From: a phage
Length of the DNA stretch: 64,000 bases
Direction: 5' to 3' (one strand)
Sequence record: PX104379.1
In this document: positions 1 to 64,000 of the stretch, one piece after another
Position numbering within the stretch: the stretch's first letter is position 1
Layout of the letters: every line of letters begins with the position of its first letter
The notes under the pieces: generated by a model
Told to the model about the DNA's origin: nothing
Databases searched by the model: none
The model's input: the letters and a program-made list of their open reading frames with translations, nothing else
Position numbers and translations under genes: made by a program

Positions 1-79
1 TTTCCAAAGGCAAATAGTATCAATAGAACCTGCAATACCATTAGAAACATATTTACGTTCAAAGTTGATGTAGTTCATT
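1..79 (-). CDS. 5' end of a minus-strand gene running off the window start (N-terminus MNYINFERKYVSNGIAG...); hypothetical protein, partial
   Basis: Hand translation of the reverse strand from an ATG near 79 preceded by a GGAGA Shine-Dalgarno; ORF is open to the window edge. Confidence 0.3.
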
Positions 80-146
80 TTTATTCTCCGAGATGTTTAA
101 TTGCGGTACAGGTATATAATATCATATCCTGTACCAAAGTAAACAA

Positions 147-479
147 TTATTTTACTACTTTCCAGTGCTGCATGTCAAGTTTACCGACTTTTTTCATCTT
201 CTCAATTAAACGTTCGGCACGTTGGCGAGCTGTAACATAATACCATTCACCTAATTCATTTTGTTCAATTTTTCCAACGATTACTGTATTCAATTCATAA
301 ATCCAACCAGTAAAGAAATTATGAACTTGAATTGTAAAGGTGAAATCTGTTCCCATACCTTCTGTTGTTTCTACTTCAATAATATCACCTTCAACTGCCA
401 TTAAAAACCACATAGTTTCATCATATTTACCATTGAAGCATTTAGTTTTAACTGCAGCGTTCAGATTAATCGTTTTCAT
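147..479 (-). CDS. hypothetical early protein, 110 aa
   Basis: ORF track; AGGAGA Shine-Dalgarno before the ATG; early-type promoter immediately upstream. Confidence 0.6.
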   Translation of the reverse strand: MKTINLNAAVKTKCFNGKYDETMWFLMAVEGDIIEVETTEGMGTDFTFTIQVHNFFTGWIYELNTVIVGKIEQNELGEWYYVTARQRAERLIEKMKKVGKLDMQHWKVVK

Positions 480-504
480 TTTATTCTCCTTTGTTTGTGT
501 AAGA

Positions 505-545
505 TAATACTATCACAAAGGAACCATACTGTAAACAACTTTGTG
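505..545 (-). promoter_or_regulatory. T4 early-type promoter (GTTTAC -35, TA-rich -10) for ORF 147..479
   Basis: Minus-strand GTTTACA about 17 nt upstream of a TA-rich -10, then SD and ATG; approximate coordinates. Confidence 0.4.
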
Positions 546-559
546 CAATCTTTGGAAAA

Positions 560-585
560 TAAAAAAGGACTCCCGAAGGAGTCCT
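560..585 (-). terminator. rho-independent terminator, GGACUCC-UUCG-GGAGUCC stem-loop followed by U-run
   Basis: Plus strand aaaaaaggactcccgaaggagtcc; on the minus strand this is a UUCG-tetraloop hairpin plus U6, directly after the stop of ORF 590..808. Confidence 0.7.
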
Positions 586-589
586 CAAC

Positions 590-808
590 TTATGCTTTCT
601 GCTTACCAAAACGAGAAGCATCATCTCGAAGAACCGCACGTGCTCGGCGCATGATCTTCTCAACAGTTTGATTGATACGAGAGTTCGACCCACGCTTGTA
701 GCCAGCGCGTTTAGAATCACCAACTTTCTTTTCAACTGCTTTCTTTGCTTTAACTTGTTTTGCCATTATAAATTCTCTTTTAAATGAAAATGCAGGACTT
801 ATTGGCAT
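590..808 (-). CDS. small, highly basic hypothetical protein (likely start at internal MAKQVKAKK, about 766)
   Basis: ORF track; Lys/Arg-rich product; ends immediately before a strong terminator. Confidence 0.5.
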   Translation of the reverse strand: MPISPAFSFKREFIMAKQVKAKKAVEKKVGDSKRAGYKRGSNSRINQTVEKIMRRARAVLRDDASRFGKQKA

Positions 809-1011
809 TGCCTGCGCAAGCCCTCAAGGGGAACATAGGTTTTTGGATATTTAACGACCAGGATAACCATAAACCCGTCATCATTCACATTCAAGAGGTA
901 CACCATAAAACTGCCGGGGTCTTAAAACTATAATGATTCGCAAATCATTAATCAGACAGTTCGATGGCTCCTCGATTTTAGCTCACACTAAGGCAGTGAA
1001 TCTCCAATAAA

Positions 1012-1260
1012 TTACTTCAGTGTTACCACAAAGTGACGAACTGCTTTTCGTGCAGCAGAAGCCAAAGGCTTAGCATATTTAAGTTCATCTTTTTCCTGAA
1101 GCTCAGCAGCTAATGCAGTTTGAGCAGGATTCAGATGTTTGAAATAACGCAGGATTTCAAGAGCTTCGGCTTCAACATCAATAGATGCGCCATAGTTTTC
1201 GTGACCATTATTCCATGCGTTTCGTTGCAGTTCAAGAGCGTGTTGTAATTGTTTAATCAT
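1012..1260 (-). CDS. rIII: rIII lysis-inhibition accessory protein, 82 aa
   Basis: 82 aa product recognised as T4 RIII (MIKQLQHALELQRNAWNNGHENYGASIDVEAEALEILRYF...); position between gene 31 and the 30.x genes as in T4. Confidence 0.85.
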   Translation of the reverse strand: MIKQLQHALELQRNAWNNGHENYGASIDVEAEALEILRYFKHLNPAQTALAAELQEKDELKYAKPLASAARKAVRHFVVTLK

Positions 1261-1399
1261 TTAAAAATTCTCGTTAGAGATTAAAACTCGGTAGTCACGT
1301 TCTTCTGAATTTCATCTTCTTTCGACAGATCTCTCAGTTGTAGACTACCACATAGAATTGTTCGGTTAACTTATTATTCCGACACCCAATTCATATTAT

Positions 1400-1407
1400 T
1401 ATTTATA
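1400..1407 (-). promoter_or_regulatory. T4 late promoter core TATAAATA upstream of rIII
   Basis: Exact TATAAATA on the minus strand (plus-strand tatttata), about 140 nt upstream of the rIII ATG. Confidence 0.4.
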
Positions 1408-1743
1408 TCACTTATAAAGACACGGAATAGCTTTATAATGACAGGTAACGAATTTTTGTTTAATTTCTTTTGGCTGCTTAAGACCCAGAGCTACAAAAGG
1501 ATGCGGAACGTTTCGAATTTGACCAACTGGAAGAGAAGTCAAATCACCAACTTCACAAAAACCTTCAGGAACATCAGGACCGACAGAGTGAATTACACAC
1601 AGTTCAGGAACTTCACCTTGGACACGTTTACCGATAATAAGTCCTGATTCTGTAACTTCTTCATCACCGGCTTGTGCAGGTTCAGAAACTAAAATAACAT
1701 ATTCACCGACAGCACGAATTGGTAGCTGTTGTACTTCAGACAT
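1408..1743 (-). CDS. 31: gp31 co-chaperonin (GroES-like, capsid folding), 111 aa
   Basis: 111 aa, same length as T4 gp31; sequence recognised; adjacent to cd and rIII as in T4. Confidence 0.85.
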
Positions 1744-1769
1744 CGTTTTTCCTTTTTGTTAACAGATGA

Positions 1770-1802
1770 ATTAATAATAACAAATAATTCTTAAAGCATT
1801 TA
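1770..1802 (-). promoter_or_regulatory. MotA-dependent middle promoter for gene 31 (MotA box TGCTTTA 12 nt upstream of -10 TATTAT)
   Basis: Minus strand reads aaaTGCTTTAagaattatttgtTATTAT; spacing matches the MotA-box rule (11-13 bp). Confidence 0.55.
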
Positions 1803-2108
1803 TTTACCAATAAATTGGAGTAAATGCTCAACTTTCATACCATTAACGGAAATCAATTTGTCAATAGAAAAACCTCGCCATGCGCCAAGTTCAACATCAA
1901 ATACTGGAATCATGTCAGTAGATTCTTTCCGAGTAGATTCAGTCAATTTACCAGTTTGCATGGTTGGCATAAAGTCTGCATCACGAGTACCTTTCATAGT
2001 ACGAATAGTACCATCAGACTTTTCAAAAACTACGTTTGAAACACCCATGGACAATTTAGTTTTCAAAATTTCGCGAATTGCTACTTTCTGCTCAGTTGTC
2101 AGTTTCAT
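1800..2108 (-). CDS. hypothetical protein, 102 aa
   Basis: ORF track; co-oriented and tightly packed between 31 and cd. Confidence 0.6.
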   Translation of the reverse strand: MKLTTEQKVAIREILKTKLSMGVSNVVFEKSDGTIRTMKGTRDADFMPTMQTGKLTESTRKESTDMIPVFDVELGAWRGFSIDKLISVNGMKVEHLLQFIGK

Positions 2109-2345
2109 TTATTTACCTATCACAGTTTTAATATGAGTTGTTCCACGTTCTTTAAGGGTGGAAAGTAATTTTTGGCATTTTTCTAAATCAGATTTCCAAC
2201 TATATGGTCTATCAATACTAGTCCAATCAGTTTTATAATACTGTTTCCATTTAGAGAAAAAATATTTCTTATACTCTACAGCAAATGAGATGTTCTCGTT
2301 AGAATAAGAACTAATTGCTGTGAGCTTTACCAAACGAAATTTCAT
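2109..2345 (-). CDS. hypothetical protein, 78 aa
   Basis: ORF track; stop/start abuts neighbouring genes. Confidence 0.55.
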   Translation of the reverse strand: MKFRLVKLTAISSYSNENISFAVEYKKYFFSKWKQYYKTDWTSIDRPYSWKSDLEKCQKLLSTLKERGTTHIKTVIGK

Positions 2346-2926
2346 TATTCACCACAGAATTCGTTGATATTTTCCCAGTTTAACTTATTCAAGTTTTTCT
2401 TAGGAACATTAAACACTTCAATACCTGCATTTCGCAGAATATCATCCCAGCCAGGTTTATTTTTATCGTATGTTTCGCAATAAACCAGCTTTTTAATACC
2501 AGATTGAGCTATCGCTTTTGCACAATCTGGACAAGGAGAAAGTGTTACATACATAGTAGCACCTTCAATAGAAGAACCATTTCGTGCAGCAAACAAAATT
2601 GCATTTAGTTCAGCATGAATTTCATTTTTAGACGACCATTCAGAGTGAGCGCTACGGTGTTCTTTCGCCAAGACAAAGCGATCAGTTGAACCAAATGATA
2701 CGCATTCAGGCTTATGGCCTTGGATGATAGTATGTTTAGGTTTATTCAGCAACCAACCTTGCTCAGCGGCATAATCACAACAGTTCACACCTCCTGCGGG
2801 TGAACCATTATACCCAGTAGAAATAATACGTCCATTCTTTTCAATTACTGCTCCTACCTTCCAGGAGCAACATTTTGATTCTTGTGATACTAAATATGCA
2901 ATTTGAAGTACTGTACTCGCTTTCAT
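2345..2926 (-). CDS. cd: dCMP deaminase, 193 aa
   Basis: Cytidine/dCMP deaminase zinc motifs (HAELNAI ... PCPDCAKAI); 193 aa as T4 Cd. Confidence 0.9.
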   Translation of the reverse strand: MKASTVLQIAYLVSQESKCCSWKVGAVIEKNGRIISTGYNGSPAGGVNCCDYAAEQGWLLNKPKHTIIQGHKPECVSFGSTDRFVLAKEHRSAHSEWSSKNEIHAELNAILFAARNGSSIEGATMYVTLSPCPDCAKAIAQSGIKKLVYCETYDKNKPGWDDILRNAGIEVFNVPKKNLNKLNWENINEFCGE

Positions 2927-3261
2927 TTCATAATCACCAGATAAGCAGATTTAGCAGTTTCAACACGATAAATTTCATGACGAAGTTTAGTTATACTTTT
3001 AATAACAGAACTAATTATATTCTGTCCGTCTTTAAAGCGGTTTTTCTTATCAATAAAAATTGCGCCAACCATCTTTTTGTGAAGCTCAACTGGATACTTC
3101 GTCACAATAATAGCATCATATACAGAAGGATGAATACTATTTACTAGAGTGTCATTCATTAAAGTTATTCTAATGAACTGTGCTGTTTCAGAGTCAAGCG
3201 CTCTATGATCGCCAGTATCATTTTCAAGACAATTATCAATTATATCAGTTAAATTCATCAT
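2923..3261 (-). CDS. hypothetical protein, 112 aa
   Basis: ORF track; overlapping stop/start with neighbours. Confidence 0.55.
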   Translation of the reverse strand: MMNLTDIIDNCLENDTGDHRALDSETAQFIRITLMNDTLVNSIHPSVYDAIIVTKYPVELHKKMVGAIFIDKKNRFKDGQNIISSVIKSITKLRHEIYRVETAKSAYLVIMK

Positions 3262-3593
3262 AGTACGCCATACACCCTTTGTGCTTCAACTAATCCATCA
3301 AAATCCAGTTTAAGATGCGATATTTGATCGCCATCGCCTGGATTCACAATTACTAATACTGAACGAGGAGTTTCGGTAATAACACGAACCGATGTTTCAG
3401 GAAATCGTTCAGAAACCTTATTTACCAATTCCTGAGCAAATAGTTTAACTTTTTCTTGGAATTCTTTAACAGTAATTGGTTTTTCACTTAGCAGCATTTT
3501 GTTTTCCTCATTTGTTTGGTAGAGCCATAATATCACAACTCTACCGTAAAGTAAACTATTAAATCGCTTTGAATTCCGCAGTTTGAGATTCAA
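3258..3593 (-). CDS. hypothetical protein, 111 aa
   Basis: ORF track. Confidence 0.55.
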   Translation of the reverse strand: MNLKLRNSKRFNSLLYGRVVILWLYQTNEENKMLLSEKPITVKEFQEKVKLFAQELVNKVSERFPETSVRVITETPRSVLVIVNPGDGDQISHLKLDFDGLVEAQRVYGVL

Positions 3594-3834
3594 AGCGAAT
3601 GTCGCCTTTGATAACTAACTCAGCATCAAGACCGAATACGACAATGATATGCGCGGAACCTGGATACAGCGTAATGGCAACAGAATCCACCTGGTCTGGA
3701 AGCAAAGTGTTTAATACATGAGTCACTTGAGCATGGATTCGAAGTTCGGCTGCGTTATCAAGCTTTTCAAACATATTATTAGCGATAATTTGGCTAAACA
3801 CTACTTCTACGATTTTAGAGTAAGTCGGAAACAT
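3559..3834 (-). CDS. hypothetical protein, 91 aa
   Basis: ORF track. Confidence 0.5.
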   Translation of the reverse strand: MFPTYSKIVEVVFSQIIANNMFEKLDNAAELRIHAQVTHVLNTLLPDQVDSVAITLYPGSAHIIVVFGLDAELVIKGDIRFESQTAEFKAI

Positions 3835-3836
3835 AT

Positions 3837-4037
3837 TTACCTCGCATAATTTTCTTCAAGCCAATCAATAACATCCAACACATTATCAAAAGTTGAACCA
3901 TCTACTCTGTCTTCTGTTTCATAATCAAGAACATCTAAGCCTACTCTTCCATCAACAATAGGCCATAAACAAAATAGATATTTCTTTTCTTTTTCAATTT
4001 TATCACAAAGACGATAAATCTTTTCTATGTTATTCAT
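3837..4037 (-). CDS. hypothetical protein, 66 aa
   Basis: ORF track. Confidence 0.5.
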   Translation of the reverse strand: MNNIEKIYRLCDKIEKEKKYLFCLWPIVDGRVGLDVLDYETEDRVDGSTFDNVLDVIDWLEENYAR

Positions 4038-4226
4038 AAGTTTTCCATGGTAAAGGCAGTTTAGTTTTCTTTACTGTTAGTTCAACATCAGGATTCTTTT
4101 CTCTTAATTTAAGGCATTCCTCCCAAGCTCTGATTTCACTAGTGAATACACAAAATTGCCCATTACTAGTACCGACTAAACCACTATTTACAATAATAAT
4201 AGCCCAAGTTTCATGGTGCAAAGCCA

Positions 4227-4227
<1 letters not shown>
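4030..4227 (-). CDS. hypothetical protein, 65 aa
   Basis: ORF track. Confidence 0.5.
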
Positions 4228-5430
<1,203 letters not shown>

Positions 5431-5434
<4 letters not shown>

Positions 5435-5661
5435 TTATTTTTCTCAACCAATGATTGAATATAATCATGCAGGTCTTTAGATGCTTTGCCCCACTTATTT
5501 TGATATTCATTTTTGAGATTAGCACGTGATTGAGCTAATAAAACATCATTAGTTGGAGGTAAAGATTCTAATCGTTGAATCTGTCGTCCATAAATCATTG
5601 CAGCCATCTCGGATTCATAAATCAGTCCTTTGAGATGTTCAAATTGATGCCATGAAATCAT
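5431..5661 (-). CDS. hypothetical protein, 76 aa
   Basis: ORF track. Confidence 0.5.
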
Positions 5662-5957
5662 TTACATTTATCCTCTTTTAACTCTTGACGATAATAACAT
5701 ATCATAGTTTTCTGGTCATGTACATATCGTTTTACATCATTAAGCCAAATACGAAATTCCTGAGAATCTTCAAATGGCATACCGACCCAAGCTTTACCAT
5801 CGATAACTTTAACTTGCCAAGATAGTTTAGCTTCGTCATATGACTTTATTTGTACAGGCCAATTAGGATGAACTGTTTCTTTCTTTACTTCTAGAGGCTT
5901 TGTCGAACAACCAACTAGAAGACCAATAGATAATATTACTGCTGATAGTTTAATCAT
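5658..5957 (-). CDS. putative lipoprotein, 99 aa
   Basis: N-terminal signal with lipobox-like LLVGC. Confidence 0.55.
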   Translation of the reverse strand: MIKLSAVILSIGLLVGCSTKPLEVKKETVHPNWPVQIKSYDEAKLSWQVKVIDGKAWVGMPFEDSQEFRIWLNDVKRYVHDQKTMICYYRQELKEDKCK

Positions 5958-6307
5958 TTAGAAAGGTCCTGGATGTCTTCTGCGAACTTGTTGAAGGAGT
6001 TGTTGATTTGTTTTTCAACCAATCCTGGCTTATGAGCCACCACATCCGCCTTCTTTGCGTCTTTGCGCAGTTTTTCATTTTCACGCTCAATAGCAGCAAT
6101 CGCCTCACGATTTTTAGTATTCATCGCATCAATATAATTATACTGAATTCGCAAATTATTTAATGCTAAGGCGTTTTCATTGGCCGTTTTTGTAATTTCT
6201 ACAACAGACGTTTCTAATCTTTCAATTTTATTTTTTAAAATTAAAGAAGTTCCGCCCAATGCAATTACAATTAATAACAAGCCTGCTGTCGTATTACTTA
6301 ATTGCAT
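5954..6307 (-). CDS. membrane-anchored coiled-coil protein, 117 aa
   Basis: N-terminal hydrophobic helix followed by a charged helical region. Confidence 0.55.
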   Translation of the reverse strand: MQLSNTTAGLLLIVIALGGTSLILKNKIERLETSVVEITKTANENALALNNLRIQYNYIDAMNTKNREAIAAIERENEKLRKDAKKADVVAHKPGLVEKQINNSFNKFAEDIQDLSK

Positions 6308-6804
6308 AAAGTTTTAATAACCTCTATAATATCGTCTTGAGAAAGACCGTTAATTAAAATATGATGTTCCGCCGGAGATTTAGAAATTTTAAAGCATGCC
6401 GCAACATCTTCTGCCATATCCGATGCGCTACGATTTGGATTACTAATTCCAAGACGATGTTTTCCCGTTAAAGGATTAACGATAATATAGCATTTACAGC
6501 TATTGATATGAACATTAGGTTGAGTCTGATTAATGAACACTTCACAATCATACTTAGCGAGTTGATTTTCTAAAAAGACTTTCATCTCTTCAACCGCATC
6601 AGGAAGCATATCACGGGCTTGCTCAAGACGACGATTTCGATATTCTTTAATGGTCGTTTTCCGCTTGACTTGCTTAGCTAAATCTTTCTTAAGATCGGTG
6701 ATATATCCAACTCGACGATTTCCTTTGAATACAGAAATCCCATCTGTAGTATCACCGTATGCTTCAACGACCATTTCAGTAGTAATAAGCTGCAAATCCA
6801 TCAT
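6298..6804 (-). CDS. alc: Alc-like protein (blocks transcription of cytosine-containing DNA); assignment by size and position
   Basis: 168 aa ORF between pseT and gene 63, where T4 carries alc (167 aa); sequence not independently recognised. Confidence 0.55.
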   Translation of the reverse strand: MMDLQLITTEMVVEAYGDTTDGISVFKGNRRVGYITDLKKDLAKQVKRKTTIKEYRNRRLEQARDMLPDAVEEMKVFLENQLAKYDCEVFINQTQPNVHINSCKCYIIVNPLTGKHRLGISNPNRSASDMAEDVAACFKISKSPAEHHILINGLSQDDIIEVIKTLCN

Positions 6805-6829
6805 AAAGTCCTCATGTTATGTCAGTAAG

Positions 6830-8453
<1,624 letters not shown>

Positions 8454-8480
8454 AATAAAATGGGCCTTGCGGCCCACTCC

Positions 8481-9659
8481 TTAAAAGTATTTTTTAAAAC
8501 TCATCATAACTTTATCATCAACATCATTATCAATCTGTGCAACAAGATAAGATGACAGTTCTACTTCTTGTGGCGCGGATTGAACATTATCAGAATTAAG
8601 ATATTCACGAATCCAAGGATATGGGTGTTTAACCGGAGCATCGGTAATTGGGCATGGAAGACCACACTGTTTCATACGAGATACAGTTAAGTAATCAATA
8701 AAGCTCCACATGCTATTTGTATTTAATCCAGGAACATCACCATCTTTAAATAAATGAACTGCCCAATCTTTTTCTTGGCGGTTAACTTCCATGAAAATAT
8801 CAACTGCTTCTTGTTCACACTCTTGAGCAATTTTAACCCATTCATCGCCATCAGTGCCAAGTTGAAGTTGACGAATAATATATTGGGTGCCTTTAAGGTG
8901 AAGCTGCTCATCACGTGCAATGAACTTCATAATCTTGGCATTACCTTCCATGATTTCCATGTTCTTATGGAAGTTAAAGGTACATGCAAAAGATACATAA
9001 AAACGAATAGCTTCCAATGCGTTGATTACATGCAAACAGAGGTAAAGAGATTTCATTAGCTCACGCTTCCAATATGTCTCATGCTCAATAGCATCTTCAA
9101 TAACGTCTTCGTCTGCATTAATTTCTTTTTGGTATTCGATATCAGCTTTAGCGTTTTCCCAATAACGAGTTTTAATCAGAACATCATCATAATAACGTCC
9201 AATGGATTCAGCACGTTTCATAATAGCTTCATCTAATACAATTTCATCAAATACCTTCGATGGATCAGTATAAAGATTTCGCATGATATGTGTATATGAA
9301 CGACTGTGAATAGTTTCACTAAAAGTCCATGTAGCAACCCATGTATCAAGACTTGGGTCTGAAATTAACGACATAAGTACAGCAGACGGTGCACGACCCT
9401 GAATGCTATCTAGAAGTGATTGATACTTCAGGTTATTAGTAAAAATATCTTGCTGATATTGAGGAAGCTTGTTAAATTGCGCAGCATCCATCATTAAGTT
9501 TACTTCTTCAGGACGCCAGAAAAATGACAACTGCTTTTCGGTTAAATCTTCAAAAACTTTATGACGTTGAATATCATAACGCGCAATACCAAGACCTGAA
9601 CCAAAAAACATAGGTTCTTTTAAAACATCAACTGGATTTGTATTAAAAACTGTGCTCAT
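8481..9659 (-). CDS. nrdB: ribonucleotide reductase small (beta) subunit, uninterrupted
   Basis: 392 aa contiguous ORF recognised as class I RNR small subunit; directly downstream of nrdA. Confidence 0.9.
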   Translation of the reverse strand: MSTVFNTNPVDVLKEPMFFGSGLGIARYDIQRHKVFEDLTEKQLSFFWRPEEVNLMMDAAQFNKLPQYQQDIFTNNLKYQSLLDSIQGRAPSAVLMSLISDPSLDTWVATWTFSETIHSRSYTHIMRNLYTDPSKVFDEIVLDEAIMKRAESIGRYYDDVLIKTRYWENAKADIEYQKEINADEDVIEDAIEHETYWKRELMKSLYLCLHVINALEAIRFYVSFACTFNFHKNMEIMEGNAKIMKFIARDEQLHLKGTQYIIRQLQLGTDGDEWVKIAQECEQEAVDIFMEVNRQEKDWAVHLFKDGDVPGLNTNSMWSFIDYLTVSRMKQCGLPCPITDAPVKHPYPWIREYLNSDNVQSAPQEVELSSYLVAQIDNDVDDKVMMSFKKYF

Positions 9660-9710
9660 AAATTTTCCGCTTAGTTAATAGTTGGTGACTCGTCCGTGAG
9701 TCAAATTATA

Positions 9711-11975
9711 TCATAATTTACAGGATGAACAATCTTCAGCTTTTGGAGTTTCTATTTCATAATCATCAGTACCAGAACCATCACGGGTATTATGATAATA
9801 GAAATTTTTTCCGCCAAAATACCAAAAATACAAAAGGTCATCAATCATTATTGACATTGGAACCTTGCCTTTAGGGAAGATTTGGGGGTCATAGTATGTA
9901 TTCGCCGAAGCTGATTGACAAACCCATTTCAGCATAATAGCTACCTGCGTAAGATAAGGTTTATTACCTTTCTTAGCTAATTTCCATGTATAGTCGTAAA
10001 GGTCTATGTTATGCTCAATATTGGGCACGACCTGATTAAAGGAGCCCTCTTTTGATTCTTTAACAGAGACTGGTCCACGTGGAGGCTCGATACCGTTTGT
10101 ACTGTTAGAAACTTGGGAAGATGACTCACATGGCATAAGTGCTGATAATGTACTATTACGGATGCCAAAGAGCTTAAGGTCTTCCCGCAGCGCCGACCAG
10201 TCACAAACGTATTTTGGAGCTGCGATTTGGTCAATCTTTTTATTGTACCAGTCGATAGGTAATTCGCCTCGAGACCAACGAGTGTCTGAATAATATTCGC
10301 AAGGTCCTTTTTCTTTGGCGAGCTTAATGGATGCTTTAATGAGTCCATACTGTAATCTCTCAAATAGTTCATGTGTTAAATCGTTAGCATCTTCATAAGA
10401 AGCAAAGTTACTTGCCAGCCAAGCTGCATAGTTAGTAACACCTACACCAAGGTTTCGACGCTTTTTAGCTTTTTCTGCTTCAGGAACTGGATATCCTTGG
10501 TAATCCAAAAGATTATCAAGAGCACGAACTTGAACTTCTGCCAATTCATTAATTTTATCTTGGTCTTGCCAATCGAAGTTATCCAGCACAAATGCAGATA
10601 ACGTGCACAATCCAATTTCAGCATCGGGGCTATTCACATCATTTGTTGGAATAGCAATTTCACAGCACAAGTTACTCTGACGAATAGGTGCCTTTTCACG
10701 AATAAATGGAGTATAGTTATTCGTATTATCAATGAACTGTACATAAATCCTTGCTGTTCCTGAACGTTCAGTCATGAGCAATTCAAATAGTTCACGGGCT
10801 TTAATACGCTTTTTACGAATATTAGGGTCTTTTTCTGCTGCTTCGTATAATTCACGGAAACGGTCTTGGTCTTTAAAATAAGAATAATAAAGCTCGCCAC
10901 CCATTTCATGCGGACTGAACAAAGTAATGTAGTCGTTCTTTCCAAAACGTTCCATCATCAAATCATTCAGTTGGACGCCATAATCCATATGACGGATACG
11001 GTTTTCTTCTACACCTTTGTTATTTTTCAAAACGAGAAGATTTTCAACTTCCAAATGCCAAATAGGATAATAAGCAGTAGCAGCGCCGCCACGAATTCCA
11101 CCCTGTGAACATGATTTAACTGCAGTCTGAAAATGTTTCCAAAAAGGAATAACACCGGTATGGCGTACTTCACCCATGCCAATCTTAGAACCTTCGGCAC
11201 GAATCATACCAACGTTAATACCAATTCCAGCACGTTTGGAGATATATTCAACAATTGAAGCGGAAGCCTTGTTGATAGACTTTAATGAATCACCTGCCTC
11301 AATAACAACGCATGAACTAAACTGTCTAGTCGGAGTACGACAACCAGCCATAATAGGAGTTGGCAGTGAAATCTGTCGAGTAGATACTGCTTCATAAAAA
11401 CGGATAACATGTTTTAATCTATCAACAGGTTCATCTTGATGCAGTGCCATTCCAATAGCCATAAATGCAAACTGTGGAGTTTCATAAATTTGACCAGTGG
11501 TTTTATCTTTAACTAGATATTTTTCTTTTAATTGCATCGCCCCGGAATAAGTAAATTCCATATCCCGCTCGTGCTTAATTTTTGATTCTAAAAATGTAAT
11601 TTCTTCTGCTGAATATTTTGACAATAATTCAGGGTCATATTTACCTGCATTTACACAATAAGAAATATGGTCAATAAATGAACGCGGTTCATACTGCCCA
11701 TAAACATGCTTACGAAGAGCAAACATTAAACAACGTGCAGCTACATATTGGTAATCAGGCTCTTCAACCGAAATAGAATTCGCAGCGGCCTTAATGACAA
11801 TAGTCTGAATATCATCAGTTGTCATTCCATCACGGAGATAAGATTTAATATTTTCATATAATTCATAAGGATCTACTGATGTTCCCTCAGCTGCCCAAGA
11901 TAAAACTTTAATAATTTTTTGTGGGTCAAAGCTCTGAGAAACACCACTACTTTTGATAACATTAATTAATTGCAT
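9711..11975 (-). CDS. nrdA: ribonucleotide reductase large (alpha) subunit, 754 aa
   Basis: 754 aa, same length as T4 NrdA; recognised as class I RNR large subunit. Confidence 0.9.
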   Translation of the reverse strand: MQLINVIKSSGVSQSFDPQKIIKVLSWAAEGTSVDPYELYENIKSYLRDGMTTDDIQTIVIKAAANSISVEEPDYQYVAARCLMFALRKHVYGQYEPRSFIDHISYCVNAGKYDPELLSKYSAEEITFLESKIKHERDMEFTYSGAMQLKEKYLVKDKTTGQIYETPQFAFMAIGMALHQDEPVDRLKHVIRFYEAVSTRQISLPTPIMAGCRTPTRQFSSCVVIEAGDSLKSINKASASIVEYISKRAGIGINVGMIRAEGSKIGMGEVRHTGVIPFWKHFQTAVKSCSQGGIRGGAATAYYPIWHLEVENLLVLKNNKGVEENRIRHMDYGVQLNDLMMERFGKNDYITLFSPHEMGGELYYSYFKDQDRFRELYEAAEKDPNIRKKRIKARELFELLMTERSGTARIYVQFIDNTNNYTPFIREKAPIRQSNLCCEIAIPTNDVNSPDAEIGLCTLSAFVLDNFDWQDQDKINELAEVQVRALDNLLDYQGYPVPEAEKAKKRRNLGVGVTNYAAWLASNFASYEDANDLTHELFERLQYGLIKASIKLAKEKGPCEYYSDTRWSRGELPIDWYNKKIDQIAAPKYVCDWSALREDLKLFGIRNSTLSALMPCESSSQVSNSTNGIEPPRGPVSVKESKEGSFNQVVPNIEHNIDLYDYTWKLAKKGNKPYLTQVAIMLKWVCQSASANTYYDPQIFPKGKVPMSIMIDDLLYFWYFGGKNFYYHNTRDGSGTDDYEIETPKAEDCSSCKL

Positions 11976-12292
11976 AAGTCCTCAACTTGAAAATCGTCTT
12001 TAAACAATCGGTTAACTATATGAGCTATTATATCACCATGACACGGCTTTGGTTTACATGTGCATCCTAGCCTCATTCCACGTAAAGGCTCTAAATGTGC
12101 TTTAGTTATTTCTCCGGATTTAATTCGACGTATAAAATCTTTTTTGAATAATTCAATGGCAGCCTCCCGGCTGCCAGCATCTTTACCGATGTAATTTCCC
12201 CAAAATGTACCACGGTGAATATTAACATCAAAGTCGGATTTATATTTATTCACTACCCGACATAGACGGCCCGGTTGGTAATAATTCTTCAT
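11966..12292 (-). CDS. hypothetical protein, 108 aa, Cys/His-containing
   Basis: ORF track; motif GTFWGNYIG ... [11 protein letters not shown]. Confidence 0.6.
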
Positions 12293-12521
12293 ATTGTTTT
12301 TCCGTTAATACAGTAATATCATAGTAACAATCGGAAGAAGTTTTAACTGTGGAAATTTTATTATCAAAATACTCACGATTCATTTTATGAGTATAATATT
12401 TTTTACCATAAATGATAATAGGCTGTTCTGGTCCTGGAACTTCTAACTCACTTGGATTAGGAAGTGTAAAAAGAACGACACCAGAAGTATCCTTAAATCG
12501 TAAAATCATATATCCTCTCAA
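12246..12521 (-). CDS. hypothetical protein, 91 aa
   Basis: ORF track. Confidence 0.5.
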
Positions 12522-12532
12522 TTAAATTAAAA

Positions 12533-13393
12533 TTATACCGCCATCTTTCCTTTAATTGACGGATGAGATACATAGTTGTTAAGAACAAAATTATGCGGCT
12601 TTGCGAATTGACTCAACCAAAATACCTGCGATTCTGTGTCCCATTCATCAAATTCATCTGGAAATTTTAATTGTAATTCGCATAAATCCATAGGTTCACG
12701 ACGCAAAATTTCTTTACATTGTTCTACGTGATTCATATAGATATGAGTATTACCACCAGAAAATATCAAATCTCCCGGAATAAGATTACACATCTTAGCT
12801 ACAATATGAACTAACGTAGCATATGATGCAATATTAAATGGAAGACCGAGGAAAACATCTACCGAACGTTGATACCACTGCAAATCTAAATAGCCATTAC
12901 GCACATTAAACTGATAGAACATATGACAAGGCGGTAATGCCATATATTTAAGTTCAGCTGGATTCCACGCAGAAACAATTTGACGCCTATCATTTGGCAT
13001 TTTTTTAATACGATCAACAACTTCTATAATTTGGTCTACACCGCCAAAATCGCGCCACTGTTTTCCATAAATTGGACCAAGTTCACCACTATGGTATCCT
13101 AAATCTTTTGCCTGATTTTCGTAATTTTCATCCCAAACTGTTTTGCCTTGGATTAACGAATCGTGTTGAATTAATCGTAAATCATTGACATTTGTGCTTC
13201 CCGATAAAAACCATATTAGCTCAGCAATGCATGCATTCCAGGCGAGCTTCTTAGTTGTTACTGCAGGAAAACCTTTGGTTAAATCCCATCGTAATTTAGT
13301 ACCGAACAAAGCAATTGTTCCTGTGCCCGTTCGGTCATCGGTTTCATAGCCATTTTCAAAAATGTCTTTAATTAAATCTTGGTATTGTTTCAT
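12533..13393 (-). CDS. td: thymidylate synthase, 286 aa, uninterrupted
   Basis: 286 aa contiguous ORF recognised as thymidylate synthase. Confidence 0.9.
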   Translation of the reverse strand: MKQYQDLIKDIFENGYETDDRTGTGTIALFGTKLRWDLTKGFPAVTTKKLAWNACIAELIWFLSGSTNVNDLRLIQHDSLIQGKTVWDENYENQAKDLGYHSGELGPIYGKQWRDFGGVDQIIEVVDRIKKMPNDRRQIVSAWNPAELKYMALPPCHMFYQFNVRNGYLDLQWYQRSVDVFLGLPFNIASYATLVHIVAKMCNLIPGDLIFSGGNTHIYMNHVEQCKEILRREPMDLCELQLKFPDEFDEWDTESQVFWLSQFAKPHNFVLNNYVSHPSIKGKMAV

Positions 13394-13438
13394 TTAGTAC
13401 CTTATATAAATTATAATACATTTTATGAAGCTAAATAA

Positions 13439-13798
13439 TCAATACGGTTTAGCATCAAATTTTCTCTCAATTTCAGGTGTGAAATATAATTCTTTACCGC
13501 GTTTGGAAAAGCGACCAATAATATGATAATTATTCTCATCAAACGTGATATTACCAATATCCATAGCTTTCAACCAAATATCGATATTTCTATCCAGCTT
13601 TATGTCAAAATTCCAATACGGAGAACTATTACCGAAAATACTACAAGCGGATTCGGTGAAACAGCTACTATAAATCTTGTCTTTAGGAACTACTAATTGA
13701 TAGACACCTTTAATAAACTGAGGACCTTGCCATTTTGGCTGTTTCGCGTCTTTTTCTAATAGAATAGGGTAATAATTAAAATTCATATTTTCCGCCAT
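13439..13798 (-). CDS. hypothetical protein, 119 aa, between frd and td
   Basis: ORF track; co-oriented; no recognisable motif. Confidence 0.6.
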   Translation of the reverse strand: MAENMNFNYYPILLEKDAKQPKWQGPQFIKGVYQLVVPKDKIYSSCFTESACSIFGNSSPYWNFDIKLDRNIDIWLKAMDIGNITFDENNYHIIGRFSKRGKELYFTPEIERKFDAKPY

Positions 13799-13806
13799 GC
13801 GTTATT

Positions 13807-14629
<823 letters not shown>

Positions 14630-14645
<16 letters not shown>

Positions 14646-14989
14646 TGAAAGGGGCCATAAGCAAATCCGCTATCTTTAATCATTTTAACTAAAGTTACCA
14701 TTCCTCTGTTAACTGCTTGTGCGATTTCATTAAAAACTTCATCACTATCACCATAAAGATCGCTAAAAAGTTCTAACACGTTCTTCTGAACTTTTAATTT
14801 ACAACCAACAAATTCGCCTACAGTAAATTCGTTTCCGCCAACTCCAGCGTAAAACGTAATTACACCAGTTAATGGTCTTTCACTAGAACATAGGTCGTGT
14901 GATAAATTAATATAAGCCGTCCCGGGCGCAGTTTTAAGTTGGCAACGAATACTTACTCGAGCAATTCCAGCTACACGAATGTCAGACAT
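14630..14989 (-). CDS. hypothetical protein, 119 aa
   Basis: ORF track. Confidence 0.55.
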
Positions 14990-14999
14990 ATTATTTTCC

Positions 15000-15242
15000 T
15001 CAAACAGACTTTTTCACAATTTTCCAATCAGCTTTAAACTGATCAACATCAGAATGATAAATCCAAAATCCTGCGCTTTCACCATCTTCATAAAGCGGAC
15101 ATCCATCGCATTCATCTTCCCATCCCATATCACGCAAAAGATGTTCAGCTTTTTCAACAAGTTCAGAATCTTTACCGATGATATTAAAATACCATTTACC
15201 TCTAACTTCCGAATCTTTGATGCTTTGACGTTGTAATCTCAT
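15000..15242 (-). CDS. hypothetical protein, 80 aa
   Basis: ORF track; GGAG Shine-Dalgarno; early promoter upstream. Confidence 0.55.
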   Translation of the reverse strand: MRLQRQSIKDSEVRGKWYFNIIGKDSELVEKAEHLLRDMGWEDECDGCPLYEDGESAGFWIYHSDVDQFKADWKIVKKSV

Positions 15243-15254
15243 TTTATTCTCCTC

Positions 15255-15300
15255 AAGTTGATAAGGCTATAGTATCATTACCATAGCCCGTTGTAAACAA
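15255..15300 (-). promoter_or_regulatory. T4 early-type promoter
   Basis: Plus strand gctatagtatc ... 16 nt ... gtaaaca (minus strand GTTTAC -35, TACTAT-like -10). Confidence 0.45.
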
Positions 15301-15594
15301 TTATTTTTGAATTTTATCGAGCCACTTACCAAGCTTAATCATTTCTTTAGTAGCCTTTTCCATACTTCTGAACTTGACCAATAGAGGATAGGTATCGACA
15401 CCCATAACTAAACTGGTTACAAGACTGTGTTCACCCACAAGCCATAACGAATACGTTTGAATATCGAGCCCGTAATTTCTGTCTTTGTGGACCCGTACAC
15501 CCATCACTTCAAATTTCTCACTAGCTTTTTCTACCGCATCCAGGAAATCATCTTTAGTCATATTAGGCCTTAAAAGTTTTTCGCAAAAGTTCAA
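15301..15594 (-). CDS. hypothetical protein, 97 aa
   Basis: ORF track. Confidence 0.55.
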   Translation of the reverse strand: MNFCEKLLRPNMTKDDFLDAVEKASEKFEVMGVRVHKDRNYGLDIQTYSLWLVGEHSLVTSLVMGVDTYPLLVKFRSMEKATKEMIKLGKWLDKIQK

Positions 15595-15928
15595 TGATTT
15601 CGTCTACATTGTTTTCATCTACAATGCAGTGAATTTTTGTTACGCCAGAAACCTTGTCTTTGACTTCATCTTCTTCAGAAGTCGGTTCTTTATACTCGCG
15701 AAAACAATGAAATTCGTCTTCACAAACGTTAAAGTAAAAATGCTTTCCATTTGCGCATTCAATGTGTTTTATTACTCTAAATCCATCAACAAAGAAAGCT
15801 TCTTTAACTTCAAACCATCCGCCGTTTTCTTGAATAATTTTAACTATTGATGAATTAGAACGTGGGCGATAATTAATAAATGTATCAATAAGTCTTGGAA
15901 CAAGCTCATACTTTTTGCCGATATACAT
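15563..15928 (-). CDS. hypothetical protein, 121 aa
   Basis: ORF track. Confidence 0.55.
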   Translation of the reverse strand: MYIGKKYELVPRLIDTFINYRPRSNSSIVKIIQENGGWFEVKEAFFVDGFRVIKHIECANGKHFYFNVCEDEFHCFREYKEPTSEEDEVKDKVSGVTKIHCIVDENNVDEIIELLRKTFKA

Positions 15929-15972
15929 TACGGTTTCCTCATTTTGATAGGGGCTTGATAGCCCCTTGATAA

Positions 15973-16200
15973 TTATTGTTCAATCAGTCCCATGTAAAAT
16001 TCTGCGTCTTCGGCATCCATGCCATCACAATATTCATTAGCCATAAAGCGGGTGAGGTCTTCAAGAGGACCTTCAACAACAATTTGAATACTCCAAAATT
16101 TAGAATCTTGCACACTTGTGATACTAAGTTCAGGATAACGATTACGAATAATTTCTTCAATATATTCAAAATCAACAACATCAATATCAACTTTAGCCAT
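15973..16200 (-). CDS. hypothetical acidic protein, about 75 aa (start at internal MAKVDIDVV)
   Basis: ORF-track ORF 15973..16263 trimmed to the Met preceded by a GAGGAAA Shine-Dalgarno; the early promoter lies inside the longer ORF. Confidence 0.5.
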
Positions 16201-16239
16201 ATTATTTTCCTCTTTAATTATTAGCAGTATTGCCGATAG

Positions 16240-16295
16240 TTGTATAGTACCATGGAAGGACAAGGATGTAAACCATTTTGTGAAAAAATTTTTGA
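16240..16295 (-). promoter_or_regulatory. T4 early promoter with A-rich upstream element
   Basis: Plus strand gtatagtacc ... tgtaaacc ... gtgaaaaaatttttgaaataaaaaa; near-identical copies at about 32645 and 36285. Confidence 0.55.
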
Positions 16296-16322
16296 AATAA
16301 AAAAGGGACCCTAGAGGTCCCC
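16296..16322 (-). terminator. gene 32 rho-independent terminator
   Basis: Minus strand GGGGACC-UCUA-GGGUCCC followed by U6, 25 nt after the gene 32 stop. Confidence 0.7.
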
Positions 16323-16344
16323 AATTAATTAGTAATATAATCTA

Positions 16345-17253
16345 TTAAAGGTCATTCAAAAGGTCATCCAGGTCCGTGTCATCAGCACTAGATGAACTGC
16401 CAGAGCTTGAGCTCATAAAATCATCTTCAGTTTTTGTATTGAAGTCATCAACATTGAATGCATCCAAATCATCAGCAACTTTATCAGCTTTCTTAGCAGC
16501 AGTTGCAGCAGCACCGCCCATCACAGCAGTTCCCATAACTTGACCGAATTTAGTGCTCAGTTCTTCAAACGATTTGAATTTATCTTTAGAAGTCATTTCA
16601 GAAAGGTCAACCATTTGTTCGAACAGTTCTTTCTGGAAAGATTCATCGTCAATGTTTGGAATCGCAGATTGATTCAGGAATTTAGATTCGTCGTAGTTAC
16701 TAAAACCAGAAACTTGTTTAACTTTCAGTACAAAGTTAGCACCTTCCCACGGACAAGTTACATCAACCGGAGTTTCACCCATTTCAACATCAACTGCAAT
16801 CATTGCGTTGATTTTATCCCAGATTTTCTTACCGAAACGGTATTTAAATACTTTACCTTCATTTTCTGGAGCAGCTGGGTCTTTTACTACAAGAATGTTA
16901 GCCCAGTAAGAAGTTTTACGTTTAACAAGACCGTACTCTTTATTGTCAGTGTTGTACAAATCATTTTTACTGATGTACTGACATACTGGGCAAGAATCGT
17001 AATCACCGTGGGTAGATGAACAGTTTTCAATATACCATTTACCATTTTTCTTGAAACCGTGATTTACAAGAATTGCGAATGGTGCTTGTTCATCATTTTT
17101 AGACGGAAGAAAACGAATTACTGCTTGACCGTTACCCGCATTGTCGAGTTTCAGTTTCCACTCGCCTTTATCTTCAGAAGAAAAACCACCTTTATTTCCA
17201 GCCAGTTTAGCCATTTGTGCAGCGAGTTCAGCAGTAGATTTACGTTTAAACAT
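16345..17253 (-). CDS. 32: gp32 single-stranded DNA-binding protein, 301 aa
   Basis: Recognised as T4 gp32 ([17 protein letters not shown] ... zinc-binding [14 protein letters not shown], acidic Ser/Asp-rich C-terminus). Confidence 0.95.
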
Positions 17254-17335
17254 TTTTATTTCCTTTTTAATTTAATTAACAGTTGGTGCTATGACGATGT
17301 ATGACCTCATAGCTGGTCAGTGAGATAATTATAAT
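17254..17335 (-). promoter_or_regulatory. gene 32 translational operator (5' leader pseudoknot and AU-rich repeats)
   Basis: Minus strand leader GUGAGGUCAUACAUCGUCAUAGCACCAACUGUUAAUUAAAUUAAAAAGGAAAUAAAAAUG matches the known gene 32 autoregulatory leader. Confidence 0.7.
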
Positions 17336-17336
17336 C

Positions 17337-17344
17337 TATTTATA
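17337..17344 (-). promoter_or_regulatory. T4 late promoter core TATAAATA upstream of gene 32
   Basis: Exact TATAAATA on the minus strand about 90 nt upstream of the gene 32 ATG. Confidence 0.4.
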
Positions 17345-17352
17345 ATAAGCAA

Positions 17353-18006
17353 TTAATACTTGCAAGATTTCACAGTTTCAATAAAAACTTTTTTAGCTTC
17401 CTGTGAATCAATATTTAAAATTTTTCTATAAGCCTTTAACTTTATAGAATAATTATTCCAGACTAAATTATCAGTCTGTTCATCATGTTTATCAATTATA
17501 TTTAAAAATGAATCAAGCAAGATAAACGTTTCAAACGAAATTATGTTCGACTGAAGCAGTTTAAAAATATAACTTGATTGAACTTTTGGATTATATTCAA
17601 AGATTTCTTTAAAAGCAGAAACTTCAACTTTTTTACTAAAATAATAAATGTTGCGAATATCTTCTTCAAACTTAAATTTAATTTGCTTTAAGCGTCCGAT
17701 ATATTCACGATAAAACACAAGTGCATCAGCGTCAGAGATGTCACCAATCCAAGCATCTTGGTTAGCAACAAGATTGCTTATAAAGATTAAAGCAAGTTCC
17801 TTTAATTTATATTTTTCTGATAACTTCTGGAAAAAATACTTATCCCTTCGCTTTTGATAAGCGGCATCAGACACCCGCATGCACCAATTATACTTAATTA
17901 CATCATACTTTCCATTCATATGCTGTTTTATCATTAAGTATAATTTATAAACTGATTTACCATCAATGTATCTTTCACCACCAGCAGGCATGCGGAGTTT
18001 AATCAT
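17353..18006 (-). CDS. 59: gp59 helicase loader, 217 aa
   Basis: 217 aa, same length as T4 gp59; position between 32 and 33. Confidence 0.85.
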   Translation of the reverse strand: MIKLRMPAGGERYIDGKSVYKLYLMIKQHMNGKYDVIKYNWCMRVSDAAYQKRRDKYFFQKLSEKYKLKELALIFISNLVANQDAWIGDISDADALVFYREYIGRLKQIKFKFEEDIRNIYYFSKKVEVSAFKEIFEYNPKVQSSYIFKLLQSNIISFETFILLDSFLNIIDKHDEQTDNLVWNNYSIKLKAYRKILNIDSQEAKKVFIETVKSCKY

Positions 18007-18350
18007 AGCAGAAAATCTAATGTATTAGTTTTTTCACAACGAACAACAGAAGGACGTAAAAGATTTTCGTCAATAGCTTCTGACTGAATTTTTTCAATTA
18101 TACCCGAAGGAATAAATTTAGCAAATTGAGTTTCAGGAATAGAGTTTTCTTCCAAGAATGCTGTCGTAGCTTCAAGATAACTCATTCCAAATTCTTCTAC
18201 CATTTTTTCAATAATAAATCCATTTTCTTGGCGGTCAAGAAGCTTTGCTATTTCATCCTTTTCTTTCTTGATTGAAAGTTCTTTTTCTGAAAGCCCGGCC
18301 TCATCGACCGGGCGAATATCATTTAGAGAAAACTGTGTCATAAAGTTCAA
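18003..18350 (-). CDS. 33: gp33 late-transcription co-activator
   Basis: About 112-115 aa acidic protein between 59 and dsbA as in T4. Confidence 0.8.
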   Translation of the reverse strand: MNFMTQFSLNDIRPVDEAGLSEKELSIKKEKDEIAKLLDRQENGFIIEKMVEEFGMSYLEATTAFLEENSIPETQFAKFIPSGIIEKIQSEAIDENLLRPSVVRCEKTNTLDFLL

Positions 18351-18588
18351 CTACCTCTTCAGTTTCAGCTTCAAACACATCACGGTTATCTTTATGATAC
18401 AAAGCTAATAGACGATTAAACATCTTACCATCAACACCAAGTTCATCTTTGGCACGAATTCGAATATCTTTAATCAGTTCATTATAACCGGAAATTTTCA
18501 GTTTATGATCAGATGCTTCTTTAATAAATTTAGCCAAGTCTTCGCCGTGGATAGCTTCATCAAATTCAACCATTTCTTTTTTAGCCAT
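18319..18588 (-). CDS. dsbA: dsDNA-binding protein DsbA, 89 aa
   Basis: 89 aa as T4 DsbA; located between 33 and rnh. Confidence 0.75.
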   Translation of the reverse strand: MAKKEMVEFDEAIHGEDLAKFIKEASDHKLKISGYNELIKDIRIRAKDELGVDGKMFNRLLALYHKDNRDVFEAETEEVVELYDTVFSK

Positions 18589-18596
18589 TATTCACC

Positions 18597-19514
18597 TCAA
18601 AATTCATTAATGCTATTAGTTAATTTAGAAAGACCCGCTTTTACAAAATATGAATAAATTTTGCCACGCGGTGGTAATTTATATGAATTATAGTAATTCA
18701 CAATGTTTGAAGCAATATTATCAGGAATATAATCAAAATCAATTAGAACTAAATTTTCTTTATAACGATTATATTCAGATTCTGTAAGAAGCACCTTAGC
18801 TTGCTCACGGTCATTAGCAATAGCTTCAACGATTGAAGTTTTCATTGAAGGAGTTCGTTCACCTTCAACTCTGGTAAACCAAAAGTCAGATCGTACTTTA
18901 ACTGAAGCAACGTTGTCCTTTTTGTCGCCTTTAAGGATTTTAGTCATACAGTCAATTTCAGCAGAACCGCTTTTAATTTTAACCCATTTCTTGTGCATCG
19001 GTGACCATTGCTTAACATTTGGGTATTTGTGAAGCTGTGTAAAGTCACCATCCGACGAAATGATTAAAATCTTATGTCCTTCTAAAGAGAACTTTTTAAC
19101 AAGAACAGCAATGTGGTCATCTGCTTCATACTTATCAATATCCATAACAATGTATGGCATATAAGCTTTCAATTCATCTATAACTTTATGACTGGATTCA
19201 AAATAACCTTCCCAGTCCCAAGTCGATTCTTCTCGTGCTTTTCCACGGTTTTTCTTATAATAATAAGCAAAATCACGGCGCCAGTATCCAGATTTCGCGT
19301 TATCAATACACAGTACAATTTTAGTGTATCCAAGCGTTTTTGCTTTTTTGACATTAAACTTAATTGAGTTCAATATCAAATGACGAACCATTGATAAATT
19401 AATTTTTTCTTTATCTGGGAAGTTTACTAAAGCAGTTGAAAGCGCAATTTGACTAAAGTCAATAAAGCAAATTCCTTCTTTGTAATCTTCATCCAGCATC
19501 ATTTCTAAATCCAT
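18597..19514 (-). CDS. rnh: RNase H (5'-3' exonuclease / flap endonuclease), about 305 aa
   Basis: Recognised N-terminus MDLEMMLDEDYKEGIC; divergent from gene 34 as in T4. Confidence 0.9.
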   Translation of the reverse strand: MDLEMMLDEDYKEGICFIDFSQIALSTALVNFPDKEKINLSMVRHLILNSIKFNVKKAKTLGYTKIVLCIDNAKSGYWRRDFAYYYKKNRGKAREESTWDWEGYFESSHKVIDELKAYMPYIVMDIDKYEADDHIAVLVKKFSLEGHKILIISSDGDFTQLHKYPNVKQWSPMHKKWVKIKSGSAEIDCMTKILKGDKKDNVASVKVRSDFWFTRVEGERTPSMKTSIVEAIANDREQAKVLLTESEYNRYKENLVLIDFDYIPDNIASNIVNYYNSYKLPPRGKIYSYFVKAGLSKLTNSINEF

Positions 19515-19576
19515 ATGAACCTCGTTCAATTAGTGAGATTTCTATTATATACCATCCAAATCTTAAAGTAAACAAG

Positions 19577-19584
19577 TATAAATA
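19577..19584 (+). promoter_or_regulatory. T4 late promoter TATAAATA for gene 34
   Basis: Exact TATAAATA about 35 nt upstream of the gene 34 ATG. Confidence 0.75.
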
Positions 19585-19618
19585 CTTATTATTGAAAACA
19601 CAATAGGAGCCCGGGAGA

Positions 19619-22600
19619 ATGGCCGAGATTAAAAGAAAGTTCAGAGCAGAAGACGGTCTGGACGCAGGTGGTGATAAAATAATCAACGTAGCTTTAGCTG
19701 ATCGTACCGTAGGAACTGACGGTGTTAACGTTGATTACTTAATTCAAGAAAACACAGTTCAACAATACGATCCAACTCGTGGATATTTAAAAGATTTTGT
19801 AATCATTTATGATAACCGCTTTTGGGCTGCTATAAATGATATTCCAAAACCGGCAGGAGCTTTTAATAGCGGACGCTGGAGAGCATTACGTACCGATGCT
19901 AACTGGATTACGGTTTCATCTGGTTCATATCAATTAAAATCTGGTGAAGCTATTTCAGTTAACACCGCAGCTGGTAATGATATTACATTTACTTTACCAT
20001 CTACCCCAATTGATGGTGATACTATCGTTCTCCAAGATATTGGAGGAAAACCTGGAGTTAACCAAGTTTTAATTGTAGCTCCGGTGCAAAGTATTGTAAA
20101 CTTCAGAGGTCAACAAGTACGTTCAGTACTAATGACTCATCCAAAGTCACAGCTAGTTTTAATTTTTAGTAATCGTCTGTGGCAAATGTATGTTGCTGAT
20201 TATAGCAGAGAAGCTGTAGTTGTAACACCAGCGAATACTTATCAAGCACAATCAAACGATTTTATCGTACGTAGATTTACTTCTGCTGCACCAATTAATG
20301 TTAAACTTCCAAGATTTGCTAATCATGGCGATATTATTAATTTCGTTGATTTAGATAAACTGAATCCACTTTATCATACAATTGTTACTACATACGATGA
20401 AACGACTTCAGTGCAAGAAGTTGGAACTCATTCCATTGAAGGCCGTACATCGATTGACGGTTTCTTGATGTTTGATGATAATGAGAAATTGTGGAGATTG
20501 TTTGACGGGGATAGTAAAGCACGTTTACGCATTATAACGACTAATTCTAATATTCGTCCAAACGAAGAAGTTATGGTATTTGGTGCGAATAACGGAACAA
20601 CCCAAACAATTGAGCTTCAGCTTCCTACTAATATCTCCGTTGGTGATACTGTTAAAATTTCCATGAATTACATGAGAAAAGGACAAACAGTTAAAATCAA
20701 AGCTGCCGGTGAAGATAAAATTGCTTCTTCAGTTCAATTGCTGCAATTCCCAAAACGTTCAGAATATCCACCTGAAACTAAATGGGTAACTGTTCAAGAA
20801 TTAGTTTTTAACGGTGAAACTAATTATGTTCCAGTTTTACAGCTTGCTTATATAGAAGATTCTGATGGAAAATACTGGGTTGTACAGCAAAACGTTCCAA
20901 CTGTAGAAAGAGTAGATTCTTTAAATGATTCTACTAGAGCAAGATTAGGCGTAATTGCTTTAGCTACACAGGCTCAAGCTAACGTCGATTTAGAAAATTC
21001 TCCACAAAAAGAATTAGCAATTACTCCAGAAACATTAGCTAACCGTACTGCTACTGAAACTCGCAGAGGTATTGCAAGAATAGCAACTACTGCTCAAGTG
21101 AATCAGAACACTACATTCTCTTTTGCTGATGATATTATCATCACTCCTAAAAAGCTGAATGAAAGAACTGCTACAGAAACTCGCAGAGGTGTTGCTGAAA
21201 TTGCTACGCAGCAAGAAACTAATGCAGGAACCGATGATACTACAATCATTACTCCTAAAAAGCTTCAAGCTCGTCAAGGTTCTGAATCATTATCTGGTAT
21301 TGTAACTTTTGTATCTACTGCAGGTGCTACTCCAGCTTCTAGCCGTGAATTAAATGGTACGAATGTTTATAATAAAAACACTAATAACTTAGTTGTTTCA
21401 CCCAAAGCTTTGGATCAGTATAAAGCTACTCCAACGCAACAAGGTGCAGTAATTTTAGCAGTTGAAAGTGAAGTAATTGCTGGACAGAGTCAAGAAGGAT
21501 GGGCAAATGCTGTTGTAACGCCAGAAACGTTACACAAAAAGACATCAACTGATGGAAGAATTGGTTTAATTGAAATTGCTACGCAAAGTGAAGTTAATAC
21601 AGGAACTGATTATACTCGTGCAGTCACTCCTAAAACTTTAAATGACCGTAGAGCAACTGAAAGTTTAAGTGGTATAGCTGAAATTGCTACGCAAGTTGAA
21701 TTCGACGCAGGCGTCGACGATACTCGTATCTCTACACCATTAAAAATTAAAACCAGATTTAATAGTACTGATCGTACTTCTGTTGTTGCTCTATCTGGAT
21801 TAGTTGAATCAGGAACTCTCTGGGACCATTATACCCTTAATATTCTTGAAGCAAATGAGACACAACGTGGTACACTTCGTGTAGCTACACAAGTTGAAGC
21901 TGCTGCAGGAACATTAGATAATGTTTTAATAACTCCTAAAAAGCTTTTAGGTACTAAATCTACCGAAGCACAAGAAGGTGTTATTAAAGTTGCAACTCAG
22001 TCTGAAACTGTGGCTGGAACGTCAGCGAACACCGCTGTATCTCCAAAAAATTTAAAATGGATTGTGCAGAGTGAACCTACCTGGGCAGCTACTACTGCGA
22101 TAAGAGGTTTTGTTAAAACTTCATCCGGTTCAATTACATTCGTTGGTAATGATACAGTCGGTTCTACCCAAGATTTAGAACTGTATGAGAAAAATAGCTA
22201 TGCAGTATCACCATATGAATTAAACCGTGTATTAGCAAATTATTTACCGTTAAAAGCAAAAGCTGCTGATACAAATTTATTGGATGGTCTAGATTCATCT
22301 CAGTTCATTCGTAGGGATATTGCACAGACGGTTAATGGTTCACTAACCTTAACCCAACAAACGAATCTGAGTGCCCCTCTTGTATCATCTAGTACTGCTA
22401 CGTTTGGTGGATCAGTTTCGGCAAATAGTACATTAACTATTTCTAATACTGGAACGGCAACTCGTCTGATTTTTGAGAAAGGACCTCAAACTGGAACTAA
22501 CCCAGCACAGACGATGACTATCAGAGTTTGGGGAAATCAGTTTAGTGGCGGATCAGATACAACGCGTTCTACTGTATTTGAAGTTGGTGATGAAACATCT

Positions 22601-23488
22601 AATCACTTTTATTCTCAACGTAATAAAGCTGGTAATATAACGTTTAGTATCAATGGTACTGTAATGCCAATAAACATTAATGCTTCGGGTTCTTTAAATG
22701 CGAATGGCGTTGCAACATTTGGTAGTTCAGTTACTGCTAATGGCGAATTCATCAGCAAGTCTGCAAATGCTTTTAGAGCAATTAGTGGTGATTACGGATT
22801 CTTTATTCGCAATGATGCTGCTAATACCTATTTTATGCTCACTGCATCCGGTGATCAGACTGGCGGATTTAATGGATTACGTCCTTTGTCTATTAATAAT
22901 GCATCTGGCCAAGTAACGATTGGTGAAAGCTTAATCATTGCCAAAGGTGCTACTATAAATTCAGGTGGTTTGACTGTTAACTCGAGAATTCGTTCTCAAG
23001 GTACTAAAACATCTGACTTATATACACGTGCGCCAACATCTGATACTGTAGGATTCTGGTCAATTGATATTAATGATTCAGCTACTTATAACCAGTTCCC
23101 GGGTTATTTTAAAATGGTTGAAAAAACTAATGAAGTGACTGGACTTCCGTACTTAGAACGTGGCGAAGAAGTTAAATCTCCTGGTACACTGACACAGTTT
23201 GGTAACACACTTGATTCGCTTTACCAAGATTGGATTACTTATCCAACGACACCAGAAGCGCGTACCACTCGCTGGACACGTACATGGCAGAAAACCAAAA
23301 ACTCTTGGTCAAGTTTTGTTCAGGTATTTGACGGAGGTAACCCTCCTCAACCATCTGATATCGGTGCTTTACCATCTGATAATGCTACAATGGGGAATCT
23401 TACTATTCGTGATTTCTTACGAATTGGTAATGTTCGCATTATTCCTGACCCAGTGAATAAAACTGTTAAATTTGAATGGGTTGAATAA
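19619..23488 (+). CDS. 34: long tail fibre proximal subunit gp34, 1289 aa
   Basis: 1289 aa, same length as T4 gp34; first gene of the late plus-strand block after rnh. Confidence 0.95.
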   Translation: MAEIKRKFRAEDGLDAGGDKIINVALADRTVGTDGVNVDYLIQENTVQQYDPTRGYLKDFVIIYDNRFWAAINDIPKPAGAFNSGRWRALRTDANWITVSSGSYQLKSGEAISVNTAAGNDITFTLPSTPIDGDTIVLQDIGGKPGVNQVLIVAPVQSIVNFRGQQVRSVLMTHPKSQLVLIFSNRLWQMYVADYSREAVVVTPANTYQAQSNDFIVRRFTSAAPINVKLPRFANHGDIINFVDLDKLNPLYHTIVTTYDETTSVQEVGTHSIEGRTSIDGFLMFDDNEKLWRLFDGDSKARLRIITTNSNIRPNEEVMVFGANNGTTQTIELQLPTNISVGDTVKISMNYMRKGQTVKIKAAGEDKIASSVQLLQFPKRSEYPPETKWVTVQELVFNGETNYVPVLQLAYIEDSDGKYWVVQQNVPTVERVDSLNDSTRARLGVIALATQAQANVDLENSPQKELAITPETLANRTATETRRGIARIATTAQVNQNTTFSFADDIIITPKKLNERTATETRRGVAEIATQQETNAGTDDTTIITPKKLQARQGSESLSGIVTFVSTAGATPASSRELNGTNVYNKNTNNLVVSPKALDQYKATPTQQGAVILAVESEVIAGQSQEGWANAVVTPETLHKKTSTDGRIGLIEIATQSEVNTGTDYTRAVTPKTLNDRRATESLSGIAEIATQVEFDAGVDDTRISTPLKIKTRFNSTDRTSVVALSGLVESGTLWDHYTLNILEANETQRGTLRVATQVEAAAGTLDNVLITPKKLLGTKSTEAQEGVIKVATQSETVAGTSANTAVSPKNLKWIVQSEPTWAATTAIRGFVKTSSGSITFVGNDTVGSTQDLELYEKNSYAVSPYELNRVLANYLPLKAKAADTNLLDGLDSSQFIRRDIAQTVNGSLTLTQQTNLSAPLVSSSTATFGGSVSANSTLTISNTGTATRLIFEKGPQTGTNPAQTMTIRVWGNQFSGGSDTTRSTVFEVGDETSNHFYSQRNKAGNITFSINGTVMPININASGSLNANGVATFGSSVTANGEFISKSANAFRAISGDYGFFIRNDAANTYFMLTASGDQTGGFNGLRPLSINNASGQVTIGESLIIAKGATINSGGLTVNSRIRSQGTKTSDLYTRAPTSDTVGFWSIDINDSATYNQFPGYFKMVEKTNEVTGLPYLERGEEVKSPGTLTQFGNTLDSLYQDWITYPTTPEARTTRWTRTWQKTKNSWSSFVQVFDGGNPPQPSDIGALPSDNATMGNLTIRDFLRIGNVRIIPDPVNKTVKFEWVE

Positions 23489-23496
23489 GAGGTATT

Positions 23497-24612
23497 ATGG
23501 AAAAATTTATGGCAGAGTTTGGACAAGGATATGTCCAAACGCCATTTTTATCGGAAAGCAATTCAGTAAGATATAAAATAAGCATAGCGGGTTCTTGCCC
23601 GTTTTCTACAGCAGGACCATACGTTAAATTTCAGGATAATCCTGTAGGAAGTCAAACATTTAGCGCAGGCCTTCATTTAAGAGTTTTTGACCCTTCCACC
23701 GGAGCATTAGTTGATAGTAAATCATATGCTTTTTCGACTTCAAATGATACTACATCAGCTGCTTTTGTTAGTTTCATGAATTCTTTGACGAATAATCGAA
23801 TTGTTGCTATATTAACTAGTGGAAAGGTTAATTTTCCTCCTGAAGTAGTATCTTGGTTAAGAACCGCCGGAACGTCTGCTTTTCCATCTGATTCTATATT
23901 GTCAAGATTCGACGTATCATATGCTGCTTTTTACACTTCTTCTAAACGAGCTATTGCATTAGAACATGTTAAACTAAGTAATAGAAAAAGCACAGATGAT
24001 TATCAAACTATTTTAGATGTAGTATTTGACAGTTTAGAAGATGTCGGAGCTACCGGGTTTCCAAGAAGAACGTATGAAAGTGTTGAGCAATTCATGTCAG
24101 CGGTTGGTGGAACCAATAACGAAATTGTGCGTCTACCAACTTCAGCTACTATAAGTAAATTATCTGATTATAATTTAATTCCTGGTGACGTTCTTTATCT
24201 TAAAGCCCAGTTATATGCTGATGCCGATTTACTTTCTCTTGGAACAACAAATATATCTATCCGTTTTTATAATGCATCTAACGGATATATTTCCTCGACA
24301 CAAGCTGAGTTTACTGGACAAGCTGGGTCTTGGGAATTAAAGGAAGATTATGTAGTTGTTCCAGAAAATGCAGTTGGATTTACGATATATGCGCAGAGAA
24401 CTGCTCAAGCGGGGCAAGGCGGTATGCGAAATTTAAGCTTTTCTGAAGTATCAAGAAATGGCGGAATTTCAAAACCTGCTGAATTTGGCGTCAATGGTAT
24501 TCGTGTTAATTATATCTGTGAATCTGCTTCACCTCCGGATATAATGGTACTTCCTACACAAGCATCGTCTAAAACTGGTAAAGTGTTTGGGCAAGAATTT
24601 AGAGAAGTATAA
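23497..24612 (+). CDS. 35: long tail fibre hinge (knee) protein gp35
   Basis: 371 aa; order 34-35-36-37. Confidence 0.9.
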   Translation: MEKFMAEFGQGYVQTPFLSESNSVRYKISIAGSCPFSTAGPYVKFQDNPVGSQTFSAGLHLRVFDPSTGALVDSKSYAFSTSNDTTSAAFVSFMNSLTNNRIVAILTSGKVNFPPEVVSWLRTAGTSAFPSDSILSRFDVSYAAFYTSSKRAIALEHVKLSNRKSTDDYQTILDVVFDSLEDVGATGFPRRTYESVEQFMSAVGGTNNEIVRLPTSATISKLSDYNLIPGDVLYLKAQLYADADLLSLGTTNISIRFYNASNGYISSTQAEFTGQAGSWELKEDYVVVPENAVGFTIYAQRTAQAGQGGMRNLSFSEVSRNGGISKPAEFGVNGIRVNYICESASPPDIMVLPTQASSKTGKVFGQEFREV

Positions 24613-24617
24613 ATTGA

Positions 24618-24643
24618 GGGAGCCTTCGGGTTCCCTTTTTCTT
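24618..24643 (+). terminator. rho-independent terminator after gene 35 (UUCG tetraloop hairpin plus U-run)
   Basis: gggagcc-ttcg-ggttccc followed by ttttt. Confidence 0.65.
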
Positions 24644-24651
24644 TATAAATA
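24644..24651 (+). promoter_or_regulatory. T4 late promoter TATAAATA for genes 36-37
   Basis: Exact TATAAATA about 24 nt upstream of the gene 36 ATG. Confidence 0.7.
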
Positions 24652-24674
24652 CTATTAAAATAAAGGGGCATACA

Positions 24675-25340
24675 ATGGCTGATTTAAAAGTAGGTTCAAC
24701 AACCGGAGGCTCTGTCATTTGGCATCAAGGAAATTTTCCATTGAATCCAGCTGGTGACGATGTACTCTATAAATCATTTAAAATATATTCAGAATATAAT
24801 AAACCGCAGGCAGCTGATAACGATTTCGTTTCTAAAGCTAATGGTGGTACTTATGCATCAAAGGTAACATTTAACGGCGGCGTCCAAGTCCCGTATGCTG
24901 TAAACAACACAAACCCATGCGGTATTTATCCAGGTAACGGTGATAATGCTACTTTTGCTGTAGCAAATATTGATATTGTTTCGTGGAATGGTATTGGTTT
25001 TAAATCATCGCAAGGTTCAGCAGCTCGAACTGTTGTAATTAATGCACGTAATGGTGATATTAACACAAAAGGTGTTGTGTCTGCGGCAGGTCAAGTAAGA
25101 AGTGATGCAGCTGCTCCTATAGCAGCGAATGACCTTACTAGAAAGGACTATGTTGATGAAGCAATAAATACTGTTACAGCAAATGCGAACTCTAGAGTGT
25201 TGCGTTCTGGCGACACTATGATAGGTAATTTAACCGCGCCAAACTTTTTCTCACAGAATCCTGCGTCTCAACCTTCACATGTTCCACGATTTGATCAAAT
25301 CGTAATTAAGGATTCTGTTCAAGATTTCGGCTATTATTAA
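24675..25340 (+). CDS. 36: long tail fibre distal connector gp36, 221 aa
   Basis: 221 aa as T4 gp36; late promoter upstream. Confidence 0.9.
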
Positions 25341-25348
25341 GAGGACTT

Positions 25349-28300
25349 ATGGCTACTTTAAAACAAATACAATTTAAAAGAAGCAAAACTGCAGGTCAAC
25401 GTCCTGCTGCTTCAGTATTAGCCGAAGGTGAATTGGCTATAAACTTAAAAGACCGTACTCTTTTTACTAAAGATGACTCGGGAAATATTATTGATTTAAG
25501 CATTTCTGCCGGTGGTAACATTAGTGGAAATATCACTCAAACTGGTGATTATTTACAAAACGGCACGTATAATCTTAATGGAAATCAGTTTGTTTACGCA
25601 GGAAAGTATATTGAATTCTTGCCAAAAACTGCTGGAAATGGTGCTTGGGCAAATCAGCACACAAATAAAGCTCCAATTTTCACCGATCTGAGTTCAACTA
25701 CTTCTATTTCAGAATATCATCCACTCATTAAGCAACGCTATAAAGATGGAACTTTTTCAGCGGGTACATTGGTTGCTGAAGGCAGTTTTAAGTTCCATTA
25801 TATTGATGAAACTGGGACTTCAAAATACTGGACGTTTCGCCGTGACGGTGGATTTACTGTTGACAATGGAGGTTTAGCAGTATCAGGAGGTAGTATAACT
25901 ACAACTGGAAATATTGCAGCTATTGGAAATATTACTTCACCTCAAATTAATACTAAAAATATTATTTTAGATACAAAAGCATTTGGACAATACGATTCGC
26001 AATCATTAGTTCAATATGTTTATCCTGGAACAGGTGAAGAAAATGGTATAAACTATCTTCGTAAAGTTCGAGCTAAATCAGGCGGAACTATTTACCATGA
26101 AATCGCTTCAGCTCAAACTGGTAAGAATGATGAAATTTCTTGGTGGACCGGAAATACACTTACTATTAAATTAATGGGTCTTCGTAATGATGGCGCAATG
26201 GTATTACGTCGTTCACTTGCTATTGGCACAATTACCACTGACGAAAATACTAACAACTATGGTTCTCCTACTCCAATGGGAGAAAGATATATTGCTTTGG
26301 GCGATGCTGCCACTGGTTTAAAATACATTAAGCAGGGCGTTTATGATTTAGTAGGTAATTGGAATTCTGTTGCGTCTATTACTCCTGATAGTTTCCGTAG
26401 TACTCGTAAAGCGATATTTGGACGTTCAGAAGACCAAGGTGGAACATGGATTATGCCTGGAACTAACGCTGCGCTTTTATCAGTTCAAACTCAAGCTGAT
26501 GGAAACTCCGCTGGTGATGGTCAAACACACATTGGATATAATTCTGGTGGTAAAATGAACCACTATTTTCGTGGTACAGGTCAGATGAATATCAATACCC
26601 AACAGGGTATGGAAATTAATCCAGGAGTGTTAAAATTAACCACTGGGGCAAATAATGTAATGTTATACGCGGACGGCGGTATTACATCTGTTAAGCAGCT
26701 TTCAATATACAATGGGGTGTATTTAGCAGCTAATAACTCGACCGCTGGATTAACATTCGCTCCAACTACTACAATTGATGGCACTAAGCAAATTTTGTGG
26801 GAAGGCGGTACTCGTGCTGGTCAGAATAAAAGCTATGTAACTGTTAAAGCATGGGGTAATTCATTTAACGCATCTGGCGATCGTAATCGTGAAACGGTTT
26901 TTGAAGTAGCTGATGGACAAGGATATTATTTTTATTCACAGCGTGTGGCTCCAAGTGGCTCTGAAACTACTGGGCCTGTTGTAACCCAGTTCAATGGACA
27001 AGTTAATGCTAGAGGAAGTATTATTACTGACGGAAGTTTTAAAGTTAATGGATTAAGCACTTTAGTCGGTAATGTTACTATGTCTAATGGTTTGTTTGTC
27101 CAAGGTGGTTCTTCTATTACTGGACAGGTAAAAATTGGTGGAACGGCTGATGCATTAAGAATTTGGAATGCTGAATACGGTGCTATTTTCCGCCGTTCAG
27201 AAGCGTCATTACATATTATCCCTACTCCTAAAGATGCCGGTGAAAGCGGTGGAATAAGTAATCTCCGCCCACTTAGTATTAGCCTTAATAATGGTATGGT
27301 GCAAATGCGTCATTCCGTTACATTAGGTGATGATGGTGCAGGCGGTAATATGGTGACGGTTGATAATGATTCTAAAGTTATGGTAATGACGACTAATAGC
27401 CGTATTAGTCCTAACTTCCGTATGCAAATTGGACAGTCGTCTTATATTGATGTGGAATGTACTGATGCTGTGAGACCTGCTGGAGCCGGTTCTTTTGCTT
27501 CACAGAATAACGAAAACGTTCGCGCTCCGTTCTATATGAATATTGATAGAACAGATACAAGCACTTATGTTCCTATTGTGAAACAAAGATACGTTCAAAA
27601 TAATAGTTGCTATTCTATTGGTACTTTAATTAATGGTGGTAACTTTAGAGTTCATTATCATGAAGGCGGTGACGGCGTTTCTACTGGTGCTATTATAAAG
27701 GATCTTGGATGGGAATTTAATAAAAACGGTGATTTTTATTCTCCTGGTAAATTAGGCGCTGGAAATATTAGAATAGGTACTGATGGTAATATTACTGGCG
27801 GAACTGGTAACTTTGCTAACTTGAACACAACTATCGAATCATTAAAAACCGATATTGTTTCAAGTTATCCTATTGGAGCTCCTATTCCATGGCCTACAGA
27901 TACTCCTCCTAATGGTTACGCTATTATGGAAGGACAGACTTTTGATAAGTCTGCATACCCAAAATTGGCTATAGCTTACCCATCTGGAGTAATTCCTGAT
28001 ATGCGCGGGCAAACTATCAAAGGTAAACCAAGCGGTCGTGCTGTGTTAAGTGCAGAAGCTGATGGTGTTAAGGCTCATAACCATAGTGCTTCAGCATCTA
28101 ATACTGATTTAGGTACTAAAACTACATCAAGCTTTGATTATGGCACTAAGACGACAAGTAGCTTTGACTATGGCACTAAGACTAGCAATACCACAGGTAA
28201 CCACTCTCATACTGTAAGCGGTACTACGAGTTCTGCTGGTGCACACCAACATGCGCGCTCAGGTCCTCAGATACAAGCCGGCATACCCAATAACATATTC

Positions 28301-28621
28301 TATGACGGATATAATAGTGTAGGTGCAAACGCCAACGCTAAATTCACTGGAACCGTGAACGGTGCTACTGCAGGGTCGAATATAGCCAAAACTTCTTCAG
28401 ACGGTGCTCATACTCATACTTGGTCCGGTACTACAAGCACTACAGGTAACCATGCTCACACAGTAGGTATTGGTGCTCATACCCATACTGTAGGTATCGG
28501 TGCTCATACCCACACGGTAGCAATTGGCTCGCATGGTCATACTATCACTGTAAATAGTACAGGTAATACAGAAAACACGGTTAAAAACATTGCTTTTAAC
28601 TATATCGTTCGTTTAGCATAA
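25349..28621 (+). CDS. 37: long tail fibre distal subunit gp37 (receptor-binding tip), 1090 aa
   Basis: C-terminal HxH-rich needle segment ending ...[31 protein letters not shown]; longer than T4 gp37 (1026 aa). Confidence 0.95.
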
Positions 28622-28627
28622 GGAGAG

Positions 28628-28645
28628 AGGGGCTTCGGCCCCTTC
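28628..28645 (+). terminator. stem-loop with UUCG tetraloop after gene 37 (weak terminator or RNA stability element)
   Basis: aggggc-ttcg-gcccct; no long U-run, followed directly by the gene 38 start. Confidence 0.4.
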
Positions 28646-28650
28646 TAAAT

Positions 28651-29202
28651 ATGAAAATATATCATTATTATTTTGACACTAAAGAATTTTACAAAGAAGA
28701 AAATTACAAACCGGTTAAAGGCCTCGGTCTTCCTGCTCATTCAACAATTAAAAAACCTTTAGAACCTAAAGAAGGATATGCAGTTGTATTTGATGAACGT
28801 ACTCAGGATTGGATTTATGAAGAAGACCATCGCGGAAAACGAGCATGGACTTTTAATAAAGAAGAAATTTTCATAAGTGACATTGGAAGCCCGGTTGGTA
28901 TAACTTTTGATGAGCCCGGCGAATTTGATATATGGACTGATGACGGCTGGAAAGAAGACGAAACATATAAGCGAGTTTTAATTCGTAATAGAAAAATTGA
29001 AGAATTATATAAAGAGTTCCAAGTTTTAAATAATATGATTGAAGCTTCTGTCGCCAATAAAAAGGAAAAATTTTATTATAAAAACCTTAAGCGGTTCTTT
29101 GCTCTTTTAGAAAAGCATGAGCATTTAGGTGGTGAATTCCCTTCATGGCCTGAAAAAGAACGGAAACCTTGGTATAAGCGTTTATTCAAGCATTACGTAT
29201 AA
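28651..29202 (+). CDS. 38: gp38 tail-fibre assembly chaperone (T4 type), 183 aa
   Basis: 183 aa starting MKIYHYYFDTKEFYKEENY, recognised as T4-type gp38. Confidence 0.9.
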   Translation: MKIYHYYFDTKEFYKEENYKPVKGLGLPAHSTIKKPLEPKEGYAVVFDERTQDWIYEEDHRGKRAWTFNKEEIFISDIGSPVGITFDEPGEFDIWTDDGWKEDETYKRVLIRNRKIEELYKEFQVLNNMIEASVANKKEKFYYKNLKRFFALLEKHEHLGGEFPSWPEKERKPWYKRLFKHYV

Positions 29203-29205
29203 ATA
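29198..29205 (+). promoter_or_regulatory. T4 late promoter TATAAATA for holin gene t
   Basis: Exact TATAAATA about 18 nt upstream of the t ATG; overlaps the gene 38 stop. Confidence 0.65.
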
Positions 29206-29222
29206 TCTTAAAAGGAGGGTCT

Positions 29223-29879
29223 ATGGCAGCACCTAGAATATCACTTTCGCCCTCTGATATTCTATTTGGTGTTCTAGATCGCTTGTTCAAAGATAACGCT
29301 ACTGGGAAAGTTCTTGCTTCCCGGGTAGCTGTCGTAATTCTTTTATTTATGATGGCGATTGTTTGGTATAGGGGAGATAGTTTCTTTGAGTACTATAAGC
29401 AATCAAAGTATGAAACATACAGTGAAATTATTGAAAAGGAAAGAAATGCACGCTTTGAATCTGTCGCCCTGGAACAACTCCAGATAGTTCACATATCATC
29501 TGAGGCAGACTTTAGTGCGGTGTATTCTTTCCGCCCTAAAAACTTAAACTATTTTGTTGATATTATAGCATACGAAGGAAGATTACCTTCAACAATAACT
29601 GAAAAATCACTTGGAGGATATCCTGTTGATAAAACTATGGATGAATATACAGTTCATTTAAATGGACGTCATTATTATTCTGACTCAAAATTTGCTTTTT
29701 TACCAACTAAAAAGCCTACTCCCGAAATAAACTACATGTACAGTTGTCCATATTTTAATTTGGATAATATCTATGCTGGAACGATAACCATGTACTGGTA
29801 TAGAAATGATCATATAAGTAATGACCGCCTTGAATCAATATGCGCTCAGGCGGCCAGAATATTAGGAAGGGCTAAATAA
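29223..29879 (+). CDS. t: holin T, 218 aa
   Basis: 218 aa; single N-terminal TM helix and large periplasmic domain; sequence recognised. Confidence 0.95.
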   Translation: MAAPRISLSPSDILFGVLDRLFKDNATGKVLASRVAVVILLFMMAIVWYRGDSFFEYYKQSKYETYSEIIEKERNARFESVALEQLQIVHISSEADFSAVYSFRPKNLNYFVDIIAYEGRLPSTITEKSLGGYPVDKTMDEYTVHLNGRHYYSDSKFAFLPTKKPTPEINYMYSCPYFNLDNIYAGTITMYWYRNDHISNDRLESICAQAARILGRAK

Positions 29880-30152
29880 TTATTTGTTCGTATACATCTC
29901 TAGATATCGATATACACCCTCAAAACCCTCGTTGAATTCGTCGATGAGGGTTTTCTTATCTTCTTGAGTTAATTCAGAAACAATTTTACGGAATGAATTC
30001 TGATTTAATTTTCTACCTTCATGCGTTACTCCAATCTCATTCAGAAATGCAATAAAATTAGCACGATTTTCAACAATATCTTCTCTGGAAAATTTAATCA
30101 AAATAGACGCAACAGTAATAATTTCACGAACTGTATCAATGTTTTTATTCAT
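29880..30152 (-). CDS. asiA: anti-sigma-70 factor AsiA, 90 aa
   Basis: 90 aa starting MNKNIDTVREIITVASILIKF, recognised as AsiA; convergent with t with abutting stop codons. Confidence 0.95.
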   Translation of the reverse strand: MNKNIDTVREIITVASILIKFSREDIVENRANFIAFLNEIGVTHEGRKLNQNSFRKIVSELTQEDKKTLIDEFNEGFEGVYRYLEMYTNK

Positions 30153-30164
30153 TAACTATACCAC

Positions 30165-30317
30165 TCAATTAGTTGACTTTGTTATAATATCATCAGACGC
30201 TTGATTTGTAAACTGGTCTGTGTTATTTTCTTCAAAAATTTTTTCTACGAATTCCTTGAACGACTTACGTTCCTGAGCTACATTATGCTCGATTACTTTT
30301 TCAAGATTATGACTCAT
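30165..30317 (-). CDS. small ORF, 50 aa (asiA.1-like), hand-called
   Basis: Hand translation MSHNLEKVIEHNVAQERKSFKEFVEKIFEENNTDQFTNQASDDIITKSTN; ATG overlaps the arn stop (ATGA). Confidence 0.45.
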   Translation of the reverse strand: MSHNLEKVIEHNVAQERKSFKEFVEKIFEENNTDQFTNQASDDIITKSTN

Positions 30318-30592
30318 TCGAAATAATCTTCAATTTCATAATCATGGACGTAAATCATTATAGTTTTTAATACATCATCAATACTTTTTCCTGGAGCTGG
30401 AATTACGTAAAAATACCCTGCTTTTGAGAGGTCTTTATAAGTTCCAATCAAGAAATCATTATTCTCAAGATGTAGTTCTTCAACTAATTCATTAACAATT
30501 GAGTGGTATAAATTTGGTAGAAACTTATATAGCTTTTCTAGAATATCAATTTTGATTGTGTATTGAACCACGGATTGAGAATCAATAATCAT
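30314..30592 (-). CDS. arn: Arn-like anti-restriction (anti-McrBC) protein, 92 aa
   Basis: 92 aa acidic protein in the arn position next to asiA; assignment by size, charge and synteny. Confidence 0.65.
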   Translation of the reverse strand: MIIDSQSVVQYTIKIDILEKLYKFLPNLYHSIVNELVEELHLENNDFLIGTYKDLSKAGYFYVIPAPGKSIDDVLKTIMIYVHDYEIEDYFE

Positions 30593-30675
30593 AGACCTTC
30601 CCCTTATGTTTCTGTTTGCGATTAGATTCTTTAAACGCTTTCTTCTTATCCTTATGAACAGAAGCTTTATTAAAA

Positions 30676-30894
30676 TTATGTTTTGCGACTAAATTGTTCA
30701 TAGTGCTGAATTACCTCTCTCAAACATTTGCATGTGAATGAAAACTTTTTAGCTACACCACATTCAAATATATGTTCTCTTAAATCGTGTGTATCCGTAT
30801 ATCCCATTTCAACAATAAAATGCCGTATTAGATTTTTATCTTTATCATTGAGAGAATTAAAATAATCGGATTTTGAATTAATTTCCCTGGCCAA
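30676..30894 (-). CDS. hypothetical protein, 72 aa
   Basis: ORF track. Confidence 0.5.
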   Translation of the reverse strand: MAREINSKSDYFNSLNDKDKNLIRHFIVEMGYTDTHDLREHIFECGVAKKFSFTCKCLREVIQHYEQFSRKT

Positions 30895-31174
30895 ATTGAA
30901 TCACCTTCAGTTGACGTTTTAATTCTTTTATCATCTCTTCGTTCATCGCAATATAAAGATCGCGTAAAGCAGGTTTTAACATTCCATTTACTGGAGAACT
31001 AAATGGACATACATAATCTTTTCCTACAAGCTTTTTGGTGAATTCCATATCACAGAACTTAAATCCCGGCTCATTGGTATAAATTCCCCAATTAGTTGAC
31101 ATCATTTTATTGGCATATTCTAGTGCCTGGATTTGATTCATAATTCCATCAATTTGAAACTTTTTAATATTCAT
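30878..31174 (-). CDS. hypothetical protein, 98 aa
   Basis: ORF track. Confidence 0.5.
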   Translation of the reverse strand: MNIKKFQIDGIMNQIQALEYANKMMSTNWGIYTNEPGFKFCDMEFTKKLVGKDYVCPFSSPVNGMLKPALRDLYIAMNEEMIKELKRQLKVIQFGQGN

Positions 31175-31635
31175 TAGTAAAGGTCCTCAGAGTAAAGTTC
31201 TTTTTCACTACCACCACGTTCAATACGTACTTGTCCAGCGTAAGTTGCAATAATCATTGCTTCTTCGCGAGTCCAATAATTACTATATTGGTCAATAAAC
31301 CCTTGGTCATCATCACAAACTTGTTGAGTAACTAATTGAGGTTTAACTACATCTAAAACTTCTGCCATATCTTTAGAATAATGACGAGCACCTGGAATAA
31401 TAAGAGTTCGTCCATCTTTTAATTTAAAACGGTTGGCTGCACAGACAATTCGTCGTTGATACTTTTGGTTTTCATCCCAATATGCAGTCTGCCAACAGAT
31501 TTCAGGAACTTCTTTCAGAATATCTTCTTCTGCGCATTTATAACCATGCGCTTTAAATTTTTCAACAAGACTTTCTGGAGTTTCACGAGATAAAGGAACA
31601 TTCAGCATTTTTAAACGATTAATAAATGGGTTCAT
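31174..31635 (-). CDS. hypothetical protein, 153 aa
   Basis: ORF track. Confidence 0.55.
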
Positions 31636-31961
31636 TTAAACCATCCTTTAATACGTTGCCACAAAGTTTTCTGCTGAGCTTTGTTAACACCAATTGAACG
31701 AATAACTGGTTGAGATTCCTGGAATTCTTTATAATCAGCAAGGTAAATTTCGTAAGCTGCATCCGTAAATGAACTTATCGCTGCCATAAAATTATTGCGA
31801 ATACCTACTGGAGCATCTTTACTTTCACGAATAATCATGTATTTACCAGTCTTAATCTTTACGATAGTTCCAAGATAAGCTCCATGATACCAGATGTCCC
31901 AACCCTCTTGAGTAGGTTCTGCACAGCGACGAAGTTCATTAACAATTTCTAACTTGTTCAT
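31632..31961 (-). CDS. hypothetical protein, 109 aa
   Basis: ORF track. Confidence 0.55.
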
Positions 31962-31971
31962 TATTTATTCC

Positions 31972-32607
31972 TCACAGTTCAGATGCTACAGCGATTACTG
32001 CTTCAATGTTTTCTGCCGAGCGTTTAATGTCAAGATACACATTACCGTTTTTAGCGATTTTACATGACATTCCGATGTCAGTAAATTTCTGAATATGATG
32101 TTCCATCATTTTGTATCCAAAAATTCGCATATTTCCATTGTTGTTAATTTCAAAATTGCGAATTCCATGAGTACGTTTTTCTAAAATAGCAAGATAATTA
32201 CTACGATAAGTTTCAACCTTTTTAAGAACAAATCCATTTTCATCTAAAAGTTTTAACATGAGGTCTTTATCTTCTTCCATATCGGAAGTAATCTCGCGAG
32301 CTTTACGAGTTGCTCGTTTTTTCAGCAGTTCCGGAGCATTTTCCTGCGCATATAAAGTTGCTGCGTTTGAAATAATATCTTGCGCTTCGCCTGTGATGAT
32401 TAATCCATCACCTGATTTCTCCACCAGGCCTTTTTTAATCAATACCCCAATATTACTATTAACTACTGCGTTACCTAAATCTGGATGCACCTCACGAACT
32501 TCTGCGGCTGTAATGAAATCTTTCTTAGCAATAGTAATTAAAATCGCAGCGGTTTTTTCATTCAGAACATCGTTAGAAGCTTTGATGATGTAAGTTACTT
32601 TAGACAT
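31972..32607 (-). CDS. motA: MotA middle-transcription activator, 211 aa
   Basis: 211 aa starting MSKVTYIIKASNDVLNEKTAAILITIAKKDF, recognised as MotA. Confidence 0.9.
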   Translation of the reverse strand: MSKVTYIIKASNDVLNEKTAAILITIAKKDFITAAEVREVHPDLGNAVVNSNIGVLIKKGLVEKSGDGLIITGEAQDIISNAATLYAQENAPELLKKRATRKAREITSDMEEDKDLMLKLLDENGFVLKKVETYRSNYLAILEKRTHGIRNFEINNNGNMRIFGYKMMEHHIQKFTDIGMSCKIAKNGNVYLDIKRSAENIEAVIAVASEL

Positions 32608-32644
32608 TTTCTAATCTCCGTAATTCTGTATCAGTAGTTGATAG

Positions 32645-32700
32645 TTGTATAGTACCACAGTATGCTTTGGTTGTAAACCGTTTTGTGAAAAAAATTTTTG
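32645..32700 (-). promoter_or_regulatory. T4 early promoter for motA with A-rich upstream element
   Basis: Plus strand gtatagtacc ... 16 nt ... gtaaacc ... gtgaaaaaaatttttgaaataaaaaa. Confidence 0.55.
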
Positions 32701-32703
32701 AAA

Positions 32704-32732
32704 TAAAAAAGGGAGAGCCTCGGCTCTCCCTA
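32704..32732 (-). terminator. rho-independent terminator (GGGAGAGCC-GAGG-CUCUCCC plus U-run)
   Basis: Plus strand aaaaaagggagagcctcggctctccc; inverted repeat followed on the minus strand by a U-run. Confidence 0.6.
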
Positions 32733-32736
32733 AAAA

Positions 32737-32886
32737 TTACTGCATGACTGTGATAACTGTCATGATAACACGTTGAATTCCGAACGCAAGAAGACCTCCT
32801 GCTACGGCTGGAACAACACCTAAACCCGCCAGTAAAATGCTACCAGATACTAATGCAGCGCTTGTAATACCAATGAATGGACTCAT
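32737..32886 (-). CDS. small hydrophobic peptide, 49 aa, hand-called
   Basis: Hand translation MSPFIGITSAALVSGSILLAGLGVVPAVAGGLLAFGIQRVIMTVITVMQ; ATG overlaps the gene 52 stop. Confidence 0.35.
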   Translation of the reverse strand: MSPFIGITSAALVSGSILLAGLGVVPAVAGGLLAFGIQRVIMTVITVMQ

Positions 32887-34211
32887 TTGATTTCCTCTAA
32901 ATCTTTGGTGTATTCTGTAACTACATCAGTAGTTTTCCAATATTCGTTTTCTTCTTTTTTAGCTTTAGCTTCTTCAGCAAGTTTCTTTGCTTCATCAGAA
33001 GTCATATGAAAAATATTCATACCAACTAGTTTATCAACATAAGAAGAATACATCTCAATTTTAGAAAGTTCTTCAGTCAGTTCTTTGCGAGTTTTACCCT
33101 GTACAACGATTTCACCTGAAATTACTTTCTTAATGAAATGTGCCTTGGCAAAGGCTAAACGAAAAACTGACTCAGTTTCTTTGATTTTGTTATCAATTCG
33201 TTTTTGGACATAAGTTTTACGAACTTCAACAAAGTCTTTAATTAAATCAACTACATTATCGTAAACTTGTAGTTTTCCTTTCTCATTAATAACCGTAATA
33301 TTCTGAGAACGACGCTCAATCAACCCGAAGTCTTTCATAATTTTTGCATGGCGTTCTTCTTCATTATCGCTCAAAGAATATTCTTTACGGAATTTAATTT
33401 TAAAGCCAAAACCATGCTCACCACAAGCATCATCCCATGTAATGAAGCCTTTATCTTCAAGTGGGTCTAAGATTTTACTCACATAAGTTTCACGATCATA
33501 CTTATACGGAATCTCAGTGATATGCATTTGAGTTCGTGAAGTAAACTTATATGTTCCACGAATTTCATATTGCCCATCAATTTCAACGACTTCACCACGA
33601 AATTCTGGGAATTCTACCTTCGGTTTAGTTACTTTCTTTCCTTGAAGAGCTTGCAGTACAGCTTTCTTGACAGAAGAAACACTATGAGGAAGAATGTAAG
33701 TTGCATAGCCAGTTGCAATACCGGAAACACCATTAAGAAGAACAGTAGGAATAATAGGCAAATAGAAAGCAGGCGGAATGTGTTCTTTATCTTGATGTAC
33801 CGGAGCATATTCAGTATCTTTATATACGTTATAGAAATTTTTACTTACACGAGCAAAAATATAACGACTTGCCGCTGCTTTTTGAACGGTACGAGAACCA
33901 AAGTTTCCTTGACCATCTAACAGAGGAAAATTATTATTCCAAGTGTTAGCCATCAAAGCACCCGCGTCTTGTGCAGAGTTTTCGCCATGATGATATCCAA
34001 GGTCCGCTACACCACCTGCAATAGAAGCGAGTTTGTGAAACTTATCTTTATTTCCTCGTGCCAAATCAAGAGCTCGAGCAATAACAAATCGTTGAACTGG
34101 CTTAAATCCGTCAATCATATTTGGAATGGCACGATTTTCAACCGTGTACATAGCATAAGCCAATGCTTCATTATCAATGATACTTTTTAAATCGCGATTA
34201 TTCAGTTGCAT
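32883..34211 (-). CDS. 52: DNA topoisomerase II medium subunit gp52 (GyrA-like), 442 aa
   Basis: 442 aa as T4 gp52; GyrA-type N-terminal region. Confidence 0.9.
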   Translation of the reverse strand: MQLNNRDLKSIIDNEALAYAMYTVENRAIPNMIDGFKPVQRFVIARALDLARGNKDKFHKLASIAGGVADLGYHHGENSAQDAGALMANTWNNNFPLLDGQGNFGSRTVQKAAASRYIFARVSKNFYNVYKDTEYAPVHQDKEHIPPAFYLPIIPTVLLNGVSGIATGYATYILPHSVSSVKKAVLQALQGKKVTKPKVEFPEFRGEVVEIDGQYEIRGTYKFTSRTQMHITEIPYKYDRETYVSKILDPLEDKGFITWDDACGEHGFGFKIKFRKEYSLSDNEEERHAKIMKDFGLIERRSQNITVINEKGKLQVYDNVVDLIKDFVEVRKTYVQKRIDNKIKETESVFRLAFAKAHFIKKVISGEIVVQGKTRKELTEELSKIEMYSSYVDKLVGMNIFHMTSDEAKKLAEEAKAKKEENEYWKTTDVVTEYTKDLEEIK

Positions 34212-34215
34212 AAAT

Positions 34216-34356
34216 TTACCATACTAGTGAATGTAGTGCCATAATAACATCAGAAATGAAAAGCACGACTTGAATTAATCCGAACATTATTCCGTAATAT
34301 AACGCTATCAATAAAATAGCAAGGGCTAATGAATAGCCCAAGATTTTCTTAATCAT
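34216..34356 (-). CDS. small membrane peptide, 46 aa (52.1-like), hand-called
   Basis: Hand translation MIKKILGYSLALAILLIALYYGIMFGLIQVVLFISDVIMALHSLVW. Confidence 0.4.
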   Translation of the reverse strand: MIKKILGYSLALAILLIALYYGIMFGLIQVVLFISDVIMALHSLVW

Positions 34357-34504
34357 TTTTTGAACCGATACAAGCGAATAATGATAAAACTACTAATGTC
34401 CCTTGAGCTATTGACTGTAAAAATACTGAAGTTTCTCCAGTTATTATTGTTTCGGCGAATAAAAAGGACCAACAGAAAAAGGCTATACCATGAACAAATT
34501 TCAT
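34349..34504 (-). CDS. ac: small membrane protein, 51 aa, in the ac position (acridine sensitivity)
   Basis: Hand translation MKFVHGIAFFCWSFLFAETIITGETSVFLQSIAQGTLVVLSLFACIGSKND; 51 aa as T4 ac; between stp and 52. Confidence 0.5.
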   Translation of the reverse strand: MKFVHGIAFFCWSFLFAETIITGETSVFLQSIAQGTLVVLSLFACIGSKND

Positions 34505-34511
34505 ATTTTCC

Positions 34512-34592
34512 TCACTGGCGTCCGAAGACGCCTTTAGTTTTAAGATTATTACGATAGAACTGCATCACATGTTCGTTATGGAAATTACTCAT
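34512..34592 (-). CDS. stp: Stp peptide, 26 aa (activator of the host PrrC anticodon nuclease)
   Basis: Hand translation [26 protein letters not shown] matches the T4 Stp peptide as I recall it; ATG overlaps the ndd stop. Confidence 0.8.
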
Positions 34593-35083
34593 TAATATGC
34601 CTGCAAAACAAATTTAAAGTTATCAGCCAACATACGGTTCATTTCTTCAAGTGTTTGATACTCAGAATGATGATTACGAGTAAACGCCAAAGCTAACTGA
34701 CCTTTACCAAATCCTGTCGTCAGAGGTTTCATCTTAGAAGCAGGCAGATAAAACACTGTGTATACTATATTGTTATTTGCAATAGTACGCGCAAGTTGAG
34801 ACCGGCGTTGACGAATATGACTTAGAACTGCGCTGAATCCTTGCTTAGAACGCTGATTACCCACATAAAATCGTGCAGATACGCATGAACCATCGAATTC
34901 ACTTACTAAAAAGTAAAATCCAGGTTTAGATAAAATATCTTTATGCGGAGTTCCCAAAAACCACTCACCACCCTTGATTGTACCAATAACAGTTGCGCCT
35001 GCATTGTTCAGATCAGTAACAGTCATATATTTCATATTAATTTCCTCTAAATTATTTTCTACTCCAAGGCCGCATGAATACAC
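34592..35083 (-). CDS. ndd: Ndd nucleoid-disruption protein (likely start at internal MKYMTVTDL)
   Basis: Recognised sequence [35 protein letters not shown]. Confidence 0.85.
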
Positions 35084-35095
35084 ACGGCCATTAAA

Positions 35096-35311
35096 TTAAT
35101 CGTCGCAGTCGACGCTCAATTCCCAAAACTCTTCTACAGTATAAGTTTCAGTATCATTTTCAATACAGAAACGTTCATTACTGTTATTTGCTAAAGTAGC
35201 ATTAACTGTCGGTTTCTCGCTAGTGCTCTTAAGAGGTGAAATACGAATTAACTGATCACCGTTATCTAAACAGAAAATTTCACCAACTTTTATATCTTTA
35301 AAGATTTTCAT
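35096..35311 (-). CDS. hypothetical protein, 71 aa
   Basis: ORF track. Confidence 0.5.
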   Translation of the reverse strand: MKIFKDIKVGEIFCLDNGDQLIRISPLKSTSEKPTVNATLANNSNERFCIENDTETYTVEEFWELSVDCDD

Positions 35312-35426
35312 AATTCACCTCAAGGAGTATAAAATCCGAATGCAGTTGTTGACCATCCCATCCAATATGGAAAATTTGCACCAATGTAAAACATAAGAAT
35401 ATAAAACCAAATGTTTAGTAAATTCA

Positions 35427-35624
35427 TCATTTTACACCATTCCAAATTGTTTCAACTACGGATTTTAAACCATTTTGATGAATATCCATTCCGACTACTG
35501 CCATCAAATAGATTCCAACTACAACTGAACCTAAGGCAAAAATCAGCATAAAAATGAATAAAACCGGAAAAATATTATCGAAAAACCATTCAATAAATGT
35601 AAAAGCACTGCGTTTACGCTTCAT
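35427..35624 (-). CDS. small membrane protein, about 65 aa
   Basis: ORF-track ORF trimmed to the Met preceded by a GAGGAAA Shine-Dalgarno; two hydrophobic helices. Confidence 0.5.
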   Translation of the reverse strand: MKRKRSAFTFIEWFFDNIFPVLFIFMLIFALGSVVVGIYLMAVVGMDIHQNGLKSVVETIWNGVK

Positions 35625-35631
35625 ATTTTCC

Positions 35632-35745
35632 TCACATAAATCCAAAGTAAACGTTTAATACATCAATCATTAAAACGATTGGGAATATACTCAAAACTAT
35701 TAGTATTATAACTACATTCCATATAGCTTTAACAATCTTTTTCAT
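35632..35745 (-). CDS. small membrane peptide, about 37 aa
   Basis: ORF-track ORF 35632..35880 trimmed to the internal Met preceded by GGAGG; an early promoter lies inside the longer ORF. Confidence 0.45.
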   Translation of the reverse strand: MKKIVKAIWNVVIILIVLSIFPIVLMIDVLNVYFGFM

Positions 35746-35769
35746 TTTCTGTTCCTCCGTAGTTGATAG

Positions 35770-35820
35770 GGTAATAGTACCACGGAAGAACAGTCTTGTA
35801 AACAGCTTTTTTAAAAATAT
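35770..35820 (-). promoter_or_regulatory. T4 early-type promoter
   Basis: Plus strand gtaatagtacc ... 16 nt ... tgtaaaca plus A/T-rich upstream tract. Confidence 0.45.
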
Positions 35821-35988
35821 TCGTAATAAATGTGAATACCAACCACTACCGCTGAAACCTGTGCAACCCACCACGCACAAGCAATAAGTACAGAATTCAA
35901 AATTTTCATAATAACCTCATCACAAAAGTAAATGTTAAACAAATTACTGGAATACTAATTAACCAAACAAAACACCACCATAATGAAC

Positions 35989-36270
35989 TCATAATTCAAT
36001 CTCAGCGATTTTCATTTCATTACTATTAATAGCCTCTTTAAGACTATCTGAAAGAATTACATTCCAGTGGTCATTCATATGACCATTAACTAAGCGTGTA
36101 ATTTCTTCAGGAGTTGAAAAATAAGGCTGATCAGACTCCCAATGCGATAATCCTAAGCGAGTATAAATCATGCCTTCATCATCGCTCGAATATTCAACTG
36201 ACACAAACTCATCAGTTATTTTATGTTTAGCGTAATAAAATTTAAATTTCATTTTATTCTCCAAATCCAT
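35989..36270 (-). CDS. hypothetical protein, 93 aa
   Basis: ORF track; early promoter upstream. Confidence 0.55.
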   Translation of the reverse strand: MDLENKMKFKFYYAKHKITDEFVSVEYSSDDEGMIYTRLGLSHWESDQPYFSTPEEITRLVNGHMNDHWNVILSDSLKEAINSNEMKIAEIEL

Positions 36271-36284
36271 ATCAGTTGATAGTT

Positions 36285-36335
36285 GTATAATACCACGGTC
36301 CTTGTGGTATGTAAACCGTTTTGTGAAAATTTTTA
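36285..36335 (-). promoter_or_regulatory. T4 early promoter
   Basis: Plus strand gtataatacc ... tgtaaaccgttttgtgaaaatttt; near-identical to the promoters at about 16240 and 32645. Confidence 0.5.
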
Positions 36336-36890
36336 AATGGAAAGATACCAGCCGTTGTAGTTGCTTTTTCTTACAACCTTACGAAGGTCTTCTCTATCAC
36401 CGATGAACTTCGGAGTGTACTGGATGACACCTGGATGAATTTCTTTAGTGTTGAATATAATTATACAGTCCGCGACCTGGTGATTTAGAATGGGCCCTAG
36501 ATTTATTCCAGAACCATATGGATACTCTCCGCTGCATCCCGTTGTTACCGAAATCCAACGCGAGTCAGTTTGATGTGTCTTAACTTCTACACGGAGCCCA
36601 CAGTATTTTGGATGTGCTAAAACATCCCATGCATACGTGTACGGATCATCGGCATCTTCTTGACCTTTGTTAACATATCCACTCAACCAATCTGCTACCA
36701 CATACTCGGCATACACAGCAATACGGCATCTTTCGATAACTTCTGCCTTATCCTGATTTGGATTTTGTTTTAAAGAGTATCTTGCAGTATCAGCAATTTT
36801 GGCCTTCATTTCACTAGTCAAGTCACTGTTAGATAGTGTAAATGACGGAATCTGAAATAGTCTCTGCAAACCCGGATTCGTTTTCTGCAT
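36333..36890 (-). CDS. denB: endonuclease IV (DenB)-like protein, 185 aa
   Basis: 185 aa as T4 DenB; located between ndd and rIIB (D region). Confidence 0.7.
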   Translation of the reverse strand: MQKTNPGLQRLFQIPSFTLSNSDLTSEMKAKIADTARYSLKQNPNQDKAEVIERCRIAVYAEYVVADWLSGYVNKGQEDADDPYTYAWDVLAHPKYCGLRVEVKTHQTDSRWISVTTGCSGEYPYGSGINLGPILNHQVADCIIIFNTKEIHPGVIQYTPKFIGDREDLRKVVRKSNYNGWYLSI

Positions 36891-36926
36891 TTAAACTTTC
36901 CTTTATGTCGAAATCATAATTTCTCT

Positions 36927-36952
36927 TAAAACAAAAGGGCCGAAGCCCTTAT
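36927..36952 (-). terminator. rho-independent terminator (AAGGGC-UUCG-GCCCUU plus U-rich run)
   Basis: Plus strand aaaacaaaagggccgaagccctt; same hairpin as at 37162. Confidence 0.6.
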
Positions 36953-37147
36953 TTATTTGAATTGTGCAATTCTTTTCTCTAAACATTCAGCATAAGATTT
37001 CATTGAGATGAACTGTGAAAGTAGCAGTTCTTGCTCAACTGCACTAACCGTTAGAAACTTTGTGCTTTCTAAAAATTTACTCAGTGCATTAATTTTGAGC
37101 ATTAATTGATCGTATTCTTCTTTTACTCGTGCTTGATAACCTAACAT
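36953..37147 (-). CDS. hypothetical protein, 64 aa (D-region ORF between rIIB and denB)
   Basis: ORF track; flanked on both sides by the same GGGCCGAAGCCC hairpin. Confidence 0.5.
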   Translation of the reverse strand: MLGYQARVKEEYDQLMLKINALSKFLESTKFLTVSAVEQELLLSQFISMKSYAECLEKRIAQFK

Positions 37148-37159
37148 AATTTTCCTTAG

Positions 37160-37178
37160 TTAAGGGCCGAAGCCCTTA
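37160..37178 (-). other. stem-loop overlapping the rIIB stop codon (same hairpin as at 36936, no U-run)
   Basis: Plus strand aagggccgaagccctt overlapping the TAA of rIIB. Confidence 0.5.
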
Positions 37179-38114
37179 TTTAAATTGTTCAGTAACGTCT
37201 TCAACTACTTCGTATTGGCAGGTACGCATTTTAGCATCGTTGTAATCAATCGGAATTGATACTACATCGCGTGGATGTACTTTAACTTTTACAACTCGGC
37301 TGGTTGAACCACCGAAGTGACGAATATAAGATTTAGAACACACATGCAGACCACGAGAACAAGTTTGTGTATCATCGTCATTCACACGAGTACGTGGCAT
37401 TTTAACTACTTTACCAGGACTGTTATCAAAGGTGTTTGAGTGACAGTCAAAGTAATTGCTGCGAACTACTTTCCAAGCATAGAAGTAACCATCTTCTGTA
37501 ATTTCAATATCGTTTGCTACCAAGAAATCAAAGAGTCGAGATACCGCTTTTTGGCTTGGGTTTTCCAGCAGATTTTCCAAGAACGGAAAATAAAATTCAA
37601 AGTTTTCGCCTTTTTCCATCGAGTCAAGAATACGATCAACCAAACCAGACCGCAATTCGATATTTTGATAGAACAAGCTTCCACCTTCAATTCGAACATC
37701 GCCGGAAATATATTTTTCAACAGCACGGCGAACATTAATTTTTTGTGCAGCTTCTTCCAGCTTATCCGCTACAAGCAGATTAAGAATTTCCTGGAAGTTT
37801 GAATGAGTATTAGGAGTTGCGTTATAAGTTACACCGTCAACAGTAATTGAAATGAATTTTTTAGAAGCATTCCAAATAATATCAGATTTAGCAACTGGAG
37901 CAATAACTGCATCGCTATTAACTTTAACTGTAATATCACCGCTAATAGTAACTTTAGAGCGTTTAGCTTCTTCAGCATTTTTCAAAACACGACGGATTGT
38001 GTCAACCGATACACCTTGCCAATCAGCCAATTCCTGTTGGGTGTAATTACCACTTGAATACAGTTTAACAATTTCAGCTTGTTCGTTTTTGGTCAGGCAT
38101 TTAATATTGTACAT
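37176..38114 (-). CDS. rIIB: RIIB protein, 312 aa
   Basis: 312 aa starting MYNIKCLTKNEQAEIVKLYSSGNYTQQELADWQG, recognised as RIIB. Confidence 0.95.
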   Translation of the reverse strand: MYNIKCLTKNEQAEIVKLYSSGNYTQQELADWQGVSVDTIRRVLKNAEEAKRSKVTISGDITVKVNSDAVIAPVAKSDIIWNASKKFISITVDGVTYNATPNTHSNFQEILNLLVADKLEEAAQKINVRRAVEKYISGDVRIEGGSLFYQNIELRSGLVDRILDSMEKGENFEFYFPFLENLLENPSQKAVSRLFDFLVANDIEITEDGYFYAWKVVRSNYFDCHSNTFDNSPGKVVKMPRTRVNDDDTQTCSRGLHVCSKSYIRHFGGSTSRVVKVKVHPRDVVSIPIDYNDAKMRTCQYEVVEDVTEQFK

Positions 38115-38125
38115 AATTTTCCTTA

Positions 38126-40303
38126 TTAGGCCGCAAGGGCCTTCATAGTTTTAGCGATTTGAGAAACTTCATCATCACTTAAAGAGTTGCGATATCCGAT
38201 GAAGTCGGAAACAATACGGAATTTCTTGGTAAACTCAGCAACCATTTTATCACTATTTTTTGAAGCATTATTTGATAATACATCAAAAAGATTAGTTACT
38301 GTCCAGATGTCATGACCGATGGTATCTTTTCCACCATTAAAATATACACCGCGCATTGAACTAACTATATTAGCGAGTCGTGTATATTCTTCAGAAACTT
38401 CATCTGTACTGAAGTACTTCATCATAAAATCTAGTTCAGGATGCTTGATAATTTTATCAATATATCGTTGAGCTGAACTTGAATAACCTACATACTTATC
38501 ATAATCTACATCATCAAAAGCATCTACATATAAATCACGCAAAGATTCAAAAATACATTGGCACTGACCGAGTTCTTTTACCTTTTTCTGTAAAAGCGGA
38601 CGAATAACATAAAATTCATTAATGCCAATAAGATTAGCCATACGAATCAAAATATTCATAGATGGATGACAAAGTGATGTAGTACCATCCATAGAGAAAA
38701 TATCAGAACGATGCATATACGCTACATAACCAGTAATTTCATCTGCTTCTGACGTGAGTGTAAATAGTTCCTCTTTTTCCCATCGCCCATCTTTAATTTC
38801 AAATTTAAATGCTGTAGCAGCTTTAGGACGAGGAGCTTTACTTTTAACTACCTTTGGAATATAGCTTTTAACCAAAGCTTCAATTTCTGACAAATAATGA
38901 ATGTTAACTTCATCACTTTCAAACATTGCCATAATATCAGGTAGTAAATCAATCTGCGATTCTACTTCCGGATTAATAAACAGAAGACGCTCATTGTGAT
39001 GAATATTTAAGGTGTTATTAAATTCACTATCATCTAATGCACGTGCTAATCCACGGACAATATTAACACGATTTTTAATATTATCAATAACAATATTAAT
39101 TTTTGTCGTATTAATACCAAACAGACGATAACTTGATGCAACGGCTGAAGTTTCATGACTTTGCTTAATACGCTTCAGTCGAGGGTCAAGATTTACTTCA
39201 TACACCACGCCTGCATTACATAACTTACTGTCAGGTTCAAACATGCTCTGCATTTTCTTATATGACAGATTTTTAGTCGTGAATTTGACTGAATTACTAA
39301 TCATATAATCTCGAGCAGAATACCCCATCTTCATCAATTCACGATATGTATGACGAGGAGATGTAGATTCTTTAAATCGTTTTACATCTTCATTAAATGC
39401 TTTCTCACTGAGTTCTTTAACTCGTTCAATGATATTTTTACGAGTGCGATCATCTAGTGAAAGAGCCTCGCGAGATGGAGCAATATCAAGTGAACCCATT
39501 GGAAACTTAATGTAATTCACTTCATTGCGAATGCTTAGCCAGTTACGGTCTCTAATAACACCATCGATAGGATAAACAATACCGCCATAGATAGCATATA
39601 ATCCACCACGATCAGGCCAGTATCTTTCTGGATTTACACCATAATAATCATCAAAATCAGGAAAATAATCAATTTCGCGGTCAAGACCATTAATGATAGC
39701 CAAATCTTTGAACGGTCGCATGATATAAGAAACTTCATAAGCAAAGTTTCTAAAGTCTTTTTCTTCAACTGGAACTACGATTTCAATACCAGTTTTATCA
39801 TTTGGACCCATTTCTTTTACGAATGTAGGTTTAATTTGTGGACCATCGCCATCCATGTAAGCTACATAACCACGAATTTCACCTTTATGATACGAAGTAA
39901 TACTAAACGTATCAGTATAACTAAACGGAGATTTAGAACCTAAACCAAATCCGCCAATGAAATCATTAGATTCAGCCTTAGATGAACTGAAGTATGAATT
40001 ATACAAACCAGGAGAATTATCATCACCCTGAATATCAAAATCACTCATACCGGGACCAAAATCTCGGCAAACAAATCGTGGATCTAAACGTCCAGGAACT
40101 TGAATGATAAATTTTTCAGGATTTCCATTGAGAGCATGGGCATCAATCATGTTGGTAATCAATTCACGGACTACTGCGCGAATTTTGTTTGTATACAAAT
40201 CAGATGACAGAATTTTAAATACTTTAGGATTTGCTGCGATGCTAAATGCTTTTGATTTAGAACCATTACCAAGAATTGTTTCTTTTTCAGTGGTGATAAT
40301 CAT
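38126..40303 (-). CDS. rIIA: RIIA protein, 725 aa
   Basis: 725 aa as T4 RIIA; N-terminal GHKL-type ATPase-like region. Confidence 0.95.
38128..38143 (-). other. short stem-loop immediately after the rIIA stop
   Basis: Plus strand aggccgcaagggcct in the 12-nt rIIA-rIIB junction. Confidence 0.4.
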
Positions 40304-40313
40304 AATTTCCTCA

Positions 40314-40517
40314 TTAATTCATATTACGCTTAATAACTTCAGCAACTTCTAGTAGTTCGTCTTTAGTTGCGGTGTCGGATTGAATTTTATCTCTAATATC
40401 TTTAAAGCGGTTTTTAAATTCTTCGGCTTCTCCCATATCGAAAAAGCGTTGAATGATTCTATATTCTCGATGAACTGCTTTATCAAAAAGTTCTAAATTT
40501 ACTTTATATGATTTCAT
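40314..40517 (-). CDS. hypothetical protein, 67 aa (rIIA.1-like)
   Basis: ORF track; located between rIIA and gene 39. Confidence 0.6.
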
Positions 40518-40539
40518 TCCAATATCCTCATTTGCCCAA

Positions 40540-40580
40540 TTAATTATACCACATCCTTGTGGTAAAGTAAACTACTGGCT
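40540..40580 (-). promoter_or_regulatory. T4 early-type promoter overlapping the gene 39 stop
   Basis: Plus strand aattatacc ... 16 nt ... gtaaac. Confidence 0.4.
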
Positions 40581-42392
40581 CATCCATTCTTTACGAAGAT
40601 CAGCATTATCTCCCATGAGCATTTCAAAAAGCTCTTTCCAGTTCTCAGGAAGTTTAACAACATCATATACCGGATTTTGAATCATCTCACGATATTCAGA
40701 TTTTTCCAAAGAGCCAAGTCCCTTAATATAACGGATGCTATGTTTAGGTAGAGCATCTTTAGCACTCTCATATTCAGCGACTGTATAAAACCATTCTTGT
40801 TTTTTACCGACCTGAGCGATGATTACAGGAGTTTTGACAAAGCGAATTCGTCCTTGCTCAAACAATTCTGGCCAATTACTAAAAAACCCGAGCAGAGAAG
40901 GATAAATGCTTCCTAAACCATCATGGTCAGCATCGGTCATAATAGCAATATTATGATAATTCAAGTTTTCAGCTTTTTCACCAAGAACTAATCCAGTGAT
41001 TGCGCAAATATCAAACAGTTCTTTGTTTTTAAGCATATCAGCATATGACATACCCCAACTGTTGAGAACTTTACCACGCAATGGATAACCACCATGAAGT
41101 TCTTTATCACGAACATCAATAAGATATCCGATAGCAGAATCACCCTCAGTCAAGAAAAGAGTAGTATCAGCATCTTTACCACAAAGATTCGCTTTGATAT
41201 GTTTATGAACCTTAGCTTTAGAAGCCTTTTTAGCTGCTTTAGTTTCTGCTGCTTTTTCTGCTGCCAATTTACGGGCCAAAGCAGCTTCAATAATCGGCAT
41301 TAAAATTGCTTCATTATTTAGAATAGCGCGTGAAATCTTTTTAGCATCAAGTTGAATATGACTACGAATTTCACCAAAAGGAGAAGTAAGTCGTTCTTTA
41401 GTTTGAGAATCAAATCGCATGTTTTTCATATCACGGACAAACATAACGATAGTCAAACATTCTTTAACGCGTGCTTTAGTTACATCAATTTTGAACTTAC
41501 GTTTGATTTGTGGAATAAGGTCTTCACAAATATCATCCATAACACAGTCAATGTGATGGCCACCATTCTTAGTGTGAATGTTATTCACATAAGTTAATTG
41601 GCGAAATCCATCCGGTGAACGACCAACCGCAATAGAACAATTTTCTTGTTCTTGAACAATAGCATGTTCATCATACTGTCGTGCATATTTCTTAAAATTG
41701 CCCTGAACCTTTTTACCATTAAAGGTAAATTGAATATCAGGATAAACAACAGCAAGTGTCTGGAGACGATCTAGTGTAATGTCAAGATAAACTTGGGACA
41801 GCTCATTAGTTTCAAATGACATAAAATCTGGAATGAAAGTAACACGAGTTCCTTTCCATTTTCCAGGAATAGTTTCCCAGGATTTATTTTCCATGCCATT
41901 TGAACAACGAACTACAATATTATTTTGACCATCGCCAGTTTCACCGACAAACATCACAGAAAAAATGTTAGTTAAACTAGAACCAACACCATTCATACCA
42001 CCGGTGACGCGTTCTTTATCATCACCGAAGTTACCACCTGCTTTTGGAATAGTCCAAGCAGCAACTGGACCAGGAATTTCTTCACCGGTAGGTGTTTTAA
42101 CCATCGCTTGTGGAATACCGCGACCGTTATCTTCAACTGTTACCTGATTATTTTTAATGGTAACATTAATTTTATTCGCGAATTTAAACTTAGTACGAAT
42201 ACCTTCATCGACTGAGTTATCGATAATTTCATCAATAAGCTTAACAAGACCAGGTACATACTGAACACTTTCCCATTTACCAAACAGAAAGCGCTCATGC
42301 ATTTCATTAGCAGAAGAGCCAATGTACATGCCACTACGCTTTTTGATATGTTCAATATCGCTCAGAATTTTAATTTCATTCTTAATCATCAC
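40572..42392 (-). CDS. 39: DNA topoisomerase II large subunit gp39 (GyrB-like), unsplit, 606 aa
   Basis: Single contiguous 606 aa ORF with ATPase and Toprim regions; no separate gene 60. Confidence 0.9.
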   Translation of the reverse strand: MMIKNEIKILSDIEHIKKRSGMYIGSSANEMHERFLFGKWESVQYVPGLVKLIDEIIDNSVDEGIRTKFKFANKINVTIKNNQVTVEDNGRGIPQAMVKTPTGEEIPGPVAAWTIPKAGGNFGDDKERVTGGMNGVGSSLTNIFSVMFVGETGDGQNNIVVRCSNGMENKSWETIPGKWKGTRVTFIPDFMSFETNELSQVYLDITLDRLQTLAVVYPDIQFTFNGKKVQGNFKKYARQYDEHAIVQEQENCSIAVGRSPDGFRQLTYVNNIHTKNGGHHIDCVMDDICEDLIPQIKRKFKIDVTKARVKECLTIVMFVRDMKNMRFDSQTKERLTSPFGEIRSHIQLDAKKISRAILNNEAILMPIIEAALARKLAAEKAAETKAAKKASKAKVHKHIKANLCGKDADTTLFLTEGDSAIGYLIDVRDKELHGGYPLRGKVLNSWGMSYADMLKNKELFDICAITGLVLGEKAENLNYHNIAIMTDADHDGLGSIYPSLLGFFSNWPELFEQGRIRFVKTPVIIAQVGKKQEWFYTVAEYESAKDALPKHSIRYIKGLGSLEKSEYREMIQNPVYDVVKLPENWKELFEMLMGDNADLRKEWMSQ

Positions 42393-42458
42393 TTATCCTC
42401 GTTTGGTTTCGGGAATATTATACTCCGGTAATCATAAAGCTAAAGGCCCGAAGGCCTT

Positions 42459-42728
42459 TTATTTAAAACGAATAGTTGAATCCTTAAAGAACAGCCCAGA
42501 ACATACTGTTCCTTCTACTTTCTGCCCGGTAGGTCCAATAGCACGAAATCCAGTATGTTGGAAATCATTTTCAGAGCAACCGAACCAGTTATATCCAGTG
42601 ATTTCAATATTAGTAAAACCACTTGAAGACAAAACTTTAGTTGCATTATCAGCATCAGTACATCCTACTAAAGACACTGCTAATACTAATGCTGCGATAG
42701 AACGATTAATATATTTCATAATTTTCAC
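42459..42728 (-). CDS. putative lipoprotein, 89 aa
   Basis: Signal peptide with lipobox LVGC. Confidence 0.55.
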   Translation of the reverse strand: MKIMKYINRSIAALVLAVSLVGCTDADNATKVLSSSGFTNIEITGYNWFGCSENDFQHTGFRAIGPTGQKVEGTVCSGLFFKDSTIRFK

Positions 42729-43102
42729 TTAAATTTAATGGCTTGAAGAAGACTAATAACTCTCAAGCGGCTTCTTTCATCTTTAACTGTAAAAGAAAGA
42801 GGATCGCCAGATTTCATAGTGATAGTGCATTCAAAATCAAAATCTTCTGTAACTTCTTCGAATAGGTCAAATTCTTCATCATAAATTAGAACATTACTCT
42901 GAAAACTGTGAAGAATTTTTCCATCATTTCCAGATGCTGTACTAATCATTGTGACATTATTACCTTTCATATCTTCAACGATAAATTCGCTTGTAGATAT
43001 TACATTACTAATAGAACCATTCCTATAAATAGCAGAAAATAGATATTTCTTTTCTTCACCTTCGCGAATGCGATATTTCTTACCGATTTTAAACATAATC
43101 AC
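42725..43102 (-). CDS. hypothetical protein, about 123-125 aa
   Basis: ORF track (GTG start in the table; ATG two codons later). Confidence 0.55.
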   Translation of the reverse strand: MIMFKIGKKYRIREGEEKKYLFSAIYRNGSISNVISTSEFIVEDMKGNNVTMISTASGNDGKILHSFQSNVLIYDEEFDLFEEVTEDFDFECTITMKSGDPLSFTVKDERSRLRVISLLQAIKFK

Positions 43103-43275
43103 CCTTTAAGTAAGTCGTAAAAACCACCATTCACATGCTTAGGAGCAGAAGGCCGACGAGTAGACAAACGATGACATTTAGGGCAAACATCATTTTCTCG
43201 TTCAGAAATCTTTTTAATTTTTTCATATTCATGCCCACAATCTTCGGATTGGCATTTATAATCATACATTGGCAT
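43099..43275 (-). CDS. small zinc-ribbon protein, 58 aa, hand-called
   Basis: Hand translation MPMYDYKCQSEDCGHEYEKIKKISERENDVCPKCHRL... with CxxC...CxxC; AAGGA Shine-Dalgarno. Confidence 0.45.
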   Translation of the reverse strand: MPMYDYKCQSEDCGHEYEKIKKISERENDVCPKCHRLSTRRPSAPKHVNGGFYDLLKG

Positions 43276-43277
43276 AA

Positions 43278-43697
43278 TTATTCCTTAAAGTGTGCTTTCA
43301 ACATCTGATACAAGGACCATGCATGTTCATTATTTTCAATAGTAACTTTCATGACTGGGAATTCTGTGAAATCTTCTATTTGTTCTTGCTCTTTCTCTTC
43401 CTGCTCTTCAGCTGCCTGGTATGGATTTTCCACTTCATCAAAGAACACAGCTTCACTCGTTGAAAGCCAAATAAAATCTTCATCCAAAATATCTTTACCA
43501 GAAGATAACGCCAATTTTCCACTAGATGTCACAAGTTTAGTAGGACGACCAAGATAGTCAATATCTGTAACTCTAAAAGGTTCCATACCAAGACGTCGTG
43601 CATAAATTCCGTTTTCGGTATGGTCCTTGATAAAATCTTCTTGAGCTTGTTTATTTTTAAATTGATACCATTTATTAACTTCAAATTTAATAGCCAT
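43278..43697 (-). CDS. hypothetical acidic protein, 139 aa
   Basis: ORF track. Confidence 0.55.
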
Positions 43698-43912
43698 TAA
43701 TAAGTTTCCTTCCAGTAAGTTGTGCCATCTTCAGTAATTTCACGAAATACACCGTAAATTGGTTGTTTATCACCAACCTTTTCATACACATAAACCGAAG
43801 TCAAGTGAGTAAACTTAACGGTATGTTCTTTTTGAACTACTACCAAATCTGGATCGAATAATACATCTTCAAATTCGTCATTAGTGCAATTCTGAACAAT
43901 TTTACGTTTCAT
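43697..43912 (-). CDS. hypothetical protein, 71 aa
   Basis: ORF track. Confidence 0.5.
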
Positions 43913-43925
43913 TACAATTTCCTCA

Positions 43926-44207
43926 TTAATTGAACAGTGGAGCGATGCGTTTCAGAAGAGTAGCAGCACCTTTAGCGAATTTTACATCATGAAAAACAGT
44001 TTCTTCTTCCGTTATAACACGAGCTTTAATGTTTTCACAATCCCAATTTTTGCGAACAATCTTCAAAAGCTGCAGTAAATCTTTACATTCAGCAATATCG
44101 ATAACACATCCACGAGAATCTTCCATTATCGCACGATAACCATAAGCCATACCGTAATCGTTGAAAGATTGCTCGATGATAATTAAGTTTTCCATTTTAT
44201 TCTCCAA
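43926..44207 (-). CDS. hypothetical protein, 93 aa
   Basis: ORF track. Confidence 0.55.
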   Translation of the reverse strand: MENKMENLIIIEQSFNDYGMAYGYRAIMEDSRGCVIDIAECKDLLQLLKIVRKNWDCENIKARVITEEETVFHDVKFAKGAATLLKRIAPLFN

Positions 44208-44302
44208 GTTGTTTTCTGTATCAGTAGTTGATATTGATATAGTACCATAATCAACTACTGATGTATATAGTTTTATGAAAAAATTTTAAACTTTATGCAA
44301 AT

Positions 44303-44722
44303 TTATGCTAAAGCTGCTTCGCACCATTTTTTAATTTGGAATTCAGGAACTACCATGAACTGGCCTGCAAAAACAATATTGTAGAGCTTGACGCCATCTT
44401 CTACCCAACGGTCCGAAATAAAACCAGCGACTTGATTCGTTGTCCATGGAGTTCCATCTGTTGCCGCCGCAATTGTGAATTTATGGTCTTTTACAACTAA
44501 AACTGAAGAACAAAGTTTCCATTTAAATGCGCTTTCTTCTGGCTCAATGAACTGACTTGAGACATAACCAATGTTACCATCAGCGTCACGAACTTTAACC
44601 TCGTTACGACCAAAAACTGGATCACTTACAGAAAGAACTTCAACCAGCTTTCCTGCAACTTTAGAACGAGAAGCAACAGATACATATACGTAATCACCAG
44701 TAGAGAGATTTACAATATTCAT
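44303..44722 (-). CDS. hypothetical protein, 139 aa; member 1 of a tandem paralog triplet
   Basis: Shares C-terminal motif D(R/Q)W(V/I)EDG(V/K)xL(Y/L)N(I/V)V..G..xVV with the next two ORFs. Confidence 0.6.
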   Translation of the reverse strand: MNIVNLSTGDYVYVSVASRSKVAGKLVEVLSVSDPVFGRNEVKVRDADGNIGYVSSQFIEPEESAFKWKLCSSVLVVKDHKFTIAAATDGTPWTTNQVAGFISDRWVEDGVKLYNIVFAGQFMVVPEFQIKKWCEAALA

Positions 44723-44731
44723 AATAATTCC

Positions 44732-45208
44732 TTAAGCTTTACGAGGAGAAGCATAACGAGTGATTTCAGATTCTTCAACAACCCGGAAGTCACCTAAGAA
44801 TACGATATTGTATAGCTTTTTACCGTCTTCAATCCATTGGTCTGTGATGAAGCCACACATCCTATCAGTTTTACTTGGACCAGCGAAATCATCAATATAA
44901 TCGAATTCTTCATCAGTTACAAATTCAACGCCTTTACACAACGCCCATTTAAATTGTGCATTAGACTCAGTGGATTCAACTTCTTCAACAGAAGCAAAAT
45001 GAGAGCTAACACGAGTTTCCAGAAATTTAGGACTTACGTAAGCGTACTGAGTTTCAGTTTTTCCAGAACTAGGAATGATTCGAACTTTAACTTCTTTAAC
45101 ACGACCAGTACCATTAGTACGAAGTCCTACCACTTCAACTAGACGACCTGCAGCTTTAGAACGAGATGCAGATGATACACGCTTAATTTCACCAATATTA
45201 ATAATCAT
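44732..45208 (-). CDS. hypothetical protein, 158 aa; member 2 of a tandem paralog triplet
   Basis: Conserved motif GFITDQWIEDGKKLYNIVFLGDFRVVEE. Confidence 0.6.
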   Translation of the reverse strand: MIINIGEIKRVSSASRSKAAGRLVEVVGLRTNGTGRVKEVKVRIIPSSGKTETQYAYVSPKFLETRVSSHFASVEEVESTESNAQFKWALCKGVEFVTDEEFDYIDDFAGPSKTDRMCGFITDQWIEDGKKLYNIVFLGDFRVVEESEITRYASPRKA

Positions 45209-45249
45209 AGTTATCTCTCACTTGTTAAAAAGATTTTATACTCCACGGG

Positions 45250-45290
45250 ACCATTATACTCTGGTCCCAAGAGTTTGTAAACTAGCTTAC
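45250..45290 (-). promoter_or_regulatory. T4 early-type promoter
   Basis: Plus strand ccattatactc ... 16 nt ... tgtaaac. Confidence 0.4.
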
Positions 45291-45719
45291 ACGAACATTA
45301 ATCACTGCGCTGCGAGGAACTACAGAGTACTCTCCAGCATGAACTACGTTCAGAAGTTCAACACCATCTTCAATCCACTGATCAGTCACCCATCCACCCA
45401 CAGGATTCGCGAATGGACGACGAATATAAACTGCCTTACACAGCAGATCAGTTGGATCTTCAGGTTTTTCAATTTCTGTCAATAGACTAAAATCTTTTTC
45501 ATAAATAATAAGCGGTGATACCATTCCATAATAGTTTCTAATTTCAATATACATCATACCGATAAGAATTCCGCTATTAACACTAATAACAGTAAAAGGA
45601 TATCCGCCAGTTAAACCAAGAAGTTCACAAAACTTATTATGAGCTGTATTAGACAGTACCGAAAAATTCTTAATTTCATCAAATTTTTTCAATTGATAAA
45701 CAGCATTATTTTTAATCAT
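45282..45719 (-). CDS. hypothetical protein, 145 aa; member 3 of a tandem paralog triplet
   Basis: Conserved motif GGWVTDQWIEDGVELLNVVHAGEYSVVPR. Confidence 0.6.
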   Translation of the reverse strand: MIKNNAVYQLKKFDEIKNFSVLSNTAHNKFCELLGLTGGYPFTVISVNSGILIGMMYIEIRNYYGMVSPLIIYEKDFSLLTEIEKPEDPTDLLCKAVYIRRPFANPVGGWVTDQWIEDGVELLNVVHAGEYSVVPRSAVINVRVS

Positions 45720-45729
45720 AATTTTCTCT

Positions 45730-46242
45730 TTAATCTAAGGTAATAAAGCCTTTTAATTCGGCATGGGATTTACGGAACATTACTTGGTGCCCGCCAATGA
45801 TAACTTGATCATCTGGCACTTCATAAATCGCAATGTACATTCCACGTTCTTTTAAGTCTTCACGCTCTTCTCGAGTGAACCATCTCATCATATCATATTC
45901 ACTAGAGAAAGCAAAATGATATAATGCAATAAACCACAATGGAATATAATTTTCAATTCGTGAATAATCTTTATTCCATTTAGTTTTAATAACATCATTA
46001 GCATTTTCAACTAATAACTTATCATCGTGTGGAATAGGAATACTTTCATGACTTTCATAATTATCGCTATGATGATGAAATGATGATGAATTAATACCAC
46101 AAAATTTTAACCAAGTTCGAGTTTTCATAGAATCAAATCCACGATAAGGAGTCGATTGGACGCATAACTCTTGCCTAATTTTCATTATACCACTATCATC
46201 ATTTAATGCGCTAAATGATGATTCAACACGATAAATTTTCAT
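45730..46242 (-). CDS. hypothetical protein, 170 aa
   Basis: ORF track. Confidence 0.55.
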   Translation of the reverse strand: MKIYRVESSFSALNDDSGIMKIRQELCVQSTPYRGFDSMKTRTWLKFCGINSSSFHHHSDNYESHESIPIPHDDKLLVENANDVIKTKWNKDYSRIENYIPLWFIALYHFAFSSEYDMMRWFTREEREDLKERGMYIAIYEVPDDQVIIGGHQVMFRKSHAELKGFITLD

Positions 46243-46264
46243 TTTATTATCCTCAGTAGCTATG

Positions 46265-46305
46265 GTGTTATAGTACCATAACTAACCGAGGAAGTAAACA
46301 ACTTT
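46265..46305 (-). promoter_or_regulatory. T4 early-type promoter
   Basis: Plus strand gttatagtacc ... 16 nt ... gtaaaca. Confidence 0.45.
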
Positions 46306-46989
46306 TTATCGTTTTGTTGGAAGAGACAGAGGATCGCATTCTTCCTCTGATGGAGCGTCTTCAAGACCCATAGCATAGCGCAAAGCATACTTCATCATCA
46401 GGATGTCTTTCGCACAGTCATGAATGGAATCATGCGCAACGAATCCATTTAAAGTTCCCTTTGGAAGAGGACACGTGGTCATATCACGAACAAGTAGAAG
46501 TGCTTCAATTCTAGTACGAATGTCGCGTTGATTCCAGAATTTACATGGTTCTAACTTAAATGTGTCAAGCTCATTCTCAGAAACGCCGTTAAGACGTTGA
46601 ATATCGCGAATGAGATCGACTAAAATTGGAAAATCAAACGACATTCCACGGCACCAGCCTTGAGATTTCCAAGGATCGATATTATGCGCATTGATGTAAT
46701 CATTAAATTTTGCAATACCATCGATAGTGCTTACATCTTCATCTGATGGTGCAATATTTTTTCTAGCTTCAGGTGATTGATTTTTCCACCATTCGATAGT
46801 GCTTTTAGTAAAAAGACGGTGTCCTTTTTGACTTTTTAAGTCAAATTTAATTTTAATGCCACGTGAAACTAATTCATCAAATGTTTCAACGACTTCTGGA
46901 TTAGGGTCAAAAGCAATTACAGCCAAATCAATAACAGCTGCTTTTTCACCGCTTCCCATTGTTTCAAAATCTATAATAAAATCAAACAT
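46306..46989 (-). CDS. dexA: exonuclease A (DEDD 3'-5' exonuclease), 227 aa
   Basis: 227 aa as T4 DexA; N-terminal exonuclease motif FDFIIDFETMG. Confidence 0.85.
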   Translation of the reverse strand: MFDFIIDFETMGSGEKAAVIDLAVIAFDPNPEVVETFDELVSRGIKIKFDLKSQKGHRLFTKSTIEWWKNQSPEARKNIAPSDEDVSTIDGIAKFNDYINAHNIDPWKSQGWCRGMSFDFPILVDLIRDIQRLNGVSENELDTFKLEPCKFWNQRDIRTRIEALLLVRDMTTCPLPKGTLNGFVAHDSIHDCAKDILMMKYALRYAMGLEDAPSEEECDPLSLPTKR

Positions 46990-47246
46990 TAAACTTTCCT
47001 CGCTAAATCGCGAATTTGGCCTACAGTATAGTCTTGAATATAAACTTTATTAATAGGCTCATCAATAAATTTTGCCATAGATTCAATATCTTTTTGTATC
47101 TCTTTAAGACTGTATACTATCTTTGAAGCTTTTTCGCGAATAGTAATATTTTCAGGACCTGGATTTTCTTCAATGACAGCTTTAACATTTGTCATAAGAG
47201 ATTTAAACTGGTACCAACTCAACTCAATCATTAATAATCGCCTCAT
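46989..47246 (-). CDS. hypothetical protein, 85 aa
   Basis: ORF track; similar in size and N-terminus to the next ORF. Confidence 0.55.
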   Translation of the reverse strand: MRRLLMIELSWYQFKSLMTNVKAVIEENPGPENITIREKASKIVYSLKEIQKDIESMAKFIDEPINKVYIQDYTVGQIRDLARKV

Positions 47247-47484
47247 AAAGATAGCTAATTTCGCCTAAAACGTAATCATTGATTGTAACAGTTTTCACTT
47301 CACCGCAAAAGAATTCTAACGCAATTAAATCTCGTTCAATTTCTTCTAATTGAAGCATCAACTTATTAGATTCAATTTTTACAGTTTCACGATTTTTACC
47401 ATGAGCAATTTCATAAATTTCGCTCACTTTATCTTGAAGCAGATAAAACTGATCTTTAGTTATTTCCACGAATAGCTTCCTCAA
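47224..47484 (-). CDS. hypothetical protein, 86 aa
   Basis: ORF track. Confidence 0.55.
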   Translation of the reverse strand: MRKLFVEITKDQFYLLQDKVSEIYEIAHGKNRETVKIESNKLMLQLEEIERDLIALEFFCGEVKTVTINDYVLGEISYLYEAIIND

Positions 47485-47716
47485 ATTTAATTAGTAATTT
47501 ACAGACACTTTCATCTAGTGTAATTACCGTATCTGTATTACTGTGATATGATTGTTTTTCAATTCGTTTAATTGCTAATATAGTATCACTTATAAGATAA
47601 AGCTTATGAAGGAGCTCAGCTCCTGTTACCATAACATCGAGATTATCTTGCTTATTAGTATGCTTCCTTATACCATCTATTAGACGATTTAAATATTTTG
47701 AATTGATGTTAATCAT
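47456..47716 (-). CDS. hypothetical protein, 86 aa
   Basis: ORF track. Confidence 0.55.
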   Translation of the reverse strand: MININSKYLNRLIDGIRKHTNKQDNLDVMVTGAELLHKLYLISDTILAIKRIEKQSYHSNTDTVITLDESVCKLLIKFEEAIRGNN

Positions 47717-47722
47717 ATAGCC

Positions 47723-49042
47723 TCACACATAAAACACATCATAACGACCACGGGTGACACCAACATAAAGAAGTTGTTGGGCCAATTCAGCATCTGCATA
47801 ATGAATACAAGGCGTATAAATGAAAGCACGGTCTACAGACATACCCTGAGCTTTATGGAATGTTGATGCAGGAAGTGCTTTCACTTTACTAAACTGTGAT
47901 TTAGCATCCCAAAAATCACTCCATGGAGCTTTTCCGCCTTTGTTCCAATTTTTATAAGTTTCTGCCGTTTTACCTAAAAATAGGTTAAACTTATACAATT
48001 CTTCATCAGATGAAATTATTTTAATCTTTTCACGATAATATTCATCATCGCCGTAAGTTTCTACTGTTAAATCCCAATGACGAATTAAGTATTCTCCAGG
48101 AACACCACGAGCTTTAACAAACGTTGATGTATACTCTGCTTCTATAATACGAACTAATTGTCCGTTATTAAAAATAATTTCTGACACAGGCTTTCCATCA
48201 ATTTTATATGTTTTAATTAATGGTTCCTGCATTACAATAATTTCACCAACAATAAAATCTTTATCAGTTTCAAAAATCTTTTTACGAATAATGCTATTTA
48301 ACTTGTCAACAGATTTATTCGTAAATGCCATTACGCGATTTTCAAACAAATCATCTAAAGATTTGACGATTGAAAAATAATTTACCATAAAATCGCGTAA
48401 AGCGGTATCACCAGTAAATCCACGTACTCCATGCCCGTCAACAACTTTATCATAAATCCACTTACCGTTACGAACATCAGTAGCTACATCAATAATAGGA
48501 GCATTACTGCGTTTAACTTCAGTAAGTTCACACTGATAAAAATCTTTGTGTGTAAAGAATGGACTGATATAAGCAGTATTTTCTCCTGGGTCAACAGGTC
48601 TAATTTGCTTATTATCGCCTATTCCAATTATAGTACACCACGGTGGGATAGTTGAAAGCAAAATTTTGAAGAGCTTTCTATCATACATTGACACTTCGTC
48701 GCAGATTAATACCCTGCATTTAGCTAAATCTGGTACTTCTTTTTGTTCAAAAAGAACGTTTTCTTCATACGTAACTGGGTTAATTTTAAGAATACTGTGA
48801 ATAGTACTCGCTTCTTTCCCCGACAGTTTTGAAAGAATCTTTTTAGCTGCATGAGTAGGAGCTGCTAAAATAATACCAGTTTCACCCGTAGATATTAAAG
48901 CTTCAATGATGAATTTTGTAAGAGTAGTCTTACCAGTACCAGCAGGTCCATTAATAGTTACATGATGTTTCTTTTCTTTAATAGCCCTCATAACGATGTT
49001 AAAGGCATTTTTCTGGCCTTCTGTCAAATCATCAAATGTCAT
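47723..49042 (-). CDS. dda: Dda DNA helicase (SF1B), 439 aa
   Basis: 439 aa; Walker A GPAGTGKT; recognised as T4 Dda. Confidence 0.95.
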   Translation of the reverse strand: MTFDDLTEGQKNAFNIVMRAIKEKKHHVTINGPAGTGKTTLTKFIIEALISTGETGIILAAPTHAAKKILSKLSGKEASTIHSILKINPVTYEENVLFEQKEVPDLAKCRVLICDEVSMYDRKLFKILLSTIPPWCTIIGIGDNKQIRPVDPGENTAYISPFFTHKDFYQCELTEVKRSNAPIIDVATDVRNGKWIYDKVVDGHGVRGFTGDTALRDFMVNYFSIVKSLDDLFENRVMAFTNKSVDKLNSIIRKKIFETDKDFIVGEIIVMQEPLIKTYKIDGKPVSEIIFNNGQLVRIIEAEYTSTFVKARGVPGEYLIRHWDLTVETYGDDEYYREKIKIISSDEELYKFNLFLGKTAETYKNWNKGGKAPWSDFWDAKSQFSKVKALPASTFHKAQGMSVDRAFIYTPCIHYADAELAQQLLYVGVTRGRYDVFYV

Positions 49043-49350
49043 CGGAAAGTCCCTGCAATTGGAATACTAACAATACGCCCAGTATCTAGAATTCGTTGAT
49101 ATAATCTTTGTGTATCTACATCAGGCTTAACATGTTTAACTTCTATTTTATTAAACCAAAACTTGCGTGGAGTCTCAACTAGTCTTGGAATTCCCATACC
49201 TAAAGCTAGTTTATATTGGTCTTTGAGAGTAGTAAAAACTCTATCAGCAATCTCTCTTTCAAAAAATACAGCAGGACGATGTTCATCAAGTGGAACTGGC
49301 GCAGTAAATCCATCTTTGTCTCGGTAAACTATCGCATATACATAAACCAT
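49039..49350 (-). CDS. hypothetical protein, 103 aa
   Basis: ORF track. Confidence 0.55.
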   Translation of the reverse strand: MVYVYAIVYRDKDGFTAPVPLDEHRPAVFFEREIADRVFTTLKDQYKLALGMGIPRLVETPRKFWFNKIEVKHVKPDVDTQRLYQRILDTGRIVSIPIAGTFR

Positions 49351-49351
49351 A

Positions 49352-50122
49352 TTATCCTCGGATAAGTTTAAAAATTGAACAATTTAGCGGGTATCCTCTT
49401 TTCAGTTTAAGTTTATCAATAAAAGACAAGTTTTGATACCGCTCTACACCTTGAATAATTTTATCACACATATCATATTGCATTTCTGCTTCTGACAACT
49501 TTTTCACAATTTTCCAATCCGAGCCTTTAAGAAGAACGTTCAGTTTAACAACTTCAGCGCCTTCTGCTATGCGAGAACCATCAATACGAGCTTTAAGTGC
49601 TATAATCCTTAGCTTAATGTCAGAGGTCTGTTTTGATTTAGAAAGCTGAGAAATGTGTTCAATTCGATTTTCACGTTTTTTCTGTATAGCTTTAATTTGA
49701 TTATAAGTCTTTTTGATTTTAGCCCATTTCTTTTCATCTAAATTTAGTTTATGAACTTTTTTCGCAGATGAACGACCAATTCGCAAAGCAAATAAATCAC
49801 GCTTTTCAATCAACTCTTCTAAAGTATAATCAGAACGAAATGTATTATACTTTTTCTTTACTGCAATAACATTCCCTTTAATGTATCCAACGTTATTATC
49901 AAAACGTTCTAATGATAATTTCTCTCCTTCAATACGATTATCAAAAGGTTCTCCCGAGTAAGCGCAAACTTTCTGATCTAAAATGTTCTTAATGTAATTG
50001 AAGTCTAAGTTAAAATCTTTAGAACGTCTTTTAGCAGATGCCTGAGTGTGCTCTAAACGACGTTTAATTTTACGAATTTGATTATTAGACAGTTTCATAT
50101 TTTTCTCACATCTTACGGACAA
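49352..50122 (-). CDS. srd: Srd-like protein, 256 aa; assignment by position and size
   Basis: Basic protein between dda and modA, where T4 carries srd; sequence not independently recognised. Confidence 0.5.
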   Translation of the reverse strand: MSVRCEKNMKLSNNQIRKIKRRLEHTQASAKRRSKDFNLDFNYIKNILDQKVCAYSGEPFDNRIEGEKLSLERFDNNVGYIKGNVIAVKKKYNTFRSDYTLEELIEKRDLFALRIGRSSAKKVHKLNLDEKKWAKIKKTYNQIKAIQKKRENRIEHISQLSKSKQTSDIKLRIIALKARIDGSRIAEGAEVVKLNVLLKGSDWKIVKKLSEAEMQYDMCDKIIQGVERYQNLSFIDKLKLKRGYPLNCSIFKLIRG

Positions 50123-50127
50123 TTGAC

Positions 50128-50175
50128 TACTATACTATAACATTTTTACCTTAACTTGTAAACAACTTTATGCAA
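50128..50175 (-). promoter_or_regulatory. T4 early-type promoter upstream of the srd-like gene
   Basis: Plus strand ctatactataac ... tgtaaacaac. Confidence 0.45.
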
Positions 50176-50220
50176 AAATGCTTTAAAACTTTCGTGGTAT
50201 AATGAATCTAAGTCCTTCCG

Positions 50221-50823
50221 TTATAGATTAAATCCTTCAAAATCAAGAGTATAGATAGTATATGTTGAATACTTTTTATACTCATATCTATCTGCAATTC
50301 TAAATACACTTCCAGCTGGTATCATTACTTCTTGTTCATCTGAAACTAATTCCATATTACGATAACGATGGCTATCCGGAAACTTAAAGTTTGGATTGTA
50401 TTCTTTACAGCGTAGAGCTTTTATGGCATACTCCTGGAAATTGAATACCATAGGAGCTTTGAATTCAAAAATAACCTGTGTGTTATACTCTAAACCGGAA
50501 GCAAAATGTAGAGCTATATTTTTATCATATGAAGCTGATACGACTTTATCAAATGTAATAATATCAATTCCTTGATTTAATACTTGCTTAGTCTCAGCTG
50601 GAACACCTCTCCAAAGAGGTTTATCGTTTGGTTCCAAACGATATTTGATTATTTCATTTAACCAAGTATGGTCATCTGGCTTATTAGTAATACAATGAAT
50701 TAAAAGTTCAATTTCAGATAAATTAAACCCTTCAGAAAGCAATTCTTCACGAATAGAAGCACGCACCGATGCATCCATTGATTTTATTTTAAAATCTTTT
50801 AGTTGCATTACTGAGTATTTCAT
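50221..50823 (-). CDS. modA: ADP-ribosyltransferase ModA, 200 aa
   Basis: 200 aa as T4 ModA; downstream of its paralog modB. Confidence 0.8.
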   Translation of the reverse strand: MKYSVMQLKDFKIKSMDASVRASIREELLSEGFNLSEIELLIHCITNKPDDHTWLNEIIKYRLEPNDKPLWRGVPAETKQVLNQGIDIITFDKVVSASYDKNIALHFASGLEYNTQVIFEFKAPMVFNFQEYAIKALRCKEYNPNFKFPDSHRYRNMELVSDEQEVMIPAGSVFRIADRYEYKKYSTYTIYTLDFEGFNL

Positions 50824-51443
50824 TCAACTACCTCAATATCATAAACTTTAAATGTTCCAAATGAATCGTGTAATTTTTCTTTTGAAATAGAAGTTATTTT
50901 ATACTTTCCAATTGGAATCATCCATTCTTGTTCATGCACAATCATCATTAAGTTATCAGTACGCTCTGAATCTAGCCCATCAGTATCTTCATACGTGTAC
51001 TTAAACTCAGTATTAGGAGAAGAAAGTATAATATCGCTGATATGGTCAGAGTAATTAAAAGCTTTATCAGTTTTTAAACGAAGTATTGTTTCAGTGAAAT
51101 ATTCAGCATAAGAAAAAGAACATGCTGTATGCAAACTAGTAGTAAATGAATCTACCCTGTTCGTTGAAAACACTTCTCCAACTTGTAAATCTTTAATAAG
51201 TTCTTTTGTCGATTTTGATATACCACGATATAACTGATAAGGCGATTTAGTTAAATGCTTTTTAATGATTTTATTCAACTGCCGATGAAGAGCTTCATTC
51301 TTTTTAGCTTCCATACATTGCCAAAGAATTGACTGCTCGAAGTCAGTAAATTTTTCACAGACCTTTTTATACATATCATATTGAAAATCAACGCTTTCAG
51401 CTTTTATAGATAACTGTTCAACATCTGCAAGATTAATAATCAT
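50820..51443 (-). CDS. modB: ADP-ribosyltransferase ModB, 207 aa
   Basis: 207 aa as T4 ModB; similar in size and motif spacing to ModA. Confidence 0.8.
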   Translation of the reverse strand: MIINLADVEQLSIKAESVDFQYDMYKKVCEKFTDFEQSILWQCMEAKKNEALHRQLNKIIKKHLTKSPYQLYRGISKSTKELIKDLQVGEVFSTNRVDSFTTSLHTACSFSYAEYFTETILRLKTDKAFNYSDHISDIILSSPNTEFKYTYEDTDGLDSERTDNLMMIVHEQEWMIPIGKYKITSISKEKLHDSFGTFKVYDIEVVE

Positions 51444-51464
51444 GATAGCCTCCGTATACTTCAG

Positions 51465-51510
51465 AAGCTATCATATCATCGTTAGAAAGGAAAGTAAACA
51501 ACTTTTTGAA
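51465..51510 (-). promoter_or_regulatory. T4 early-type promoter upstream of modB
   Basis: Plus strand ...gaaaggaaagtaaacaac (GTTTAC -35 on the minus strand). Confidence 0.4.
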
Positions 51511-51693
51511 TTATTTTGCCCAGGGAGCCCAAGGCGGAGGGTCAAGATGGTATGAAGCTAGTTCTTCTAGAAGAGCATCTGGGGCTTCAATTCCATAATT
51601 CTGTAATACTATACGGTACTCTTTCTTATAATCACTAGAATCATTCTGGATATTCGTAGAATGATTATCTTCTAACATCTCAAATAAATCCAT
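51511..51693 (-). CDS. hypothetical protein, 60 aa
   Basis: ORF track. Confidence 0.45.
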   Translation of the reverse strand: MDLFEMLEDNHSTNIQNDSSDYKKEYRIVLQNYGIEAPDALLEELASYHLDPPPWAPWAK

Positions 51694-51701
51694 ATTAATT
51701 C

Positions 51702-52184
51702 CTAGCGATAAAAACCAAAATGACGATTAGCTTCAGCAATCTTTCTTTCTTCTTCGGACATTCTCCAGCGTAGTCCAACATCAAAATGAGCCCAGACCAT
51801 CTTAACAAATGCATTTATATCTTTAATATCTTCAATAATGAATGTTTTACTTTTAGAAGGCTGACTCGCTAAATTAAGTGCTAATTTAACGTTATCATCT
51901 TCAAACAGGTCAAAAAGACCATATTCATGAGCTCTTTTATAGCCTTTAATAGTTAAAGCTTCGGAAGAAGAAAACGGTGAATCAGTATTTTGCAAAATAT
52001 CTTCAGTATGCTTTATAATTAGAATAATATTTTCTGGATATTTTCTTTCTTTTATATCTTTAATTAAAAAATCCGGATTTTCTGCTAAAGGAATAATTAA
52101 TGAGCATTTTTTATCAAGTGTATTTACTGATTTACCTTCTTTAGACATAAATTCTATTGAATATAGTTTTGCTACTTCAATCAT
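51702..52184 (-). CDS. hypothetical protein, 160 aa
   Basis: ORF track. Confidence 0.55.
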
Positions 52185-52337
52185 GGGATTTCCTTTTACC
52201 TACTAATGGACCATCAGGAATTTTGTTTTCCTGGATATATTTCTCATTTTCTTCCATCATTTTACTACCTATTTTAAGAAGCAAATCCATTGCTTCATTT
52301 GCTTTTGCTTTAGCCTCTTCCAATGTCATATCTTTGT

Positions 52338-52541
52338 TCATGATTTATCACCATAGATGTCTCTCATCAATTTAAGCGCTGAGCGTTCTAATTTCTTTTC
52401 TTTCTCAGCACTAATCATTGATTTCATCCATTCTTCCGATTCGTTCTGCATTTCTTTATTTGCCTGTTCAACCCAACCATCATCAATATACATTGAGTTT
52501 GGTCTATTGAACCATTCAAACATTTTCTTCAGAACTTTCAT
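52338..52541 (-). CDS. hypothetical protein, 67 aa
   Basis: ORF track. Confidence 0.45.
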
Positions 52542-53013
52542 TTGTTTTACCTAAAACAATAGTAGGATTATCATCAAATTCATGAATTTTGAGTAAATTT
52601 GGATTTAAACTATTCCATACAGAAGAAATAAAGTATGATAAAGCATCTTCACTCACAATTATAAATTTATTTCCTTTATCTATTTTCCAACTATATACTG
52701 AATCATATGAATAGAAAGATAAAGGTTTATCATTATATTTTTCTGTGTTAACATTAATGTATTCGGATTTAGTAAATGCTTCAATTGCTCTAAATGGAAT
52801 ATTTGGTACAGTTTCAATAATACCAATCTTTTTAAGTTTTATTTCAGCATCTTCTGGAACTGGCATTGAAACGAAATTTTCTACGAGATACATTGGGTCA
52901 CAATAACCCTTATCAATCATTACGGCTACAGTAATTGGAACATCTTTAGCAAACGACATGTTATTACTGCTAATATACATTTCAAACAAAATCGCTTCCA
53001 TAATTTTCCTCAA
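52516..53013 (-). CDS. hypothetical protein, 165 aa
   Basis: ORF track. Confidence 0.55.
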
Positions 53014-53342
53014 TCACAAGATGTAGATGAACAACCAGAATCACAAGAACTTCCACATGAATCGCCTGCCCATACATGAACAGGAACATTCGTATCATAT
53101 GAATCAGAACTAGACTGTGTATTAGATGATGTAGTAGGTACTGACCAGCGCCAAGGATTTTTATAATATTCTTGGGCTTCTTCATAAGTCATAGTGACTG
53201 CTTCTACTGTTCCATCTCCCATATAAACATACTCAACTACAGTTAAAGGAAGGTAGTCATTTGAAATAGGAACTACACCTTCCCCAGGAGTCGTAGAGAA
53301 AAAATCCGTAAAGAAACTTTTAAACCAATTAAAGATAAACAT
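53010..53342 (-). CDS. hypothetical protein, 110 aa, with Cys/Ser-rich C-terminal tail
   Basis: C-terminus ...[18 protein letters not shown]. Confidence 0.5.
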
Positions 53343-53548
53343 TACAAAAAGCCTCTTTTGAATTCAACTTGTTTATCGCCATAATCATATCGAATCTCTG
53401 CATTAAATTCAACAGAACCATCTGCGTACATCATAAATGAATGCACAACAACTTCTGTAGACCATGGTTGTAGTTCATATTTCTTCATTACATGCCGTGA
53501 AATGATAATATCTAAATCTTCATTTGGTTTAATCCAACGATTTAACAT
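53342..53548 (-). CDS. hypothetical protein, 68 aa
   Basis: ORF track; early promoter upstream. Confidence 0.5.
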   Translation of the reverse strand: MLNRWIKPNEDLDIIISRHVMKKYELQPWSTEVVVHSFMMYADGSVEFNAEIRYDYGDKQVEFKRGFL

Positions 53549-53569
53549 AGTGCTCTCCTCTATAAGATA

Positions 53570-53612
53570 ATTCTATTATACCATACTCATTTTGATATGT
53601 AAACCATTTAAA
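53570..53612 (-). promoter_or_regulatory. T4 early-type promoter
   Basis: Plus strand ctattatacc ... tgtaaacc. Confidence 0.45.
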
Positions 53613-53613
53613 T

Positions 53614-53638
53614 GAAAAAGGACTCCCGAAGGAGTCCT
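53614..53638 (-). terminator. rho-independent terminator after soc (GGACUCC-UUCG-GGAGUCC plus U-run)
   Basis: Same hairpin sequence as the terminator at 560..585. Confidence 0.7.
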
Positions 53639-53643
53639 TGAAT

Positions 53644-53889
53644 TTATTCACCAGTTACTTTCCACAAATCTTCGTTTGCAGTAATCCATTCAGTACGTTG
53701 ATTTTCTTCATATACTGTAGAATATGCTGCTTTTTCTGAAGGGAATGTCTGGTAATGAGCACCAGAAATTTTATGAACGTCAGAATAAAGAGGGAAAGCT
53801 ACGGAAATTTCCTTTCCTTCAATTTTCTTATTTCCATCTAATTTCTGCTCAAATGTTTTGATATTAACATAACCGCGAGTACTAGCCAT
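53644..53889 (-). CDS. soc: small outer capsid protein Soc
   Basis: Sequence MASTRGYVNIKTFEQKLDGNKKIEGKEISVAFPLYSDVHK recognised as Soc. Confidence 0.95.
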   Translation of the reverse strand: MASTRGYVNIKTFEQKLDGNKKIEGKEISVAFPLYSDVHKISGAHYQTFPSEKAAYSTVYEENQRTEWITANEDLWKVTGE

Positions 53890-53919
53890 GTAATTCTCCT
53901 TTTATTTAAATTACATGAT

Positions 53920-53927
53920 TATTTATA
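53920..53927 (-). promoter_or_regulatory. T4 late promoter TATAAATA for soc
   Basis: Exact TATAAATA on the minus strand about 30 nt upstream of the soc ATG. Confidence 0.65.
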
Positions 53928-53957
53928 ATAAATTCTCGCGGCTTTTAAGACGAGCTG

Positions 53958-54476
53958 TTAATAACCTCGGTCCTGACGAGCAAAGTTCTCGGCATTTTTC
54001 AGATAATAAAGTTTAAAGATTTCTTCTGCTGTAAGACCAAGACCCTGGAACATATTCAGAACGAAATGAAGAATATCAATCATTTCAAATTTAATTTCTA
54101 ACTGGTCTTGTGGAGACAAATCAGTAATCAGAGTTTCACGACGTTCACCATGCTGCGACTTCCAAGGTTTCCATACAGCAGATGCGTCTTTTTCACCATT
54201 ACTCATACCACCAAGAGAAGTCAGAAGTTCACGGAATTCATCGTCAATATAATCTTTCTGATTACGCAACCAATCAACAACTTCACCGGCAGTAGCCAAG
54301 TCATCAGGATGACGATTATATTCAGGTTTATCTTTAGCTAAACGAATCTGCAGAGATTTCTGCATGTCAAGCATTACCTGCAGCGGGTCTTTTTCATCAC
54401 CGAGAATATCCCAATATTCATTTTGAGCTTTATCAGCGCCTTCGATCAGTTGACTACATTCGTTGAAATGTGGCAT
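53958..54476 (-). CDS. 56: dCTP/dCDP pyrophosphatase gp56 (MazG-like), 172 aa
   Basis: 171-172 aa; recognised as T4 gp56. Confidence 0.9.
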   Translation of the reverse strand: MPHFNECSQLIEGADKAQNEYWDILGDEKDPLQVMLDMQKSLQIRLAKDKPEYNRHPDDLATAGEVVDWLRNQKDYIDDEFRELLTSLGGMSNGEKDASAVWKPWKSQHGERRETLITDLSPQDQLEIKFEMIDILHFVLNMFQGLGLTAEEIFKLYYLKNAENFARQDRGY

Positions 54477-54477
54477 G

Positions 54478-55128
54478 TTATTTTTCCTTTCTTATGAAGT
54501 TTTCTATCATATGTCTATAGCAGATATTAGGATAACCTGCCTTGACAGCTATTTTATTAAATTTTGTGCGCTTAGGTCTATTATTATAAACCCATAATTC
54601 ATAAAGCGCATCATAACTATTCCATATTTCTCCTCGCCTAGGATTTGGTAAACCATATCGAGGTGAATTTTTACCGCTAAATCTTCCTTTTCGGGCTTTA
54701 CTCATATTAGCCTTGGCTTCATCGGATATAATTTTACCTTTATGAGCTAGACGCATTTTGGCTTTAGTTTCTTCTGGGGTCTTTTTGCCTTTAATCCATG
54801 ACGGCTTGCCATATCTAGGATTATTTTCACCCGAGAAAAGAACAGAGTTTTGGATTTTAAGGGTTTCTATTAATCTACTTGTTAATTTAACACCTTTATT
54901 ATATCGCATTAAATTTACAGCATAATGCAATCCTCTCACATCTGGATATATTTTAGTTAATAATCTATGAGCTATAAAATGCTCACGCGCAGTTAACTCA
55001 ACAAGATTGTTTTTGTCATCTGCTCCTCCTATACATCTAGGAATTATATGATGGCGTTCTTTATATCCGCCAAGATGCCGGCATTTAGCTTTTGTAATTA
55101 AAGCCGAGTAAATTTTTTGGTAATTCAC
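54478..55128 (-). CDS. HNH homing-endonuclease-like protein with NUMOD3 DNA-binding repeats, 216 aa
   Basis: HNH motif ERHHIIPRCIGGADDKNNLVELTAREHFIAH; two NUMOD3-like repeats (PEETKAKMRLAHKGK, SDEAKANMSKARKGR). Confidence 0.8.
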   Translation of the reverse strand: MNYQKIYSALITKAKCRHLGGYKERHHIIPRCIGGADDKNNLVELTAREHFIAHRLLTKIYPDVRGLHYAVNLMRYNKGVKLTSRLIETLKIQNSVLFSGENNPRYGKPSWIKGKKTPEETKAKMRLAHKGKIISDEAKANMSKARKGRFSGKNSPRYGLPNPRRGEIWNSYDALYELWVYNNRPKRTKFNKIAVKAGYPNICYRHMIENFIRKEK

Positions 55129-55198
55129 ATATATCCTTTCAATTCATGGGTTAGTAGATTAATTATACAATAAATATATAAAGCAATAAGGAGGATAT

Positions 55199-55399
55199 AT
55201 GGTACAAAAATTAATGGCACTTGTTAATGCCATAAAAGGTAATAAAAAACGTATAGCTTTTACTATTTCTGCTATGGTAGGAATTTTACTCTGGAACTTT
55301 ATTTTATCACCAATTGCAATTGCGCATGGTGTTAATATTCCAGTAGTTACTCTTGATACATTCGTAGATCTAGCATTTGCTTTAGTTGGGTTAATTTAA
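55199..55399 (+). CDS. small membrane protein, 66 aa, opposite strand to the surrounding early genes
   Basis: Strong AAGGAGG Shine-Dalgarno 7 nt upstream of the ATG; hydrophobic helices; no overlapping minus-strand ORF. Confidence 0.55.
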   Translation: MVQKLMALVNAIKGNKKRIAFTISAMVGILLWNFILSPIAIAHGVNIPVVTLDTFVDLAFALVGLI

Positions 55400-56424
55400 A
55401 TCTTGGCATATTTAGATAGCCGCATTTTAGCCATTAACCCCTGGGCAATATTATTTTTCATATATTCCATAATTTGTTCAGGGGTTGCACCTTCCTTTCT
55501 AATCATATCATTGACATCTTTTGATTTCCAGGGAGATTTATCCCAAAACATAACCCTTTCTCCTGCATCAACTAATTTAGTCATTCGTTTGATAGTGTCA
55601 GGGTGACGAGGTTCATTATCTAAAACCCACACTCGTCTATCTTTAAATGGAACAATTTCTAGGTCTAATTGACCACCCGTAATAGCTATACCATTTTCAA
55701 TAAAAAGTGAATCTATAGGTCCTTCTAGAACATATACATCACCATCTTTAACTCGTTCGACTCCATATATTTTTGTTGCCTCAGGATAAGCTTTGATGGT
55801 GATATATTTTTGAGGAGCATCTTTCTTTAATGCACGTCCTTGAAAAGACTCAGCTTTTCCATTAGCATTATAAATTGGAATAACAAGACGAGGCTCAGAA
55901 ATTTCCTTTTTGTATGTTCCCGGTGCTATGCTATTAACTAATTTAGGCCATTCAGTTGTAAACCAAAGATATTTCCATTTATCCTTTGGAATACAACGAG
56001 CTTTTACATATTTTATAATTGGATGGTCTTCCGCCAGTTTATCTAATCTAACACATGACGGAAGAGATTTAATTATTTTCTTCTCAAGTTGTTTAGGAAG
56101 TTCTTTAGGTTTTTCTACTGGACGACTTTTACCTTTTTCTTTTCTTATTTCAAAGATATACTCACGATATAAATCAGGTTCAAACTCCTTTAAATATATT
56201 CCGATTGGTGCATGATAGTTACAGTTATAACAATGAATATTTCCTTCATTATTATCACCATAATACCATCCACGAGCTTTATTCTGGTCGGTTTTTGAAT
56301 CTCCACAAACAGGGCATCTAAACCGTAATTTAAAAGTTGAACTATTATTTACTTGTGTGAATTTAGGTAAATGAGCTAATGCACGATACGCAAACTCATT
56401 ATCAATCCAAGGTATTGATGACAT
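55396..56424 (-). CDS. 61: DNA primase gp61, 342 aa
   Basis: 342 aa; N-terminal zinc-binding CPVCGDS ... CYNCNYH; Toprim-like core. Confidence 0.9.
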   Translation of the reverse strand: MSSIPWIDNEFAYRALAHLPKFTQVNNSSTFKLRFRCPVCGDSKTDQNKARGWYYGDNNEGNIHCYNCNYHAPIGIYLKEFEPDLYREYIFEIRKEKGKSRPVEKPKELPKQLEKKIIKSLPSCVRLDKLAEDHPIIKYVKARCIPKDKWKYLWFTTEWPKLVNSIAPGTYKKEISEPRLVIPIYNANGKAESFQGRALKKDAPQKYITIKAYPEATKIYGVERVKDGDVYVLEGPIDSLFIENGIAITGGQLDLEIVPFKDRRVWVLDNEPRHPDTIKRMTKLVDAGERVMFWDKSPWKSKDVNDMIRKEGATPEQIMEYMKNNIAQGLMAKMRLSKYAKI

Positions 56425-56426
56425 TT

Positions 56427-56591
56427 TTACTCTTCTTTTTCTTTAGATTCCTCTTTTTTCTTTTTAGGAATCTGTTCAGGACCTTTATTTACTACAGCAC
56501 CTGATGTTGTTCCAGTAGAGATATTTTCAGGATTACCACCTGAATCTCCAGCAACCATATCTTCTTTAATAAATTCTTTATATGTTTTCAT
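56427..56591 (-). CDS. small charged ORF, 54 aa, hand-called
   Basis: Hand translation MKTYKEFIKEDMVAGDSGGNPENISTGTTSGAVVNKGPEQIPKKKKEESKEKEE; fills the gap between the 61.1-like ORF and gene 61. Confidence 0.35.
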   Translation of the reverse strand: MKTYKEFIKEDMVAGDSGGNPENISTGTTSGAVVNKGPEQIPKKKKEESKEKEE

Positions 56592-56592
56592 A

Positions 56593-56949
56593 TTAACCTC
56601 TATTCATAAAAGCATTAAAAATTTGGTCATCAATAGATGGCACAGTAATATTTTCTGCATCATTTAGCAAATCATTAATTTCATCGGATAGCATAACACA
56701 TGTACCTTTATTTCCTGTAATTGTTACTGCGCAATTACGAACGTTTTCTTTATTAAATTTTAGGTTAATATTTTCGTAATGAAAATCCTTTAATGCTGAA
56801 TATATTTTTAAAATAAAATTGTCTTTTACTACAATAAACCCAACCTCACTATTAAAACGTGGTTCATGGAAACTGTAATAAACCTTTTCATCTATAAAAT
56901 CGTATGAAATTTTTTCCATTTTTAAATATGAAAATTCAGAACTATACAT
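56593..56949 (-). CDS. hypothetical protein, 118 aa (61.1-like); C-terminus shared with the next ORF
   Basis: C-terminal ...SIDDQIFNAFMNRG identical to the C-terminus of ORF 56951..57577. Confidence 0.55.
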   Translation of the reverse strand: MYSSEFSYLKMEKISYDFIDEKVYYSFHEPRFNSEVGFIVVKDNFILKIYSALKDFHYENINLKFNKENVRNCAVTITGNKGTCVMLSDEINDLLNDAENITVPSIDDQIFNAFMNRG

Positions 56950-56950
56950 A

Positions 56951-57577
56951 TTAACCTTTATTCATAAAAGCATTAAAAATTTGGTCATCAATAGAAACAT
57001 TTACTTTAGACTGTTTTTCTGATGGTAATTCATATCCACATATTACAATTTTGTGATCAATATCAAAATACACAGAAGCAATATGATTAATGATGTTTTC
57101 AGTAAAGTCTAAATCAACATCAATATCTTTTTGACCACAGCCCAAAGGATAAATAATGCGAGTAATTCGATTATCTTTAACAAATATTCCACCGACATAC
57201 TCTGTGCTGCGTTTAAAGTCTACACGCCGACGAAATGAAAAATATTCAGGCTCTCTATGAGCTCGGCTCATAGGACACAACGAGTAACTAGAATAAGAGA
57301 TGTCAAATCCTACACCTTCGATATGAGCCAAAGTGTTATGATTAAACCAATTATAATCGTACGCCAAATCCATTAGATTATAATATGTAAAAGGCACCGG
57401 ATTAACATCATTAGTCACAAGCATGTAATTAGCAACTGCTATAATTTCATTGTTTTTAACGAATACAAACCGTGATTGATGCGAATGACCTGGACCCGCG
57501 TTTTCACGATTAATGATATAACACTGGGCACCTTTATATTTGTATGTATCTCTGCACTTGTGCATTTGATAGAGCAT
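56951..57577 (-). CDS. hypothetical protein, 208 aa (61.2-like)
   Basis: ORF track; C-terminal ...SIDDQIFNAFMNKG. Confidence 0.55.
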   Translation of the reverse strand: MLYQMHKCRDTYKYKGAQCYIINRENAGPGHSHQSRFVFVKNNEIIAVANYMLVTNDVNPVPFTYYNLMDLAYDYNWFNHNTLAHIEGVGFDISYSSYSLCPMSRAHREPEYFSFRRRVDFKRSTEYVGGIFVKDNRITRIIYPLGCGQKDIDVDLDFTENIINHIASVYFDIDHKIVICGYELPSEKQSKVNVSIDDQIFNAFMNKG

Positions 57578-57870
57578 TATTCACCTACCACTTCAGCGAT
57601 GATATTTTTATTATTAAAGTTTTTATCACAATACAGAACATAATTATACTGCATTACACCACCAGACTTAAGCTGTTTTTGTACTTCAGCTTTCATTTCA
57701 GGACGATCACGCTCAACGATATTCATAATATCCGCTTCAATTTGAGTTTCAACTTCAGTCTGATCTGCAGTCATAGACCATTCGCACAAATCTTTATCAT
57801 AACCTGCCATAGCAGGCTGAGCAGCACAAGAAGCTAAAGCAAAAATTGTGGCAAAGATAAATTTTTTCAT
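57577..57870 (-). CDS. sp: Spackle periplasmic superinfection-exclusion protein, 97 aa
   Basis: 97 aa with cleavable signal peptide MKKFIFATIFALASCAAQPAMA; position between 61 and dmd. Confidence 0.8.
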   Translation of the reverse strand: MKKFIFATIFALASCAAQPAMAGYDKDLCEWSMTADQTEVETQIEADIMNIVERDRPEMKAEVQKQLKSGGVMQYNYVLYCDKNFNNKNIIAEVVGE

Positions 57871-57930
57871 GATAATCTCCTCAGTAGTTTATGTTTATAT
57901 AATATCTCAATTTCCAACAAAAGTAAACAG

Positions 57931-58188
57931 TTATTTTAAAACTTCTGCGTAATCACATGTTACAAACTGTTTCTCTAGCTTGACGATTTTACGAAAGTAT
58001 CTTTTGCATTGGCGAATCTGCCGCTTCGTAGGGCGAACAGCAAACTTAATAAATTCCACTCGACCAAATGGAGGGCTTTCTTCTGATGGAATATCTAACA
58101 CCAATTCCCACGTATCTGCAATAAGTGCTTTGAATTGCGTATTTTTCCTGACATTATACGGAGTAGGTTTAAATAAAACAATATGCAT
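57931..58188 (-). CDS. hypothetical protein, 85 aa
   Basis: ORF track. Confidence 0.55.
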   Translation of the reverse strand: MHIVLFKPTPYNVRKNTQFKALIADTWELVLDIPSEESPPFGRVEFIKFAVRPTKRQIRQCKRYFRKIVKLEKQFVTCDYAEVLK

Positions 58189-58189
58189 A

Positions 58190-58372
58190 TTATCCTCGGC
58201 AATCTACTTCACATACTTTCTTGTCATCAATGAAAGCTTTAACTAATGCTTTATTAACTTCAGCATATTGAGTAGTAGCCCATTGAACGTCATCTTTCAT
58301 CATTGTGGTTTCTTTAGTAAACATGCTTTCATTCTTAAACCACCCCATAAAAACTACCTTTACCAATTCCAT
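58190..58372 (-). CDS. dmd: Dmd, 60 aa (antitoxin against host RnlA/LsoA RNases)
   Basis: 60 aa; directly downstream of gene 41 as in T4. Confidence 0.8.
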   Translation of the reverse strand: MELVKVVFMGWFKNESMFTKETTMMKDDVQWATTQYAEVNKALVKAFIDDKKVCEVDCRG

Positions 58373-58397
58373 AACAATCTCCTCATTTAACCAACAA

Positions 58398-58435
58398 GAC
58401 TACTATACCATAGTCTTGTCAGCTTGTAAACTAAA
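58398..58435 (-). promoter_or_regulatory. T4 early-type promoter upstream of dmd
   Basis: Plus strand ctactatacc ... 16 nt ... tgtaaac. Confidence 0.45.
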
Positions 58436-59858
58436 ATTTTAATTCATTTGCCAAAGCATCTAACTGAGCTCGAGTGGATTCATTTCTTTGATAGCGATTC
58501 TGCTCAGCCTGAATCTGTTGTGAACCTGCTACTTCACTCACTTCAGTTGGAGTAGAATCTTGTTCAATTTCTACCCATTTTTGATTTCCTTTTTGAACAC
58601 CCATCAAAAACTTATTCCACTTATTCTTATCACCATATCGTGATTTGATTTGCTTAATGAGTTGTTGTTCAGCAGCTGCTAGCTCCTCGGTTTCAATGAC
58701 CGCAAGCATAAAATCAGCTGTTGCTGGAAGACCAGCAGATTCTGCAATATCGCTCATGTTAACATCGGAAGAGTCCCAAGCTTGTTTACCAACCTGTGCT
58801 GCAGTCCAAAGAACAGTTTCGGTTTCAACAGCCAGAGCACGCAATTCCTCTGCGATAGCTTTAACAGTTGTGTAACTATTTTCTGAATAAACTCTAATGC
58901 GGCAAGATTTACAAATACCTAGATAGTCGACAATAATGATTGTTGGAACAAAATTCTTCTTGAGCTTTAATTCATTTAAAAGTGATCGAAATGTATTAGC
59001 GTCTGCTCCACCAGTAGGATATTGCTTAACGATTAAACGACCAAGGGTAGATTTCTCACGCCATTTTTCCATTTTTCCTTTATACTCAGCGTAAGAAATA
59101 TGTCCATCATCAATGTCATCAAGAGAAACATCAAGCATGTTAGCGTCAATACGCTTAGCACAGACTTCTTCTGCCATTTCCATGGAGATATAAAGAACGT
59201 TATGACCAAGCTGCAAATAATCTGCTGCTAATGAACAAAGTCCTAATGATTTACCAACGTTAACGCCAGCCATTAAAACGTTCAGTGTTCCAATTTCAGC
59301 TCCGCCTTTAGTAATTTTGTTTAGAATTCTGAGTTTAAATGGAACCTTACGAGCTTTATTCATATAAGATAGCCAACGCGCTTCATAGTCATCCATCCAA
59401 TCATGACCAACGTAGCTATCAAATGAAATTGATAATGCTTGGCGCATGATGTCAGGAATAGCACCTACATCTGGCATTTTCTTATTTCGTTTTTCCGGAG
59501 GAAGCTCAGCATTAGTTTGAATTTCGATTATTTTAGATGTAGCATTAAACATCGCCCTTTGCTGAACATATTTTTCTGTTTCTTTTACTAACCAGCTGTG
59601 GTCTTCTGGAGAATCAGCCAGTTTTGAAATAAGTGTTTTTACACCAGAATATTCTGTTTCAGTAAATGAACTATTTTCTAATGCAACATTTAACGCATTA
59701 ATAGATGGAACGCTATGATACTCATTAACATGAGATTTAATTAATTTGAATGTATTTTTAGCTGGACCACTTTCAAAATATTCTGAATCCATATATGGCC
59801 AAACTTTTGAAAAATAAGCTTGATCAAATATGAGATGAGAAAGAATAATTTCTACCAC
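58431..59858 (-). CDS. 41: replicative DNA helicase gp41 (DnaB-like), 475 aa
   Basis: 475 aa; Walker A GVNVGKS. Confidence 0.95.
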   Translation of the reverse strand: MVEIILSHLIFDQAYFSKVWPYMDSEYFESGPAKNTFKLIKSHVNEYHSVPSINALNVALENSSFTETEYSGVKTLISKLADSPEDHSWLVKETEKYVQQRAMFNATSKIIEIQTNAELPPEKRNKKMPDVGAIPDIMRQALSISFDSYVGHDWMDDYEARWLSYMNKARKVPFKLRILNKITKGGAEIGTLNVLMAGVNVGKSLGLCSLAADYLQLGHNVLYISMEMAEEVCAKRIDANMLDVSLDDIDDGHISYAEYKGKMEKWREKSTLGRLIVKQYPTGGADANTFRSLLNELKLKKNFVPTIIIVDYLGICKSCRIRVYSENSYTTVKAIAEELRALAVETETVLWTAAQVGKQAWDSSDVNMSDIAESAGLPATADFMLAVIETEELAAAEQQLIKQIKSRYGDKNKWNKFLMGVQKGNQKWVEIEQDSTPTEVSEVAGSQQIQAEQNRYQRNESTRAQLDALANELKF

Positions 59859-59867
59859 ACTTACTCC

Positions 59868-60230
59868 TTAAAAGAATTTAAATTTTTTCTTTGACCTTTT
59901 ATTAAATGCATCTTGCAGTTGCATTGTAATACATTTTTCTACATGAGGAGCTAACTCAGCTTTTCTTTCTTGGTCAAGAACAGCAAAGTCCATTACAACC
60001 TTTCCATCAACCCAATCCAGTTTAGTTACATACACTATATGTGTAGAACCATCTTCTAGTTTAATGACAATCTCCTGGATAACATTTTCCATAGCGGATT
60101 TAATTATCTTAAGAGACTCATTAAAAAGACGTTCTTTTCTTTCTTCTTCCCCCTCCAAAGAGGGGGATTCATCGATAATTTCTAGATCTAAATCTAAATC
60201 ATCTTTATTCATTAAATTCTTCCATATCAC
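59868..60230 (-). CDS. 40: gp40 head-assembly protein, 120 aa
   Basis: Located between uvsX and 41 as in T4. Confidence 0.7.
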   Translation of the reverse strand: MIWKNLMNKDDLDLDLEIIDESPSLEGEEERKERLFNESLKIIKSAMENVIQEIVIKLEDGSTHIVYVTKLDWVDGKVVMDFAVLDQERKAELAPHVEKCITMQLQDAFNKRSKKKFKFF

Positions 60231-61386
60231 TTAACTGCTCGAGGTCAGTTTCTAAATCAGCAGCTGATTTACTTTTACTTTCTGGAGATTTAAATTTTTC
60301 AACCTTTGAGTTAATCAATTCATCGACTTCAGCTTCAACAATTTCATTACTATCAATAGCACCTAACTGATAAGCACGTTTAATAGCATCTCGGAATGGT
60401 TGATGCTTAAATAAAGGACCCCAGAATGTAGTGCAGTTGGTATCTTTTGCACGCCAAGATTTTTCTTCGCGAATCATCTCGCCGGTTTCTTCATCAAGAA
60501 ATTCACGAGCATACCAGCCATTTTTAGGTTTTACCACGAATCCTAATTCTAGAGCCATATCTAACAATCCAGAATAAGGATCGATACCACCGTCAAATTT
60601 AACATCAATAAAGAATTTACTTTTTTCTTTAACGGTACGAGATTTTTCTACATTTAGAACAAATTGATACCCCTGAAGATCAGAACCATCTTTAATCTGA
60701 CGCTTACCGATAATGAATACAGTATCAGCCGAATACATTACGCCTGTACCACCTGTCATCACGGTTTTACTAAACATTTCAATTGTTTCAATTGTATGGT
60801 TAACCGCAACACATGGAATATTTTTAATGCTAAAGTAAGGAGTAACAATACGGAATAATGACTTCAGTGATTTAGCACGAGTCATATCTGCCACAGATTT
60901 TTCATTCAAGGCATCTTCAGTTTCTTTCTTAGAAGCCATATTACCGATTGAGTCGATGAATACAATAACTTTTTCACCGCGCTCAATAGCTTCAAGCTGA
61001 TTCACCATATCAATTTTTAGCTGTTCAACTGACTGAATCGGCGTATGAATTACTCGTTCCGGGTCAACTCCCATGGATCGCAAATAAGCTGGAGTAATAC
61101 CAAATTCGCTATCATAGAATAGACAAACCGCGTCAGGATATTTGTTCAAATATGCCGCAACCATAGTCAAAGACATATTTGATTTAAAGTGTTTAGAAGG
61201 CCCTGCGAAAATAGTTAAACCAGACTGCATGCCGCCATCAATCGCACCAGAAATAGCAATATTAAGCATTGGGATTTTTGTACGGATTACATCCTTTTCA
61301 TTAAAGAATTTAGATGTAGTCAGTTCAGCAGTCATTTTAGAAGTGGAAGCTTTAATCAAACGGGATTTTAAATCTGCAATAGACAT
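60205..61386 (-). CDS. uvsX: UvsX recombinase (RecA/Rad51 family), 393 aa
   Basis: Walker A GPSKHFKS; recognised as UvsX. Confidence 0.95.
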   Translation of the reverse strand: MSIADLKSRLIKASTSKMTAELTTSKFFNEKDVIRTKIPMLNIAISGAIDGGMQSGLTIFAGPSKHFKSNMSLTMVAAYLNKYPDAVCLFYDSEFGITPAYLRSMGVDPERVIHTPIQSVEQLKIDMVNQLEAIERGEKVIVFIDSIGNMASKKETEDALNEKSVADMTRAKSLKSLFRIVTPYFSIKNIPCVAVNHTIETIEMFSKTVMTGGTGVMYSADTVFIIGKRQIKDGSDLQGYQFVLNVEKSRTVKEKSKFFIDVKFDGGIDPYSGLLDMALELGFVVKPKNGWYAREFLDEETGEMIREEKSWRAKDTNCTTFWGPLFKHQPFRDAIKRAYQLGAIDSNEIVEAEVDELINSKVEKFKSPESKSKSAADLETDLEQLSDMEEFNE

Positions 61387-61463
61387 TCATTTTTTCCATA
61401 GGCATCATTATATTTTCCTCACTGGTTAAAGATAGAGTAATTATAACACAATAAATTTAGGCA

Positions 61464-62312
61464 TTAATCAACTGCTATCGGATGAATAGCATTAAACTTA
61501 TGAAATGCTTCTGATTTTTCTTTGCGCGAAACACACATGCGAAGAACCTTTAATGGCTCGTCTTCTTCACCCAACGATTTTCGTTTTTCAATATTAGAAG
61601 TTTTCCAACGAGCTTGCTCTGGAAACTCTCTATTGATTTGCTCAAGCGCTCTATTATGTTTAGAATTACTACGAATTGAACTACACCCGCCAGGAGCTTG
61701 CGCTTTACCTGATACAACCAGATATTTGAACAAGGCCAAATGCGGATAACCTTGATTAATTAAATTGAGAAATGCATACATATCTTCGCACAAATCAATT
61801 TTTCCATACCCAATTTGTTCTGTCGTAAGTTTTCCAAGGTCATACCATGTATTCGTGAATCCATATGAATTTTCACGATAATTACCCCAAGATGAAGTAA
61901 TTTTAAAAATAGGTAGACGAGCATGACCGTGATAATACCCGCAATCCATAGCATCTTCAACGTATTGAATCAATTCGTAGAATTGTTCACGGGTTAATTG
62001 ATTGACTTTATCTACACAGCGACGATCATCTCTTTTTCGCATTGAGCTCATACGAATCGTAGTATCATCGTCAATCATCCAGATTCGTTGACCTGCATAC
62101 ATATCAGTAATTGCTTTACGAGTACCGGCAATTCCGTTTACATCATCAGGAATAGTTACAATTTTAGCTCTAGACCCGTAAGCGTCATAATAAGCTTTTT
62201 CTTCGTGTTCACGCACTACAATATGGGGTTCATAATCAGTTGGAAACATATCAAGGGCAGAAACTGCCCCAACACGCTGATAGCTTGGAATTACGAATTG
62301 AATCATTTCCAC
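61464..62312 (-). CDS. putative glycosyltransferase (GT-A-like) at the beta-gt locus, 282 aa
   Basis: N-terminal VIPSYQR and DxD-type motif IWMIDDDTTI; lies between uvsX and 42. Confidence 0.6.
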   Translation of the reverse strand: MEMIQFVIPSYQRVGAVSALDMFPTDYEPHIVVREHEEKAYYDAYGSRAKIVTIPDDVNGIAGTRKAITDMYAGQRIWMIDDDTTIRMSSMRKRDDRRCVDKVNQLTREQFYELIQYVEDAMDCGYYHGHARLPIFKITSSWGNYRENSYGFTNTWYDLGKLTTEQIGYGKIDLCEDMYAFLNLINQGYPHLALFKYLVVSGKAQAPGGCSSIRSNSKHNRALEQINREFPEQARWKTSNIEKRKSLGEEDEPLKVLRMCVSRKEKSEAFHKFNAIHPIAVD

Positions 62313-63043
62313 TCACCGTTATAATCTTTTTTCACAATATGAGTTTCGCCAGTATTCCACCAATGATCAACCAAGTAAAAATGACGAGAATATACATGAA
62401 GACTTCCAACATTCCATATAATAGAACCTGCTTTATACTGACGAGTTGAATCGCCTGCATTCAAATCAGATACTAATTTATCTAATACGTATTTTTGCCA
62501 TGCATAATCATTACGGAATCCGAAGACCACGTCATTTGAACGCATGCTTACTACTGCATTGACTTTCTTATCACGAATCAGGTACTGTACTGTATTAGTA
62601 CACATGAAATCTGACATACCATCTTTATTGTAGTCAAATTGCATGGATGGACGAGTATAAATCATGATACCACGTCGAGAATCAGGATTTTGACCAAGTT
62701 CAGCTAAACACATATCATACTGGGCATAGTTATCTTCTGACCAAATAGCCCAACCATAATTCGAGTTAATTTCGCCTTTAGAAGATGCTACCTGCTGCCA
62801 AATCTTTGGTGTTTCACCTGGAATATCTTTAACAAACAAGCTCTTAGATTTATACCATTCAAGTTCGCGCTGAATGTATTCATCATTAAGAGCGCCAAAA
62901 ATAAACGGTTCATCTGCTACAAATGATGCGCCAATAATTTCAATAGTTTTAACACCGGTTTTATCAACTACGAAATCTTTTTCTTTTAATGCAAGCCCCA
63001 AATGAAGACGGATTTCTTCAACTGTCATAGAGTCACTAATCAT
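62303..63043 (-). CDS. 42: dCMP hydroxymethylase gp42, 246 aa
   Basis: 246 aa as T4 gp42; thymidylate-synthase-like fold. Confidence 0.9.
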   Translation of the reverse strand: MISDSMTVEEIRLHLGLALKEKDFVVDKTGVKTIEIIGASFVADEPFIFGALNDEYIQRELEWYKSKSLFVKDIPGETPKIWQQVASSKGEINSNYGWAIWSEDNYAQYDMCLAELGQNPDSRRGIMIYTRPSMQFDYNKDGMSDFMCTNTVQYLIRDKKVNAVVSMRSNDVVFGFRNDYAWQKYVLDKLVSDLNAGDSTRQYKAGSIIWNVGSLHVYSRHFYLVDHWWNTGETHIVKKDYNGEWK

Positions 63044-63196
63044 TTAAACCTCAATTGATACATTCATATTTAACTTGTAACAGTAATAAACTCCACCCTA
63101 AAATAATAGTTGGAATCATAAGAGGAACCGTTACGCTATAGTATATACTTATTATAATCATCAAGATTAAAAGCAACACTGTTATAATTTTGCTTT

Positions 63197-63448
63197 TCAT
63201 TCCTTCTCTCTGATGATAATTACTTGATTTTGTTGTGCAGACTTTTTAGTTTCACCCGCAATTGACCAAATAAATGTAATAAACCAACCAATAATTGACC
63301 AGTTAAACAGTAAAGATGTGAAAAAGATTCCTACTGTCGATTTTGACCCACGCATCAAGGCGATAAACCATGGAAGCATGTATATAATAATAGCCAACAC
63401 ACCTGAAACTAAAACCATAAAAATTGAACCTGCTACTAAAGTTTCCAT
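63197..63448 (-). CDS. imm: Imm superinfection immunity membrane protein, 83 aa
   Basis: 83 aa, two TM helices; sequence METLVAGSIFMVLVSGVLAIIIY recognised. Confidence 0.85.
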   Translation of the reverse strand: METLVAGSIFMVLVSGVLAIIIYMLPWFIALMRGSKSTVGIFFTSLLFNWSIIGWFITFIWSIAGETKKSAQQNQVIIIREKE

Positions 63449-63455
63449 GTTTTCC

Positions 63456-63836
63456 TCACTTAGTCAAATTTTTTACGCATGAATTATAAGAATTCACTAC
63501 ATACTCCATCGGAGCATTTTTACCAGTACGCCATTGGTAATTATTAGCCCAATTAGCCCAAAGCTCGGCGCAGTAATTTTCAATTTTTTCTTCGCGTGTA
63601 ATTACATCAGAATTACGATATGCTTGAGCAGATTCATCTGGACGAATAGCTTCGTCAAAATTCGCCTGCATTTGTTCGACTGTTTGCTTTGGAGCTTCTT
63701 TATAACACTTGACATTAGGATTATAAAATTTGCTTGAACAGTTTACAATTTTTCCTACATCAGACTGATTTACTACCGGTCCTTGAGCTACACAACCAGT
63801 AAGACCTAATGCAATAACCAAAATAGCGATTTTCAT
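63456..63836 (-). CDS. putative lipoprotein, 126 aa
   Basis: Signal peptide with lipobox LTGC. Confidence 0.55.
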   Translation of the reverse strand: MKIAILVIALGLTGCVAQGPVVNQSDVGKIVNCSSKFYNPNVKCYKEAPKQTVEQMQANFDEAIRPDESAQAYRNSDVITREEKIENYCAELWANWANNYQWRTGKNAPMEYVVNSYNSCVKNLTK

Positions 63837-63848
63837 AATAATTTCCTC

Positions 63849-64000
63849 TTAAAACTTAACAAATAACTTTAAAGCATCTTCAGTTTTAATTCCTTTTCTT
63901 ACACCCATAACAGAAATTGGCTGTGACTGAAATTTTCCTTTACCATTATAAATTTCTAATCCAGTAACCATTCCATTTTGTTCTATAATACCGTAAGTAT
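63849..64000 (-). CDS. 3' end of a minus-strand gene entering from beyond the window (C-terminus ...GVRKGIKTEDALKLFVKF); hypothetical protein, partial
   Basis: Hand translation of the reverse strand; open frame to the window edge. Confidence 0.35.
   Translation of the reverse strand, partial: TYGIIEQNGMVTGLEIYNGKGKFQSQPISVMGVRKGIKTEDALKLFVKF

Follow-up and report, generated by a model that had tools for sequence, protein, structure and literature searches.

The type II topoisomerase of T-even-type phages relaxes DNA without introducing supercoils. The enzyme consists of two subunits in T2 and T6 and of three in T4 (PMC11461880). The T4 split is derived and was produced by the MobA mobile element (bioRxiv 10.1101/2022.08.31.505936; PMC11461880). 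This element inserts at nt 1399-1419 of Topo2L and ends just after D490/G491, carries a 50-nt bypass cassette and encodes homR, a stretch 67-81% identical to the parental sequence; closely related genomes without the element were termed 'parental' (bioRxiv 10.1101/2022.08.31.505936). In the T4 reference sequence (NC_000866), the order of the genes is rIIA.1, 60, 60.1, mobA pseudogene and 39, with gene 60 joined across a 50-nt misc_feature (2803..2852). This order agrees with an earlier description of the present DNA made from the letters alone (the sequence-only reading), according to which T4 splits the subunit into genes 39 and 60, with mobA between them and a 50-nt translational bypass.

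The DNA analyzed here, referred to as the window, is a stretch of 64,000 nucleotides from phage sequence record PX104379.1. There is very little doubt that it contains an intact Tequatrovirus gene 39, which encodes an unsplit 605-aa GyrB-like subunit and in which the MobA target site is empty. The ORF listing gave a single ORF without internal stop at 40572..42392 on the minus strand, 606 aa when counted from GTG. With 1.8 kb in DNA of 36% G+C, its length is far beyond chance. One continuous ORF had also been claimed in the sequence-only reading, and no misread frameshift or stop splitting it was found. Coordinates of this gene and of the other features discussed are given in Table 1.

Table 1. 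Gene 39, its functional sites and other features of the window (positions refer to the whole 64,000-nt stretch)
Feature	Coordinates	Strand	Basis or remark
Gene 39, topoisomerase II large (GyrB-like ATPase + TOPRIM) subunit, unsplit, 605 aa from ATG	40572..42389	-	ORF, Pfam, T6 gp39 identity
In-frame GTG directly 5' of ATG, mechanical ORF start	42390..42392	-	Probably not the initiation codon
GHKL ATPase domain, about aa 48-150	41940..42248	-	Pfam PF02518 HATPase_c, E 1.9e-9
Transducer domain DNA_gyraseB, about aa 251-385	41235..41639	-	Pfam PF00204, E 1.5e-13
TOPRIM catalytic Glu415 codon	41145..41147	-	E415 conserved
TOPRIM DxDxD codons (D486, D488, D490)	40920..40934	-	Conserved; in T4 within gp60 just before the bypass gap
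TOPRIM C-terminal associated domain TOPRIM_C, about aa 519-604 (Pfam match 520-605)	40575..40835	-	Pfam PF16898; equals C-terminal part of T4 gp60
Empty MobA-element site, native codons 474-491 (ENLNYHNIAIMTDADHDG)	40917..40970	-	blastn breakpoints, codon view
Bypass-equivalent junction, Gly491 GGT then Leu492 TTA	40914..40919	-	Codon view
Upstream control region of gene 39, middle-promoter-like	42417..42457	-	Sequence inspection
Sigma-70-type promoter-like site TTTACT-17-TG-TATAAT	40543..40571	-	Consensus match only: 10/12, extended -10
rIIA.1, 67 aa, downstream neighbor	40314..40517	-	Pfam PF24210 T4_RIIA1, E 1.4e-33
rIIA	38126..40303	-	Same-strand neighbor
rIIB	37176..38114	-	Same-strand neighbor
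Gene 52, GyrA-like DNA-cleavage subunit, 442 aa, gp39 partner	32883..34211	-	Pfam PF00521 DNA_topoisoIV, E 1.3e-76
mob-type HNH homing endonuclease, 216 aa, NUMOD3	54478..55128	-	48% identical to N-terminal 92 aa of intact HY01 MobA

Alignment to the T4 proteins, as proposed in the sequence-only reading, was colinear and ungapped over both gp39 residues 1-473 (98.3% identity) and gp60 residues 27-160 (95.5% identity), the two alignments meeting at window residues 473/474. Using blastn, window 42721-40972 was matched to T4 5661-3911 (96%), window 40963-40918 to T4 2899-2854 (only 76%) and window 40920-40214 to T4 2806-2100 (97.7%). From the rIIA.1 start to the gene 39 start, T4 is longer by 1053 bp. 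The extra DNA holds a 43-aa C-terminal extension of gp39, the mobA pseudogene/60.1, a unique gp60 N-terminus of 30 aa, a 16-aa homR copy (76% DNA identity) and the 50-nt gap, all of which are absent in the window. In the codon view the window runs continuously through ...GEKA ENLNYHNIAIMTDADHDG LGSIYP..., whereas T4 gene 39 diverges after GEKA into the 43-aa tail followed by a stop, and T4 gene 60 reads ...DADHDG(GGA) UAG and, after the gap, resumes at UUA GGU.

It had been argued in the sequence-only reading that the rIIA.1-39 interval leaves no room for gene 60 or mobA. The absence of the cassette was upheld, but the argument from the gap was not: the interval of 54 nt (40518..40571) equals the rIIA.1-60 gap of T4 and is non-discriminating, because the extra DNA of T4 sits inside the 3' quarter of the window-type ORF. 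What does test for the cassette is whether the sequence stays colinear at codons 473/474 and 491/492, as the window does at both.

The breakpoints between window and T4 agree exactly with the published anatomy of the MobA element. In T4, an element of about 1.0 kb takes the place of codons 474-491 and brings at its end a diverged version of them, 'homR' (76% identity), whereas nt 1417-1473 of the window gene are identical to T2 at 56 of 57 positions. At nt about 1399-1419 of Topo2L, mobA is absent and the window is contiguous across the point. The bypass site of the window reads GAT GGT followed directly by TTA GGA and contains neither stop nor hairpin nor gap; between these Gly and Leu codons, T4 has GGA, UAG, 47 nt and the GGA-landing.

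The whole 64-kb window was searched for the cassette by blastn, tblastn and tblastx using T4 2807-3910 and its four peptides as queries. No homologs of the gp39 C-tail, 60.1 or the gp60 N-terminus were obtained; significant matches were confined to the part of gene 39 that corresponds to homR and to an HNH motif near position 55,000. Similarly, tblastn and tblastx gave no sign of a separate gene 60 product within the 64-kb window; a gene 60 homolog nearby was the finding that, according to the sequence-only reading, would have spoken against an unsplit gene. Inspection of the DNA for a hop-like element was also negative: a hop-like take-off sequence had 0 matches in the window at up to 3 mismatches, and the local RNA fold of 111 nt round the bypass-equivalent site was not unusually structured (z = -0.74).

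MobA was reported to nick T2 within the stretch of codons 474-491, and T4 owes its protection from MobA to the bypass insert (bioRxiv 10.1101/2022.08.31.505936). Because of the reported nick in T2 and the protection of T4 by the insert, the site in the window, nearly identical to the T2 target, is probably MobA-sensitive and the phage a susceptible homing recipient. Close to the region of the reported nick, the window departs from T2 by two synonymous changes: Thr485 is encoded by ACC, not ACT, and Leu492 by TTA, not CTA. Set against a naive cleavable MobA site, the chance is slight that these Thr485 and Leu492 changes constitute a natural resistance allele without bypass cassette.

The description of the product as a GyrB-like subunit, already given in the sequence-only reading, was confirmed by three Pfam domains of type IIA topoisomerases (HATPase_c, DNA_gyraseB and TOPRIM_C), all scoring above the gathering scores, and by conserved catalytic residues. 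The ATPase motifs of gp39 (N-box, G1, G2) were found as DEIIDNSVDE (53-62), DNGRGIP (87-93) and GGMNGVGSS (130-138), and the QTK loop of the transducer as aa 329-331, within QTKERL at 329-334. The catalytic Glu and the acidic cluster of the TOPRIM domain (E415, D486, D488, D490) are all located on one polypeptide; the role of Glu415 was described for T6 Topo II (PMC11461880). Conserved as well are R438, K440 and K556, the DNA-contacting residues according to the T6 structure paper (PMC11461880).

The other half of a two-subunit topoisomerase II, the GyrA-like partner encoded by gene 52, is found in the same genome. Judging from the 99.8%-identical T6 protein, gp39 and gp52 would assemble as a (gp39)2(gp52)2 type IIA topoisomerase, as in T2/T6. 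Given the near-identity to T6, the N-gate, operated by ATP, and the metal site of the TOPRIM domain are predicted to reside in gp39, and the catalytic tyrosine in gp52. By the same comparison, the predicted enzyme would carry out ATP-dependent DNA relaxation during phage replication.

One further observation concerns the T4 record itself. At about 4345..4360 of NC_000866, corresponding to window codons 326-328, T4 reads MR-LIR-QTK versus MR-FDS-QTK in the window, T2, T6 and HY01. The T4 DNA at these codons carries a compensating -1/+1 frameshift, CGATTGATTCGTCAA versus CGATTTGATTCTCAA, just before the catalytic QTK loop. The LIR of the T4 reference gp39 probably reflects a sequencing error of long standing in the record.

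A phmmer search against PDB sequences returned as full-length match gp39 of T6 Topo II (8YLU_C), identical at 604/605 residues and with Q526H as the only difference. Further T6 gp39 entries (8YO1, 8YO5, 8YO7, 8YOD, 8YON) were followed by an engineered T4 gp39-gp60 fusion (8YO3) and later by human TOP2B/TOP2A (E about 1e-59), ParE (4e-48) and GyrB (1e-36). T2 gp39 is identical at 603/605 residues, the differences being F70L and T173D; the alignment with T2 thus agrees with the T2/T6-like state claimed in the sequence-only reading, at two residues from T2 and one from T6. At the DNA level, gene 39 of T2/T6 shows about 3.4% nucleotide differences from that of the window, mostly synonymous. The 61-64 DNA differences correspond to 58-62 synonymous and 1-2 nonsynonymous codon changes, a ratio that indicates strong purifying selection on gene 39.

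A 2.6-kb query round gene 39 was matched in 561 phage records, nearly all Tequatrovirus (Escherichia, Shigella, Yersinia). The best of these was Shigella phage JK38 (Tequatrovirus zeezee23), whose DNA is 99.3% identical over gene 39, with 13 synonymous nucleotide differences, and 98.8% identical over 2.6 kb, and whose protein (QEG05853.1) is the same at every position (0/605 differences). With a 24-kb query, about 96-97% identity was obtained to several known T-even phages, in a mosaic pattern.

The frequency of the unsplit state was obtained using a 151-nt probe (window 41010..40860) covering both T4 breakpoints. This probe was contiguous in 450 phage records, with 96.7% identity to T2 and 95.4% to T6, whereas in T4-type phages, e.g. 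HY03, only its first 36-39 nt were matched, up to the insertion point. The T4 insert (T4 2807-3910) occurred in only 43 records, many of which are T4 isolates or RefSeq/GenBank duplicates. By record count, the unsplit gene 39 is the majority state, roughly 10:1, and the T4 split is the exception. The sequence-only reading, which presented the unsplit gene against T4 as the standard, was correct as to the state itself, but its emphasis has to be reversed: unsplit is common and parental and T4 derived (450 versus 43 records).

Translation from the GTG at 42392 would yield a 606-aa gp39, the length given in the sequence-only reading. This in-frame codon is the earliest possible start after the upstream stop. 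The second codon of the ORF, however, is ATG (42389..42387), and the Shine-Dalgarno sequence GAGGA (42400..42396) lies 6 nt 5' of this ATG and only 3 nt from the GTG. Gene 39 is annotated from ATG in JK38, T2 and T6, with 605 aa each and starting MIKNEIK; the T4 gp39 annotation and the crystallized and solved T6 protein likewise begin MIKNEIK. Use of the GTG is thus very unlikely. The true start is almost certainly the ATG at 42389, and because of the Shine-Dalgarno spacing and the ortholog annotations, gene 39 is best given as 40572..42389, 605 aa, and not 606. A decaying pseudogene or an assembly artefact, e.g. a cassette collapsed out of the assembly, was also considered as an explanation of the ORF. 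No support for either was found in the analysis of gene 39, and both were excluded for all practical purposes because the independent genome JK38 encodes an identical protein, the near-identical T6 protein was purified, active and solved in structure, and the divergence is dominated by synonymous changes (synonymous:nonsynonymous ratio ~60:1-2). In addition, the contiguous junction is common to 450 independent records.

Gene 39 is unsplit because the MobA element, roughly 1.1 kb with its 50-nt bypass cassette, either never entered this genome or has since been lost from it; the locus is the 'parental' empty target site of the element that splits 39/60 in T4 and a minority of relatives. Secondary loss presupposes an ancestor with the MobA/bypass cassette, in which a deletion, or recombination with a phage that the element had not invaded, later made gene 39 whole again. 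The element has been repeatedly gained and lost, and some clades are without endonuclease and bypass after loss (bioRxiv 10.1101/2022.08.31.505936). T-even phages recombine freely, the window being a mosaic about 96-97% identical to many phages, and if a phage with an empty site had been the donor in a gene conversion, nothing of the event would be visible; the present-day state would in practice be the same. Known loss lineages, however, keep the C-/N-terminal extensions as a fused insertion (bioRxiv 10.1101/2022.08.31.505936), of which there is no trace here. Moreover, codons 474-491 follow the parental sequence of T2/T6 (56/57 nt as in T2), not that of T4 homR (76%), and grouping with empty-site phages, as for JK38, T6 and RB3, would speak in the same direction. 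Secondary loss was consequently considered improbable, and the preferred reading of the locus is that gene 39 is intact and its MobA target site empty.

Upstream of gene 39, a GGCC-UUCG-GGCC hairpin followed by UUU (42442..42456) precedes a MotA-box-like GCTTTA (42435..42440), a 12-nt spacer and TATAAT (42417..42422). Going by the known consensus, GCTTTA-12 nt-TATAAT is a putative T4-type middle promoter. The hairpin core GCCUUCGGGC (42446..42455), unique in the window, is the same 10-mer as is found in the take-off stem-loop of T4 gene 60. It was considered as a remnant of a hop and rejected, being an intergenic UUCG tetraloop outside the gene 39 ORF; UUCG tetraloops being stable, the match is most likely due to chance. 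The sigma-70-type promoter-like site is located just past the gene 39 stop, 5' of rIIA.1.

On the far side of gene 39 come an ORF resembling 39.1, an ORF of 125 aa, a homolog of 39.2 with a zinc ribbon, ORFs with a motB domain, and dexA. The 39.1-like ORF (in 42459..43102, minus strand) has 89 aa versus 65 aa in T4 and carries a lipoprotein-like signal (…LAVSLVGC). The adjoining 125-aa ORF (42725..43102, minus strand) is without T4 counterpart and without Pfam match; in T6 a similar ORF is annotated as 'similar to RB69ORF005c'. At 44303..45719 on the minus strand, tandem ORFs of 139, 158 and 145 aa match Pfam motB (E 6e-20, 5e-43 and 8.5e-8, respectively). All three share a C-terminal DQWIEDG…YN(I/V)V and form a small paralog array where T4 has motB, motB.1 and motB.2.

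The mob-type HNH gene listed in Table 1 is the only MobA-like HNH in the window. Its identification as mobA was rejected, as it encodes a different mob-type endonuclease lying between gene 56 (53958..54476) and the primase gene 61 (55396..56424), where T4 has dam. Its GTG start directly abuts the start region of gene 56. It occurs in only 59 phage records, including Klebsiella phages at about 91% identity, and is annotated as 'MobE' in some records. At 53644..54476 (minus strand), gene 56 comes immediately after soc (81 aa); segF, the GIY-YIG homing endonuclease that separates the two genes in T4, is absent. No dam gene was seen at the T4 position. Since segF is absent and dam is not at its T4 position, the mobile endonuclease set differs from that of T4. 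Between the HNH gene and gene 61, a 66-aa hydrophobic ORF (55199..55399) is found on the plus strand, opposite to an otherwise minus-strand block.

The unsplit gene 39 is already known, having been described for decades and structurally characterized, and is not novel. As the textbook contrast to the T4 39/60 split with its 50-nt ribosomal hop, the locus matters little beyond correct annotation, and its one use is as a further 'parental' empty-site sequence in studies of MobA homing. The gene content appears to fit a two-subunit topoisomerase, the structure of which has already been solved for T6.

Compared with known systems, gp39 of the window has the length (605 aa) and domain order of the T2 and T6 proteins. 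The genes of these phages share its flanks, with rIIA.1 downstream and a 39.1-like ORF upstream, and are likewise uninterrupted across the MobA target and the bypass point. T4 encodes the same enzyme subunit, with 98% and 96% identity in the common parts and the same promoter and flank context. Bacterial GyrB/ParE and the N-terminal half of eukaryotic topoisomerase II have the GHKL ATPase, transducer and TOPRIM domains and the E...DxD metal site in common with it. The window gp39 is shorter than E. coli GyrB, and it resembles eukaryotic Topo II and ParE more closely than GyrB.

Follow-up and report, generated by a model that had tools for sequence, protein, structure and literature searches.

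What do three small genes that end in the same short run of amino acids do side by side in a phage genome, and are they relatives at all? The question is raised by three adjacent minus-strand open reading frames (ORFs) in the stretch of phage DNA analysed here, 64 kb of record PX104379.1 (hereafter the window), at 44303..44722, 44732..45208 and 45282..45719. They encode proteins of 139, 158 and 145 amino acids (aa), with coordinates and lengths exactly as in the initial annotation, which had read them as tandem paralogues of unknown function in an early region, possibly host-takeover or anti-defence factors that diversify. The C-terminal motif on which that reading was built is indeed found in all three proteins (DRWVEDGVKLYNIVFAGQFMVVP, DQWIEDGKKLYNIVFLGDFRVVE and DQWIEDGVELLNVVHAGEYSVVP).

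Paralogy depends first of all on statistical support for the shared block, and on this point the claim stands: Smith-Waterman scores reach z = 40 for the 139-/158-aa pair and 19 and 18 for the other two, and none of 2000 shuffles (0/2000) attained the observed scores. BLASTP aligns the 139- and 158-aa proteins over their full length (E = 2e-29, 40% identity), the 158- and 145-aa proteins with E = 8e-13, and the 139- and 145-aa proteins with E = 2e-11 and 53% identity over 32 C-terminal residues. The common part is a domain of about 55-75 residues at the end of each protein: residues 66-139 of the 139-aa protein (44306..44527), 85-158 of the 158-aa protein (44735..44956) and 88-145 of the 145-aa protein (45285..45458), all on the minus strand, with a 38-residue core that reads G(F/W)(I/V)(S/T)D(Q/R)W(V/I)EDG..L.N(I/V)V..G....VV. 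A block HMM run against the six-frame translation of the 64-kb window recovers these three copies (E ~1e-25) and no further one, the next match lying at E ~0.5. The small size of the ORFs, and nothing else, could speak for a chance motif or for ORFs that are not real genes. We give this reading practically no credence, and it is already refuted by the tests run: besides the shuffles (z = 18-40), the three proteins lie above the Pfam gathering cutoff, have hundreds of conserved homologues in phage genomes, yield confident AlphaFold2 models and are encoded by genes under purifying selection.

The relationship does not extend evenly over the proteins. The N-halves of the 139- and 158-aa proteins are alike on their own (Smith-Waterman z = 14), and the N-terminal pattern reported for them holds as ASRSKxAGxLVEV in both, but the serine said to precede it is a valine in the 139-aa protein. 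The N-half of the 145-aa protein has no pairwise similarity to either of the others (z = 0-1.7).

To which family do the three genes belong? Each protein matches Pfam PF17613 (motB, modifier of transcription; gathering threshold 25 bits), as the profile searches proposed with the initial annotation bring out: the 158-aa protein over its full length with 147.1 bits, the 139-aa protein with 72.1 bits, and the 145-aa protein with 32.7 bits in its C-terminal part only, which covers model positions 118-153. The 139- and 158-aa proteins fall into phrog_1671 (MotB-like transcriptional regulator), the 145-aa protein into phrog_2333 (E = 9e-68). In the closest phage records the 158-aa gene is named "modifier of transcription MotB"; the RB27 counterpart of the 139-aa gene carries the RefSeq label "MotB-like transcriptional regulator", and the 139-aa protein is 100% identical to the proteins so named in RB68 and PP01. 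A KOW-like N-domain with SRSKxAG followed by the C-domain is the layout of the 139- and 158-aa proteins and is absent in the 145-aa protein, which is assigned to the MotB.1 branch. We accordingly refer to the 158-aa gene as the motB orthologue, to the 145-aa gene as the motB.1 orthologue and to the 139-aa gene as a second MotB-type paralogue ("MotB-like").

At the level of profiles, the C-domains of MotB and MotB.1 match over 38 columns (HHalign probability 99%, E = 6e-18), and their N-domain profiles show no relation (probability 0.1%). Homology of the MotB and MotB.1 N-domains was considered in view of an end-to-end BLASTP alignment of the proteins, but with z = 1.7 for the N-halves and the profile probability just given it is rejected at the sequence level. 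Much of this is in agreement with Patterson-West et al. 2021 (PMC7827196), who described a conserved C-terminal domain common to MotB and MotB.1 next to differing N-terminal domains, regarded one of the two genes as probably a duplicate of the other, and noted extra copies in several phages, RB69 included. The statement that their function is unknown therefore falls as regards the family, given the membership of all three in PF17613, the MotB-like label in RefSeq and the MotB/MotB.1 paralogy published in 2021. Since family and paralogy had both been published, the triplet is a correct rediscovery of the known motB-family cluster in the early, non-essential region of a T4-like phage. On the 139-aa copy we found no published work in the literature.

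The surroundings of the genes lead to the same place. The closest DNA match of the window in a DNA search is Escherichia phage FriedrichZschokke (98.4% identity), and the window is assigned to Tequatrovirus, the T4-like phages. Neighbours of the locus include a fused 606-aa gp39 topoisomerase subunit, goF, cef, dexA and dda, and the order is cef, an 89-aa ORF (43926..44195, minus strand; phrog_3720 of unknown function, a 270-nt CDS in related phages), the 139-aa gene, motB, motB.1, motB.2 (170 aa) and dexA. This position between cef and dexA in the T-even early region agrees in gene order with FriedrichZschokke, RB27, T4 and RB69, so that synteny bears out the tandem paralogues placed there, and it is the T4 cef/motB region, named for comparison in the initial annotation, that gives the locus its identity. 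The triplet is transcribed in the order motB.1, motB, 139-aa copy, flanked by dexA/motB.2 and cef, and a plausible purine-rich Shine-Dalgarno sequence precedes each of the three genes. Only 9 nt separate the motB stop from the start of the 139-aa gene, and 10 nt the motB.2 stop from the start of motB.1; gaps this short point to one transcription unit of motB with the 139-aa gene and a second of motB.2 with motB.1. Between motB.1 and motB lies a spacer of 73 nt (45209-45281), 100% identical to T4, which holds a putative sigma-70-type (T4-early-like) promoter directly upstream of motB (TTTACA-17-TATAAT, 45253..45281, minus strand; 11/12 matches), the best promoter-like site in a 3.9-kb scan. A stable predicted hairpin in the same spacer (-24.4 kcal/mol, z = -4.8) overlaps the promoter match.

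What sort of proteins are these? The 158-aa MotB consists of a basic KOW/SH3-like N-domain, an acidic, variable linker and the shared C-domain, and the 139-aa protein has the same two-domain layout without the linker and without the basic excess. AlphaFold2 models built with family alignments show two small beta-barrels both in the 139-aa protein (pLDDT 87.5, pTM 0.75) and in the 145-aa protein (pLDDT 82.4, pTM 0.54). In the latter model, strands at residues 7-10, 42-49, 55-61, 67-73 and 80-83 and a helix at 24-37 make up an N-terminal bent anti-parallel beta-sheet, which is followed by a linker and the C-domain, as in the published description of MotB.1. Kim et al. 2025 (PMC12152347) assign the N-domain of MotB.1, together with GoF and Frd.2, to an LSm-like type of barrel. 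Against Pfam at E <= 10, the N-domains return only weak matches to SH3_3 (E = 0.019, one N-domain) and to XtrA.

The shared C-domain is five-stranded in the models; a 3-10 turn joins its last two strands, and strands 3 and 4 follow each other without a helix. Because of this strand order, the 3-10 turn and the missing helix, the topology is SH3-like rather than OB, and the domain is modelled as an SH3/Tudor-like small barrel, a prediction that is new with respect to the earlier OB suggestion. OB connectivity together with OB folds as nearest structural neighbours was not found in the C-domain models; similarity to the Tudor or "Royal family" fold was, in the same predicted structures. Small beta-barrels match one another promiscuously, and Tudor/PWWP-type barrels can bind nucleic acids. 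The resemblance seems to be one of fold, and not of family membership: isolated C-domains searched against Pfam at E <= 10 return motB only, with no Tudor, PWWP, chromo or Agenet, there is no sequence-level relationship to the SH3-like barrels of Tudor, KOW and PWWP type (53BP1 tandem Tudor, Spt5 KOW tandems, NusG KOW), and a search by sequence among solved structures finds no relative, only a chance match to bL9 (E = 1.2). Nothing points to an aromatic cage of the methyl-lysine type, and a reading of W-x-EDG-..-Y as a Tudor-like aromatic cage was considered and dropped, as the motif sits on the hairpin of strands 2-3 and not at the site of the SMN-type Tudor signature.

The distribution of charge over these domains is uneven. 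In the 158-aa MotB the net charge is +8 for the N-domain, -4 for the linker and -5 for the C-domain, and means over the MotB-type family are +4.1 for the N-domain and -1.2 for the C-domain. The C-domain of the MotB.1 family is always acidic (-2 to -5), that of T4-type MotB is mildly basic (+3), and the 139- and 145-aa proteins lack the basic excess altogether. Given this distribution of charge and the conservation of the C-domain, it is more likely that the DNA binding of MotB resides mainly in its basic KOW-like N-domain, as judged from net charge, and that the invariant, non-basic C-domain mediates a conserved protein contact or self-association. A barrel without basic charge shifts the likely site of DNA binding to the N-domain of MotB, and suggests a protein-contact role for the C-domain.

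What is known of T4 MotB gives this picture a function. It is an abundant early protein with non-specific DNA binding (PMC6070864, PMC7827196), is toxic to E. coli, co-purifies with DNA and H-NS/StpA and raises burst size 2-fold (PMC6070864); it alters H-NS footprints and up-regulates H-NS-repressed genes (PMC7827196), and Son et al. 2021 (NAR) reportedly describe DNA compaction. The host-takeover role proposed at the outset fits these published properties, namely toxicity, DNA binding, H-NS footprints and burst size. We consider it probable that the locus is best explained as a motB-family cluster in which the N-domain of MotB coats DNA and the C-domain is a common contact module. A strong early promoter of its own would drive motB, and the protein would coat DNA non-specifically through its basic N-domain, by which H-NS-bound host (and phage) DNA would be remodelled and burst size improved. 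The conserved, non-basic C-domain would serve as a common module of protein interaction or self-association, which would give MotB the multivalency needed for DNA compaction and might link all the paralogues to one partner. The 139-aa copy, with an uncharged KOW-like head, and MotB.1, with an LSm-like and possibly RNA-directed one, would then be sub-functionalised variants. Two published observations count against this model: a knock-down of T4 motB barely changed the T4 transcriptome (PMC6070864, PMC7827196), and T4 knocked out for motB.1 showed no phenotype in the laboratory (Kim et al. 2025, PMC12152347). The mildly basic C-domain of T4-type MotB and the nucleic-acid binding of which Tudor/PWWP-type barrels are capable speak against placing DNA binding in the N-domain.

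The division of labour between the domains could also be drawn differently. All three proteins might be redundant, non-specific DNA binders, with DNA bound by a C-domain of OB, cold-shock-like type and the array raising the dose. An OB fold had been predicted for the C-domain of MotB on the basis of HHpred, and the same authors hold that either MotB domain could bind DNA (PMC7827196); moreover, all three proteins share nothing but the C-domain, which in T4-type MotB has the positive charge given above, and some of the top structural neighbours touch nucleic acids (PWWP with ssDNA, MTF2 with DNA). We regard this as unlikely. A bolder version of the contact model, which we put forward tentatively, takes the C-domain as a docking or oligomerisation module through which MotB, the 139-aa protein and MotB.1 form homo- or hetero-oligomers or meet one conserved partner. 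The cluster would then encode a combinatorial nucleoid-remodelling complex, directed to DNA, RNA or other targets by interchangeable N-terminal heads, whether basic KOW-like, uncharged KOW-like or made of one to three LSm-like modules. This would account for a nearly invariant C-domain beside heads that are swapped between phages. The failure of AlphaFold3 to give confident homo-oligomers of MotB.1 (Kim et al. 2025, PMC12152347) counts against self-association.

How far does the shared domain reach? A C-domain profile built from the three sequences retrieved no more than 28 proteins from 1.84 billion cluster representatives. Two of the matches are marginal (a 43-aa remnant of a deletion and one protein of 2612 aa at E ~1e-3); all the others are short, 101-251 aa, and carry the domain at their C-terminal end. 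The distant members, the named ones from Klebsiella T4-like phages, combine a KOW-like N-domain, in some with a canonical KOW signature, with the shared C-domain, and a viral structure library likewise returned T4-like phage proteins only. The family is thus modular and confined to T4-like phages. In the MotB.1 branch the C-domain is preceded by the N-module, in one to three copies, or by a KOW-type head, and three chimeras (P0104, P0036 and P0034) join a MotB-type N-domain to a 139-type C-domain, the product expected from recombination between tandem copies.

Conservation follows the same division. Mean pairwise identity is 0.74-0.82 in the C-domain core, 0.58 and 0.44 in the N-domains and 0.39 in the linker; within the MotB.1 family the C-domain stands at 0.82 vs 0.44 for the N-module. 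Pairwise Nei-Gojobori estimates give gene-wide dN/dS ratios of 0.14, 0.26 and 0.24 over the three genes, with 0.09-0.19 in the C-parts and 0.41-0.62 in the N-parts of MotB and MotB.1. Selection on each of the three genes is purifying, and no positive selection is seen in these pairwise estimates, no domain exceeding 0.62.

The locus as a whole has a more turbulent history. Compared with T4, the products of cef, dexA, dda and gene 39 are 96-100% identical, and MotB, MotB.2 and MotB.1 only 47%, 64% and 78%; compared with RB69, the flanks are 67-79% identical, MotB 82% and the 139-aa copy 87%. Synonymous divergence from RB69 is 0.28-0.65 for MotB and the 139-aa copy vs 2.8 for dexA, and because the former lies so far below the latter, the cassette appears to have been exchanged between lineages, with RB69-like phages. 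The 139-aa copy is found at >=80% identity in ~208 of the 774 phage records with any match (about 27%). What directly follows the motB stop in T4 matches, at 98% identity, what follows the 139-aa gene in the window, and a deletion of ~200 nt has left T4 with an 18-aa remnant of the 89-aa ORF; since both flanks match, the single motB of T4 fills the slot of two genes in the window. T4 motB may have arisen by simple fusion of tandem copies, which would fit the flanks, but the T4 C-domain is about equally distant from both copies in the window. The locus is a mosaic cassette, variable in copy number, with swapped N-terminal modules. With one MotB-type gene in some phages and two in others, set in identical flanks, the cassette offers natural variants for function tests.

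Could this variability be the mark of an arms race? The paralogues might be decoys or inhibitors of variable host immunity proteins, encoded by a diversifying anti-defence locus, and the early, non-essential region, the changing copy number with the 139-aa gene in about a quarter of the records, the N-modules swapped or multiplied 1-3 times, the chimeric genes, the low identity of MotB to T4 amid nearly identical flanks and the apparent exchange with RB69-like phages would all suit such a role. However, the low dN/dS ratios over genes and domains and the nearly invariant shared block tell against it, MotB already has a documented DNA/H-NS activity, and we found no paper that links genes of the motB family to a defence system. 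A PADLOC scan gave no significant match, its best being a meaningless methyltransferase at E = 0.027, although an empty scan says little on anti-defence because the library holds host defence proteins, not anti-defence proteins. We therefore judge an anti-defence role, which the initial annotation had offered beside host takeover and for which we found no link in the literature, to be very unlikely. Its notion of factors that diversify is right as regards the exchange of modules and cassettes and the copy number, but not as regards selection, which is purifying, with the shared C-block the most conserved part.

The comparison of MotB.1 proteins also brought to light a discrepancy in the reference records. 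In NC_000866 (= AF158101), motB.1 contains one extra G inside the W-I-E-D-G codons, so that the annotated protein has 119 aa (13.8 kDa) and ends in ...DQWIGRWR, and the +1 frame still reads EDGVELLNVVHAGEYSVVPRSAVVAILN. The corresponding stretch, 509 nt in NC_000866, measures 508 nt in 13 independently deposited T4 or T4-derived records as well as in RB55 and RB59, and the re-sequenced T4 genome MT984581 encodes an intact MotB.1 of 143 aa. As the extra G is absent from every re-sequenced T4 record compared, the 119-aa MotB.1 of T4 is a one-base artefact of the reference record. Kim et al. 2025 (PMC12152347) cite NC_000866.4 and a MotB.1 of 13.8 kDa, and for this reason the protein that they expressed from a plasmid was probably missing the final 24 residues of the conserved domain; more generally, heterologous experiments designed from NC_000866 may have used MotB.1 without it. 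In the RB69 reference record, the reading frame of motB.1 is broken by two one-base insertions, which produce the 29-aa peptide noted in 2021 (PMC7827196) and may be real or sequencing errors.

Against T4, the locus shows both close correspondence and clear departures. The gene order of T4 is cef, motB, motB.1, motB.2, dexA, with no counterpart of the 139-aa gene. The 158-aa gene is the positional orthologue of T4 motB, with the same flanks and the same promoter spacer, but its product is 47% identical to that of T4 and 82% to that of RB69, and is thus an allele of RB69 type. The 139-aa copy has the two-domain layout and the Pfam model in common with T4 MotB, and lacks the acidic linker and basic excess of MotB. 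The 145-aa gene is syntenic with T4 motB.1, and over the N-part, which is what the T4 reference protein retains, the products are 78% identical; in contrast to the 119 aa of that protein, shortened by the one-base discrepancy, the window encodes MotB.1 at its full length of 145 aa, to which the 144-aa forms of MotB.1 are ~83% identical. The N-terminal beta-barrel and MotB-like C-domain published for T4 MotB.1 (PMC12152347, PMC7827196) fit the 145-aa protein as well. RB69 is the phage that Patterson-West et al. 2021 (PMC7827196) cited for its extra copies: its locus holds a MotB-like gene of 139 aa, MotB of 151 aa, the 29-aa ORF and MotB.1, that is, the same family members in the same order as in the window, and differs in having motB.2 on the opposite side of the cluster.

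The T4 reference genome (NC_000866) carries a shortened motB.1 gene. When motB.1 (3792-4151 of the reference) and the spacer below it were compared with the intact minus-strand gene at 45282-45719 of the window, one surplus G was found within the codons of the conserved WIEDG motif, which cuts the reference protein to 119 aa. This base is absent from all re-sequenced T4 isolates, and the T4 record MT984581 encodes an intact MotB.1 of 143 aa. The truncated protein may have been the one used in published heterologous MotB.1 work in which NC_000866 and a product of 13.8 kDa are cited.

The RB69 reference (NC_004928, 5377-5873) is interrupted likewise: two separate one-base insertions lie in the region of motB.1 that codes for the conserved C-terminal domain of the MotB family, and they give rise to the annotated 29-aa ORF RB69p012, the 'category 3 peptide' of Patterson-West et al. 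(2021). These insertions may reflect either sequencing error or real decay. The metagenomic protein P0279 (43 aa), in which the start of MotB.2 (MKIYRVESSFS) is joined to the final 29 residues of MotB.1, is a deletion remnant, and shows that internal deletion is a further route by which the cluster decays in some phages.

The minus-strand spacer between the 139-aa MotB-like gene and the 89-aa ORF (44196-44302, 107 nt) contains a perfect 13-bp stem, AUCAGUAGUUGAU...AUCAACUACUGAU, with no U-tract following it. The folding energy of the spacer is -23.6 kcal/mol (z = -4.3), and its conservation in T4 reaches 98%.

Between dexA and dda, the minus-strand dexA.1-like (85 aa) and dexA.2-like (86 aa) genes (46989-47484) are mutual paralogues: the Smith-Waterman comparison gave z = 13.5, and none of 3000 shuffles reached the observed score. 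A third small ORF adjoining the pair (47456-47716, 86 aa) has no significant similarity to either and is missing from T4.

The topoisomerase II large subunit is encoded by a single minus-strand ORF of 606 aa (40572-42392), whereas T4 divides it between genes 39 and 60, with the mobA insertion; the gene 60 arrangement is thus absent from the window, as it is from RB69 and most T4 relatives.

The motB cassette itself also differs from that of T4 (window 43926-44722 versus 2984-3153 of NC_000866): T4 has neither the 139-aa MotB-like gene nor the 89-aa ORF, and the loss of about 200 nt has left it with only 18 aa of the latter as a remnant. The window's MotB and 139-aa genes match RB69 more closely than T4, yet the flanks of the cassette are T4-like, a mosaic that indicates horizontal exchange of the cassette.

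Follow-up and report, generated by a model that had tools for sequence, protein, structure and literature searches.

A Mob-type HNH endonuclease cassette, probably a homing insertion, and a resident conserved small ORF between genes 56 and 61 of a T4-like phage

Gene content of the interval between genes 56 and 61

The window, that is, the whole stretch of 64,000 nt that was analysed (phage record PX104379.1), carried two ORFs between gene 56 and gene 61, both of which had been recognized in a reading made from the sequence alone (sequence-only reading; Table 1). The products of genes 56, 61 and soc were assigned by tblastn against T4. The minus-strand ORF encoded a 216-aa HNH protein with two NUMOD3-like repeats, and the divergent plus-strand ORF a 66-aa hydrophobic protein (ORF66). 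The Shine-Dalgarno (SD) sequence of ORF66 (AAGGAGG, 55188-55194) was strong and located 4 nt ahead of the ATG, and the end of ORF66 overlapped that of the convergent gene 61 by 4 nt, as the sequence-only reading had described.

The HNH gene and ORF66 had a control region of 70 bp in common, and their translation-initiation regions formed a perfect 10-nt inverted repeat (I13). Transcription of gene 61 might end at the terminator-like hairpin located in the 5' portion of ORF66. A scan of 53000-57000 with Rfam resulted in no RNA family.

Table 1. Positions of genes and sequence elements in and around the interval between genes 56 and 61 of the window.
Feature	Position	Strand	Basis
Gene 56 (dCTPase/dUTPase), flanking gene, presumed endonuclease target	53958..54476	-	ORF, Pfam, tblastn vs T4
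First 34 nt of gene 56 (ATGCCACATTTCAACGAATGTAGTCAACTGATCG), co-converted flank	54443..54476	-	Comparison across genera
HNH/NUMOD3 ORF, 216 aa, GTG start	54478-55128	-	ORF list
GAAAGGA, right copy, in HNH codons RKEK*, serving gene 56	54485..54491	-	Empty vs filled junctions
Two NUMOD3 DNA-binding repeats, aa ~99-132 and 136-167	54628..54834	-	Pfam, PDB profile, direct repeat
HNH catalytic domain, aa 1-98	54835..55128	-	Alignment invariants, PDB profile match, AF2
GAAAGGA, left copy, original gene 56 SD, now before HNH GTG	55134..55140	-	Empty vs filled junctions
MotA-type middle-promoter-like element (TATTGCTTTA, 11 nt, TATAAT)	55162..55185	-	Sequence
Late-promoter-like octamer AATAAATA, A(-13) variant of TATAAATA	55169..55176	+	Sequence
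66-aa hydrophobic ORF (ORF66)	55199-55399	+	ORF list
Terminator-like hairpin and T-run, early strand, within 5' part of ORF66	55214..55233	-	Consensus scan only
Gene 61 (DNA primase), flanking gene, 99% identical to T4 gp61	55396..56424	-	ORF, tblastn vs T4

The HNH cassette: protein, insertion site and spread

The 216-aa protein matched PHROG 655 'homing endonuclease' (1.3e-59) and, in two stretches, Pfam NUMOD3 (PF07460; E = 8e-7, 29.3 bits against a cut-off of 20.4), with the NUMOD3 cores GENNPRYG at aa 100 and GKNSPRYG at aa 152. At the DNA level, the NUMOD3 repeats appeared as a direct repeat (D1; 54653-54675 and 54809-54831, spacing 156 nt). The match to Pfam HNH alone was sub-threshold (18.8 bits against a gathering score of 21.4). 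The HNH motif read E24-x-H26-H27-IIPRC-x-GG...N41-LVELTARE-H50-FIA-H54, and H26, H27, N41, H50 and H54 were unchanged throughout 44 aligned homologues, which bears out the HNH core assigned by the sequence-only reading. Profile comparison with the PDB matched residues 20-50 to the HNH domain of McrA (6ghc; E = 0.0038) and residues 106-144 to the DNA-binding domain of I-TevI (1i3j; E = 0.0058). The AF2 model (pLDDT 81 overall, and 90-96 for residues 1-70) contained the beta-beta-alpha arrangement that defines an HNH fold (24-27/42-45/47-60), and a three-helix module C-terminal to the NUMOD3 repeats. Fold searches with the whole AF2 model resulted in no significant match, phmmer with the single HNH sequence against the PDB was uninformative, and NCBIfam returned nothing useful.

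Homologues of the HNH protein numbered 2682, most of them with NUMOD3, and the full-length ORF was present at 80% identity or more in about 58 records. With tblastn, MobE of T6 was 45% identical over aa 1-165 (E = 3e-27), where the similarity ended, and MobD of RB7/VR26 was 35-37% identical across the full length. The features that define the Mob family (PMC2790892, PMC2988022) were all found: the N-terminal HNH domain common to MobA-E, a protein-specific C-terminal region, and a free-standing intergenic gene, located downstream of a mot-box promoter-like element that would express it. By its sequence, the 216-aa protein is a free-standing T-even HNH homing endonuclease of the Mob family, with predicted nuclease activity. 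A literature search resulted in no paper on this HNH gene; one database record calls this gene 'putative mobile endonuclease D'.

Comparison of empty sites (L004 and L038) with filled sites (window and phage ELT1) resolved the junctions of the insertion, and placed the HNH cassette exactly between the SD and the ATG of gene 56. In the empty site, AATTGAAAGGA was followed directly by AAAATAATGG; in the filled site, AATTGAAAGGA was followed by TATATGTG at one junction, and AGAAAGGA by AAAATAACATGCC at the other. The repeat GAAAGGA was present on both sides of the insertion, and its right copy was followed by AAAATAA-C-ATG of gene 56. Presence or absence of the cassette was thus polymorphic at one precise site among close relatives, as is the case with homing genes. 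Judged by its sequence, the MotA-type element would serve as promoter of HNH-56-soc, and it corresponds to P(M)16.53 of T4, from which the oriA primer is made. The T4 homologue is given as a mot-box promoter in X01416 and with an oriA note in NC_000866.

Nucleotide identity between window positions 54451-55150 and Mosigvirus SSE1 was 96-100%, against 40-88% in the flanks, and protein identity to SSE1 was 98% for HNH, 80% for gp56, 73% for gp61, 54% for ORF66 and 47% for Soc. The HNH protein of the Jiaodavirus copy was 92.6% identical, against 61% for gp61. Gene 56 had the same first 34 nt in the window, in Mosigvirus SSE1 and in Jiaodavirus 15882-6-1, with 78-80% protein identity in the rest of the gene, and these 34 nt differed from the HNH-less Tequatrovirus allele at 9 positions. 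Mismatches of gene 56 to L004 numbered 9 in the first 40 nt, and 1-5 per 40 nt beyond. The 34-nt flank was native to a Jiaodavirus-like locus without the HNH gene (L022/L046), and looks Jiaodavirus-derived in these comparisons. The sharply bounded identity block, including the 34-nt flank, reads as a clear signature of horizontal spread, that is, of the lateral movement with a co-converted flank that characterizes homing genes.

The substitutions in the 5' end of gene 56 were also considered as immunity mutations. In a linkage test in which IMG/VR was scanned for ATGCCACATTTCAACGAATGT, the same gene 56 5' sequence was found without HNH in L007 (a Tequatrovirus, dam-56) and in L022/L046. A VR5-type HNH copy (79% identical) adjoined a different gene 56 5' end. 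Because the polymorphisms were not strictly linked to HNH, the immunity claim was dropped and the reading as a co-conversion tract was kept.

ORF66 as a resident gene

T4 had ORF66 at the same position (L001, 4239-4439) with 64 of 66 aa identical, unannotated in RefSeq, and did not have the HNH gene there; of the difference from T4 proposed in the sequence-only reading, the part that concerned the HNH gene stood, and the part that concerned the small ORF did not. The ORF66 protein matched PHROG 2024 (1.5e-31, residues 2-66), as did all 23 of the aligned family members. The family was present in 693 phage records at 694 places, and is essentially single copy. It was convergent with gene 61 in most loci retrieved, with gp61 identity down to ~60%. 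Identity of ORF66 between genera was 20-55%, and the family was under purifying selection (pN/pS 0.17-0.20), with variable sites mainly in third position (57 vs 26 and 15). The family was confined to short phage proteins (84 clusters, and 21 representatives among 1.84 billion proteins); a deep HMM search for more distant relatives recovered only these 21 short representatives, and linked ORF66 to no known family. A literature search resulted in no paper on the 66-aa ORF.

ORF66 had the conserved motif W32-N33...P38.A40...G44...P48, and helices at 2-11, 15-42 and 52-63 in the AF2 model. Hydropathy and AF2 predicted an N-in orientation with a transmembrane (TM) helix at ~aa 19-42, and the gene is therefore predicted to encode a small N-in membrane protein.

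On the evidence of its distribution and conservation, ORF66 is an ancestral gene of T4-like enterobacterial phages, unrelated to the HNH insertion, because almost none of the 693 records that contain it have the HNH gene as well. The partnership of both ORFs suggested by the sequence-only reading was not sustained by this distribution. A functional tie between the two genes, with ORF66 as a partner in, for example, immunity or regulation, would agree with their divergent adjacency, the common 70-bp control region, and the inverted repeat I13 across both translation-initiation regions. However, records with this HNH gene numbered about 58-85 only, T4 has ORF66 without it, and it is only the absence of dam that makes the two genes divergent neighbours in the window. 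Those observations, together with the conservation across genera at a pN/pS of ~0.2, make both a tie of this kind and a chance ORF extremely improbable.

The octamer AATAAATA was located 12 nt upstream of the SD of ORF66, and overlapped the divergent middle promoter. The motif xATAAATA, or a close variant, was kept ahead of ORF66 family members whose upstream DNA was unrelated in other respects, and AGGAGG was also conserved there. A perfect TATAAATA was present upstream of the family member in L013, L015 and L040. Of the 50 T4 late promoters listed in PMC2988020, 9 have the A(-13) variant, and the motif upstream of ORF66 in T4 itself has G at -13, a rarer deviation. This conserved motif of 7-8 nt indicates that ORF66 is probably transcribed late.

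A small and probably late membrane protein might be a holin-like or lysis-timing protein, and some matches of the ORF66 family pointed in that direction: Pfam GTA_holin_3TM in three family members (E 0.03-0.08), the PHROG holin families 3427 (5e-4, 2e-3) and 11161 (0.012), and one UniRef entry named 'Holin'. All of the Pfam and PHROG holin matches were, however, below threshold and typical of the composition of TM segments, and the window's ORF66 protein itself had no match to Pfam or to a holin family. It has no charged C-terminal tail, ending instead in the hydrophobic ...FALVGLI. The gene is never beside lysis genes in T4-like phages, where it adjoins the primase gene 61, and the single non-T4 context examined had no clear lysis cassette. 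Since T4 already has holin T as well, a holin-like role for the family seems quite unlikely. A broader proposal, possible although doubtful, is that ORF66 is a T4 late gene overlooked in annotation since the first sequencing, with a small inner-membrane protein (motif WN...P.A...G..LP), shared among T4-like enterobacterial phages, as its product. Transcription of ORF66, dependent on gp55, would extend antisense into gene 61, and the gene could have a part in membrane events late in infection (lysis timing or assembly), in late primase shut-off, or in both.

Origin of the interval and comparison with known homing systems

The interval thus probably holds two unrelated things, an inserted homing-endonuclease cassette and the resident conserved ORF66. 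The sequence-only reading had placed dam between 56 and 61 of T4, which the T4 record confirmed, and had left open whether the HNH gene was an insertion or a replacement. A Dam homologue was not detected anywhere in the 64-kb window, that is, outside the 56-61 interval as well as in it (tblastn, E < 1e-4), and the HNH gene lies roughly in the place of dam, as would result from a single event that swapped one for the other. Yet all four haplotypes were present in relatives (none, dam only, HNH only, and HNH plus dam), from which it follows that HNH did not replace dam. Phages ELT1 and IME537 had both genes, with HNH between 56 and dam (56-HNH-dam-ORF66-61), and L004, L005 and L038 had neither (56-ORF66-61); empty sites without dam and HNH had the window's own 40-bp promoter segment. 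T4-type dam was present in only ~184 phage records, against 503 Tequatrovirus-level records with ORF66 (counts from the GenBank phage collection; Tequatroviruses are few in IMG/VR). The loss or gain of dam is a separate indel, with about two thirds of the Tequatrovirus records lacking the gene, and a single swap is very improbable. The homing-type insertion polymorphism remained, and the replacement of dam was discarded.

In the homing process proposed, the cassette would have come to separate the SD of gene 56 from its start codon, capturing the original GAAAGGA for the GTG of HNH, and the last HNH codons would supply a replacement SD for gene 56. HNH would be co-transcribed with 56-soc from the MotA-type middle promoter upstream. 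In a mixed infection, the HNH product would, by analogy with MobE, most likely nick or cut HNH-less genomes at or near the 5' end or the ribosome-binding site of gene 56, and repair by recombination from HNH+ genomes would copy the cassette with a short flank (the first 34 nt of gene 56). In the window, the cassette may have reached a haplotype already without dam, either by landing there or by recombination.

Cutting by the HNH protein is a predicted activity, and the gene might instead be a relic, in decay or already defunct as with I-TevIII of T4, non-cutting and kept by linkage to the essential gene 56. L007, with the HNH-type right junction and without HNH, is a probable loss derivative; in the SSE1 copy a change of 1 nt fuses the HNH gene to gene 56, and in the L036 copy the N-terminus is altered. 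Still, the catalytic and structural HNH residues are all intact and invariant, and the full-length ORF persists in the close copies counted above. Near-identical copies in three genera within sharply bounded blocks also argue for a recent active spread and not for a long decay, and a relic is on balance unlikely, with recent homing remaining the preferred reading.

In T-even phages, local marker exclusion and mosaicism stem mainly from free-standing homing endonucleases. An HNH homing gene upstream of gene 56 is ordinary for this group, and conceptually nothing new. The locus is an unusually clean natural example, in which four haplotypes were sampled and the junctions are known to the nucleotide. 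The near-identical cassette in three genera and the hitch-hiking piece of gene 56 make the target site and the co-conversion tract directly testable. The cassette lies between an oriA-type middle promoter and gene 56, and gene 56, the target of SegF in T4, would here also be the target of an HNH enzyme encoded on its opposite side. The T4 reference has no annotation for a conserved and selected gene beside the primase gene, probably for a late small membrane protein, which is a small and concrete gap in a model genome.

MobE of T4 and T6 resembles the window's protein in its N-terminal HNH domain, and both genes are free-standing, intergenic and directly upstream of a conserved gene of nucleotide metabolism, and rely on an upstream phage promoter, a predicted one in the window. 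MobE, located upstream of nrdB, nicks nrdB near its 5' end in phages without mobE, and flanking polymorphisms are co-inherited (PMC2790892). They differ in locus (nrdA/nrdB for MobE, upstream of gene 56 in the window), in the C-terminal half, which in the window's protein consists of two NUMOD3 repeats and the three-helix module, with a presumably different target specificity, and in translation start, with a captured SD and a GTG in the window and a start that overlaps the stop of the upstream gene in MobE. MobD of T4 aligns with the window's protein over the full length, but at low identity and from another locus (nrdC.11/mobD.1 in T4; PMC2988022), and is a paralogue, not an orthologue.

SegF of T4, a GIY-YIG homing endonuclease encoded between 56 and soc, acts on gene 56 and is a cause of local marker exclusion (PMC2330249; PMC2988022). 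It was absent from the window (tblastn vs T4). Gene 56 is its landing pad and target, as is presumed for the window's HNH protein, whereas the nuclease family and the side of gene 56 are different. The segF-linked gene 56 allele of T4 had 74% protein identity to that of the window, against 99% for neighbouring genes. The window's NUMOD3 repeats are shared, at the level of the profile match to 1i3j, with the DNA-binding domain of I-TevI, and the extended architecture, in which a modular DNA-binding tail follows the catalytic domain, is of the type of I-TevI and of two-domain HNH enzymes such as I-HmuI. I-TevI differs in that it belongs to the GIY-YIG enzymes and is encoded in an intron.

Layout of the interval and the HNH endonuclease

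The window was a segment of a Tequatrovirus (T4-like) genome, with 96-98% identity to many T-even phages of Escherichia and Shigella over positions 40000-64000. The features that a sequence-only reading had described between genes 56 and 61 were all present: a 216-aa minus-strand ORF, and a 66-aa plus-strand ORF (ORF66) with AAGGAGG and a 4-nt overlap with gene 61 (Table).

Table. Features of the window around genes 56 and 61
Feature	Position	Strand
Strong bidirectional terminator-like hairpin (9 bp, 5 GC, GAAG loop) just downstream of soc	53618-53639	
soc	53644-53889	-
Gene 56, dCTPase	53958-54476	-
216-aa HNH ORF, GTG start	54478-55128	-
Out-of-frame ATG-TGA start-stop (ATATGTGA) overlapping the HNH GTG	55126-55131	-
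Perfect 10-nt inverted repeat (CATATATCCT / AGGATATATG) in the divergent HNH and ORF66 translation-initiation regions	55128-55137, 55192-55201	
TATTGCTTTA-N11-TATAAT, middle-promoter-like	55185-55162	-
AATAAATA, late-promoter-like octamer, overlapping the middle-promoter-like element	55169-55176	+
ORF66, AAGGAGG 4 nt before ATG	55199-55399	+
Gene 61, primase	55396-56424	-

The 216-aa protein matched PHROG 655 ('homing endonuclease'; 1.3e-59), and Pfam NUMOD3 scored above threshold on two stretches, in agreement with the two repeats claimed earlier. Pfam HNH was slightly under its gathering score (18.8 vs 21.4 bits), and the HNH core was therefore tested directly by alignment with 43 diverse homologues drawn from the 2682 found. 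Residues Y3, Y22, E24, H26, H27, P30, G35, N41, E49, H50, H54, L56 and L57 were invariant, and the HNH core proposed from sequence thus stood, with H26, H27, N41, H50 and H54 among them. The alignment profile matched the McrA HNH domain (residues 20-50; E = 0.004) and, across the first NUMOD3 repeat, the I-TevI DNA-binding domain (E = 0.006). The AlphaFold model (pLDDT 81) predicted a beta-beta-alpha core (beta 24-27, beta 42-45, helix 47-60), followed by low-confidence linkers bearing the NUMOD3 helices and by a C-terminal three-helix module; global fold searches with the model gave no significant match.

By tblastn, the protein was 45% identical to T6 MobE over aa 1-165 and 35-37% identical to MobD over its full length. 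Mob proteins are defined by a common N-terminal HNH domain and a protein-specific C-terminal region (PMC2790892; PMC2988022), and sequence comparison places the 216-aa protein in this T-even family. Orthologues occurred in about 58 phage records at ≥80% identity and in 27 more at 60-80%, many already named 'homing endonuclease'; a literature search found no experimental paper on the gene and no description of its locus. The HNH gene is an ordinary, sharply bounded addition to the Mob-type homing endonucleases.

Insertion site and independence from dam

The gene 56 regions of T4, ELT1 and ph0021 and 42 IMG/VR loci were classified by tblastn, and all four haplotypes were found: 61-ORF66-56 (L004, L005, L038), 61-ORF66-dam-56 (T4, L043; the short contig L007 spans only dam-56-soc), 61-ORF66-HNH-56 (window, ph0021, about 30 records) and 61-ORF66-dam-HNH-56 (ELT1, IME537). 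Written in the early-transcription sense, the empty site was CCCATGAATTGAAAGGA joined to AAAATAATGGCATAC, and the filled site CCCATGAATTGAAAGGA joined to TATATGTG (HNH) and, at the other end, AGAAAGGA joined to AAAATAACATGCCACAT. The cassette therefore lay exactly between the gene 56 Shine-Dalgarno and ATG. The old gene 56 Shine-Dalgarno would serve the HNH GTG, and the last codons of the cassette (RKEK-stop) provide a new copy of GAAAGGA for gene 56. The precise junctions, with the PHROG 655 match, upheld the homing-type insertion proposed earlier.

Upstream in the dam-less haplotype, the TATTGCTTTA-N11-TATAAT element resembled a MotA-box middle promoter; its T4 counterpart is P(M)16.53, annotated as a mot-box promoter in GenBank X01416 and tied to the oriA primer transcript in NC_000866. 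The out-of-frame ATG-TGA at the HNH start might lower translation, and was not kept in the Klebsiella HNH copy (ATCTGTGA).

The T4 order was 56-dam-61, as the sequence-only reading had stated. Its suggestion that the HNH gene had replaced dam was ruled out: the dam indel was independent of the HNH gene, with all four combinations occurring and both genes coexisting in ELT1 and IME537. T4-type dam was found in about 184 records, and ORF66 at ≥90% identity in 503. No Dam homologue was detectable by tblastn within the 64-kb window, in the interval or beyond it, and in complete genomes with the window's arrangement the dam portion of the junction query matched at no second place.

Other ORFs varied at this hot spot. 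One Tequatrovirus genome carried an extra 186-aa ORF between ORF66 and dam (L006 2601-3161, +; PHROG 8706, annotated unknown function, E = 6e-116), a further indel. Many non-Tequatrovirus T4-like loci (L013, L015, L016, L029-L035, L039, L040) had between 61 and 56 a MazG-like NTP-pyrophosphohydrolase ORF of 93-101 aa (MNxxQHAxLKLxEEC..., PHROG 4856), where Tequatroviruses have dam or nothing. The locus L036 1100-5300 (IMG/VR 2974741249) was scrambled: gene 61 was in fragments and partly duplicated, gene 56 was present as two tandem partial copies, the HNH copy was altered at its N-terminus, a Seg-like ORF was truncated, and another HNH ORF, of 265 aa and different from the first, lay between 56 and soc. 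Either this is a hot spot riddled with homing endonucleases or the sequence is misassembled.

ORF66, a conserved small ORF

ORF66 was not the partner of the HNH gene that it had been taken for. Of the difference from T4 claimed for this interval, the HNH part held, T4 having dam rather than the HNH gene, and the small-ORF part failed: T4 has ORF66 at the same position (L001 4239-4439, +; NC_000866 17738-17938; 64/66 aa identical), within the 310 bp from dam to gene 61 that NC_000866, X01416 and K03113 leave without annotation. By tblastn, 693 phage records contained ORF66, with 694 places in all and so essentially a single copy per genome; many of them name it 'hypothetical protein'. It matched PHROG 2024 (annotated unknown function). 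Most of the T4-like loci compared, with gp61 identity down to about 60%, had a hydrophobic ORF of 61-74 aa that runs towards the gene 61 stop from the other strand and, in most of them, overlaps it alike. Members shared W-N-[FYL]-x3-P-x-A-x3-G-x2-[LI]-P and formed two subtypes, both in tandem in Mosigvirus-like loci (IMG/VR L012 and L037, between 61 and 56: subtype A, MLKLSSLIQAIKG..., and subtype B, MGTLFYQIWKL..., convergent with 61). In L014 the second copy was apparently truncated N-terminally. Among the Tequatrovirus copies pN/pS was 0.17, and among those of subtype B it was 0.20, with variation mostly at third codon positions. The family was confined to phages and small: it comprised 84 clusters, and 1.84 billion proteins yielded 21 representatives.

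Family members were preceded by AGGAGG and, a further 8-20 nt upstream, by xATAAATA or a sequence close to it, in otherwise unrelated DNA; three loci had a perfect TATAAATA, and the window had AATAAATA, the commonest natural T4 late promoter variant (9 of 50 listed sites; PMC2988020). In the predicted protein, a basic N-terminus precedes a TM helix (about residues 19-42), which a short loop connects to a hydrophobic helix at the C-terminus. A lysis role seems unlikely, every holin-like match of the family being sub-threshold and the genomic context giving no support. The best guess is a protein of the inner membrane, made late, with a transcript that in addition extends antisense into gene 61. 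ORF66 is conserved, under selection and probably late-expressed, a small predicted membrane-protein gene that the T4 reference annotation lacks; it is a more curious result than the HNH gene, though a by-product.

Horizontal spread and proposed homing

Protein identity between the window and the Mosigvirus SSE1, a Shigella phage, was 98% for the HNH protein vs 73% for gp61, 80% for gp56, 54% for ORF66 and 47% for Soc. In 50-nt windows, nucleotide identity was 0.96-1.00 over 54451-55100 and 0.90 at 55101-55150, and beyond this block fell to 0.70 towards gene 56 and to 0.58 towards ORF66. In a Jiaodavirus Klebsiella phage, HNH gene identity was 92.6% vs 61% for gp61. The common block included the first 34 nt of gene 56 (ATGCCACATTTCAACGAATGTAGTCAACTGATCG), the same in all three genera and also the native gene 56 5' end at L022/L046, a Jiaodavirus-like locus that lacks the HNH gene; against HNH-less Tequatrovirus alleles, the first 40 nt differed at 9 positions and later stretches at 1-5 per 40 nt. 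This flank may be read as a co-conversion tract carried along in homing, possibly from a Jiaodavirus-like donor. The IMG/VR contig 3300006879_000208 (L007 880-1060), a Tequatrovirus dam-56 locus, had the HNH-type right junction (GAAAGGAAAAATAACATGCCACATTTC...) without the HNH gene, and is so probably a precise cassette loss or a recombinant. A VR5-type HNH copy (79% identical) adjoined a different gene 56 5' end; these two cases limit any claim of target immunity for the gene 56 5' changes.

The HNH gene is also internally mosaic, from comparison of its NUMOD3 part (54551-54800) with its HNH domain (54851-55128). Nucleotide identity to the VR5 variant was 94-100% in the former and only 42-78% in the latter, and to the Klebsiella variant, in reverse, 74-82% (up to 96% at the 3' edge) and 84-100%. 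In SSE1 (L056 2464-3636; MK639187), an A5-to-A4 change in GGAAAAATAAC brought the HNH ORF and gene 56 into one reading frame. The resulting CDS of 390 aa, recorded as 'homing endonuclease', reflects either a true HNH-dCTPase fusion or a homopolymer error in sequencing.

Gene 56 is a known target of SegF in T4 x T2 crosses (PMC2330249). Window and T4 gp56 (L001 2771-3286) were only 74% identical, with adjacent Soc and gp61 at 99%; the T4 allele is linked to segF, which was absent from the window. Gene 56 alleles among relatives were strongly mosaic along their length. MobE, encoded upstream of nrdB, nicks nrdB nucleotides 122-126 in mobE-less phages (PMC2790892). By analogy, the probable target of the HNH enzyme is the gene 56 5' end or ribosome-binding site, or DNA close by, which it would nick or cut in HNH-less genomes; repair from a co-infecting HNH-bearing genome would then copy in the cassette with a short flank. 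As with MobE and nrdB, the HNH gene lies immediately upstream of its presumed target, gene 56.

Follow-up and report, generated by a model that had tools for sequence, protein, structure and literature searches.

The stretch of DNA analysed here, referred to below as the window, comprises 64,000 nucleotides (sequence record PX104379.1) of a phage that is a Tequatrovirus (T4-like), and every feature described lies on the minus strand. A sigma-70-like early promoter of the tifA/dmd region is present at 58430-58402, and dmd (58190-58372) and tifA (gene 61.4; 57931-58188) are anti-toxin genes of the same region, termed the 'anti-TA island'. The spackle gene sp (57577..57870) forms the upstream border of a variable slot, and its stop codon overlaps the start codon of adfA (TAATG). 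The adfA gene (gene 61.2; 56951..57577) encodes anti-DarT factor A, a protein of 208 aa described in the literature (PMC11257639 and PMC9391042), and is present as a T4-type allele (Pfam PF23813, E = 4.6e-135). It is followed by an ORF of 118 aa, ORF118 (56593..56949; RB32ORF033c family, phrog_4122), by gene 61.1 of 54 aa (56427..56591) and by gene 61, which encodes the DNA primase (55396..56424). The initial annotation had labelled the two ORFs that share an end as 61.1-like and 61.2-like; the upstream ORF is indeed 61.2 (adfA), but the downstream one is the extra 118-aa ORF, the true 61.1 being the ORF of 54 aa.

A repeat search identifies two direct copies of a 49-nt sequence, R1 (56589-56637) and R2 (56947-56995), which are identical at 48 of the 49 positions (98%), are spaced 358 nt apart and have ORF118 sitting between them. 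The sole mismatch (C at 56600, T at 56958) converts AGAGG to AAAGG on the coding strand, that is, Arg to Lys. From the base composition of the window, chance would give 5.6e-17 pairs of 49-mers that differ at no more than one position. The longest exact repeat in the window (37 nt) is part of this repeat, ten shuffles gave values of 15-18 nt, and the 49-nt repeat exceeds all long direct repeats of the whole window in conservation. The direct repeat of about 50 nt with one mismatch that had been noticed earlier is therefore real, and its length is far above the 20 nt that had been set as the threshold for refuting it; the start given for it lies one base too far left, as the letters at 56588 (t) and 56946 (a) do not match.

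Read on the minus strand, each copy has the sequence TCTATTGATGACCAAATTTTTAATGCTTTTATGAATA(G/A)AGGTTAATATG and is translated as S-I-D-D-Q-I-F-N-A-F-M-N-(R/K)-G, followed by the stop codon TAA, a single T and the ATG of the next ORF. The coding sequence of the upstream gene occupies 42 of the 49 nt, and the Shine-Dalgarno sequence and the ATG are at the 3' end. Each copy contains the last 14 codons of a gene (SIDDQIFNAFMN[R/K]G) with the stop codon, a Shine-Dalgarno sequence, the next ATG and a P61-type middle promoter sequence. R1 forms the 3' end of ORF118 (14 codons, SIDDQIFNAFMNRG), with the Shine-Dalgarno sequence AGAGG at 56602-56598, the stop codon TAA at 56595-56593 and the ATG of 61.1 at 56591-56589, which makes up the final 3 nt of the copy. 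R2 forms the 3' end of adfA (14 codons, SIDDQIFNAFMNKG, and the stop codon), and carries a weakened Shine-Dalgarno sequence (AAAGG, 56960-56956) and the ATG of ORF118 (56949-56947). The minus-strand reading of both copies thus agrees with the earlier proposal that the repeat encodes a shared C-terminus together with a stop codon and the next start codon.

The P61 promoter, named after gene 61 (the first complete ORF on its transcript), was mapped experimentally as a middle promoter in T4 (Marshall, Sharma and Hinton 1999, as listed in Hinton 2010, PMC2988021) with its start site at coordinate 19122 (PMC2988021 Table 1). In the register of AF158101.6 this start falls on the 9th nt of 61.1, which places TAATAT at -12..-7 and GCTT at -30..-27. 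The consensus of the Mot box, (a/t)(a/t)(a/t)TGCTT(t/c)A, is centred near -30 (PMC1524935). Both copies of the repeat contain the Mot box TAATGCTTTT, which agrees with 9 of the 10 consensus positions (the final A is replaced by T), and a TAATAT -10 sequence separated from it by 12 bp, in keeping with a TAnnnT element at 11-13 bp. The Mot box lies within the codons N-A-F and the -10 sequence overlaps both the stop codon and the start codon that follows. The relaxed Mot pattern has 23 matches in the window (7.9 expected), including both repeat copies. The phage also encodes its own MotA (31972..32607; Pfam MotA_activ E = 4.8e-61, MotCF E = 1e-66), the activator needed by Mot-box middle promoters. 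The promoter within the repeat was overlooked in the initial annotation.

The promoter in R1 (Mot box 56616-56607 with GCTT at 56613-56610, -10 TAATAT at 56595-56590, predicted +1 at 56583) is the ortholog of T4 P61, with the same sequence and the same place, the end of the gene that lies before 61.1; R1 is 49/49 identical to T4, the identity spanning -46 to +2. By homology with T4, the P61 transcript of the window phage would begin at the 9th nt of 61.1. Unlike T4, the window phage has a second, candidate P61-type copy 358 bp upstream, before ORF118, in R2 (Mot box 56974-56965, -10 at 56953-56948), which departs from R1 only at 56958, promoter position -17. Its predicted start falls downstream of the ATG of ORF118. 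The second copy may also be active. The record of phage Lutter has 'promoter' annotated at both copies.

The likeness of adfA and ORF118 is concentrated in their ends. In the tails the same codon is used for 13 of the 13 shared residues (7.3 expected, P = 2.7e-4), whereas in the bodies, which are 44% identical at the nucleotide level, it is used for 8 of 23 (11.6 expected). The synonymous sites of the gene bodies are saturated whereas the tail is nearly identical. A recent tandem segmental duplication was rejected because of this uneven divergence (98% identity in the tail against 44% in the body). Over its full length the AdfA of the window matches Pfam PF23813 (448 bits, profile positions 1-211, above the gathering score). 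Full-length ORF118 matches profile positions 113-211 of the same family (32.5 bits with a cut-off of 27, E = 7.4e-8) and AdfA itself by BLASTP (E = 2e-8), but when the 14-aa tail is removed the Pfam AdfA match is gone from the profile search and the bodies retain a weak colinear similarity near VG.I.VKDN.I (BLASTP E = 0.013, hhalign P = 0.0023). AdfA (gp61.2; LeRoux et al. 2022, PMC11257639) is full-length in the window, and ORF118 has the same C-terminal 14 residues and belongs to the same genomic slot, with a body that, as far as its sequence goes, is not demonstrably AdfA-like. The two proteins may share an ancient origin, which would leave the present 98% identity unexplained. Neutralisation of DarT1 by AdfA has been linked to a His at the site corresponding to RB69 residue 164 (PMC11257639); in the sequence alignment this residue is His in the AdfA of the window (..NIINH IASV..) and Asn in ORF118. 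Deep searches for homologues show neither family to be broad (ORF118 has 5 clusters and AdfA 16, all of at least 67% identity), so that alignments are shallow, and the AlphaFold2 models (pLDDT 71 for AdfA from a 13-sequence alignment, 56.7 for ORF118 from 6 sequences) are of too poor a quality for fold comparison. Foldseek gave no match with E < 0.06 for AdfA against the PDB or for ORF118 against BFVD.

Among about 500 sequenced relatives, four states of the slot are found, which differ at the module formed by the repeat sequence. Both genes, joined by the adfA-to-ORF118 junction, are present in about 158 records; adfA only, as in T4, is present in about 173 (adfA-to-61.1 junction); ORF118 stands alone next to sp in about 141, including T2 and ime09; and about 20 records have neither gene. 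The figure of about 141 follows from the 158 both-gene junctions and the presence of ORF118, at 80% identity or more, in about 299 records among close relatives. T2 is counted in the literature as lacking adfA (PMC11257639), and its slot is occupied by ORF118. Scans of IMG/VR (by protein and by a degenerate tail pattern) gave only 15-16 loci, the annotated phage collection being far richer. Relatives of 95% identity or more show the four architectures, with borders at the module. T4 has a single copy of the repeat and is exactly 358 bp shorter, which corresponds to one repeat unit with no other indel.

The alleles of the cassettes are reassorted across these architectures. The body of the window ORF118 is 99.4% identical to that of PYps55T, which has ORF118 only, against 94.5% for slur03, a phage with both genes, while the C-terminal part of the window adfA is 98.7% identical to that of the T4-type EC121 and 88-91% identical to those of KMB42, Lutter and AR1, all with both genes. 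The ORF118-only and 'neither' arrangements share the junction sp-TAA-TTAGAGG(T/C)TA(G/A)TATG. Such junctions are not simple products of recombination inside the 49-nt module, and therefore other microhomology events must also have taken place. A simple deletion between the TGAATA microhomologies at the sp end and in the tail was considered and rejected, since four extra bases are left and the observed junction is not reproduced.

The tail is also shared beyond this pair of genes. At least three otherwise unrelated ORF families in the sp-61.1 slot of the Tevenvirinae carry it (those of AdfA, of ORF118 and of the 145-aa JS98 gp030) in Tequatrovirus, Mosigvirus-like and Gaprivervirus phages. Without the tail, the 145-aa family has no significant similarity to AdfA or ORF118 (E = 0.08-0.1). 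The tail, predicted to be a terminal helix, is acidic and hydrophobic and comes after a linker of variable length, and it may have a function as a peptide. It is reminiscent of the gp45 sliding-clamp epitopes of gp43, gp33 and gp55, which are likewise interchangeable acidic and hydrophobic C-termini, and it bears a loose resemblance to the T4 gp45-binding motif LDFLF (PMC6212786). No other ORF of the window ends in a similar motif. The idea of a sliding-clamp motif is speculation. It is conceivable, if improbable, that the tail is a short docking motif and not part of a fold, by which varied counter-defence proteins are tethered to one shared partner (perhaps at the replication fork, the site at which single-stranded DNA is modified by DarT), and that ORF118 is a stand-in for AdfA in T2-type phages. 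If so, ORF118 would be an unrecognised counter-defence factor, and the DNA of the motif would double as a recombination joint for cassette swaps.

The repeat is probably a shared, multiply constrained 3' module that acts as a joint for homologous recombination in the gain and loss of cassettes, and it looks like an ordinary recombination joint rather than a novel type of element. The module is the common 3' end of two genes in the slot between sp and 61.1, in the 'anti-TA island', and combines the C-terminal peptide SIDDQIFNAFMN(R/K)G, the MotA-dependent P61 (which in T4 supplies middle-mode mRNA for the primase gene 61) and the Shine-Dalgarno sequence and ATG through which translation of the following ORF is coupled. 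The slot can be filled by adfA or by ORF118 alone, and the module comes with either gene. If co-infecting or sister genomes undergo unequal homologous recombination, the two genes can then be stacked in tandem, as in the window, with the module left as a direct repeat, whereas recombination between R1 and R2 would remove ORF118 and give the T4 arrangement. T4 is known to recombine readily at short homologies in the same region (PMC9391042). We infer from sequence comparisons that the cassettes are gained and lost through recombination at the module, and the direction and mechanism of exchange given here are likewise suggested by such comparisons.

These results bear out part of what had been proposed earlier. 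Duplication or module exchange by recombination fits the module boundary, the absence of ORF118 from relatives as predicted and the reassorted alleles, but the gene end is not a recent duplicate (the bodies are 44% identical, with the same codon for 8 of 23 shared residues, and BLASTP without the tail gives E = 0.013), nor is the repeat neutral DNA. A probable deletion of the intervening ORF through the repeat agrees with the single copy and the exact 358-bp difference of T4.

Since the repeat holds P61, a Shine-Dalgarno sequence and a conserved peptide, its identity partly reflects constraint rather than recency. Overlapping selection might even be the whole explanation, keeping the tails alike with no role for recombination, while the presence and absence of the genes arose from unrelated events. 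Positions 13-49 of the module are invariant in 22/22 tails adjoining 61.1, where only three synonymous positions, upstream of the Mot box, vary, and selection on promoter, Shine-Dalgarno sequence and peptide could account for this invariance without frequent recombination. The peptide is conserved at the protein level across genera with mostly synonymous change (5 synonymous differences and 1 non-synonymous over 12 codons between the Tequatrovirus and L009 tails). Where a genome has both genes, the synonymous variants seen in the tail of adfA (GAC GAT) track the adfA allele type and not the other tail of the genome, which gives no sign of ongoing gene conversion within genomes in Tequatrovirus. 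Constraint of this kind would not lead one to expect that T4-type and both-gene forms differ by precisely one 358-bp repeat unit, nor that seven synonymous sites with no known promoter or Shine-Dalgarno role are also identical between the copies of the window. The R2-type copy preceding ORF118, for which a promoter need is not evident, keeps the promoter intact in 11/11 cases examined, and lineage-specific synonymous codons are common to both tails of tandem pairs, the tails of different families being alike within a genus. Constraint alone is a rather unlikely account; it is compatible with a recombination joint, and the two are not exclusive.

It is still less probable that ORF118 arose as a partial tandem duplication, an in-place copy of the 3' half of adfA whose body diverged while its end was retained. 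The match of full-length ORF118 to the C-terminal half of the AdfA profile, the RefSeq note for RB32 ('similar to gp61.2') and the weak colinear similarity of the bodies would fit such an origin, but the Pfam match depends on the tail, and a saturated body and an identical tail are incompatible with a single date of duplication. ORF118 also stands alone beside sp in the approximately 141 genomes mentioned above, and in Gaprivervirus it is partnered by a different tail-bearing gene. The direct repeats that flank ORF118 could also be viewed as the footprint of a mobile element (a selfish insertion with target-site duplication) or as a mis-assembly, and the phiD1 record contains four tails and two ORF118 copies. 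The phiD1 region holds N's, however, so the extra copies are doubtful and were not used as evidence of tandem expansion. Domain searches detect no nuclease, transposase or integrase domain in ORF118, and 49 nt far exceeds a typical target-site duplication and consists of functional sequence that is also present in the empty site. The same junction occurs in 158 independent records, which, together with the lack of a mobility gene, effectively refutes a mobile element or artefact and leaves it scarcely credible.

The module that we favour as a recombination joint resembles the promoter-early stem-loop (PeSL) cassettes of T4-type phages (Arbiol et al. 2010, PMC2839356; Comeau et al. 2014, PMC4122927). 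Like these, it is a short repeated regulatory cassette at gene boundaries in a hyperplastic region, has a promoter inside, ends with the translation start signals (Shine-Dalgarno sequence and start codon) of the gene that follows, flanks ORFs whose presence varies between close relatives and is a proposed point of homologous exchange. Unlike PeSLs, which have a sigma-70 early promoter and form a genome-wide family, the module has a MotA-dependent middle promoter, lies within coding sequence, where it specifies the C-terminus of the upstream protein, and is confined to one locus. A sigma-70 scan found no site in either copy (only a -10, with a Mot box instead of a -35), and 71-nt folds around the copies reveal no stable stem-loop (-10.3 kcal/mol, z = -1.3, and -4.2 kcal/mol, z = +1.4). 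Membership of the PeSL family was rejected because both the sigma-70 promoter and the stem-loop are missing. No terminator-like site was found at either copy, and the sp-61.1 locus is not mentioned in the PeSL paper of Comeau et al. (PMC4122927). Srikant et al. 2022 (PMC9391042) described laboratory deletions and amplifications in T4 at homologies of 2-10 bp, among them amplifications of dmd-tifA in the adjoining locus. As in those events, recombination between direct repeats in the same 'anti-TA island' is proposed for the loss and gain of anti-defence genes; unlike them, the homology here is 49 nt long, natural and functional, and the events are deduced from natural variants.

In the literature, adfA is present in 13 of 17 phages and absent from T2, and the module accounts at base-pair resolution for this patchy distribution in T-even phages. 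The T2-type slot is filled rather than empty, by a tail-sharing gene of 118 aa. The module is also a natural case in which one short sequence serves as protein tail, middle promoter and translation start. As it is common to alternative cassettes, it is usable as a crossover for swapping or stacking anti-defence genes. In phages with both genes, the 49-nt direct repeat should make ORF118 genetically unstable, and the duplicated P61 sequence may alter expression of 61.1 and the primase. No new principle is involved; rather, the module widens the known modular shuffling in the hyperplastic regions of T4-like phages.

All genes of the region are oriented on the minus strand. The gene 41 helicase (58431-59858) is followed by dmd (58190-58372), 61.4 (57931-58188; its name, tifA, was confirmed), sp (57577-57870), 61.2 (56951-57577), an extra ORF of 118 aa (56593-56949, here ORF118), 61.1 (56427-56591, 54 aa) and the gene 61 primase (55396-56424). 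The window is from a Tequatrovirus (T4-like) phage that at this locus is most similar to EPIMRB01 and AUBRB02 (99.6%), along with RB32-like phages. The 208-aa product of 61.2, a match to Pfam PF23813 (E = 4.6e-135), is anti-DarT factor A (AdfA), which acts against the DarTG toxin-antitoxin defence (PMC11257639, PMC9391042), and the neighbourhood has been named the "anti-TA island" (PMC9391042). RB32ORF033c, the ORF118 counterpart in the RB32 RefSeq record, is already annotated "similar to gp61.2", and this similarity had thus been noted by annotators. In a number of database entries, PEC04, teqsoen and HP3 among them, 61.1 (54 aa) or the protein next to it goes by the name 'major capsid (domain-containing) protein', a label that has almost certainly spread by copying of a mistaken annotation. 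A probable homing endonuclease gene lies on the minus strand at 54478-55128, flanked by gene 56 (53958-54476) and a 66-aa plus-strand ORF preceding gene 61; its 216-aa product has a NUMOD3 motif (Pfam E = 8e-7) and HNH-like residues. Its position is empty in RB32, EC121 and slur03 and is occupied by an annotated homing endonuclease in fPS-2.

The best-conserved long direct repeat in a scan of the entire window is a two-copy, 49-nt unit (the module), found by sequence reading and by the repeat scan. Its copies, R1 (56589-56637) and R2 (56947-56995), are identical at 48 of 49 positions and lie 358 nt apart from start to start; 5.6e-17 such pairs are expected by chance given the window's base composition. 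The longest exact repeat in the whole window (37 nt) falls inside it, and ten shuffles yielded 15-18 nt. The initial annotation had described a direct repeat with one mismatch, which is confirmed; it located the repeat correctly and began it one base too early, taking in a mismatched base. Its assignment of the shared ends to the 61.1- and 61.2-like ORFs was wrong, as the genes that share an end are 61.2 (adfA) and ORF118. The shared C-terminus, stop codon and next start codon that it read in the repeat are present on the coding strand of both copies, R1 joining ORF118 to 61.1 and R2 joining adfA to ORF118.

Each copy reads TCT ATT GAT GAC CAA ATT TTT AAT GCT TTT ATG AAT A(G/A)A GGT TAA T ATG on the coding strand, that is, 14 final codons (SIDDQIFNAFMN[R/K]G, the tail) and a stop codon, separated by a single base from the ATG of the following ORF, whose Shine-Dalgarno (SD) sequence lies within the last two codons (AGAGG; AAAGG in the adfA copy). 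R1 is also an already known promoter, the T4 middle promoter P61, which has its start site at 19122 (reviewed by Hinton, PMC2988021, Table 1; source Marshall, Sharma and Hinton 1999). In AF158101.6, where 61.1 occupies 18966-19130 and 61.2 occupies 19132-19758, T4 position 19122 falls on nucleotide 9 of 61.1. The sequence TAATAT at -12 to -7 of the P61 start overlaps the stop codon of 61.2 and the AT of the 61.1 start codon, and GCTT at -30 to -27, within the N-A-F codons, is exactly in the register of the Mot box (the MotA recognition element) in PMC1524935. R1 is identical to T4 from -46 to +2, and R2 is a second copy; the window therefore carries the P61 sequence twice, once at the T4 position ahead of 61.1 and gene 61 and once 358 bp upstream ahead of ORF118, with a difference at position -17 only. 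A relaxed Mot-box/-10 pattern has 23 matches in the window, R1 and R2 among them (7.9 expected), the phage encodes MotA, and the record of phage Lutter has a "promoter" annotated on both module copies. The R2 promoter may be active; since its predicted start lies downstream of the ORF118 ATG, it would supply extra 61.1/61 transcripts and not full-length ORF118.

INPHARED, the phage collection searched, has 647 records that match the region and 717 that contain the module, the latter at 919 places. Tequatrovirus phages display four architectures of the slot between sp and 61.1. Type A (sp-adfA-ORF118-61.1, with the adfA-to-ORF118 junction; ~158 records) includes the window, RB32, RB18 and AR1, and type B (sp-adfA-61.1, with the adfA-to-61.1 junction; ~173 records) includes T4 and T6. 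Type C (sp-ORF118-61.1), represented by T2 and ime09 (L002), comprises ~141 records (the 299 with ORF118 at ≥80% identity minus the 158 of type A), and type D (sp-61.1, neither gene), represented by phiC600P9, G3F7 and RB6, comprises ~20 records as estimated from a systematic sample. The boundaries of this polymorphism are exact: T4 has one module copy that matches R1 at every position and then runs into the adfA body, and is exactly 358 bp shorter than the window with no other indel, which is the arrangement that a crossover between R1 and R2 would leave. In types C and D the junction after sp, TAA-TTAGAGG(T/C)TA(G/A)TATG, is similar to the module's final 12-14 nt (SD and start) without the Mot box, so type D phages appear to be without P61. 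In the phages with neither gene (phiC600P9, G3F7 and RB6 at loci L003, L047 and L048), sp is joined to 61.1 via TAA-TTAGAGGCTAATATG; a -10-like TAATAT is retained, there is no GCTT at -30, and the isolates are viable. The T2 record LC348380.1 (L044) carries ORF118 in the adfA slot, annotated '61.2' and with a shortened start. The tail is the sole part that T2 ORF118 has in common with AdfA, and T2 has been treated as naturally lacking adfA (PMC11257639).

The architectures are uncoupled from cassette alleles and from the flanks. For the ORF118 body, the window shares 99.4% identity with the type C phage PYps55T and 98.7% with T2, versus 94.5-96.8% with the type A phages slur03, AR1 and KMB42. 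Similarly, the C-terminal part of the window adfA is 98.4-98.7% identical to type B phages and 88-91% to the type A phages KMB42, Lutter and AR1, whose adfA is an RB69-like allele. Such allele reassortment is the outcome expected of repeated exchange and fits the module exchange proposed initially. Tequatrovirus adfA falls into two allele classes, T4-type (208 aa) and RB69-like (210-212 aa; L004, L007, L038, L040), with a mosaic boundary in the gene: the N-terminal DNA is unalignable and the C-terminal part 88-91% identical. Yersinia phage phiD1 (L005, HE956711.1 17205-20068) has four tails, with two full ORF118 copies and a 102-nt fragment between 61.1 and adfA, as tandem expansion at the module would give; the stretch contains N's, and the extra copies may therefore be an assembly problem.

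These patterns suggest that the repeat is probably the shared 3' module of two adjacent cassettes and both a trace and a substrate of homologous exchange. adfA and ORF118 can each occupy the sp-61.1 slot alone, and the module unites the encoded C-terminal tail with P61 and with the SD and start codon of the gene that follows, such that homologous exchange within it could stack, swap or remove anti-defence genes between sp and 61.1. T4 recombines at far shorter homologies in the same region (PMC9391042), which makes a 49-nt repeat a plausible substrate, and we infer that crossovers in the module cause the gains and losses. The footprint of a mobile element or an assembly artefact is very improbable and is refuted by the 158 independent records and by the absence of a mobility domain.

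Partial duplication of adfA in place, as an account of the present identity, is improbable. Full-length ORF118 does match AdfA (BLASTP E = 2e-8; Pfam AdfA positions 113-211, E = 7.4e-8), a signal that comes mostly from the tail: with its 14 residues removed the Pfam match is gone and BLASTP gives E = 0.013. The tails use the same codon at 13 of 13 shared residues (7.3 expected, P = 2.7e-4) and are 98% identical in nucleotide sequence, versus 8 of 23 (11.6 expected) and 44% for the bodies. This contrast excludes a single recent duplication of the gene end. The two proteins may share an ancient origin; a small profile-profile comparison of tailless ORF118 with AdfA gives P = 0.0023 over a colinear stretch around VG.I.VKDN.I. 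AdfA contains the motif (I/V)F(V/I)VK(D/N)N.I at two places (about residues 37-45 and 131-139), a possible sign of internal duplication, and ORF118 contains it once. Fold searches with the predicted models (pLDDT 71 for AdfA, 56.7 for ORF118) returned no matches. The tail is a terminal helix in both models, preceded in AdfA by a ~24-residue coil that has a 5-residue length polymorphism directly ahead of the tail.

Pure constraint, with no role for recombination, is unlikely, and is partly compatible with exchange. In 33 tails from 22 Tequatrovirus loci, all 22 that abut 61.1 (adfA or ORF118 ends) are invariant at positions 13-49, which cover the Mot box, spacer, SD, -10 and ATG, and vary at three upstream synonymous sites only. 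All 11 that abut ORF118 (adfA tails; L004, L005, L007, L038-L041, L050 and the window) carry one of two SD/spacer substitutions: G38A (AGAGG to AAAGG, Arg to Lys, promoter position -17; window 56958 vs 56600) or G41A (GGT to GAT, Gly to Asp, position -14). These could tune translation of ORF118 or the duplicated promoter, or simply reflect shared ancestry. Synonymous variants of the adfA tail track the adfA allele type and not the other tail of the same genome, so the Tequatrovirus tails give no sign that conversion within genomes is ongoing. Part of the near-identity of the tails therefore reflects stacked functional constraints.

The tail looks older than its Tequatrovirus promoter. It forms the C-terminus of three ORF families, namely AdfA (208-216 aa), the family of ORF118 (117-119 aa) and a 145-aa family similar to JS98 gp030, found in Tequatrovirus, in RB69-like phages and in Gaprivervirus (SP18). 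Between genera it shows 5 synonymous and 1 non-synonymous differences in 12 codons; this mostly synonymous change indicates that the peptide is under selection, suggesting that it has a function. The NAF codons of those other genera are GCC TT(C/T) or GCA TTT and contain no GCTT Mot-box core, so P61 looks like a use to which Tequatrovirus has put a more ancient coding motif. Gaprivervirus-type genomes carry 145-aa and ORF118-like genes in tandem, both with the tail, and the direct repeat thus recurs there with a different partner gene. The same slot (L008, L009, L051; Shigella phage SP18 gp036 and gp035) holds a 145/146-aa ORF and an ORF118-like gene. These tandem tails have lineage-specific synonymous codons; the two in L009 differ at 3 of 49 positions, and each differs from the same family's tail in another genus at no fewer than 6-7, which is modest evidence, in small numbers, for concerted evolution within a lineage.

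Among described systems, the nearest is the PeSL cassette found in T4-type phages, a repeated, promoter-containing element that ends in an SD and start codon, flanks variable ORFs and mediates modular shuffling (PMC2839356, PMC4122927). The module works alike, yet it is no PeSL: its copies contain neither of the two features looked for, a sigma-70 early promoter and a stem-loop, and it lies inside coding sequence at a single locus. Elements that look PeSL-like on sequence occur elsewhere in the window. Five ~73-nt repeats (16235-16307, 32640-32712, 35765-35837, 36278-36350 and 44230-44302) resemble T4 early promoters on the minus strand (an AT-rich stretch, GTTTACA, then GGTACTATAC), and a 29-nt GC hairpin repeat (557-585 and 53610-53638, 97% identical) resembles a shared terminator.

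The patchy distribution of adfA was already known (present in 13 of 17 Tevenvirinae; T2 "lacks" it; PMC11257639). A non-exhaustive literature search found no description of the tail, P61 and translational junction as one shared 49-nt module, of a tail common to three ORF families, of four population states bounded by the module or of ORF118 in the adfA slot of T2-type phages. The finding is real and well explained, and it is an instance of known phage genome plasticity. By loose analogy with C-termini that bind the T4 gp45 clamp through the motif LDFLF (PMC6212786), the tail might be a docking motif shared by several counter-defence proteins, a speculative and rather doubtful reading. If it is true, ORF118 would be a putative counter-defence factor.

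Follow-up and report, generated by a model that had tools for sequence, protein, structure and literature searches.

The gene for the beta-glucosyl-HMC-alpha-glucosyltransferase (ba-gt or ggt) was reportedly cloned from phages T2 and T6 in the early 1990s, in work of Winkler and Ruger dated to 1993. In the pathway to which it belongs, gp42 yields hydroxymethyl-dCMP and hmC is incorporated at replication, the alpha-glucosyltransferase (alpha-gt) glucosylates about 75% of the hmC, and the T2/T6 ba-gt attaches a second glucose to the first by a beta-1,6 linkage to give gentiobiosyl-hmC (PMC13216743; bioRxiv 10.64898/2026.02.25.707755; PMC11078745). The T6 enzyme has been shown genetically to make gentiobiosyl-hmC, and its deletion leaves only alpha-glucosyl-hmC in a DNA that is then a substrate of Brig1 in vitro (PMC11078745) and of BapA deglucosylation (bioRxiv 10.64898/2026.02.25.707755). 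DNA with gentiobiosyl-hmC resists both Brig1 excision in vitro and deglucosylation by BapA (bioRxiv 10.64898/2026.02.25.707755; PMC11078745) and is still cut by GmrSD/BrxU-type enzymes (PMC13216743; PMC13390438). By setting the sugar pattern on hmC, ba-gt determines which host defences can act on the phage DNA, and its distribution has been surveyed in recent papers (PMC13216743; PMC13390438).

We analysed a stretch of phage DNA of 64,000 nucleotides (record PX104379.1), here called the window, and the evidence supports the reading of one of its genes as a T2/T6-type beta-glucosyl-HMC-alpha-glucosyltransferase, which adds the second glucose to phage DNA that is already glucosylated. Such a gene is already known and ordinary. 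The full T2/T6-type model, comprising membership of the TAGT (TET-associated glycosyltransferase) family, a GT-A fold and synthesis of gentiobiosyl-hmC, is given a probability of about 0.93.

An earlier note on this DNA had described a glycosyltransferase of 282 aa at 61464-62312. The open reading frame is present there on the minus strand, and the length of 282 aa holds for the maximal frame (61464..62312) read from its GTG, whereas the likely protein has 280 aa from an ATG at 62304..62306 to a TAA stop at 61464..61466, so that the coding sequence occupies 61464..62306 of the minus strand. The GTG at 62310..62312 was set aside as a start; it merely marks the beginning of the maximal frame, two codons ahead of the ATG. 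The ATG is preferred because three features agree, namely its ATGA overlap with the TGA stop of gene 42 at 62303..62305 (context AACGGTGAGTGGAAATGATT), a Shine-Dalgarno-like GGTGAG element that precedes the ATG at 62306..62304, and the same start annotated in the records of T2 and R5505, each with a CDS of 843 nt. The ATGA overlap also suggests that translation of ba-gt may be coupled with that of gene 42. A terminator-like hairpin (GGGGCAGTTTCTGCCCT) with a T-rich tail at 62254..62270 of the minus strand falls within the ba-gt CDS, at its 5' end, and was not read as functional. In a scan of 61300..63300 one terminator-like hairpin was seen against 0.7 expected by chance, and the counts of promoters and terminators were at chance level. 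The bases of this hairpin are kept in T2 and T6, yet they are coding. Rfam at gathering thresholds gave no match anywhere in the window.

The flanking genes lie on the same strand in the order gene 41 helicase (58431..59858, minus), gene 40, uvsX recombinase (60205..61386, minus), ba-gt and gene 42 (62303..63043, minus). Gene 42, encoding dCMP hydroxymethylase, was recognised by Pfam Thymidylat_synt (1.1e-15) and by gp42 at the syntenic place in the T2, T6 and T4 records; the two genes overlap, gene 42 being directly 5' of ba-gt. Its RefSeq name is 'thymidylate synthase', not dCMP hydroxymethylase. On the downstream flank, uvsX matched Pfam T4_UVSX_C (4.7e-39) and RecA and serves only as a synteny marker. 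The placement of the gene between uvsX and gene 42, as claimed before, is thus borne out by the reading frame map and by Pfam on both flanks. The accompanying claim that T4 has beta-gt in this interval is right as far as b-gt goes, but a GIY-YIG homing endonuclease, segA, also lies there, between uvsX and b-gt; T2, T6 and the window have no segA at this place, and in the window only 77 bp (61387..61463) separate ba-gt from uvsX. Between imm and gene 42 we also observed a very hydrophobic 49-aa reading frame (MKSKIITVLLLILMIIISIYYSVTVPLMIPTIILGWSLLLLQVKYECIN; 63051..63200, minus). It is intact in T4, T2, T6 and R5505, with from two (T4) up to eight (T6) substitutions, and is annotated in R5505 and not in the T4, T2 and T6 records; most probably it encodes a small membrane protein that annotators have missed.

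The protein is 277/280 identical to that of T2 (AYD82639.1), differs from that of T6 by four substitutions and is 100% identical to R5505 QBQ79650.1 and nine other translated records, a set of 10 that includes FelixPlatter, teqsoen, GiZh and PaulHMueller besides R5505. The enzymes of TB37, Solly and EH2 are 279/280 identical to it. Among translated records, 187 have an identity of at least 99%, 285 lie at 95-99% and about 200 more at 60-80%; phages of Klebsiella, Enterobacter, Salmonella and Citrobacter contribute many of the matches as a whole. PHROG 842, 'beta-glucosyl-HMC-alpha-glucosyltransferase', was matched at 3.3e-89, and NCBIfam holds no model for the protein. A comparison at the DNA level gave matches in 479 phage records, of which 475 have an identity of at least 90% (T2 95.5%), and many are annotated as beta-glucosyl-HMC-alpha-glucosyltransferase. 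As uvsX, taken for comparison, matches 563 records, the ba-gt arrangement is the common state in this group and the T4 arrangement is rare: most T4-like coliphages have ba-gt where T4 has its beta-glucosyltransferase. These counts agree with the report that nearly all such phages pair an alpha-gt or beta-gt with a TAGT (PMC13216743). Many GenBank records carry 'hypothetical protein', 'glucosyl transferase' or 'putative beta-glucosyltransferase' as the label of the gene, or give its name as 'b-gt', and the last two wrongly suggest the T4 enzyme.

Membership of the TAGT family was established with Pfam PF20691, which scored 38.1 bits against a gathering cutoff of 27.5 and covered residues 5-209 (numbering of the 282-aa frame), corresponding to positions 2-205 of the 205 in the profile. 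Two rounds of homologue search gathered 51 proteins, nearly all with PF20691. Conservation was assessed from an alignment (A2) of 49 sequences with identity down to about 13%, in which five residues alone never vary (R11, R63, D79, D80, D81) and I6 and P7 hardly do; the window allele retains every family-invariant residue. The AlphaFold2 model built on this alignment is confident (mean pLDDT 92.3, pTM 0.90) and forms a single alpha/beta domain of alternating strands and helices, with a strand E3-7 near VIPSYQR; this Rossmann-like alpha/beta/alpha domain matches solved GT-A structures. In a Foldseek comparison with viral models the best hit was the ba-gt of Klebsiella phage PKO111 (TM 0.96), and TAGT-domain proteins came next. 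Searched by sequence, the PDB returned chance matches only (E of at least 1.6), with no solved close relative detectable by sequence. Both motifs named in the earlier note are encoded. VIPSYQR (aa 5-11; 62274..62294, minus) covers the tail of the first beta strand plus the loop after it in the nucleotide-binding fold and resembles the N-terminal motif of GT2 enzymes, and DDD (aa 79-81; 62064..62072, minus) is a DxD-type acidic motif ending the strand E74-78 and is predicted to hold the cation and the diphosphate of UDP-glucose. The GT-A fold with a DxD-like motif that the note had proposed was confirmed by the fold prediction and by the invariance of D79-D81 in 49/49 homologues, and the T6 TAGT has been assigned likewise on the basis of AF3 (PMC13216743). 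Its further suggestion, a T2/T6-like transferase in place of beta-gt, is supported by identity to the T2/T6 enzymes, family, fold and synteny, the protein search having returned near-identity to these enzymes and no similarity to T4 beta-gt.

The substrate, the linkage and the alpha-gt partner we infer from published work and from what close relatives show. In the window phage, gp42 would supply hydroxymethyl-dCMP and replication would put hmC into the DNA, after which the phage alpha-glucosyltransferase, encoded outside the window, would add alpha-glucose to part of the hmC. Judging from the fold, the N-terminal nucleotide-binding half of ba-gt would hold UDP-glucose with the help of the IPSYQR loop and of a divalent metal on DDD. 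The enzyme would pass the glucose to the 6-OH of the existing alpha-glucose with inversion, the alpha link of UDP-glucose giving way to a beta-glycoside. The expected product is beta-1,6-glucosyl-alpha-glucosyl-hmC, that is, gentiobiosyl-hmC. Transfer in beta-1,6 linkage onto alpha-glucosyl-hmC is indirectly supported by the deletion of ba-gt in T6 (PMC11078745) and by HPLC/MS of the phages with a 279/280-identical enzyme. No alpha-gt was found in the window by tblastn with alpha-gt (best E = 4.9). R5505 and T6 carry it on the far side of genes 43, 62, 44, 45, 46 and 47, and the syntenic place falls about 11.6 kb past the end of the window; an alpha-gt is likely to be present in the window phage.

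Other readings of the gene were weighed against this model. The one point that would favour a divergent T4-type beta-glucosyltransferase is the map position, as T4 b-gt occupies the syntenic place. The sequence is, however, unrelated: BLASTP against T4 b-gt (NP_049658.1) showed no similarity (E = 2.2), the Pfam family of T4 b-gt (PF09198, so named in PMC13216743) did not match the protein in a Pfam scan up to an E of 1, and tblastn of the window with T4 b-gt returned nothing (best E 1.4). The fold is moreover GT-A as against GT-B, the two-domain GT-B architecture not being found in the window protein, and we discard this reading. [quoted passage not shown] Such an activity is nevertheless highly improbable for the present protein, which shares 99% of its residues with the enzymes of T2 and T6 and whose close relatives carry alpha-gt; besides, an enzyme acting on bare hmC is hard to reconcile with the about 25-35% of hmC that phages of this kind leave unglucosylated (bioRxiv 10.64898/2026.02.25.707755; PMC13390438).

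The gene could also be the same while its enzyme is weak as in T2, in which case the DNA would carry mostly mono-alpha-glucosyl-hmC and a few percent of gentiobiosyl-hmC. Nominally the protein is closest to T2, with three substitutions against four from T6, and gentiobiosyl-hmC amounts to about 5% in T2 as compared to about 72% in T6, despite the same gene pair (bioRxiv 10.64898/2026.02.25.707755; PMC11078745). But of the T2 differences R11H, V50I and P251S, the first hits a residue invariant in the 49 homologues, and the window has arginine at this codon (62274..62276). Of 682 phage records only 8 have the H11 peptide, seven from T2 and one from SV76, a phage of T2 size; all T2 records have His11, for example MH751506 (L001:3007-3849) and PV648363 (L006:207-1049), and among IMG/VR contigs the H11 pattern was found in none and the R11 pattern in five. 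The 279/280-identical enzymes of TB37, Solly and EH2 belong to phages whose DNA, by HPLC/MS, contains about 1/3 hmC, about 2/3 alpha-gentiobiosyl-hmC and a trace of alpha-glucosyl-hmC (PMC13390438), which again speaks against a weak enzyme, and we regard that outcome as unlikely. Presence of ba-gt does not by itself set the proportion of gentiobiosyl-hmC, since EL, BGP and Geo have the same gene pair and an intermediate pattern of about 1:2:2 (PMC13390438). Under the T2/T6-type model, the DNA of the window phage is expected to be T6-like, or at least rich in gentiobiosyl-hmC, because the invariant residues are kept and the protein is one residue off the enzymes of phages with about 2/3 gentiobiosyl-hmC. 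Extrapolating from these relatives and the literature, about 25-35% of the hmC would be bare and most of the rest gentiobiosyl-hmC, with little mono-alpha-glucosyl-hmC and no beta-glucosyl-hmC.

The T6 protein (YP_010067197.1 / AXN58083.1) differs from that of the window by Y40N, V50I, D55G and R106H, and each of the two T6 sequences in the collection has a lesion of its own in ba-gt. In MH550421 (L005:4138-4980) the Q10 codon CAG is changed to a TAG amber codon and a truncated CDS of 261 aa is annotated from M20, and in NC_054907 / AP018814 (L007:121-960) one Asp of the DDD is missing through an in-frame deletion of 3 nt in a GATGATGAT run; the window gene has neither. It is this DD form that PMC13216743 used, as the RefSeq T6 protein, for its TAGT reference. 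Either stock mutations or sequencing errors could account for these lesions. Taken jointly, the comparisons allow a tentative account, which we consider possible but doubtful, in which the window allele would be the natural fully active form, R11H a change in the nucleotide-binding loop that weakens the enzyme and so accounts for the contrast between about 5% gentiobiosyl-hmC in T2 and about 65-72% in T6 and natural relatives, and the T6 lesions a decay of the gene in laboratory passage. These mildly new points are offered as hypotheses on the laboratory relatives only and leave the content of the window unaffected. The gene family has been described and experimentally characterised, identical proteins are already in GenBank, and the window gene brings nothing new; its practical value lies in the correct annotation and the predicted T6-like pattern, for choosing phages against hosts with known defences.

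The closest known systems include those of T2 and T6 and the natural Tequatrovirus alleles (R5505, FelixPlatter, teqsoen, GiZh, PaulHMueller, TB37, Solly and EH2). The last show no notable difference from the window gene, and in several of their records it is labelled 'hypothetical protein' or, wrongly, 'beta-glucosyltransferase'. In T2 the protein also has 280 aa, and its gene overlaps gene 42 by the same ATGA and likewise has uvsX on its other side; T6 has the same gene and synteny, with its alpha-gt beyond gp47. GT2-like GT-A enzymes such as WrtF (9omh), TarP (6h1j) and SpsA (1h7l) have only 7-17% identity to the protein, and they glycosylate glycans, lipids or proteins rather than a DNA-borne sugar. 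T4 b-gt and ba-gt have in common the slot next to gene 42, the use of UDP-glucose, the beta linkage and phage DNA as target, but the acceptor of T4 b-gt is bare hmC whereas that of ba-gt is alpha-glucosyl-hmC.
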